The notes under the pieces: generated by a model | Told to the model about the DNA's origin: nothing | Databases searched by the model: none | Seen by the model: the letters and a program-made list of their open reading frames with translations, nothing else | Position numbers and translations under genes: made by a program | Part shown: positions 1 to 64,000 of the stretch, one piece after another | How positions within the stretch are numbered: the first letter of the stretch is position 1 | Layout: the number at the start of each line of letters is the position of its first letter | Assembly: GCF_009914755.1 (NCBI RefSeq) | Contig: NC_060931.1 | Source: the human T2T-CHM13v2.0 reference genome, Homo sapiens | DNA length: 64,000 bases | Strand: one strand, 5' to 3'

Positions 1-600
<600 letters not shown>

Positions 601-1905
601 TGTCATGGTGATCAGCGACTATCCAGGACCAGAGGTGCAGACAGTAAAAAGAATGTTTACTCGGCTCACTGCAACCTCCGCTTCCCGGGCTCAAGTGGTT
701 CTCCTACCTCAGTCTCCTGAGTAGCTGGGATTACAGGCGCCTGCCACCATGCCCGGCTAATTTTTGTATTTTCAGTAGAGATGAGGTTTCACCATGTTGG
801 CCAGGCTGGTCTTGAACTCTTGGACTCAAGTGATCCACCCGCCTTGGCCTCCCGAAATGATGGGATGACAGGCATGAGCCACCGCACCTGGCCTACCGGG
901 TATCATTCGAACACCCAGCTAACTCCCTACTCTAAGTCACACCTGAGCCATTTTATCATGGGGGCTGTCAGAGGCACTGCTGTTTTTCACTGAAGCCCAT
1001 ACCCAATCCCTCGGCCTCGTGTGCTTTTCCCTCACCCACTTCAAAGGCCCGTGGCTTTGGGACGCCTCTCCACCTCATTAGTCATTCCCTCCCCTGCCCA
1101 TCGCGTCGAAACACAATGCATTGTGGTTATTTATGTCCAGAGCTGGTTCCTCAACTAGGCTGTCAGCTAGCCAGTGCAGAGGGTGTGTGTTAGTCACATT
1201 TGTATCATCAGCCCCCGATGGGCCATGGCTACATACTTGTTGAGTGAATAACACAAGGGGCATCTTTAGCATTTCTTTGTGGGGCCCAATCTCCTCAGCG
1301 AAGGTACAGGGAATTCTCCACACTAACTAGGCCAGCTGGGTCTGGGTGGCATTTTATGACTTTTTTGTTGTCGTTATTTTGCGATGGAGTCTTGCTCTGT
1401 CACCCAGGCTGGAGTGCAGTGGCGTGATCTGCAACCTCCGCCTCCCAGATTCAGACGATGCTCCTGCCTCAGCCTCCTGAGTAGCTACGATTACAGGCAC
1501 GAGCCATCAAGCTGGTTAATTTCTATTTTTTTGGTAAAGATGAGGTTTCACCATGTTGCCCATGCTGGTCTCAAACTGGGCTCAAGCGATCCACCTGCCT
1601 TCATCTTCCAAAGTGCTGGGATTACAGGTGTGGACCACCACACTCAGCAGAGTAAAAAATGTTTAACAGCTTTATTAATATAGGATTAATATGCTGTACA
1701 ATATGCCATTTAAAGTATACAACTCAGTGTCTTCAGTATATTCACAGGGTTGTGCAACCACCACCACCATCTATAATAATTTTAGACAATTTCTGTTTCC
1801 CAAAGAGAAACTCCCTACTTATTAGCAATCACTTCCCATCCTTGCCCCCAACCTAGCCTTCTGTCTGTATCCATAGATTGGCCTCTTCTTGGACATTCTA
1901 TATAA

Positions 1906-2204
<299 letters not shown>

Positions 2205-2610
2205 TGAGCCACCACGCCTGGCGATTTTTGTATTTTCGGTAGAGACAGGGTTTCCCCATGTTAGCCAGGCTGGTCTTGAACTCCTGATCTCAGATGATCC
2301 ACCCACCTCAGCCACCCAAAGTGCTGGGATTACAGGCGTGAGCCACCTGGCCAGGCAATATATATTATTTTGTGTCTGGCTTCTTTCACTTATTAATAGC
2401 ATCATGTTTTGGGAGGTTATCCATCTTGCAGCATTTATCTATCAGTCTGTCTATATATATTTTTTGCAACAAGGTCTCTCACTCTGTAGGCTGGAGTGCA
2501 GTGGTGTGATCATAGTTCCCTGCAGCCTCTACCTTCTGGCTCAAGCGATTCTCCTACCTCAGCCTCCCCAGTAGCTGGGACTAGAGGTGCTCACCACCAC
2601 ACCTGGCTAA

Positions 2611-2961
<351 letters not shown>

Positions 2962-3325
2962 TGATCTGCCCGCCTCGGCCTCCCAAAGTGCTGGGATTAC
3001 AGGCGTGAGCCACCGTGCCCGGCCAGCCTCCTTTTTAAGTAGTTTTCCATTGCACAAATGTAGCACATTTTATTCATCCACTCATCAGTCTCTAGTTAAT
3101 GCATCTGTTGTATATGTTCAGATTGGCTGGGGTTCAATACCCACTGGACAACTTCCTAGATGAGTGACTTTTGGTAAATCATAATCTCTCCAAGTCTGCC
3201 TCAGTTTCTTCAATTATAAAATGTCAATAATAATGCAATGTACCTCATAGAGAGTCATGGTTGTATTGCCACAGTAATTAATAAAGTGCCAGGAACTTTA
3301 TAAGGATTATTTAACACCCTTATTA

Positions 3326-3460
<135 letters not shown>

Positions 3461-4789
3461 CTACAAAAAAATTAAAAAATTTTGTAGCTGACTCTTTGGA
3501 CAATAAAGAATTTTATTTTAGAAAATTAGCCAGGTGGCTGGGTGCAGTGGCTCACGCCTGTAATCCCAACACTTTGGGAGGCTGATGAGGGTGGATCACA
3601 AGGTCAGGAGTTCAAGACCAGCTTGGCCAAGATGGTGAAACCCCGTCTCTACTAAAAAAATACAAAAATTAGCTGGGCATTATGGCGGGCACCTGTAATC
3701 CTAGCTACTGGGGAGGCTGAGGCAGGGAACTGCTTGAATCCAGGAGGCAGAGGTTGCAATGAGCCGAGATCACGACACTGCACTCCAGCCTGGGCAACAG
3801 AGTGAGACTGATCTCAAAAAAAAAAAAAAAGAAAAAGAAAAAGAAAAAAAGAAAATTAGCCAGGTGTAGCGGAGCGCACCTGTGGTCCCAGCTACTCTGG
3901 CAGGCTGGGGTGGGAGGATTGCTTGAGCCCAGGAGTTCAAGGCTGCAGTGAGCTCTGATTGCACCACTGCATTCCAGCCTGGGCGACAGAGCAAGACCCT
4001 GTCTCTTAAAAAATAAATAAATAAACTGCAATGTTTCTGGCAGCCCAGATGCCACCAGCCTCACTACTCTCTGAGAGGTGGGATTTTAACATGCAAAGGC
4101 CCACTAACCCGATCACGTCTCACAACTTCAGCTGATTAATACTTTGTTAAAACCTAGACCACGAAAACAGACAGAGCCCGGCGAGGTGGCTCACGCCTGT
4201 AATCCCAACACTTTGGGAGGCCGAAGCGGGTGGATCACGAGGTCAGGAGTTCAAGACTAGCCTGGCCAAGATGATGAAACCCCGTCTCTACTAAAAAATA
4301 CACAAATTAGCTAGGCGTTATGGCGGGCGCCTGTAATCCCAGCTACTCGGGAGGCTGAGGCAGGGAATTGCTTGAACCTGGGAGGCAGAGATTGCAGTGA
4401 GCCGAGATCGTGCCACTGCACTCCAGCCTGGGTGACAGAGCGAGACTCTGTCTCAAAAAAGAAAAAAAGAGGCTGGGCACGGTGCCTCACGCCTGTAATC
4501 CCAGGACTTTGGGAGGCCGAGGCGGGCGGATCACGAGGTCAGGAGATTGAAACCATCCTGGCTAACACGGTGAAACCCCGTCTCTACTAAAAACACAAAA
4601 AATTAGCCGGGCTTGGTGGCAAGCGCCTGTAGTCCCAGCTACTTGGGAGGCTGAGGCAGAAGGAGAATCGCTTGAACCCAGGAGGCGGAGGTTGCAGTAA
4701 GCCGAGATCCAGCCTGGGCGACAGAGCGAGACTCCGTCTCAAAAAAAAAAAAAGGTTAAAGAAAAAAAGAAAAGAAAACACAAGATAAT

Positions 4790-5480
4790 CCTGTCCGCAA
4801 ACGCTTAGCAGTCTTAAATCGGCCTGGTGGAAGGATGCAGGGACACTCCCCCACCCTGCCCCCCGAAAAAGGGGAACGCGCAGCGCGAGGTTCCGGGTCC
4901 GCCAAGCTCCCGGCATGCAGCGCGGCGATCCCGGCGAGCACCTTGGCGCGCGGAGCTGGCACCTTGGCGCTGTTGGTGGCGGCGGAGACAGCTGTGAAGT
5001 GTGAGGTTCTTTGTCTGCTGGCAGCTAGGGGCGACGAGGCGGGACGTCATGGAAGTGTAAGTCTTCTCGGGCGCGTCCCTTTTCGCCCGAGGAGCCCAAC
5101 GGTTTGACCGCTGAGAGCTGAGAGCCGAGAGCCGTGGGGACTGGGCGACCCTCGTACGGGAGTGAGGGCAGCGGGCCGGCCCTGTCCGGGAGGGCCGCGG
5201 GGTGGTGACGGGGACGAACGGGACTCTCGCTTTGCCCTTCCGAACCTTCGCTTCCCCTCCACGCCGTGTCTGGTGCGGGGCCGAGCACTTCCGTGTCCGG
5301 CTGCCTTTCAATGTGCCCCCTCCTTCTCTCATTCGTTTACCAGCGTTTCTGGGTCACAGTGCGGGGGTGGAGCCCAGTCTGGTATCCGACCCCGGACTTA
5401 GAAGGCTATAAAGGCCTGAGTCTGTCCGCCCTGAAAGTAGGTGGAGGAGAGACGAATCAGGGCCGGGTAGAGCTCTGCTT
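4790..5480. promoter_or_regulatory. CRCP: CpG-island promoter / first exon of CRCP
   Basis: Dense non-Alu CpG, GC-rich, surrounds the ATG; ETS-like ttccgg (~4891) and acttccg (~5287); CRE-like GGACGTCA at 5042-5049. Confidence 0.9.
5049..5056 (+). CDS. CRCP: CRCP coding exon 1 (ATG GAA GT)
   Basis: ATG in strong Kozak context (gtcATGG), followed by consensus donor gtaagt at 5057, inside the CpG island. Confidence 0.95.
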
Positions 5481-6659
5481 GCAGCTGTAGGCCCCTGGAG
5501 AGCCCTCGGAAGAGCTGCCCTCGGAATTTGATGGGAGCAGTAAACACTGTGAGGGAAGGGGCTGGTTTTGGGGTGGAGAAGGGAAGGACGTGAACCAGGA
5601 CTGGGACCAGAGAAACAGCAGGGGGTGTGTGGGTGTGTGTGCAAGGCGAGGGTAAAAGATTTTCTGACAGTTTAACTCCACGTGGTCTTTTCCATGCTTG
5701 CTCGTTGCGCCTGGTGCAAATGGAAGATTTTGCATCTACTCTGAATGTGGGCTTTATACGGTTGATATTAATTTGTAGGTATTACTATCTTGTGTTCTCT
5801 TTGAACTGATTATTTGATACAGTTTCCTTTATGTTCTTTTGCCTCATGTTTAATGGTTATATGTACTATGGCATTTCACATTTTTACATTTTTAATTAAT
5901 TGTTTTTTCTTAAGAAACAGGGTCTTGCTCTGTCCCCCAGGCGGGGTGTAATCATGGTTCACTGCAGCCTCACTTTCTGGACTCAAGCAATCCTGCTTCA
6001 GCCTCTTCAGTAGCTGGGACTACAGGCCCACGCCATCACTCACCGCTAATTTTTTAAAAAAAGTTTTGTAGATGCAGGGTCTCACTACAGCCCAGGCTGG
6101 TCTCCAGCTCCTGAGCTCAAGTGATCCTCCTGCTTTGTACTCCCAAAGTCCTGGGATTGCAGGCGTGAGCCACTTCACCTGGCCTCTTCCGATTTTTTTT
6201 TAAACACAATATGTCTGTGTAACTGAAATGAAAGGCTCATGAAACAATAATGTGTGGCGTACACTCTCATATTGTCTATTTTTTATTAATATGAATGGGG
6301 CCAACCGTGGTGGCTCACACCAGCAATCCCAGCACTTTGGGAAGCTTAGGCAGAAGGATCACTTGAACCTGGGAGGTGGAGACCAGCCTGGGCAACATAG
6401 GGAGACCCTGTCTCTGCAAAAAATTAAGAAGTTAGCTGGGTGTGGTGGTTCATGCCTGTAGTCTCAGCTACTTACGAGGCTGAGATGGGAGGATCACTTG
6501 ATCCCAGGAGGCTGCAATGAGCTGAGATAGAGCCACTACACTCCTGCCAGAGTGACAGTGTAAGGCTCTGTCTTAAAAAAAAAAAAAAAAAAAAATTGAA
6601 CCACTGAATTAATTTTGCAACCCACTGATGGGATTTCATCTGCAACCTAAAAAACTATT

Positions 6660-8600
6660 CATATAATTTACTCTAGTCCAAGCCATCATTACTAATTTTT
6701 CCCTCTTTACTAGAGCATTTCCTGTGAGCATACAACCCTGCTTTAGAGAATTCATCTTAGAAAATTCTCCGTCCCCACATACATGTCCCCCTCTTACTCC
6801 ATTTCTGCTTCCCATCCCAACAAAACTTCTTGAAAGTGCTGATTAGCCCCTCATTCTCTCAGCCATTCTGTTGGGCTTTCATCCTCACTGGTCTACGGGA
6901 ATGACTGTTAAGATTACCTGAACCAGCGGGGCGTGGTGGCTCATGCCTATAATCGCAGCACTTTAGGAGGCCGAAGTGGGCGAATCCCCTGAGGTCAGGA
7001 GTTTGAGACCAGCCTGGCCAACATGGCATAACCTCCTCTCTACTAAAAATACAAAAATTAACTGGGTGTAGTGGTGGGCGCCTGTAATCCCAGTAACTCA
7101 GGAGGCTGAGGCAGGAGAATCGCTTGAACTCGGGAGGCAGGGGTTGCAGTGAACCAAATTGTGCCACTGCACTCCAGCCTAGGTGACAGGGCAAGACTGT
7201 CTCAAAAAAAAAAAAAAAAAAAACCTGATCCCTCCATCTTGTCAAATTCAGAGGTTGATTTTCTGGCCTCAACTTTCTTGATCTCTCAGCAGTGGTTAAT
7301 ACAGAAACTCTAGAAACTTTCCTTTTCTTGTGATGTATGTTCCTTTGCGTATTTCCTCCTACATCAAGGACTACTTCAGTGTCCTTCCCTGGGTCCCGTT
7401 CCTCTCTTGCTTGATGTCTAAGTGTTGAGTGGTATCTTAGGGCTCAGTCCTGGGACCCTTTCTCTCCACACTCTGTCATTTCACCCATCTATGTGCTGAT
7501 GGTTCTCAAAGGTATGTTTCTAACCTTCTTCTCATCATCTATCCAATTGCATAGACCAAAAATCTAGCCCTCTCTCTTCACTCCCTAAATCCAGTCCATC
7601 AGTGGTCCTGTTGTTTCCACCCTAGAATATATTTTGAATGCAGTTACTTTTCACCATCTCCAATGTTAGCTTTGTAGTCCATCACCTCTGGGCTGGATTA
7701 AGCAATAGCCTTTGAGTGTTCACTCTTCCCCAGCCTCCATTCTGTTCTCCACATGGCAACTGGAGTGATCTTAAGTAATGATTGGAACATGTCGCTCCTG
7801 GGTAAAACCCTTCATTGACTTTCCATTGTACTTAGAGAAAATCTCCATCTCTTACCAGGACCTGCAAGACCCTGTAAAACCTCACCTACTCCCCAGCCTT
7901 ACCACTTGCCACTCTCCCAACCTCCCAGACACACACTTTCCACTGACAGGTATTTCCTTCTCCTCTAACCTTCTAAGCACTTCCTGAGGACCATTGCGTT
8001 GTGGTACCCTCTGTCTGGTATACTTTCCTCCTCGCCCTCGTCCTGTTCTCTTCTTTTTATTGTTCTTTTTTTAGTTCGCTTTTGAGATGGAGTCTTGCTC
8101 TGTCACCCAGGCTGTAGTACAGTGGCGCAATGTCAGCTCACTGCAACCTGTGCCTCCAGGGTTCAAGATTCTCCTGCCTCAGCCTACCAAGTAGCTGGGA
8201 TTACAGGCGTGTGCCACCACGCCCAGCTAATTTATGTATTTTTAGTAGAGACGGGGTTTCCATGTTGGCCAGACTGGTCTTGAATTCCTGACCTCAGGTG
8301 ATTTGCCTGCCTCAGCCTCCCAAAGTGCTGGGATTACAGGCGTGAGCCACCACACCTGGCCACCTGTTCTTGAAGGTTGTGTCCCTTTTCAAAGTTGCCT
8401 TTCGTCTTCAGTAAGTCTAACTAACATAAGTTCTTTTTGTCTTTCATAGTACCTTGATTTACTTTCCCTCAAATAATTACAAGTTGCAATAATAAATGTA
8501 TGTTTACTTGTTTGGAGGGTGGGGACCAGTGTCTGTTCACCTAGTGCTTAGCATTGCATCTGGCACACAGTAGGCATTCAGCAAATACTTGTTCAATAAA
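6660..8600 (+). mobile_element. L2 LINE 3' portion, interrupted by Alus
   Basis: L2-like motifs (agggctcagtcctggg, tatgtgctgatg) and the L2 3' terminus tctggcacacagtaggcattcagcaaatacttgttcaataaa. Confidence 0.7.
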
Positions 8601-8634
8601 GTAATATAACAATACTTTATTAGCTTCATAAATA

Positions 8635-10377
<1,743 letters not shown>

Positions 10378-10713
10378 TATAAATTCATTAGCTAGCATCC
10401 TAGTTGCTAGGCGTGTATATTTTCTGATTTTCCTAAGTGAAATGGTTTGAATCACGGGGTTTTGTTCTTGTAACAGCCTGTCCCCTTCTGCCAAGTAGTC
10501 AGTGACTTCCTGTAACCAATCAAGAATTTTGCAGCCAGTAATTCATGGGAAAATGAGGTTTCCTGAGATAGACATGTGATTTGGGAGTGGAAGGGCCCTG
10601 GAGTGGAAAGGTCTGGAAGCCTAACTTCTGGTCCTCACCTGGTCTTCAACAGGAGGCGTGACCTTTGGAAGTCTGCTCCTTAGGATCTTTAGCAGAACCT
10701 TGAGTTGCAGATA

Positions 10714-10997
10714 CAGTTGACCCTTGAACAACACGAGCTTGAACTTCATGGATCTCCTTATACGCAGATTTTAAAAAATAAATGCAGTTGGCCCTCCATA
10801 TCTGCAGGTTCCACATCTGCAACCAAACACAGAGAATGAAAATATAGTATTTGAGGGATGAGAATATACCCACGTATGTGGAGAGCTGGCTTCCTAGCTG
10901 CTGGTTCTGCAAGGCTCTCTGGGACACAAGCATGTTTGGATTTTAGTATATGTGGGGGTCCTGGGACCAATCTCCAGTGAATACCAGGGGATGCCTG
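10714..10997 (-). mobile_element. MER8-like (Tigger-family) MITE
   Basis: TIR cagttgacccttgaacaacac, other end gggggtcctgggaccaatctcc...gatgcctg, flanked by TA. Confidence 0.75.
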
Positions 10998-11120
10998 TAT
11001 ATTGTACCTCTATCAGACACTCCCAGAACCTGAAGTGAGGAGGCACAATGAACAGCTCCCCTAAGTTTTTGCTACTTTTTAAAATTCTGATTGAGGAAAT
11101 ACCTACTAAGTAACTAATAC

Positions 11121-11151
<31 letters not shown>

Positions 11152-12176
11152 CTGAAATTTCTTCTTTTTTTTTTGAGATGGAGTTTCGCTCTTGTCACCC
11201 AGGCTGGAGTGCAATGGCGCAATCTCGGCTGACTGCAACCTCCGCCTCCCGAGTTCAAGCAGTCCTCCTGCCTGAGCCTACTGGGTAGCTGCCTGGCTAA
11301 TTTTTGTATTTTCAGTAGAGATGGGGTTTCATCATGTTGGCCAGGCTGGTCTTGAACTCCTGAGCTCAGGTGATTCTACCGCCTCGGCCTCCGAAAGTGC
11401 TGGGATTACAGGCATGAGCCACCGCGCTGGCCCAGAAATTTATTTAAGGGGAGGAATATTTATGCTTTATTTGATTGACAATTTAAAAATAAAAATTTCT
11501 TGACCATTACTTGGAAATGTATTTTCGTCAAGTAAAAGCATACAATTTTTTTTTTTTTTTGAGATGGAGTCTCACTCCATCACCTAGGCTAGAGTGCAGT
11601 GGTGCAATCTCAGCTCACTGCAATCTCCACTTCCTGGATTCGAGCGATTCTTCTGCCTCAGCCTCCTGACTAGCTGGGACTACAGGCATGCGCCACCATG
11701 CAAAATATTTATATAGCAAAATTAGGTATTTCTATCTATAAGGTATTTGCTATTTGGCTTTGTCTATAAATGATCATTTATATGGCTGGAAAAGTTTGTA
11801 TCCACTCTTTTATTCTTGAACGTAATATATATAATTGGGAAAATAGACATTATCCTCTGTACCATCTTTTTGAGGTAGTGTCAGGATTTCTTTCCTTTTA
11901 CAGCTGGAAATACTCATATTTAGAAAAGGTGGGTAATAGGTACTATAACAACTCAGTAACAGGACTGGAAAGAGGATACTCATTTGCTAGCTCCCAAGAG
12001 AATGCTACAAGTTAAGTTGTTCATTGACTTCAGAAGCTGCTCCGTTTGCTTGTACCAGAGTTTAGGTTTTCAGAGCATGACTTGATAGCATAGGTTGGGC
12101 ATAGGAGAATTTGAGCAATTATTTTCGTCATTGCCTGTGTAAGAGTTGACTGTGTGGCAATTAATAGGCACTGTTT

Positions 12177-12564
<388 letters not shown>

Positions 12565-12744
12565 TCAGTTTCCTCAAGTAGTTGTTTACATCCACTTGAC
12601 TCACCATTTTAAGCAAATTTTACAAGAAGTGTCAAATGGAAAGTCAGCTTCAGTCATCTAATTCATTACTTAAGGAAATTAAGTAACTGCCTGCCTGTAG
12701 TATAGATTTAGACAGTTGTTTTGTTTTTTTTTTTACTCAAGCAT

Positions 12745-12950
12745 TGCTATGTTAATTTGCCAGGCTGCTTTTAGAAAGCACCAGACACTGGGTGGCTTAG
12801 ACAGCAAACACTTGTTTTCTGACAGTTCGGGAGACTGGATCAAGGTGTAGCAGGTTTGGTTTCTTTTGAGGCCTCTTGCCTGAGCTTGCAGATTGCAAAC
12901 TTCTTGATATGTTCTCACATGGTCTCTCCTCTGTGTGCACAAGTCCCTGG
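12745..12950 (-). mobile_element. MLT1A-type LTR fragment
   Basis: ctgggtggcttagacagcaaac...tcaaggtgtagcaggtttggtttc...ctcacatggtc. Confidence 0.65.
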
Positions 12951-13026
12951 ACTTTTTTCTAGACAGTCTTTAAAATGCACTTAGAGTATTTGCTTTAAAC
13001 ACATGTCAATAAAATGAGTACTATTC

Positions 13027-13335
<309 letters not shown>

Positions 13336-13548
13336 GTAAAATGAGTACTATTCTAAGTCCTACAGGAGAATATGAAGTTTTGTATAGGTAAGCAGTTTCT
13401 AGAAGTCTGATTGCATGTGAATATATTACATAATACTAAAGTGTTAGCTGTAGAGCAGACAGTTCCTGCTTTGTAGAGATCAACAGCTTCTACGTTTATA
13501 ATTGCTAGATGTGTCTATTAAGTTCTAATAGCTCTAAAAAACTTTTAG

Positions 13549-14510
<962 letters not shown>

Positions 14511-14539
14511 TTAACATTTTGATTCTGATATTTGCTGCC

Positions 14540-14656
14540 TTTTCCTTTTTCTCTTTTCTTTTTTCTTTTCCCTCCCTCCTCCCTCCCTCCCTCCCTTCCT
14601 TCCTTCCTCCCTCCTTCCCTTCCTTCCTTCCTTTCTTTCTTCCTTTCTTGTTTTTG
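14540..14656. repeat. Polypyrimidine (TTCC/CTCC/TTTC)n simple repeat at the tail of an antisense Alu monomer
   Basis: ccctccctcctccctccctcc...ttccttcc directly visible. Confidence 0.85.
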
Positions 14657-16559
14657 ATTAGAGACACTTGAGCCCAGGCTGGATTCAAACTCCGGGACGA
14701 AGTGATCCTCCTGTCTCAGCCCGGAGTAGCTGGGATGACAGGTGTGAGCCACAATGCCTGGCATTCCCTTATTTCTTTTGCACAGGCATGAGCTTTCTCT
14801 CCATACACAGGTGCACACACTTACTTTACTGAACCATTAGAGAGTTGTAGATAGCAGATCATTTCACCCCTTCTTGAAAAAGGGCATTCTATGTAGCTAC
14901 AGTCGCCTTATCACACTCAGGAAACTTAGCGATGATAATCTACTATTATTAAGATACAATGTAAACTCACATTTCTTCAGTTGCCATAATAGTGTTCTTT
15001 TTCCTCCCAATTCAGGATCCAGTGAAGAACTACACATTGCATTTAGTTGTCATGTTTCTTTAATTTCCTTTCCTCTGGAAGTTTCCTTAGCTTCTTTTTG
15101 TGACATTGGCACTGTGACAGATGACATTGATATTTGAAGAGTCTAAATTTAACCCAGTTGTTTTGAAGACTGTTCCTCAATTTGGAATTCTCTGATTATA
15201 TCCTCATGGATAGATTTGAATTAAACATCTTGGGGCTGGATTGCTCTGAGGGATGTGTCTTTCTCATGCGTCACATCATTGGTGCTGTGAAATTGGATAA
15301 CTTGATTAAGTTGATGTCTGTCTGGTTTCACCATATCCTGTTGCCAACAACCTGTCGTTTAGTGGTGGTTACAGTAACTTCTCAAAGATAAAAACTGCCT
15401 TTAAAAAAATTCCCCAATACATACAGCTCGTTTAGGACTTCATAAAAGGTAGATAAAGTACCTCTTGACATTTTATTAAATAAGGAAAGGCCTAGCATAC
15501 ATTGATTGGCATTTATTCTGTGAATATTTAGCTGGGTTTTAAAAAAATTTATCTTCCTGATAAAATCAATGAATAAATCAGCTTCTGTCAGCCAGAGTCT
15601 GTTACACAGAGTACCTGTGTAAACATCAATTGGTTCTCTTGATCCCAAAACACAGATTCATTAAAACTTATGTGAAAGAGGGTTTTCCTCCTTTATATTC
15701 GTTCTAGAAGAGGCAGAGGGTGTTCTTTGGATTCTTGCATTACACTATTGACTTGTTTAGTGGGGTAGTAACTTGGAATGGCCAAGGACAAATTTCCCAC
15801 GACGTGGAATATTCTGAATGACAGAGAAGGGGCCATTATTTGGAAATAAAGTTGTAACAGTGCACCTGCGATGGATCCATTGGCCCTGAAGAGAAAAAAC
15901 ATTCATATTTTTTCTCGAGTCAAGTATTCCAGGAAGGGATGTTTTAATGCCTCATATTTTGGAGAGCACAGGGAGTTATAACTCAATTTCAAGCAAAGAT
16001 AGGAGGAAGCCAGTGGGCAGATTTCCTGATTAAGCAGGCAAAGATGACATGTGGTTTGATTTGTCATTTTCAATTTTAAATGAACTCTGTCACATGCACT
16101 AATTATGCATTGTCCTTCCTGTGTTAGATTCCTTTCAAATATGATACTCTTTGTGACTTCAGTGTGTTTGTGGTCATTTGGGCAAAGCAGCACTTTTGTG
16201 AAATCGTAGCTTGAATCACTGGTAGCATTTGGTAAGCTTCACAGAGCTGATTTGATTATAGTGCTGACATCACTGTGCTGATGACCTAAGGCCGAGGTCT
16301 ATCTCTTTGTGAACCACTGTTAGTTTTGCTTTATTTATTGACTCGGAAGTCACCTATCTGGCCCATGCTTTTGAAGTCTTGGGTCATCATTTGGATCATC
16401 TCGCCACACTCCTGGTTTAAGAACATACAGAGGTCTCTGTTGCACATTACAAATCAAGTGCAGACCCCTCTACCTGATTTTTAAGGATTCTGCATGACCA
16501 GTTTCCATTCATCCAGTTCAGTCTCATTTCCCACAGTTCCATAGTTACCTTCCACTTTA

Positions 16560-17205
16560 TTTAGACTTCTTACTGTGTGACCTTGAGCAAGTTACTTAAT
16601 TTCTGAGTCTTGTGCTTTATCTCTGCAGAGTAGGAATCATACGAATAGCTCCTACATCACAGGGTTTTCAGTGAGAATTAACTGGGATAATATCTTTTAC
16701 AAATAATAGCCTTCCATTATGGAGATGTTAATACAAGTACCAAGAACTATTCTAAACTTTTAAAATTTGTTGTCTCATTTTATCATAACAGTTTGATGAG
16801 GTAGGAGTTGCTGGTGGTAGTGGTAGTTGCCCAGATAGTAGTAGTGATAATGTTGGTGCTTATTGAGCACTTACTATGTTCCAAGTACTTTACATGTTTC
16901 CAGTGAACCCTGTGAACAGTCTTACAAGGTTGATACTATAGTTGCCGTTTCATAGATAGGAAATGTAAGCATAATGAGATTAAGTAACTTGCCTAGATTC
17001 ACATGGCCAAAGAATTCAGGAGCTGGATTTAGAATCCAGGCCATACTTTTAGATACTAGTTTCATCCCATTTTTATTTTAGAAGGAAAACTTAAGGAGTA
17101 ATTAACTTAACTAAAATTCTCACAGCACATAAGTGGCAGAGCTAGAACATGAACCCAAATCTGATTTCAAAACTATGTTCTTTGTCATACTCCACTGCCT
17201 CCAGA
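16560..17205. mobile_element. Cluster of MIR SINE fragments (both strands)
   Basis: ctgtgtgaccttgagcaagttacttaa; ttattgagcacttactatg; agtggcagagctagaacatgaaccca. Confidence 0.7.
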
Positions 17206-17786
17206 CTGCTGAAAACAATGCTTTCTGATATGCTATTGTAGAGTGGATCGATTGTGATTTAATATATGTCACATCGTTGTGTTTCTTCACTCAGGAAAGA
17301 TGGCATATTGCCTGGATTAACTGTTACACAGGGAACCAGGCTTTTGGCCACTGCTTGCCACCCTGACTGTACCTGTTGAGTTGACGTAGGTGGTGAACAC
17401 CCTGGGAGCATGGCAGATATTTGGCAGGATACTTGCCCATGGCTGGAATTCCCAGTGGTGACATTGGTGTTAAGTGGGCCATTTCTGTTGATTCAGCAGG
17501 AGGACGTGGCAGCCCAAGATGTCAATAGCTGATGGGAGGCAGATAGTAATGGGGAGAGGACATGGCTGTGGGATGGGACAGCACTTTGTTCCCAAGTCTA
17601 CTCTGAAATTGCCCACAGCTAGCTAAACCATGTTGGACTTAGGACATTTCTCAGTTTCAATTTTAGGTTGTAGTCCCTAAATTCAAAAAGTGGACTACTG
17701 TATCTTGACAGGAATTCTTTTACAGAATTTGATACCCAGAAAGGGGTGTGAGCCCAGACTGATGATAGCTTACTTTTCTTTTTCAG

Positions 17787-17823
17787 GAAGGATGCCAATT
17801 CTGCGCTTCTCAGTAACTACGAG
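17787..17823 (+). CDS. CRCP: CRCP coding exon 2 (37 nt; (V)KDANSALLSNYE)
   Basis: Acceptor ttttctttttcag; donor GAG|gtaaat; phase matches exon 1. Confidence 0.96.
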
Positions 17824-19253
17824 GTAAATTGGATTGTTACATTTTCCTCTCTGATAGTTTGCCCTTCGCTCCTGAGATTGTTAAATTGATTTTGGTTAGA
17901 AATGACTGAATTCAGGCTGGGTGCAGTGGTTCACGCCTGTAATCCCAGCACTTTGGGAGGCTGAGGCTGGATCACTTGAGGTCAGGAGTTCAAAACTAGC
18001 CTGGCCAACATGGTGAAACCCAGTCTCTACTAAAAAATACAAAAATTAGCTGGGTGTGGTGGCACATGCCTGTAGTCCCAGCTACTTCGGATCCCAGCTG
18101 AGGCAGGAGGGTCACTTGAACCCAGGAGGCGGAGGTTGCAGTGAACTAAGATGTGCCACTGCACTCCAGCCTGGGCAATAGACCAAGGCTCTGTCTCAAA
18201 AAAAAAAAAAAGAAAGAAAGAAAGAAAAAGAAAAAAGAAATGACTGAATTTATTTGGATTTTCCACTTTAAAATAAGACATGGCAACATCTGGTGGACCT
18301 TGGAATAGTGTAAGCTTGACACGTTATACATAGTACTTCAGGAAAGCTGGGAAGACTCTATTTTAGAGGGGGCAACCTTCTCTAAATCTCAACGATTCCA
18401 AATCATCATTTGGGATGTAGTCATAGGATAGAAGCATCTATTTTAAGGCTGTTTCTGTCTGCAGAATTTCCCATTAAAATTTTTATGATTTTTCCTAATT
18501 ATCACCTTTGATATATTTATATATTTATAATGCTTTTATACATTGCAAATAGTCTTATGGGTATTAACATCCTTATTTTGAAAGTGAGTTTAAGCCGAGC
18601 ACAGTGGCTCATGCCCATAATCCCAGCACTTTGGAAGGCCAAGGCCAGCGGATCACGAGGTCAGGAGATTGAGACCATCCTGGCCAACATGGTGAAACCC
18701 CATCCCTACTTAAAAAATAAAAAAAGAGAGTGAGTTTAGTTGACTCACCTTTCTGAATAGTAGAAATTAAGAAATGTAGAATTTTTTGGGCTTAGGGTGG
18801 GATTGCTGGAGAAAGGAAAAGAAGGAAAAAGGTTGGTAAGAGAGGAGATATTCCAGCATTTTTGCCTCCTATTTGGCACTAGCAAAACCATCTGATAGGC
18901 TCACTCCAGGTGTAGAAAGAACCATTTATACCTTGACTGTGAATTTTCCATGTGCTAGAGTCTAAACTCAGAAAGACTCAGGAGGTCTAGAAGGTAGTAG
19001 GTTAAGTGCAGTGTCTCACGCCTGTAATCTCAGCACTTGGGAAGGCCAAGGAGAGAAGATTGCTTGAGGCTATGAGTTAGAGCTCAGCCTGGGAAACCTA
19101 GCAAGACCCCCAGCTCTTAAAAAAATAAATTAGCGGCCGGGCGCGGTGTCTCACGCCTGTAATCCCAGTACTTTGGGAGGCCGAGGCGGGCGGATCACGA
19201 GGTCAGGAGATCAAGAACATCCTGGCTAACACGGTGAAACCCCGTCTCTACTA

Positions 19254-19709
<456 letters not shown>

Positions 19710-20154
19710 CTAAAGGCTCAGTCTTAAGTGGTTGCAGCTTAGAACAGGAAGGAAATGGTTGAATGGTTTTTGGCCAAGCCTTTGGCTTTTAGGAGCCTCC
19801 TTGTCCAGTTTGGACTTTGCTAGGTGTTTGGGTGTTTTATCCATTGGGGAAACATTGCATTCATTGATCTCATGCCACTATTTCTGAAAGGACCAGCAGA
19901 TGAGAGGGGTCGTATTGTATCTGGTGATGGTGTGTGAGCCTGCATTTTCTTCACTTCTGTGGTAGAATCTCTAAAACAGGAATGAGACTAAGATTCCCCC
20001 CTGCCCCCAGCACTAATACATGTATGTTTTATCCTTGTGGGAAAGTTTGCTTCTAAAGATCCATAGCATTTTTTCCTTTCTTTTTTGGGGGGTAAACTCT
20101 GTCTTATCACTTGCCTCAAAATTTTTCTTTTCCAGAAAGAAATTATTATATTAG

Positions 20155-20352
<198 letters not shown>

Positions 20353-20827
20353 TAATTTTTTGTATTTTTAGTAGAGATGGGGTTTCACCGTGTTAGCCAG
20401 GATGGTCTTGATCTCCTGACCTCATGAACCGCCCACCTCACCCTCCCTAAGTGCTGGGATTACAGGCGTGAGCCATCATGCCTGGACCCAGAATTCTTTT
20501 TTAACAAAATATTTGCTTTAAGAAAATCTGCTTTCAAATAGTATATTTTTGAGATCAGATTAGTGATGTACATATTGATAGGAAATATTTGAAATATTTT
20601 AAGTAAATTAATGAATTTGAATTATTTGGCTTATATAAAAGAACATTTTTTAAAAATGTAATATGCCTCTGGGACTCATATTTGCTCAAATCCAAGAGTT
20701 GGAAGCTGGGTGATGGGCGGGTGAAAGGAAGTACTATACTTTCCTGTTTATCCTTCAAAACCACTGACCTTGGATAGATATATTTCTCAAATTTATTCAT
20801 AAACGTCTTTTTTGTATCTCCTCCTAG

Positions 20828-20926
20828 GTATTTCAGTTACTAACTGATCTGAAAGAGCAGCGTAAAGAAAGTGGAAAGAATAAACACAGCTCTGGGCAAC
20901 AGAACTTGAACACTATCACCTATGAA
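20828..20926 (+). CDS. CRCP: CRCP coding exon 3 (99 nt; VFQLLTDLKEQRKESGKNKHSSGQQNLNTITYE)
   Basis: Acceptor tctcctcctag; donor GAA|gtaagg; symmetric phase-0 exon. Confidence 0.96.
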
Positions 20927-21047
20927 GTAAGGCTGGGCTTCTGCCAGGCCTACCTAAAGTACCATTGAGGGAGGGGGGTTTATTCTCCCAATGACTGGCA
21001 GCTGAAATTAAGATTGCTTTTTATATGATCTGAATGTTTTATTCTAA

Positions 21048-21263
<216 letters not shown>

Positions 21264-21870
21264 TAGCCAGGATGGTCTCGATCTCCTGACCTCGTGATCC
21301 GTCCGCCTAGACTTCCCAAAGTGCTGGGATTACAGGCATGAGCCACCGCGCCCAGCCTACTCTAACCTAATTTTTATTCTGTTTATAGAAGTGAGAGGAG
21401 TTTGGTCAAGTTTAGAGTTTAGCCAGCTACAAAGTTAGAAGGAATAGTGTAAAAGATTGCCCTCATTTCTCCTTGAAAGGGGATCACAGCTCACTGCAGC
21501 CTCAACCTCCTAGGCTCAGGTGATGCTCCCAGCTTAGCTTCCCAAGTAGCTGGGACTATGGGCATCCACTGCCACGCCTGGCTATTTTTTGTTGTTGTTG
21601 TCCAGGCTGGTCTCCAACTCCTGGGCTTAAGGGATCTTCCCACTGCAGCGTCCCAAAGTGCTGGGAACTTACACGCTTAAGGCTATTATTTTTCAAGTTT
21701 GAGATTCCTTCCAAAATATGTAATTATAATTCCTCCGAAATTTTATCTATATTCTTCCTCAAAAGCCACAAAATCTGTGTAATCATGAGAAAGCATCACA
21801 TCATTGCAAATCAAAGAAAAAAAAGAAAAATCTTTTTATTTTGAAATCATTTTTCTTTTTTTTTTTTTGA

Positions 21871-22023
<153 letters not shown>

Positions 22024-22717
22024 TAGTAGAGACAGGGTTTCTCCATGTTGGTCAGGCGGGTATCAAACTCCCGACCTCATGTGATCCGCCCACCTCTGGC
22101 TCCCAAAGTGCTGGGATTACAGGCGTGAGCCACCGTGCCCAGCCATTTTTCTCTTACATAAAAGTTGTAGAGACAGTGCTGGGAGTTCTCATGTACCCTT
22201 CCCATAGTTTTCTCTGATGTTAATATCTTACATAACCATGGTACAGTGATCAAAACCAAGAAATTAACATTGGTACATACTATTAAGCTAAACTTAAATT
22301 TTATTTGAATGCCCTGTTTTCCCATTGCTGTCTTCTGGGTTCCAGGATTCAGTTCAGGATACCATTTTGTATTTAGTTAACATGTCCCCATAATGTCATT
22401 CAATCTATATCCTTACTCTTCCTTTGTCTTCCATGACCTTGACACTTCCAAAGTCTCGTCAAGTATTTTGTAGAATGTCTGTTGATTTGTGATTGCCTGA
22501 TGTTTTATTATGATTACACAAAACCTATGGCTTTTGAGGAAGAGTACCACAGAGGTAATCTCCCCTTCTCGTGTCCTGATTTCTGGGGGTACATGATATT
22601 GATGTTTCTTATGGGTGATGTTGTTAACTTTGGTCATTTCGTTAAGATGGTATCTGCCTGGTTTCTCCACTGTAAATCTACTGTTTCTTCATTTCCACAT
22701 TATGTTAGAAAGGATTT

Positions 22718-23176
<459 letters not shown>

Positions 23177-23401
23177 CTAGGAAAACAGCCTACCCTTTGC
23201 TTAAGCTTTTAACCATCAATTTTAGCATTTATTGGTGGGTCTTTCCTGCAGTAGTTATGACTATGGTACAATTGCCTAAGAGTGATTTAAAAATTTTTCT
23301 CATTCTTGGCCGGGTGCGGTGTCTCATGCCTATAATCCCAGCACTTTCGGAGGCCGAGGCGGGTGGATCACGAGGTCAGGAGATCGAGACCATCCTGGCT
23401 A

Positions 23402-23675
<274 letters not shown>

Positions 23676-23816
23676 TCAGTCGTATATATCCATGTAGACT
23701 CATGGCAATTTATTTTATTCTTTGGGTTCCCCCTCTTTAAAAAAATTGTTCAAAATATAACACAATTGTCAGATTGAGGGTTTTTTTTTTTTGAGATCAG
23801 AAAAGTTTTCTCCTAA

Positions 23817-24180
<364 letters not shown>

Positions 24181-24363
24181 TGATTTGGCCACCTCGGCCT
24201 CCCAAAGTGCTGGGATTACAGGTGTGAGCCACCGTGCCCAGCCTCTACAGGATTTTTACAAACAAAATTTTAGAATTTTAATTACAGTCATTGCCTTTGT
24301 TTTTTCTCATTCAGGGTTCTTTGTCTTATGCTTGGCTTTTTTCTTTTTTTTTTTTTTTGCCAG

Positions 24364-24458
24364 ACGTTAAAATACATATCAAAAACACCATGCAGGCACC
24401 AGAGTCCTGAAATTGTCAGAGAATTTCTCACAGCATTGAAAAGCCACAAGTTGACCAA
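24364..24458 (+). CDS. CRCP: CRCP coding exon 4 (95 nt; TLKYISKTPCRHQSPEIVREFLTALKSHKLT(K))
   Basis: Long poly-T tract plus gccag acceptor; donor AA|gtaagt. Confidence 0.96.
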
Positions 24459-24618
24459 GTAAGTAAATCTCTTAAGTAGGAAGAGCGTGACACATGGTGA
24501 AATGATAGTTGCTACATTCGTAGCAACCGTGTATTGATATTCGGCTGGGTTTGGATTTAAAGAAGGATTATAGTATTGGAGATGAAACAACTGAAAGTTA
24601 GACATAGGGACTAGAGTA

Positions 24619-25700
24619 AGGAACAAATCTTTTTTTTTTTTTTTTTATAAATGAAGAAAGTTCATTTATCCTAGTGATACTGTATTACTCTGCCTGCTTA
24701 TTCTGCAAAATTAGCAGAGATTAATTTACATTCTCAAAAAAGACGGGTGAGGGGAAATGGAAATGCTTCATGGAAAAGAAGGCAAATTTAGGTCATAGGT
24801 AGAGATCTCAATCAAATGGGCCAAAATACAGTTTATTTATATCTGCTAACTCCCAACTGCTAGCATCTGACCACAGCATAACAAGCTTGGAATCGGGGAA
24901 CCTGGGCTGTAGTCCAGTTTCTGCCCCTTATAGCACCATGACCTTGGAAAAGGTATTTGACCTCTCTGAGTTTCATTATCCTTACCACTGAATAAGGATC
25001 ATCTGCTAAACTCACAAGGCTGGGGAAAGGGTGAAGGGTGGTGTCTTCATGGAAACAATATGTGTAGATGTCCTTTTTGGACTCCAGAAGCCATAAATGA
25101 TGCAACCTTATTTATTAACCATTAATGTGAACAGGGCCAACCATTTCTATGTTATTAACACTGCTTCTTCCCTAATGATTCAATTCAGATAAACCTTACA
25201 AAGCACTTCACACCAAGAGCTGAGTATCAGGGCCACTTGGTTCTTACAGACGCAGTGCCTCCAAGCCAAAATTGGTAGAACCAATAGTTCTACTCTTAAA
25301 GCAGGACCTCTCTAGCCTCCCATTATCTAGATGAAAATGAGCTTACTAATTTAGAAACACAAGTGAGTATATTCTAGGCTAACCAAAGTAATTCTTCTCT
25401 AATTATTGAGAACATTAAATGTCACGAGCTGATCTCAAAATATTAGTAAAATAAGTTAAATTGTTTTGAAAGGAAGGAAATGTGATAATGTAGAAATGGG
25501 GAAAAAACAAGACAGAATTGAAATATTATATTAATCAAGTACTAACCCTGGTTTGAATGGGTAAATGCAGAAGACCTTTCTTCCTTCTTTTTTTATTTAT
25601 TTATCTTTTTTTTCAAAATTATACTTTAAGTTCTAGGGTACATGTGCACAACGTGCAAGTTTGTTACATATGTATACATGTGCCATGAGGAACAAATCTT
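24619..25700 (-). mobile_element. 5'-truncated L1PA (L1PA4/5-like) with 3' transduction, flanked by TSD aggaacaaatctt
   Basis: TSD at 24619-24631 and 25688-25700; L1 3' end 25618-25687; A-rich L1 tail 25588-25613; ~940 bp non-L1 segment; distal poly(A) read as a T run at 24630-24646. Confidence 0.8.
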
Positions 25701-25844
25701 AATGGGGTTTAAAAATCTTTTCTTGGCCAGGTGTGGCGGCTCATGCCTGTAATCCCAGCACTTTGGGAGGCTGAGGTGGGTGGATCACCTGAGGTTGGGA
25801 GTTCTAACCAGCCTGACCAACATGGAGAAACCCCATCTCTACTA

Positions 25845-26003
<159 letters not shown>

Positions 26004-26049
26004 TCAAAAAAAAAAAAAAATCTTTTCTTGGAGTCCCAGTTTGTATGAC

Positions 26050-30480
<4,431 letters not shown>

Positions 30481-31559
30481 TTTTTTTTTTTTGAGTTGGA
30501 GTCTTGCTCTTGTTACCCAGGCTGGATGGAGTGCAGTGGCACAGTCTCAGCTCACTGCAACTGCCGCCTCCTGGGTTCAAGTGATTCTCCTGTTTCGGCC
30601 TCCTGAGTAGCTGGGATTACAGGTGCATGCCATCACCGCTAATTTTTGTATTTTTAGTAGAGACGGGGTTTCTCCATGTTGGCCAGGCTGGTCTCGAACT
30701 CCTGACCTCAGGTGATTCGCCGCCTCAGCCTCCCAAAGTGCTGGGATTACAGGCATGAGTCACTGCGCCCGGCTGTGTCGAAATTTTTCACTGTAATCTG
30801 TGGAGAGAGAAAGGCTTTCGTGGGCTTCCTCCATCTTCTCCTGTAGCAGAAGTGCTAACAGTTGATTTTTAAGGCCTCTTTTCATCTCTTTGGGCTAATG
30901 TATTGCTTCCTAAGCCCAACATCTTTTCTACTGTAAGTATGGACAAATACTGTTCAAAAAACCTACAAATACATAGGCATTGTCTTGCAAGCTGATTCGT
31001 GATTGGCCATGATCTATATAAATTTAAAGCAGACTGTAGTATTCAAGGAGGATTGATCTTAGCTCCCTTTTTTCCACTAATGATCCTAAAATCGAAGATT
31101 TTTTAAAATCTTTTTAAAAGGCTTTCTAATCCTTTTAACCTCAACCCTTTGATTAATTGCTTGTTTCCATGACTCTGCCAAGAGTTAACGCTTCAGGCAG
31201 CGTTGTTGTCCAACAGCCAGAAGAGGGAGCGGCAGGCTTCTTCACTGTGGCTGGGCCTGGCTCCTCTGGGAACTTGCAGCTCTTGTTATATTTGTGAGCA
31301 TAACACATTCAGTTATACTCTTGTAGTTATTTTTAAATGTACAATTAAATTATTGTTGACTGTAGTCACCCTGTTGGACTATCAAATACTAGATCTTATT
31401 CATTCTTTCTATTTTTTCATAGTCATTAACCACGTGCACTTCTCCCACCTCGCCCACCCTGCTGCCCGTCCCCGCCTCTGATCTGCTCTCTGGTCCTTCT
31501 CCTCTCTCTGTCTCCAGAAAGCATGGACTTCTTGGTTACAGCCTGTAGTGGTAGCTGAG

Positions 31560-33670
<2,111 letters not shown>

Positions 33671-34983
33671 CATTTGGGGGATTACAAGCAGTAGAAATTG
33701 ACTAGAACTGCCCTAATAATGACTGCCATTTATGGAGAAACTATCGTGAGACAGATGGCATTATGACACTTTCCATCCATTATCACATGTACACTAGAAG
33801 CAGATGGCCAAGAACAGGAGCTTCTCTGCCATTTACTAGCTTTGCAACTGTAGACAAGTTATTTACTCTCTCAGTGTCAGTGAAATCTGAGGATTTGATG
33901 TAGTTCCACATGGAAAGCAAGCAATAAATGGTAGTGGCGGCCTCTGGAAAGATTTTCATCCCTGTTAATCCTCTCATAAGATAGTTAAGTACTGTTATCA
34001 TTCCTATTTCACAGATGAGGAAACTGAGGCTCAGGGAGAGTGGGTAAGTGTTCTGCTTCCCCCAACACATGGCTGCAGGAGTCGTGGCTTCTTCATGTTT
34101 TCACTCCAGAAGGTCTTTAATGCGATAAATACTTACTGAGCTGATTGGAAAGATGGATATGCAGCCCCAGGGTCAAATTGAGAGAGAAATGTAGAAGTTG
34201 TTGCCTGCACAGGGGTGGTCACTGCAGTCATTTGATCTCCTCTGAAGTTCTGTAGTCTTTCAGAGTCCACATGATTCAGCCACCCTTTCAGCAATGATCT
34301 GTTTCTTTCTTTGAGGCAGATGATCACTATATCTAACTGTCACTCAGATCTTTTGTTGTGAAAATTTACATGTATTTGTCTTCTTTCTCCAGCTGGGTTA
34401 AGTGCTTTCAGGGCAGAGGCACTGTACCTGTATTTCTGTGTATTAACTCCTGCCCCTTTTAGTCCCTGTTTTGTTTACTAAGATAATAAGTCAAATTTGG
34501 GAAATATTAAATCTTCATCTCAAAAAGGAATTTACCCATTTCTAAGAGATGACCACACAAGATGATTTTGTGTGTTTTAATTTTTTAGTTTTAGAGATAG
34601 GGTGTGGCTCTGTCGCCCAGGCTGGAGTGCAGGCTAAAGCGATCCTCCTGCCTCACCTCCTTGTCCTCTGCCTTCCGTAGCTGGGACTACAGGTAGCTGG
34701 GACTACAGGCGCAACCCATCATGCCCAGCTAATTTATTTTAATTTTTTTGTAAGGTTTTTTAATGTCGCCCAGGCTGATTGGGAATGCCTGGCCTCAAGG
34801 GATCCTCCCACCTGGCCTCCCAAAGTGCTGGGATTACAGGCATGAGCCACCACACCTGGCCTAAGGTGATTTTGTTAGTTGGTACTTTCTATAATTTGGA
34901 TGAAGAAAGCATTATTTTCTTCACATTTTCCAGATAGGAATTACCGTCCTGGGCCGGGCACGGTGGCTCACGCCTATATCTTA

Positions 34984-35238
<255 letters not shown>

Positions 35239-35526
35239 TCAAAAAAAAAGGAAAAAAGAAAATGACCCCCCTGTTTTTAAAATGGCATATGCCCTGCTGC
35301 TTTGTTTCCTACAATCATGCCTCTGATACCCATTCGTACCGTGGGCTGGGAGTCACTCACATACACGCTCCTGTTCCCATTCTCTCGATTTACAGTTGAA
35401 GGAACTGAGGGCCACACTCCAGTGGTTCTCCCATTTTTTATCTGGCAAATTATTCTCTGTGCAGCTCAGTCAGGACTCAGGACTTAGGGCTATGCGAGTT
35501 GTCAACGCTGTACTTTCCCTCCACAG

Positions 35527-35584
35527 AGCTGAGAAGCTCCAGCTGCTGAACCACCGGCCTGTGACTGCTGTGGAGATCCAGCTG
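35527..35584 (+). CDS. CRCP: CRCP coding exon 5 (58 nt; (K)AEKLQLLNHRPVTAVEIQL)
   Basis: Acceptor ctttccctccacag; donor CTG|gtgagt. Confidence 0.96.
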
Positions 35585-37103
35585 GTGAGTGAAGGGCGCC
35601 TGTGCTGGGGAGGCTGCTGTGGGTCTGAGATGTAGAATGGCTGTGGTGGACAAGCCAGGAACTGCGTTTTTTTTAAGAGGCTGCCCAACCACTCCATTTC
35701 TTAAGGAAAAAGAGACCTTGCCAGTTTGATCCTAGTTAGTGTGGACTTAGGGACCACAAAACACTGGAGGAGATTTCATTCCTCCTCTAGGGTTTTGGCT
35801 GATGACTTGGCGGCTCTCCGACTCCCCTGATGTCCAGGCCATTCTGGCCATTGCTTCCCTGTAGGCGTTGTTGCCAACCAGATGTTGCATAAAAAACATG
35901 AAATTCAGCATGTCTCTGGTGAACATTCTCTGTCCCCACGCCCACCCTTCACCCTGCTCTTGCTTCCTCTCTTTCTGGGTGAGGGGAGCATGTGTGCGCT
36001 GTCCCATCAGCTCCCTTCCTTGCTCATCTCCTGGCCTGGCCTCCCACGCCGGAAACCTGCAAGCCATTCTCTTCCTTTCATCTCACAGTCAGGGAGTCCC
36101 CAAGTTCTGTTGCTTCTGTCTTCGTTCTTGCTTCTCTCCCCCGTGTACTGCGTTGATTTCTGCCATTATTTCTTCACGCGGCTCTTGCGGTTATCCTCTC
36201 CCCATTCTCCCTGGCTCCCCAAGTCCATCTCCCACATCACCGTCAGAGATCACATCTAAAACCATGAATGTGATCCCATTTCCCTGCATAAACCGTTTAT
36301 TTAGTACAGCCTCATCACTTGTGAAGTCCGCTTTGTACTGAGAGCGTAGGCTTTGGAATAGGAGGAGGCAGCCAGAGTAGAGGGGCCTACGATGGGATAA
36401 GGGGCCCGGGAAATGATCCAGGGAGATACCCGGGCCACCACTGGGCACGCTGTGGCCGCTGCCTTCTTATTACAGGGCAGAGAGCATCGGTACCTGACAA
36501 GTGTTAAGCAGGCCGTCTAATTGCCAGTTTAAAAAAAAAAAAGAAGAAGAAACTTTAGAGAATTAACAAAATGAGAATAAAGCAGTTTCCAAAGTCAGTT
36601 TTAGAAATACTTAGCTCTTTGTCAAATTTCCTTTAGAAAAGTATGGAAGAAAATGGTCAAAAATACGATTTTTAGAGTTGCTAATGGAAAAACTTTTTAA
36701 AAGGCCACAGGGTATTTAATTTTTTACTAAATTGTTCATTGTCTTCCTAGGGTTGTTTTTGCCCTTCAGAATGTACCCAAAATTAAATTAGAACAGTTCC
36801 TTTCATGAAGGGTGCCTTTCTCTGGGAACCCGCCTGTAGGCTAAATAGAAACCCCTTTCTCATGTGTCCTGATTATTTTCATGCTTTACACTGTATTGGA
36901 GTTTCAACCTAGAGCTTAGAGGAGAGAAAAAACAAACAGAACAGCAAGAAACGAATCCCTGTCCCTCTGGGTTAAAGATCATATGTCATGTCTCCTCCAG
37001 CTTTAATCAGCAACATATGTTACTCATGGCTTAATGACAGGCAGAGAGAAGAGATGAGGATTAGTGTGACCTCAGCCAGAGCCTGTGGAAAGTGGTATCA
37101 TTA

Positions 37104-37598
<495 letters not shown>

Positions 37599-37805
37599 TC
37601 AGAAGCTTTACTTTGCTCCTCCAAGCCAGGTACTTGTGCTTGATGAGAAGAAAGATGTGTGTGGCATCCCCTGAGATGGTTTCCTTCTCGTTTCTACAAA
37701 GTAGGTAGGCCTTGGTAGAAACTGCTGTTTCTCAGTAGTTGGACCATTTTATAGCCAGATTCTTCCCACTCTGGAATTTGGCTACAAAAGGTAGCAAATT
37801 GTTTA

Positions 37806-37994
<189 letters not shown>

Positions 37995-39860
37995 TTAGCC
38001 AGGTATGGTGGCGCACACCTGTGGTCCCAGCTACTCAGGAGACTAAGGTGAGAGGATTGTTTGAGCCCAGAAGTTCAAGGCTGCAGTGAGCTATGATAGT
38101 GCCACTGTACTCCAGCCTGTGTGACTGAGCAAGAACCTGTCTTTTAAAAAAAAAAAAGCAAATGGCTGGGCACGGTGGCTCACGCCTGTAATCCCAGTAC
38201 TTTAAGAGACCGAGGTGGGTGGATCACCTGAGGTCAGGAGTTTGTGACCAGCTTGGCCAACATGGCGAAACCTCATCCCTACTAAAAATACAGAAATTAG
38301 CTGGGCATGGTGGCGGGCACCTGTAATCCCAGCTACTTGGGAGGCTGAGGCAGGAGAATCGCTTGAACCTGGGAGGCGGAAGTTGTAGTGAGCGAAGTGT
38401 AGTGAGCGTGACTGCACTCCAGCCTGGGCGACAAGAGCGAAACTCCTTCTCTAGAAAACAAAAGGAAATAAAAGGTTTCACTTACAGTGGCAAGCACAAA
38501 GGACTTGAGTGAGAAGTTCCCTATATTAACACTAGAGCCATTTTTTCTCCCTGGGTTCAGAAAACAGTCCCAGCATCCAACATTTATTAGCATTCACTTG
38601 GAAGCCAGGTGTCTTTTGGAGGCTGAAGCCTCACCTCTTCAGTTACGCCTGGGCTGTGATTTGCTGTGGCCCTCTGATGACTGCCTGCTGACTCAGAGGC
38701 TCGGTGAGGAAATGAGGTGGCCACCCAGCTTAGGACTTGTTGTGCCCGGTTGTGTATTGATTTGGAATGATTTGTGAGCCCTCCGGCCTGAGGTCAGTGA
38801 ATCCTGTGACCTCACAGGCCACTGCCCTGAACAGCACTACCATCTAGGCCTGTTAGTGATTTCGTGATTATGAAGTCTTGACTCATATAGAGCGTTATTG
38901 CTTGTAAAACACTGTTACATGTGTTCTCCTTTTGTCCTCGCTGTAGGCGTTACTTTCATTTTACATTAGAGAAAGTTGAAATTTAGAAAGCCAGATTCAG
39001 TGAACTGTTCTGGATCAAATATTTAATAGTATACATTGTTGCTATCAGATCTTTGAATCATTTTGAGGAAAGTAGGACTTTAGGTTTGGCGACTTCAAGT
39101 TGCCATTTTTGGAGGTCGGCAACCCGGTTTGATGCTCCTGGGATTGAGATAATAAATGTATCATTTATGTTAACCCAGCTGTTGATACTTTGGATTTTTA
39201 AGTTTTATTTCCCCTTATGTTCTCAACTACCTGAAATGGTTGGTATCTGAGAACCTTGAGATGGTGCTTTGAACTTTACTTCTTTATTTGGACTGTTTCT
39301 CCTGTGTTGGAAAGAAAAGGTGAAAGGCCGGACACAGTGATTCATGTCTATAACCCCAGCACTTTGAGAGGGTGATGTGAGAGGATCACTTGAGCCCAGG
39401 AGTTCAAGACCAGCCTGGGCAACCCCATCTCTACAAAAAATAATAAAAAATAATTAGCTGGACATGGTGGCACATAGCTATAGTCCCAGCTACTTGGAAG
39501 GCTGAGGCAGGAGGATTGCTTGAGCCCAGGAGTTTGAGACTGCAGTAAGTGATGATTGCGCCCAAAGAATAAAGCAGGGAAAGGAGGGAAATAGCCAAGA
39601 TTTGATTATTTAACCTGGAGAAAAGATGATCTCCGTTTGAGAAAATAATGTGCAGAAAAGAATTTTGCTAAGTTCACTAACGGCCGGAGCTTTTATCAAC
39701 ATCCAATCCTCCTTAATTACAGTCAAGACCTTTTTTTTCAACCTAAGGTTCCCAGTCACAGGAAGAAACCCTAAGCTGCATTAAACTAAATGAAATATAA
39801 ACAAAAAAGAAACTTTCAGAAATAAAAAACTTACTAGCACGTCTTGGATCACTAGGATAA

Positions 39861-40095
<235 letters not shown>

Positions 40096-41390
40096 TAGCC
40101 AGGATGGTCTCGATCTCCTGACCTTGTGATCCGCCCACCTCAGCCTCCCAAAGTGCTGGGATTACAGGCGTGAGCCACCGCACCCGGCCCCATGTCTGAT
40201 TTTAAAAATGGGTTTTTGGCCGGGCGCGGTGGCTAACTCCTGTAATCCCAGCACTTTGGGAGGCCGAGGTGAGTGGATCGCCTGAGGTCAGGAGTTCGAG
40301 ACCAGACTAACCAACATGGAGAAACTCTGTCTTTACTAAAAATACAAAATTATCTGGGTGTGGTGGTGCATGCCTGTAATCCCAGCTGCTAGGGAGCCAA
40401 GGTCATGCCATTGCACTCCAGCCTGGGCAACAAGAGTGAAGGGGGGGAGTTGAAGATTGTTTCTTTCTCAGAAGAGAATTTACATTTTCCTGAGCCATGG
40501 AATCTTTAGAAAATGGTCATTTTATTTCACAGCATCATAGGGAGTAGCCCCCATTGATTCACTCAGGATCTCCCCCATCCTGGGACACCAGGATTATTAT
40601 CTAGTTGCAGAAACACTTTTGGGCTGAAGTGAGTGGAGAGACCAGGGTTTTGCCAGGAGTTCGTGGTGTGACCTTGGGCGTGTCACATGACTTCCTGAAC
40701 TGTGCTGTTGTCTGTAAAGGGAGGTGGTCAGACTGGGATCCTCTCCAGGATTGCAGGCCTGTCTTATTATCTTGTTTTACTTCAGTCTGCCAGGATTTCT
40801 TTCTGGAACTCCCTGTGGTCCCAGTTGCCGGATTTCAGAGATTGCTGTGGGGAATGCCATGGAATAGAATCTGGCCACCTTGAGCTGAGAAAGGTGTTTG
40901 TGATTGATGGTTGATGCCACCAAGCAAACAGGGTTAAGCAACTTGACTGCCTGCCTGCTGCTTTTAAAAAGGCAGCTGACGACCTAATTCTGTTTAGAAT
41001 TAGGGGCGAAGCTAAGGAAACTGGCTCAGGCTGTGAGTATCATCTCTAGATTCAGATTTCTGGGACCACATCAGAAACCAGGTTTTATGTGGACCTTTGA
41101 TGGGCAGTGTGGTGTGCAACGTGGGGGACTGTGGGTTTTAGACTGGGCAGTTCTGGCTGGGGATTCCAGTTCTACCCCTTAGCAGCATTGTTGGGAGGAC
41201 GAAAGGAAATGCCGGATGGGAAGTGCAAGATGCAGCTCCAGACACATGGGAGGCCTCCCTGCAGGGCTGTTGCTAGTGGGAGTGAGGATTAGAAGAAGGC
41301 TCCAAACCATTTGGCACATAGTGGGCATCATCAACCGTGTTGCTGATACAGTTCATTAAATTACAGATGTGTGCCTGGCACAGTGGCTCA

Positions 41391-41712
<322 letters not shown>

Positions 41713-41754
41713 TTAACTTCTTCGAGATGCATATGCAACCTGTTCACCACTTCT

Positions 41755-41757
<3 letters not shown>

Positions 41758-41797
<40 letters not shown>
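41758..41797 (+). repeat. (TG)20 microsatellite
   Basis: Perfect TG run in the last CRCP intron. Confidence 0.95.
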
Positions 41798-41798
<1 letters not shown>

Positions 41799-42287
41799 TT
41801 ATATAACTTAGCTTTTTCCTTTTTTTCTTTTCTTTTTTTTTTTTTTTTTTTAGACAAAGTCTTGCTCTGTCACCCAGGCTGGAGTGCTTGGCTCGACCTC
41901 CTGGGCTCAAGTGATCCTCCCACCTCAGCCCCCCAAGTAGCTGGGACTATTGGCACACACCACCATGCTTGGTTGATTTTTTTTGTTTGTTTTTAAGAGA
42001 TGGGGTTCCTCTGTGCTTCCCAGGCTGGGGGTTTTCCTTTTCTTTAAAGAAAAATGCTATCCTACAACTTGGTTTTTACTGACCCATTTTGATCAGTCGC
42101 ATTGGCTCAGTCCAGGATGTGACTTGGCTCCACCCTTCCGTCTGTAAGATGGAGAGGACTCACGAGGACCCAGGCTGTGAGGTCTGTGTGCCAGGAGGCC
42201 GGGCTGAGACCATGAGCACAGTGGGCAGGGCTGCCCAAGGCTGTAAGTTTCATTTGTAACCCTGGAGGATTTTCTTTCCTTCTGCAG

Positions 42288-42437
42288 ATGGTGGAAGAGA
42301 GTGAAGAGCGGCTCACGGAGGAGCAGATTGAAGCTCTTCTCCACACCGTCACCAGCATTCTGCCTGCAGAGCCAGAGGCTGAGCAGAAGAAGAATACAAA
42401 CAGCAATGTGGCAATGGACGAAGAGGACCCAGCATAG
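42288..42437 (+). CDS. CRCP: CRCP last coding exon (MVEESEERLTEEQIEALL...MDEEDPA*)
   Basis: Acceptor tttctttccttctgcag; open frame to TAG at 42435-42437. Confidence 0.96.
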   Translation: MVEESEERLTEEQIEALLHTVTSILPAEPEAEQKKNTNSNVAMDEEDPA

Positions 42438-43204
42438 AAGAGCACAGCTGGCCCCGGCGTTTCATGAAGTCAGAAGGCCTGGCAGCCATTTCCTGGACGT
42501 TGAGAGGATTGTTTATTTGATTTTTATCCTCATCCCAGCAGGCCTGGCTTTGTGGTTAGTTGGGTACATCACAAAAATAAGTTAAAAAGAAATATTTGTG
42601 CCTTGGGGAGAAGAAACATGGTGAAAACAGGCTGAGGTTGTCAGGGCAGAGAGCTGAAGGTGGGGACAGTGACCGCGGACCCCTCTGTGCTTGAAAGATT
42701 TCCTCCACGGCCTTTGCCCCAGTTGTGGGGAGGTCTCTGTGCACAGCGGGGAAAATGCTTGTGTCGCCTTTGGTGGGCCATGTCCTAATTAGTTTCATCT
42801 GCTTCCCTGGGAACTTACTAAGGGGCCCAGAGCACTGTTGGAAGTCTGGTTAGAGTCCCCAGAGAGTTACTCTAAGTTAAAATGAGCCACTGACCTTGGC
42901 TCACCTTAGAGGAATTTCCTCGAGAACAACAGAGATAAGAAAAGAACCGGCCTGGCCAATCCTTCAACAGCTCTAGAGCCCCTTTTCTCTGCTGGCAGGG
43001 GCTTTGTTTACCAGCTCACTGTTTAGGCTAAATGTTAGGGACCAGATCACTGCAGTTGAAAACGGGCACTCCAGGCTTAGTGACAGTGGCAGCAGAAACA
43101 GTGTTGGCTGCCTTTCTGACCACCCCACTTTCCTGCCCTGAGACAGCAGCCCAGGGCAGGTGCTTCATATTCAGACCAGGTAAGCCTCATTTGCACAACA
43201 GTCA

Positions 43205-43568
<364 letters not shown>

Positions 43569-43858
43569 TCAGGATTTGGAAAGTATAGTTGCCCCAGGCA
43601 TGTGGTTGTTGCCTTAGGTCCTGCGAATATTGCTGAAAATCGGATTTTCCACATTCACTTTCTTCCCTGTTTTAGGGAAGAAAATGATCATAGACATTCG
43701 ATTTTCCAAATTGGCGCTCTTATTTTCAATGCTAATTGGATTACTTCTCTTCCAACCCTCCTGCCCGTCCATCCATCCCAGTCCCCAGGCATCTTAACCT
43801 TACCATCTGAGCTTCAGCTGAAATCTGTTTATAGGCAACATTGAAAGTACCAGATTGG

Positions 43859-44147
<289 letters not shown>

Positions 44148-44210
44148 AAAGTACCAGATTGTACTTTTAAATCTGTCTAGCGTATTGAGAATTTTAGTGG
44201 GAGCTGTTGA

Positions 44211-44474
<264 letters not shown>

Positions 44475-44619
44475 GTAATGTCTCTTTTTAACACTGAATA
44501 TGTTAGGTGGTTTTTCTTGATGGATTTAGGGTTAACCTAGTTAATAATAAATTGTTTCCAGGTAATTATCAAGTTTTGTCATTTTATAAATCTGAAGAGT
44601 TAATATTGTCATCGATACA

Positions 44620-44625
44620 AATAAA
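44620..44625 (+). terminator. Polyadenylation signal AATAAA (second candidate at 44546-44551)
   Basis: AATAAA followed ~25 nt later by the GU/U-rich element tgtgtgatttttttc. Confidence 0.7.
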
Positions 44626-45204
44626 GTGAAATCTGACTGAGGCTAAAATGTGTGATTTTTTTCTTAAAAGACTGACTCTATTTAGATCTACTTTTTTTTT
44701 TTTTTTTTTTTTTTGAGACGGAGTCTCGCTCTGTCACCCAGGCTGGAGTGCAGTGGCGCCATCTAGGCTCACTGCAAGCTCCGCCTCCTGGGTTCATGCC
44801 ATTCGCCTTCCTCTGCCTCCCGAGTAGCTGGGCTAATTTTTTGTATTTTTTAGTAGAGACAGGGTTTCACCGTGTTAGCCAGGATGGTCTCAATCTCCTG
44901 ACCTTGCCCACCTCAGCCTCCCAAAGTGCTGGGATTACAGGCGTGAGCCACCTCGCCCAGCCTAGATCTACATTTTTAATTGGATTTCAAGAAAAGTTTA
45001 AGTTTCTATATTTGAGACCTGAATTTAACCTCAGTTTTTTGTTAAACCAGGTTCTGGAAGACTTAACTTTATAAGAAATGAACATATATTCTGTGTAATT
45101 TTCCCATCACATTAATAATAAATGTTTCAGAAATAAAAATTGGCCAGGCTCAGTGGCTCACGCCTGTAATCCCAGCACTTTGGGAGGCCAAGGAGGGTGG
45201 ATCA

Positions 45205-45450
<246 letters not shown>

Positions 45451-45454
45451 TTAA

Positions 45455-46875
45455 TTAATGGAGGTAGAGATTTGAAGAATGGTTATCAGAGGCTAGGAAG
45501 GGTAGTGGGGGTTGGGGGGGATGGCTAATGGATACAACAATATAATTAGATAGAAGGAATAAGATCTAGTATTTGATAGCACAACAGGGTGACTACAATC
45601 AAAGATTTATTGTACTTTTTTTTTTTTTTTTTTGAGACAAGGTCTCATTCTGTCACCCAGGTTGGAGTGCAGTGGTGCAGTCTCAGCTCATGGGCTCAAG
45701 CAACCTGGGCTCAAGCAATCCTCCCACCTCAGCCTCCCGAGTAGCTGGGACCACAGGTGTGTGCCACCACACCAGGCTAATTTTTTTGTATTTTTTTGTA
45801 GAGACGGGGTTTTATCTCATTGCCCAAGCTGGTCTCAAACTCCTGAGCACAAGCAATACGCTTGCCTTAGCCACCCAAAGTGCTGGAATTACATGGGTGA
45901 GCTACCGTGTCCAGCCTCAATTTAAAAATAAAGAGCATAATTGCATTGTTTGTAACACAAAGAATAAATGCTTGAGGGGATGGATACCCCCTTTACCCTG
46001 TGATTATTATGCATTGCATACCTGTATCAAAGTATCCCATAAATATATACACCTACTATCTACCCACAAAAATTAAAAATTAAAAAAATAATGGCCAGGC
46101 ATGGTCGCTCATGCCTGTAATCCCAGCGCTTTTGGATCACCTGAGGTCAGGAGTTTGAGACCAGCCAGGCGAACATGGTGAAACCCCACCTTTACTAAAA
46201 ATACAAAAATTATCCAGGTGTGGTGGTGTGCGCCTGTAATCCCAGCTACTCAGAAGGCTGAGGCAGGAGAGTCACTTGAACCCAGGTGGCAGAGGTTGCA
46301 GTGAGTTGAGATTACGCAACTACACTCCAGCCCTAGTGACAAAGCGAAACTGTGTCTCAAAATAATTAAAATTTAAAAATAAGAATAACTAAAAGTATAG
46401 ATTTTGTTTGTTTGTTTGTTTGTTTTTGTTTTTGAGACCAAGTCTCACTCTGTTGCCCAGGCTGGACTATAGTGGCACGATCTCGGCTCACTGCAACCTC
46501 TGCCCCTGGGTTCTAAGCAACTCTCCCTCCTCAGCTCCAGAGTAGCTGGGATTATAGGCAAGCGCCACCGTACCTGGCTAATTTTTTTTTTTTTTTTTTT
46601 AAGTAGAGATGGGGGTTTCACCATGTTGGCCAGGCTGATCTTGAACTCCTGACCTAAGGTGATTCACCTGCCTCGGCCTCCCAAAGTGCTGGGATTACAG
46701 GTATGAGCCACTGCACCCATCCTAGATTGCTTATAACACAAAGGGTAAGTGCTTGAAGGGATGGATACCCCATTTTCTATGATGTGATTATTACACATTG
46801 CATGACTATCAAAACATCTCATGTAATCCATAAATAATACACCTACTATGTACCCACAAAAATTAAAAAACAACA
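45455..46875 (+). mobile_element. Two tandem L1MA-type 3' ends interrupted by Alus
   Basis: tgcttgaggggatggataccc...cacctactat.tacccacaaaaattaaaaa occurs twice (~45970-46085 and ~46750-46870). Confidence 0.7.
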
Positions 46876-46884
46876 ACAAAAAAC

Positions 46885-47595
46885 CCCACACCACTACCTC
46901 ACTGATGCCATAATGTTTAACCATGCCTTTCACTTAAAGAATTCCAGGAAATAAGCCAGGTGTGTGGCTCGTGCCTGTAATCCCAGCACTTTGGGAGGCC
47001 AAGGTGGGTGGATCACCTGTCACCTGAGCTCAGGAGTTCGAGACCAGCCTGGGCAACATGGCAAAATCCCGTCTCTACTAAAAATACAAAAAATTAGCTG
47101 AGTGTGGTGGCATGCGTTTGTAGTCCCACCTACTCTGGAGGCTGAGGCACGAGAATTGCTTGAACTGAATTCAGAAGCAGAGGTTGCAGTGAGCCAAGAT
47201 TGTGCCACTGCACTCTAGCCTGGGGGACAGAGTGAGACTCTGTCTCAAAGAAAAAAAAAAATTCCAGGAACTGGCCTTAGAAAATCTAAATATCAGAGTG
47301 AGGTTGGGGAGTGTTCCACCTCAGGAAGAAATGCTGAGTAATTGATTTACAGCCCTTTTGTCACCGGCCAGACCACTAAATTGTCCATTACCCAAGATAA
47401 CCATTGCAACCAGATATGCCGACTTGCATGCCTTGCCCATCATGTGCTACCAGCTCAGCCTGCAAACCTTACCCCTGATGTCAATTCCCACACTTTGTCT
47501 AATTAAAAAAAACACTCCTACTGGCTTTTTTCAGAGAGTCAGCTGGAGCGTCCTTGTACTGGGGCACAAGCCCCGAAATAAAAGCCTTGTCTGGG
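46885..47595 (+). mobile_element. ERVL-class LTR fragment (MER54/MER73-like), split by an Alu
   Basis: LTR-like sequence ending in aataaaagccttgtctggg; Alu TSD aattccaggaa; subfamily uncertain. Confidence 0.45.
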
Positions 47596-47892
47596 GCCAG
47601 GTGTGGTGGCTCTTGCCTGTAATTCCAGCACTTGGAGACTGAGACAGGTGGCTTACCTGAGGTCAGGAGTTTGAGACCAGCCTGGTCAGCATGGTGAAAC
47701 CCTGTCTCTACAAAAATACCAAAACTAGCCAGATGCAGTGGTGCAGCCTGTAGTCCCAACTACTCAGGAGGCTGAGGCATGAGAATGGCTTGAACCTGGG
47801 AGATGGAGGTTGAAGTGAGCTGAGATCACACCACTACACTCCAGCCTGGGTGACAGAGTGAGACTCCATCTAAAAAGAAAGAAAATTAATAA

Positions 47893-48060
<168 letters not shown>

Positions 48061-48244
48061 TAAAGGCATGCACCACCACACCTGGCTAATTTTTGTATTT
48101 TTAGTAGAGATGGGGTTTCTCCATGTTGGCCAGGTTTTCTCGAACTCCTGACCTCAAATGATCCCCCTGCCTCAGCCTCCCAAAGTGCTCCCAAAGTTAC
48201 AGGCGTGAGCCACCTCACCCGGCATGATTTAGATAAGACTTTGA

Positions 48245-48714
48245 AGCTTAGACTTTTAAGGGTGATGCTGAAACAAATTAAGACTTCTTGGGGTTATTAG
48301 GATGGAATGAAGATATTTTGGATGTGAGAAAGATATGGATTAGGGGAGCTAGGGGAGAATGCTATGGTTTGAATGTTTTTCTCTTCTCCAAAAATTTATG
48401 TTGAAATGTAATCCCCATTACAATAGTATTGGGAGGTGGGGCCTAATGGGAGGTCATGAGGGCTCTGCCCTCATTAATGGATTAATACCACTGTATAAAG
48501 GGCTTACTGCCATGTGAGGACACACATTTCATCCCTTTGTACCCTCTGCCTTGTGCCATGTGAGGATCCAGCAAGAAAGCCCTTATCACACCAGATGTGG
48601 GCACCTTCTGCTTGGACTTTCCAGCCTCCAGAACTGTGAGAAATACATTTCTGTTCTCTGTAAAGTACCCAGTCTGTAATATTCTGTAATAGCAGCACAA
48701 AATGGACCAAGACA
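48245..48714 (+). mobile_element. MaLR internal 3' end + polypurine tract + MST-type LTR (48360-48714)
   Basis: ggggagctaggggagaa|tgctatggtttgaatg ... tagcagcacaaaatggaccaagaca. Confidence 0.8.
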
Positions 48715-48938
48715 TTTTGCTTTCTCCTCAGGCCGATCCCAAGACACAAAAAATGTCCTGCTAATTAGTGAAGGAGTTCACTGGCACAGACCCAATCTGC
48801 AGACAAAGAAATGGCTGCCTTTTCAAATGCCTACTTTCCAACAACAAAAATCACAAATTGTATTTAAAAAAACAAGGCCGGGTGCGGTGGCTCACGCCTG
48901 TAATCCCAGCACTTTGGGAGGCTGAGGCAGGTGGATCA

Positions 48939-49193
<255 letters not shown>

Positions 49194-49767
49194 CTATTTC
49201 AAGGAAGAAAATGAAGTGGCAGAAATTATATCTGGAGAGGCTGGGAGCACTAGCTCACGCCTCTAATCCCAGCACTTTGGGAGGCCGAGGCAGGCAGATC
49301 ACTTGAGGTCAGGAGTTCAAGACCAGCCTGGCCAACATGGTGAAACCCCGTCTCTACTAAAAATACAAAAATGAGCTGGGTGTGGTGGTGGGCACCTGTA
49401 ATCCCAGCTACTCAAGAGGCTAAGGCAGGAGAATCACTTGAACCTGGGAGGTTGCAGTGAGTTGAGATTGCACCACTGCACTCCAGCCTGAGTCACAGAG
49501 CAAGACTGCATCTCATAAAAAGAAAATAAAGAAATTATTCCTGAAGAGACACAGGTATCAGACTTACTAGACAAAGACCTTAAAACCATCTTAAATATGC
49601 TTGAATAGTTAAAGAAAAGCATGGACAAAGAACTAAAGGAAATCAGCAAAATTATATATTAATAAAATGAGAATATCAATAAAGAGATAGAAATTATAAA
49701 AAGAACCTAAGCAAAAATTCTGGAGATGAAAAATACAATAACTAAACTGAAAAATTCAGTAGAGTCA

Positions 49768-50195
<428 letters not shown>

Positions 50196-50294
50196 TTACT
50201 ATTAAAAAGAAAGCAACTAAGATGCCAGAAATAACAAGTGTTGGAGAGGATATGGAGAAAGTGGAACCCTTATGCACTGTTGCTGGCAATTTAA

Positions 50295-51044
<750 letters not shown>

Positions 51045-51165
51045 TATACACAAAATAATTGAAAGCAAGGTCTTGAAAAAATATTTATACACCCATGTTC
51101 ACAGCAGTCTTATTCACGGTAGCAAAAAATGGAAACAGTCTGAGCGCAGTGGCTCACACCAGTCA

Positions 51166-51507
<342 letters not shown>

Positions 51508-52264
51508 TCATCAGTGAATAAATGGATAAGCCAAATGTGGCATATACATACAATGAAATATTATTCAGCCTTAAAAAACAAAAAAATTTTCAGACATTAC
51601 AATATGGATGACCCTTAGGGATATTATGCTAGATGAAGTAAGCCAGTTACACACAAAAAATATTGTATGATTCCACTTATAGAAGGTACTTAGCATAGTC
51701 AAAATCATAGAGACAGAAAGTAAAATGGTGGTCTCCAGGGGGTGGGTGGAGAGGGGTTGGAAGTTATTGTTTAATAGGTATATGTTTTTTGTTTTACGAG
51801 ATGAAAAGAGTTGTGGAGATAGATGGTAGTGATGGTTTACAACATTTTAAATATATTTAATATCACTAGACTGCACACTTAAAAACTGTTAAGGCAGGGC
51901 ACGCACGGTGGCTCACGCGTGTGATCCCAGCACTTTGGGAGGCCAAGGTGGGAGGCTCACTTGAACCCAGGAGTTCCAGACCAGCCTGGGAAACATGGTC
52001 AGACTTCATCTCTACAAAAATTAAAAAAATTAGCTGGTTATGGTGGCATGTGCTTGTAGTCTCAGCTACTCAGGAGGCTGAGGGAAGAGAACTGCTTGAG
52101 CCCAGGAAGTCAAGACTGCGGTCAGCTGTGTTCGCACCACTGCACTCCAGCCTAGGCAACAGAGAGAGACCCTGTCTCAAAAATTAAAAAAAAAAAAATT
52201 AGACCAGGCATGATGGCTCACGCCTGTAATCCTAGCACTTTGGGAGACTGAGGTGGGTGGATCA

Positions 52265-52648
<384 letters not shown>

Positions 52649-52685
52649 TCAAGCAATTCTTGTGCCTCAGCCTCCCGATAGCTGA

Positions 52686-53465
<780 letters not shown>

Positions 53466-54793
53466 TGTTGAGAAAGAGAAAAAAATAAACTAAGCATTTA
53501 ACTCTTAACATTCTAGGTCATTCACCATTTGGCTTCCAATAATATTTCCAACTTTAAATCTCTTGTGGCTGAGTGCAGTGGCTCATGCCTGTAATCCCAG
53601 CACTTTTGGTGCCTGAGGCCGGAGGATCACTTGAGGTCAGCAATTTGTTGCCAGGTTAGGCAACAAAGTGATTCCCCATCTCTATAAAAAATTTTTTTAG
53701 GCCAGGCGCAGTGACTTGCGCCTGTAATCCCAGCACTTTGGGAGGCTGAGACGGGTGGATCACCTGAAGTCAGGAGTTCAAGACCAGCCTGGCCAACCTG
53801 GCAAAACCCCATCTCTACTAAAAATACAAAAAGTAGCCATGCATGGTGGTGCACACCTGTAGTCCCAGCTACTCGGGGAGGCTGAGGCAGGAGAATCGCT
53901 TGAACCGGGAGGTGGAGGTTGCAGTGAGCCAAGATTGTGCCATTGCACTCCAGCCTGGGCAACAAAGCGTGATTCCGTCACACACATACAAAAAAAATTT
54001 AATTATCTGGCATGGTGGCACACATCTGTAGTACCAGCTACTCAGGAGGCTCAGGTGGGAGAATGGTTTGAGCCCGGGAGGTCCAGGCTGCAGTAAGCCA
54101 TGACTGTACTGCTGCAACCCACCCTGAATGACAGAGTGAGACTCTGTCTTAAGAAAAAAAATTATCTTGCAGAACCTTCTATTCCAGCTGAATGGGTTCA
54201 CACGTAAATTTTCATCAATTTTTATTGAGTGTCTATGACGCAAGGTTTAGGACTACGCAGTGCAAGGCTTAGTTAGGACTAGGCAGTGGAGACATGATAT
54301 GACTCAGACAACCAGGTCCCCTGCCTTCTGGGAGAGGAGATGCTAAATGACCAAGATCACAATTCACCACTGAATTACAACTGTGGTAAGAGTTACAAAG
54401 GAGAGTGCGCTAAGAACCTGACCTTTTCTGGGAGACACAGGAAAAGTTCTTTGAGCAAGTAATGTTTGGACACGAAGGATAAGTAGAAGTTAACCAGTGG
54501 AGGAAAGAACATTGTGCGAAGATATTTTGTGTTTTCCCTTCTCTGTGCTTTTGTGTATTCAGTTCCATCTGCTTATACAGCATGCCTGTTTCAAGTATCC
54601 AAATCCTAACTCAAGATTTGGCTCCTGGCCTGGCGCGGTGGCTCACATCTGTAATCCCAGCACTTTGGGTGGTGGAGGCAGGTGGATCACTTGAAATCAG
54701 GAGTTCGAGGCCAGGCTGAGCAACATGGTGAAACCCCGTCTCTACAAAAATATAAAAATTAGCTGGACAGGTGCCTGTAATCCCAGCTACTCA

Positions 54794-54973
<180 letters not shown>

Positions 54974-55560
54974 TTACAAAGTACTCTATCCTTGCAATAC
55001 ATTGGAGGAGTTTGTAAAACAAACTTGTTATAAGCTATACATGGCCTTGTGATGTTTTTGTGATTCTTGCCTTGCTCTGTTATGTAAATCCAGGAGTCAC
55101 TTTTGATTCCAGTTCTATCCAATCCACTTACTTCAGTTTTATGTCCATGAAGGACTTCCTGGGAAAAAAATTAGAGGATTTGGTTTTGAAATAATCTTTA
55201 ATTTTTTAATTGTATGATAAGACACAGATACAAAAAAAATCAAAAACAAATAAATAAATAAATAAATAAAAACACAAAACATGTGAACTGGCCGAGCTGT
55301 GGTGGCTAACAATTGTAATCCCAGCACTTTGGGAGGCTGAGGCAGGCAGACCACCTGAGGTCAGGAGTTCGAGACCAGCCTGGCAAACATGGCAAAACCC
55401 TGTCTCTACTAAAAATACAAAAATTGGCCAGGTGCAGTGGCTCACGCCTGTAATCCCAGCACTTTGGGAGGCCGAGGCAGGTGGATCACGAGGTCAGGAG
55501 ATTGAGACCATCCTGGCTAACATGGTGAAACCCCATCTCTACTAAAAATACAAAAAATTA

Positions 55561-56010
<450 letters not shown>

Positions 56011-56124
56011 TCATTTGCATCCTTGAACTCCTGGGTTCCTGTGTCAGTGTTAGGATTGCAGGCATGAGCCCCTGCACCCGACCTAAGGAGAGAATTATAA
56101 ATAAAATGTGTTAATTATAAATCA

Positions 56125-56627
<503 letters not shown>

Positions 56628-56699
56628 TTACAGTTTTATTACTATTCCTTACCATGATAGTTTTCTCTTGCACTTTTGTCCACTTTAACATGTCTTTTA

Positions 56700-56977
<278 letters not shown>

Positions 56978-57071
56978 TCAAAAAAAAAAAAAAAAAAAAA
57001 AAGACTCTTTCTAGAGGATCACCCTCGATTCGTTTCTTTTTACTTTATTTTATTTTACTATTTTTTTGTAG

Positions 57072-57395
<324 letters not shown>

Positions 57396-57479
57396 TGATC
57401 CGCCCGCCTCGGCCTCCCAAAGTGCTGGGATTACAGGTGTGAGCCACCGCGCCCGGCCCCCTTTTTATTCTTACAGTTT

Positions 57480-59180
<1,701 letters not shown>

Positions 59181-59184
59181 TTAG

Positions 59185-59659
<475 letters not shown>

Positions 59660-60238
59660 TGATCCTCCCACCTCGGCCTCCCAAAGTGTTGGGATTACAG
59701 GTGTGAGCCACTGCACCCTGCCCCCATTTTTAATTAACAAGCAATTTATGGGGAGATATTTGAGAGAAATATTCTCTTACCACATTTTTACTCACTACTC
59801 TTATATTCTAGTGATGATTCTTGCCTCAACCAATAGCTACTAGTTTTCAACACCAACCACATTCCAGGTGCTGCACTAAGGGCTCTGCATGCCTTATCCC
59901 TATGTCATAGAGGAGGAAACCAAAGGTGCAGAGTGAAAAAATGGCCCAGGCACTCCCAGGGAGCAAGTACTGGAGGCGGAGGCAGACAGCTGGGTGCAGT
60001 GGCTCACACCTGTAATCACAGCACTTTGGGTGGCTGAGGCAGGAGGATCGCTTGAGTCCAGGAGTTTGAGACCAGGCTAGCCAACAAAGTGAGTCCCCAT
60101 CTCTACAAAAAAATTTTTCAGGGCCAGGCGCGGAGGCTCACGCCTGTAATCCCAGCACTTTGGGAGGCTGAAGTCGGGGATCAACTGAGGTCAGGAGTTT
60201 GAGACCAGCCTGGCCAACACGGCAAAACCCTGTCTCTA

Positions 60239-60658
<420 letters not shown>

Positions 60659-61049
60659 TCAATCTTCCCTTCACTCCCCCTAGAGTACTAGCTACTCAGA
60701 ATGAGCCTCTGTTAGAAGCTTCGTGGGTCATTAATTACATGTCTGCCGTGTCCTGCGTGCACGGCTGGGTCAGTGGCTGTGTTCATAGAACCGGAAGACC
60801 CATGTTGTCCTTGCACAGGGCAGGGGCAGAGAGTCCCAGGAACCTGGTGGGTTCTGGGTTAAATGCTCTCTTTTTCCCCCTTGTGGGGCCTTAGCTGGAA
60901 GGGCCAGAACATGGGCAGGGTGGGGTCCTGGGGGCAGGGAGCCAGAGTCTTGAGTCATAGGGACACCAAGGAGTCAGGGCCAGGGCAGGGTGCGCTGAGC
61001 CAGGGAAACCAGAGGACAGCCAAGGTCTGAATGCTGGGAGATGCGGAAG

Positions 61050-61300
61050 TCACCGATGCAGGCGAGGTCACAGGAGGGGACTGCAGTCAGGATTGGAGCC
61101 AAGAACAAGCCCCGGTGAGCCAGGATCACATAGGACCAGGGCAGCAGAGCCTGAGCATGTATTTGCAGATCTCTGATGCTGGAGGCTTGCTCACCCTCTG
61201 GCCCACCCTCAGCCCTCATGTAATATGAGGAACAAATGTATGTTGTAAGCCACTGGAATGTTGGGGTTGTTTGTTACTGCAGCAAAAACTGACTAAGAAG
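61050..61300 (+). mobile_element. Old MLT1 LTR 3' end
   Basis: ttgtaagccactggaatgttggggttgtttgttactgcagcaaaaactgactaaga. Confidence 0.6.
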
Positions 61301-61311
61301 CAGCTTAATGA

Positions 61312-61859
<548 letters not shown>

Positions 61860-61862
61860 TTA

Positions 61863-62006
<144 letters not shown>

Positions 62007-62369
62007 TTATCTCAGGAAAACAAAAACAAAAAAAACACATAAAATTCCTCTTCATCTCCCTCCTGATCCTGAAGGAGTCATCATTGATAACATTTTGGTG
62101 TATATACTTTCAGAGAGCCAAGTTTTGAAATGGCTGTTTACTAATCTTAGTGAAATAAAATTCACACTTATGGATGCAGGAATTAACAGAAGAAAATATG
62201 TCAAGACACATAAAAATGATAAGAAATCAAAACTTTGGACACAGAGGCTCACGCCTGTAGTCCCAGCACTTTGGGAGGCTGAGGTGGGCAGATCACTTGA
62301 TGTTAGGAGTTTGAGACCAGCCTGACCAACATGGTGAAACCCAGTCTCTCTCAAAAATAAAAAAGTTCA

Positions 62370-63020
<651 letters not shown>

Positions 63021-63142
63021 TCAGCCAAATTAGCATTTGGCATATTGCCACCTTTATTTTCTCTCTCTCTTTGGATCTTTTTTTTTCTAAACCATTTAAA
63101 ATAAATTATAGATATGACACTTGTCCTTATATACTTTGGCAA

Positions 63143-63498
63143 TGATATGGTTTGGCTGTGTCCCTACCCAAATCTCGTCCCGAATTGTAATAATCCCCAC
63201 ATGTCAAGGGCGGGGCCAGGTGGAGATAATTGAATCACGGGGGTGGGTTTTTCCCATGCCATTCTCCTGCGAGTGAGTAAGTCTCATGAGATCTGATGGT
63301 TTTATAAAGGGGAGTTCCCTGCACACACTCTCTTGGCTACCACCATGTAAGATGGGCCTTTGCTCCTCCTTTGCCTTCTGCCATGATTGTGAGGTCTCCC
63401 CAGCCATGTGGAACTGTGAGTCCATTAAACCTCTTTCTTTTATAAATTACCCAGTCTCAGGTATGTCTTTATTAGCAGCATGAGAACAGATTCATACA
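63143..63498 (+). mobile_element. THE1 (THE1D-like) solo LTR
   Basis: tgatatggtttggctgtgtccc ... ccatgattgtgagg..tccccagccatgtggaactgtgagtccattaaacctc ... gaacagattcataca. Confidence 0.9.
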
Positions 63499-63708
63499 AG
63501 CATGTAACTCTAAGAGCAGGTGTATTCTCCTACATAAACCACATCACAGTTAACCACACCCAGAGCATTGACCATGAATATAATTATATTAACTACTATT
63601 CAAATTTCTCCAAAATTGTTCTGAAAATGTCCTTCAGAGCCTTTTCCCCCAGTGCACTACGTAAACATCACATAATGCATAAAGTTGAGTAAGTTGCCTT
63701 TAATCTAG

Positions 63709-63942
<234 letters not shown>

Positions 63943-64000
63943 TAATCTAGAGCAGTTGCCTAGTCTTTTTTAAAAATAATTTTTATCCAGAAGCAGTGGC

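What the first reader, a model, noticed from the sequence alone, without database searches (positions are those of the whole stretch)
24619..25700. L1-mediated 3' transduction: ~940 bp of DNA apparently from another locus inserted 160 nt after CRCP exon 4
Seen: the 13-mer aggaacaaatctt occurs at 24619-24631 and again at 25688-25700. Read on the minus strand, the DNA between them is a ~70-bp L1 3' terminus (catggcacatgtatacatatgtaacaaacttgcacgttgtgcacatgtaccctagaacttaaagtataa), a degenerate A-rich tail (25588-25613), ~940 bp of non-L1 sequence including a MIR piece (24647-25587), and a second clean poly(A) (T run 24630-24646). A variant signal GATAAA (tttatc, 24665-24670) lies ~18 nt before that second tail. 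The target site reads TT/AAGA, close to the L1 endonuclease TT/AAAA consensus. Established: TSD + L1 stub + two A tails is the signature of 3' transduction. Inference: the apparently unique intronic segment is a copy of the flank of a source L1PA4/5-age element elsewhere. Repeat annotation would mark only the stub.
Basis: partly seen in the sequence, partly recalled or inferred. Interest (0 to 1): 0.8.

Follow-up and report, generated by a model that had tools for sequence, protein, structure and literature searches.

The report
L1 insertion carrying chromosome 3 DNA
A roughly 1-kb piece of CRCP intron 4 is an old LINE-1-made insertion whose bulk was copied from chromosome 3, an ordinary kind of event, except that no LINE-1 sits beside the chromosome 3 original in this genome.

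Summary
An exact 13-mer (24619-24631, 25688-25700) brackets, on the minus strand, a 70-nt L1 3' terminus, a 30-nt impure A-rich tract, about 940 nt of non-L1 DNA and a pure 15-17 nt poly(A). The target site reads TT|AAGA.

The assembly holds one other copy of the 940 nt, at chr3:24,726,033-24,726,988 (92% identity, full length). That copy has no poly(A) and unique flanks, so it is the parent.

No L1 abuts the parent. No L1 with this 3' end and tail lies within 220 kb upstream. A pattern scan of the whole assembly found none either.

Best reading (about 0.7): a partnered L1 3' transduction, roughly 17-37 Myr old, from a source L1 allele that was never fixed.

Rivals:
- Spliced capture of a chr3 terminal exon. 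The parent's 5' boundary follows a strong acceptor-like ctccctttcag, and it is a poor L1 endonuclease site.
- Template switching between two RNAs.

This is a known kind of event with no sign of function, so interest is low. Primate orthologues and chr3 transcript data would decide; neither was available here.

The parts
24619..24631 (+). Target-site duplication, copy next to the poly(A) end of the insertion (AGGAACAAATCTT)
   Evidence: Exact 13-mer, only 2 copies in the window. Its last two T merge with the T run.
24632..24646 (-). Terminal poly(A) tail of the retrocopy (15 A, up to 17 counting the two bases shared with the duplication)
   Evidence: 0 non-A in 15. Absent from the chr3 parent, which continues GTTTAATGG.
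24647..25587 (-). Segment copied from chr3:24,726,033-24,726,988. Boundaries are uncertain by 1 nt at the 3' end and up to 4 nt at the 5' end, because chr3 AAAG overlaps the A tract.
   Evidence: 92% identity over 1-940 of 941. 944 aligned sites, 67 substitutions, 6 gap events, K2P 0.075. One 81-aa ORF at the 50-aa threshold (24860-25105, minus, TTG start). No Rfam match.
24665..24670 (-). GATAAA hexamer, a variant poly(A) signal, ending 18 nt upstream of the tail
   Evidence: The chr3 parent reads TAGAAA at the aligned position, so its state in the source RNA is unknown.
24919..24982 (.). Piece of an ancient dispersed repeat inside the copied segment (MIR-like core; name recalled, not tested against a library)
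   Evidence: chr17 match at 80% over 64 nt. One further chr3 match at 73% over 45 nt, with 0 hits for 10 shuffled queries.
25588..25617 (-). Internal impure A/T-rich tract between the L1 end and the chr3 segment (TTTG-A8-GATAAATAAATA7), read as the genomic tail of the source L1
   Evidence: With the T at 25618 it has 9 non-A in 31 nt. L1 copies L011 and L013 also carry TTT/TTTTT directly after AGTATAAT.
25618..25687 (-). 5'-truncated L1 (L1PA-type) 3' terminus, 70 nt, ending AAAGTATAAT
   Evidence: 40 of 40 scored genomic matches at 89-100% identity. 0-1 differences in 70 nt against 7 L1 3' ends, all of which continue upstream as ...ACCAA.
25688..25700 (+). Target-site duplication, copy next to the truncated L1 end

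Best explanation
Window 24632-25687 is a single L1-mediated (target-primed reverse transcription) insertion, antisense to CRCP in intron 4. It is most likely a partnered 3' transduction.

Proposed sequence of events:
1. A sense-strand L1PA-type element once sat immediately upstream of chr3:24,726,03x.
2. Its transcript ran through its own A-rich end and was polyadenylated about 950 nt downstream, after ...CATTTA.
3. L1 endonuclease nicked the CRCP intron at TCTT/AA.
4. Reverse transcription copied the poly(A), the chr3 flank and the source tail, then stopped 70 nt into the L1.
5. The source L1 allele was polymorphic and was later lost, so the chr3 locus now shows the empty site.

Shown: the anatomy, the chr3 parent, the direction of copying (chr3 to chr7) and the absence of a source L1 in this assembly.

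Inferred: that an L1 once abutted the chr3 site, that transcription began in that L1, and the age of roughly 17-37 Myr.

No function is indicated. The insertion is passive intronic DNA.
For: - Exact 13-nt duplication flanking the whole composite, and a target site with 5 of 6 matches to TT|AAAA, reached by 1.0-1.4% of positions.
- L1 3' terminus verified against genomic L1 copies.
- Exactly one other copy of the 940 nt in the assembly, on chr3. It is colinear over its full length, lacks poly(A), and has sharp homology edges at the internal A tract and at the tail.
- The chr3 flanks (997 nt upstream, 744 nt downstream) have no other full copy; the only further match is an 81-nt stretch on chrX at 77%. 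This excludes a segmental duplication and makes chr3 the parent.
- The internal A tract is impure (9 of 31 non-A) while the equally old terminal tail is pure (0 of 15), Fisher p = 0.021. That is expected if the internal tract was templated from a genomic L1 tail.
- K2P 0.075 between the copies lies within the pairwise K2P of 0.054-0.130 among four long L1 copies sharing the stub's 3' end.
- Literature passages read. PMC4859970 defines a 3' transduction by two A stretches plus the source 3' TSD, and lists an orphan transduction from a non-reference L1. Table 4 of PMC9311842 gives 51 of 268 present-day L1 transductions from non-reference sources. PMC13174262 invokes an ancestral L1 allele 'subsequently lost' for a comparable L1PA5-age case.
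Against: - No L1 abuts the chr3 parent.
- In 220 kb upstream, the only same-strand L1PA-like 3' end is 149 kb away and has a different tail.
- A genome-wide pattern scan for the stub-tail junction, with up to 3 mismatches in 38 nt, found only the window itself and one chr12 site with 3 mismatches (not inspected further; one search found no copy of the 940 nt on chr12).
- The chr3 boundary GC|AAAG matches TT|AAAA at only 3 of 6, which 27% of positions reach, so it gives no support for an L1 endonuclease site there.
- The same boundary lies 1 nt after ctccctttcag. Nine pyrimidines followed by AG occur only 0.45 times per kb on that strand, so the chance of one ending within 6 nt of the boundary is about 0.3%.
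- The tail-purity contrast loses significance if the leading TTTTG is left out (4 of 26 against 0 of 15, p = 0.28).
- The parent lacks the GATAAA hexamer.
- With only 70 nt of L1 left, initiation at the L1 promoter cannot be shown.
Confidence: 0.7

Rival explanations
1. Spliced read-through, or exon capture. An L1-containing transcript, either an L1 read-through or a host RNA with an L1-derived exon, was spliced from a donor at the end of the L1's A-rich tail into a chr3 terminal exon running from cag|CAAAGG (or caaag|G) to the poly(A) site. The spliced RNA was then retrotransposed. Under this reading the L1 never abutted the chr3 segment.
For: - The homology starts 1 nt after ctccctttcag. Y9-AG motifs occur at 0.39-0.45 per kb on chr3, about a 0.3% chance within 6 nt. 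A looser acceptor definition gives 1.4-1.7 per kb, about 1%.
- The copied piece has the layout of a terminal exon, acceptor to poly(A) site, about 950 nt.
- The chr3 boundary is a poor endonuclease site, 3 of 6.
- No L1 abuts the parent.
- Cis- and trans-splicing between L1 and other RNAs is discussed for 5' chimeras in PMC13174262 (passages read).
Against: - No matching upstream L1 in 220 kb or genome-wide at up to 3 mismatches, so a lost L1 is needed here too.
- It requires a splice donor exactly at the end of the A tract.
- With cag|C as the acceptor, the chr7 copy has 3 mismatches in the first 8 exon bases.
- The motif was noticed after the fact.
- No transcript data were available.
- By my recall, natural spliced L1 3' transductions are far rarer than unspliced ones.
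Confidence: 0.12
2. Template-switch chimera. Reverse transcription began on an independent polyadenylated chr3 RNA. At or near its 5' end the L1 reverse transcriptase jumped to the poly(A) tail of an L1 mRNA and copied 70 nt before stopping. No L1 was ever needed at chr3.
For: - The empty chr3 site is expected.
- Template switching and RNA ligation are accepted routes to L1 chimeras (PMC13174262, introduction and Figure 7 legend passages read).
Against: - The tract between the two parts is not a plain poly(A): 9 of 31 non-A against 0 of 15 in the terminal tail of the same age.
- It begins with a TTTT(G) that other genomic L1 copies also carry after AGTATAAT, so it looks DNA-templated.
- The described chimeras have L1 as the 3' part and the other RNA as the 5' part (PMC13174262 passages). 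This one has the opposite order.
- It needs an independent promoter and a transcript start just at the boundary.
Confidence: 0.05
3. Trans-mobilised, 5'-truncated retrocopy of a longer host (non-L1-promoted) chr3 transcript that happened to run through a now-lost L1. This would be a processed-pseudogene-type event rather than an L1 copying its own read-through RNA.
For: - Only 70 nt of L1 survive, so the promoter of the RNA is unknowable from this locus.
- The hallmarks (duplication, poly(A), endonuclease site) are the same for cis and trans events.
Against: - It still needs the lost L1.
- No other retrocopy carries chr3 upstream or downstream flank.
- By my recall, L1 proteins prefer their own RNA (cis preference), which favours an L1-initiated transcript.
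Confidence: 0.08

Closest known systems
Partnered L1 3' transduction (Moran 1999; Goodier 2000; Pickeral 2000, as cited in PMC4859970; 'partnered' as used in PMC7058536)
   Same: Target-site duplication around the whole composite, an L1 3' end, an internal A tract, unique downstream DNA from another chromosome, a terminal poly(A), and an L1 endonuclease-like target.
   Different: The parent locus in this assembly has no L1. Its boundary is a poor endonuclease site and follows an acceptor-like motif.
Transductions from non-reference or lost source L1s (the orphan transduction from a non-reference L1 listed in PMC4859970; non-reference progenitors in PMC9311842 Table 4; 'subsequently lost' ancestral L1 in PMC13174262)
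   Same: The offspring is identifiable by its transduced tag, while the source element is missing from the reference genome.
   Different: Those sources are young and still segregate in humans, or were detected by comparative alignments. Here the event is roughly 17-37 Myr old, and the lost allele is inferred, not observed.
L1 chimeric retrocopies made by template switching, RNA ligation or splicing (U6/L1 and mRNA/L1 chimeras; PMC13174262)
   Same: Two unrelated RNAs' sequences joined within one duplication-flanked insertion. The source L1 is absent from the partner gene locus in most of their mRNA cases (15 of 17, passage read).
   Different: In those chimeras L1 is the 3' partner. Here L1 is the 5' partner and is followed by its own A-rich tract, which is the transduction layout.

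Membership tests
L1-mediated (TPRT) insertion | Target-site duplication directly flanking the inserted block | tested here: met
   Exact 13-mer at 24619-24631 and 25688-25700. It abuts the T run on one side and the truncated L1 end on the other.
L1-mediated (TPRT) insertion | Poly(A) at the 3' end and an endonuclease-type target (TTTT/AA-like) | tested here: met
   15-17 pure A. TCTT/AA gives 5 of 6 matches, a level reached by 1.0-1.4% of positions.
L1 3' transduction | L1 3' terminus in sense orientation at the 5' side, followed by an internal A-rich tract | tested here: met
   70 nt with 0-1 differences to 7 genomic L1 3' ends, followed by a 30-31-nt A-rich tract.
L1 3' transduction | The non-L1 segment has a parent elsewhere that is colinear, lacks poly(A) and ends at the poly(A) addition site | tested here: met
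   chr3:24,726,033-24,726,988 at 92% over 1-940 of 941, with sharp edges and unique flanks.
L1 3' transduction | The parent segment lies immediately 3' of a same-strand L1 (the source element) | tested here: not met
   No L1 abuts the parent. No matching L1 3' end lies in 220 kb upstream, and none was found by the genome-wide pattern scan at up to 3 mismatches. Only one human assembly was examined, so a lost or non-reference allele remains possible. Membership therefore rests on the structural hallmarks and stays an inference.
L1 3' transduction | The start of the transduced DNA looks like the source element's 3' target-site duplication (endonuclease-type site at the parent boundary) | tested here: inconclusive
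   GC|AAAG gives 3 of 6 matches to TT|AAAA, which 27% of positions reach. NN|AAA occurs at 3.8% of positions.
L1 3' transduction | Downstream poly(A) signal 10-30 nt before the second tail | tested here: inconclusive
   GATAAA ends 18 nt before the tail in the chr7 copy, but the parent reads TAGAAA. AATGAA is present in both. The hexamer list is recalled.
L1 3' transduction | Empty pre-insertion site in species that diverged earlier | not testable with these tools
   No primate genomes are held. The genome search states that the assembly has no relatives here.
Spliced exon capture by L1 (exon shuffling) | The junction coincides with a splice acceptor of a real exon, and a donor follows the upstream part | tested here: inconclusive
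   An acceptor-like ctccctttcag ends 1 nt before the homology. No transcript annotation or upstream donor was available.

The most novel reading that the evidence does not exclude
The insertion records a natural case of L1-driven exon capture. An L1 read-through (or L1-exon-containing) RNA was spliced from a donor at the end of the L1's A-rich tail into a chr3 terminal exon (ctccctttcag|C ... poly(A) site) and was then retrotransposed into CRCP. This would explain why no L1 abuts the chr3 parent.
Probability: 0.12. Interest if true: 0.45.

Novelty: new member of a known kind. Interest (0 to 1): 0.2.

Why it matters
The direct importance is small. It shows that about 940 bp of apparently unique CRCP intron is really a retrocopy of chr3 DNA, which repeat masking would miss apart from the 70-nt L1 stub. 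That matters for paralogy-aware alignment and for dating.

The missing source L1 is a reminder that old transductions can outlive their sources. The acceptor-like parent boundary makes the locus a cheap test case for spliced against unspliced L1 transduction once primate alignments and chr3 transcript data are consulted.

No effect on CRCP is indicated. No RefSeq exon or functional element listed for the window overlaps 24619-25700.

Tried and rejected
- Segmental or DNA-level duplication: rejected. Only the roughly 945-nt piece is shared, the chr3 flanks are unique, and the chr7 copy has poly(A) plus a target-site duplication.
- chr7 as parent of chr3: rejected. chr3 lacks a tail, a duplication and an L1 stub.
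- Two independent insertions (L1 stub alone plus old intron DNA): rejected. The stub's own flanks carry no duplication, and the 13-mer pairs the stub's 5' end with the distal T run.
- The + strand L1PA-like end at chr3:24,577,272 as a spliced source: rejected. Its tail is different (AATAATAAAAAAACTGATAAC) and no donor sits at the tail end.
- Sibling offspring sharing the tag: none found. Elements sharing the stub-tail junction: none at up to 3 mismatches, apart from one chr12 site with 3 mismatches that I did not inspect; one search found no copy of the 940 nt there. With about 7% divergence and indel-prone A runs, a true relative could be missed.
- Coding or structured-RNA content: one 81-aa ORF (TTG start) at the 50-aa threshold. 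Rfam found only the neighbouring Alu.
- Subfamily dating from seven L1 ends: three of the seven loci (L007, L010, L013) gave inflated distances of 0.19-0.52, which I read, without checking, as short copies whose 1,400-nt window runs into flanking DNA. I dropped them. Only the 6 pairs among L008, L009, L011 and L012 were used.
- First tiled search for dispersed repeats in the segment: 0 dispersed hits in 7 tiles, but a tile boundary split the MIR-like core. The retile gave 1 hit.
- Literature for this locus: a search for CRCP + retrotransposon + transduction + intron listed 10 papers, none containing 'CRCP'. I found no printed description, but old genome-wide transduction catalogues were not searched.

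Full report
**Observation**

- AGGAACAAATCTT occurs at 24619-24631 and 25688-25700 and nowhere else in the window, even with one mismatch allowed. Shuffles gave a mean of 0.17 matches, and 1 of 100 reached two. The repeat finder returns the same pair (family D7).
- On the minus strand the block between the repeats reads, 5' to 3':
  - a 70-nt L1 3' terminus (25687->25618);
  - an impure A/T-rich tract, TTTG-A8-GATAAATAAATA7 (25617->25588);
  - about 940 nt of other DNA (25587->24647);
  - 15 pure A (24646->24632), plus two more bases shared with the repeat.
- GATAAA (24670->24665) ends 18 nt before the tail.
- The nicked strand reads TCTT/AA, which is TT|AAGA on the element strand, 5 of 6 matches to TT|AAAA. 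Only 1.0-1.4% of positions in 295 kb of background reach that level.
- A 13-nt exact match placed precisely at the two ends of an L1-stub-to-poly(A) block is not a chance feature.

**The L1 stub**

- A search of the window's own assembly with stub plus tract gave 362 candidates. All 40 that were scored matched at 89-100% identity.
- In the 7 loci fetched, the matching stretch is the 3' end of an L1 that continues upstream (...ACCAA|CATGGCAC...) and is followed by an A-rich tail.
- The stub differs at 0 of 70 positions from 5 of these copies and at 1 of 70 from the other 2.
- Most copies continue AGTATAATAATAAAA. L011 and L013 instead carry TTT or TTTTT after AGTATAAT, as the window does. Part of the 'degenerate tail' is therefore an inherited variant L1 end.

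**The 940-nt body has a parent on chromosome 3**

- The assembly contains exactly one other copy, chr3:24,726,033-24,726,988 on the + strand, at 92% identity over query 1-940 of 941. The only further match is a 64-nt, 80% hit on chr17 inside the MIR-like core.
- The pairwise alignment shows sharp edges. Homology begins at chr3 ...ctccctttcagc|AAAGGAGGGAAGAAAGG and ends at ...CTTCATTTA|gtttaatgg.
- Where chr7 has its poly(A), chr3 simply continues. Where chr7 has the A tract and L1 stub, chr3 has unrelated unique DNA.
- The 997 nt upstream and 744 nt downstream of the chr3 segment have no other full copy in the genome; the only other match is an 81-nt stretch on chrX at 77% identity.
- So chr3 is the parent, chr7 is a retrocopy, and a segmental duplication is excluded.
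- Over 944 aligned sites there are 67 substitutions (38 transitions, 29 transversions) and 6 gap events. K2P is 0.075, or 0.069 without 5 CpG-type changes.
- With assumed neutral rates of 1.0-2.2e-9 per site per year (my assumption, recalled), this gives about 17-37 Myr.
- Four long L1 copies that share the stub's 3' end differ pairwise by K2P 0.054-0.130 over 6 pairs. Three other loci were dropped because their distances were inflated (0.19-0.52), which I took, without checking, to mean short copies running into flanking DNA. The range brackets 0.075, so the stub and the body are of compatible age.

**What is missing**

It does not.

- The 1.5 kb upstream of the chr3 boundary is non-L1 DNA.
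- BLAST of seven L1 3' pieces and of the stub against 30 kb around the parent found only old L1 fragments at 68-78% identity, downstream of the parent or far upstream, plus two short 33-36-nt matches.
- In 220 kb upstream (chr3:24,506,033-24,726,032) there are four L1 3' ends and one 24-nt match to the A-rich tract alone. Only one of the L1 3' ends is on the + strand. It lies 149 kb away, matches at 91% over 82 nt, and has the tail AATAATAAAAAAACTGATAAC rather than the window's tract.
- A genome-wide pattern scan for the 38-nt stub-tract junction, with up to 3 mismatches, found only the window itself and one chr12 site with 3 mismatches, which I did not inspect further; one search found no copy of the 940 nt on chr12.

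**Mechanism**

The structure matches the published definition of a 3' transduction: two A stretches, with the source's 3' flank carried along (PMC4859970, passages read). Because an L1 part is retained, it is 'partnered' (PMC7058536, passages read).

The absent source is not unusual.
- PMC4859970 lists a pathogenic orphan transduction from a non-reference L1.
- In PMC9311842 Table 4 (passage read), 51 of 268 high-confidence L1 transductions come from non-reference sources.

I therefore read the locus as a read-through transcript of an L1 that sat at chr3:24,726,03x, was polymorphic when it fired, and never fixed.

One supporting detail is that the internal tract has 9 non-A in 31 nt, while the terminal tail of identical age has 0 in 15 (Fisher p = 0.021). 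That is expected if the internal tract was copied from genomic DNA and not added as a fresh poly(A). The support is weak: without the leading TTTTG the contrast is 4 of 26 against 0 of 15 (p = 0.28).

**Results against this reading**

- The chr3 boundary GC|AAAG matches the endonuclease consensus at only 3 of 6 positions, which 27% of positions reach.
- The same boundary lies one base after ctccctttcag, a strong splice-acceptor look-alike. Nine pyrimidines followed by AG occur 0.45 times per kb on that strand, so about a 0.3% chance within 6 nt. A looser definition gives about 1%.
- The copied piece therefore has the outline of a terminal exon, running from an acceptor to a poly(A) site.
- This keeps alive a spliced-capture rival (L1-driven exon shuffling in the sense of Moran 1999, cited in PMC4859970).
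- That rival has its own problems. It also needs a lost L1. It needs a donor exactly at the end of the A tract. With cag|C as the acceptor it implies 3 mismatches in the first 8 exon bases. The motif was also noticed after the fact.
- A template-switch chimera is a further rival. It is disfavoured by the impure, variant-L1-like tract and by the part order, which is the reverse of the described chimeras (PMC13174262 passages).
- With only 70 nt of L1 left, it cannot be told whether the RNA started at the L1 promoter or at a host promoter.

**Poly(A) signal**

- GATAAA is present in the chr7 copy, but the parent reads TAGAAA at the aligned position.
- Both copies share AATGAA (starting 20 nt from the end) and AATACA (40 nt).
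- The signal used is therefore uncertain. The hexamer list is recalled, not taken from a tool.

**Function and novelty**

- The segment has one 81-aa ORF at the 50-aa threshold and no Rfam match.
- It overlaps no exon or RefSeq functional element listed for the window, and it is antisense to CRCP.
- It is passive intronic DNA.
- The kind of event is textbook. This particular copy is probably unannotated beyond the stub.
- A search for CRCP with retrotransposon terms listed no paper containing CRCP. Older genome-wide catalogues were not checked.

**Verdict**

- That this is an L1-mediated composite retrocopy of chr3 DNA is close to certain.
- A classical 3' transduction from a lost source allele has a probability of about 0.7.
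- Interest is low (0.2).

Noticed in passing
window 25711-26031: An Alu (+ strand, about 25727-26015) sits 10 nt beyond the right-hand duplication of the L1 event. It has its own exact 16-nt target-site duplication, AAAAATCTTTTCTTGG, at 25711-25726 and 26016-26031 (family D4). Rfam's SRP model hits its left arm at 25726-25840, 63.4 bits, below the gathering score. Two independent retrotransposon insertions therefore lie within about 25 bp of each other.
   Followed up: partly
L002 1480-1500 (chr3:24,726,012-24,726,032): A strong splice-acceptor-like motif, tgctccctttcag, ends 1 nt before the start of the segment copied to chr7. Whether an annotated exon starts there could not be checked.
   Followed up: partly
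chr3:24,577,272 (in L024), + strand: The only same-strand L1PA-like 3' end in the 220 kb upstream of the parent. It matches the stub at 91% over 82 nt, and its tail AATAATAAAAAAACTGATAAC differs from the window's tract.
   Followed up: yes
L002 3789-3949 and L005 1422-1608, 8571-8928: Old L1 fragments, 68-75% identical to L1PA 3' regions, lie downstream of the chr3 parent. They are unrelated to the event.
   Followed up: no
L011 (chr5:55,830,603-55,830,696) and L013 (chr13:110,838,035-110,838,114): These L1 copies have TTT or TTTTT instead of AATAAA directly after AGTATAAT, as the window's stub does. L011's tail also carries (TAAA) repeats. They may be the same L1 3'-end variant lineage, or the resemblance may be convergent.
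   Followed up: no
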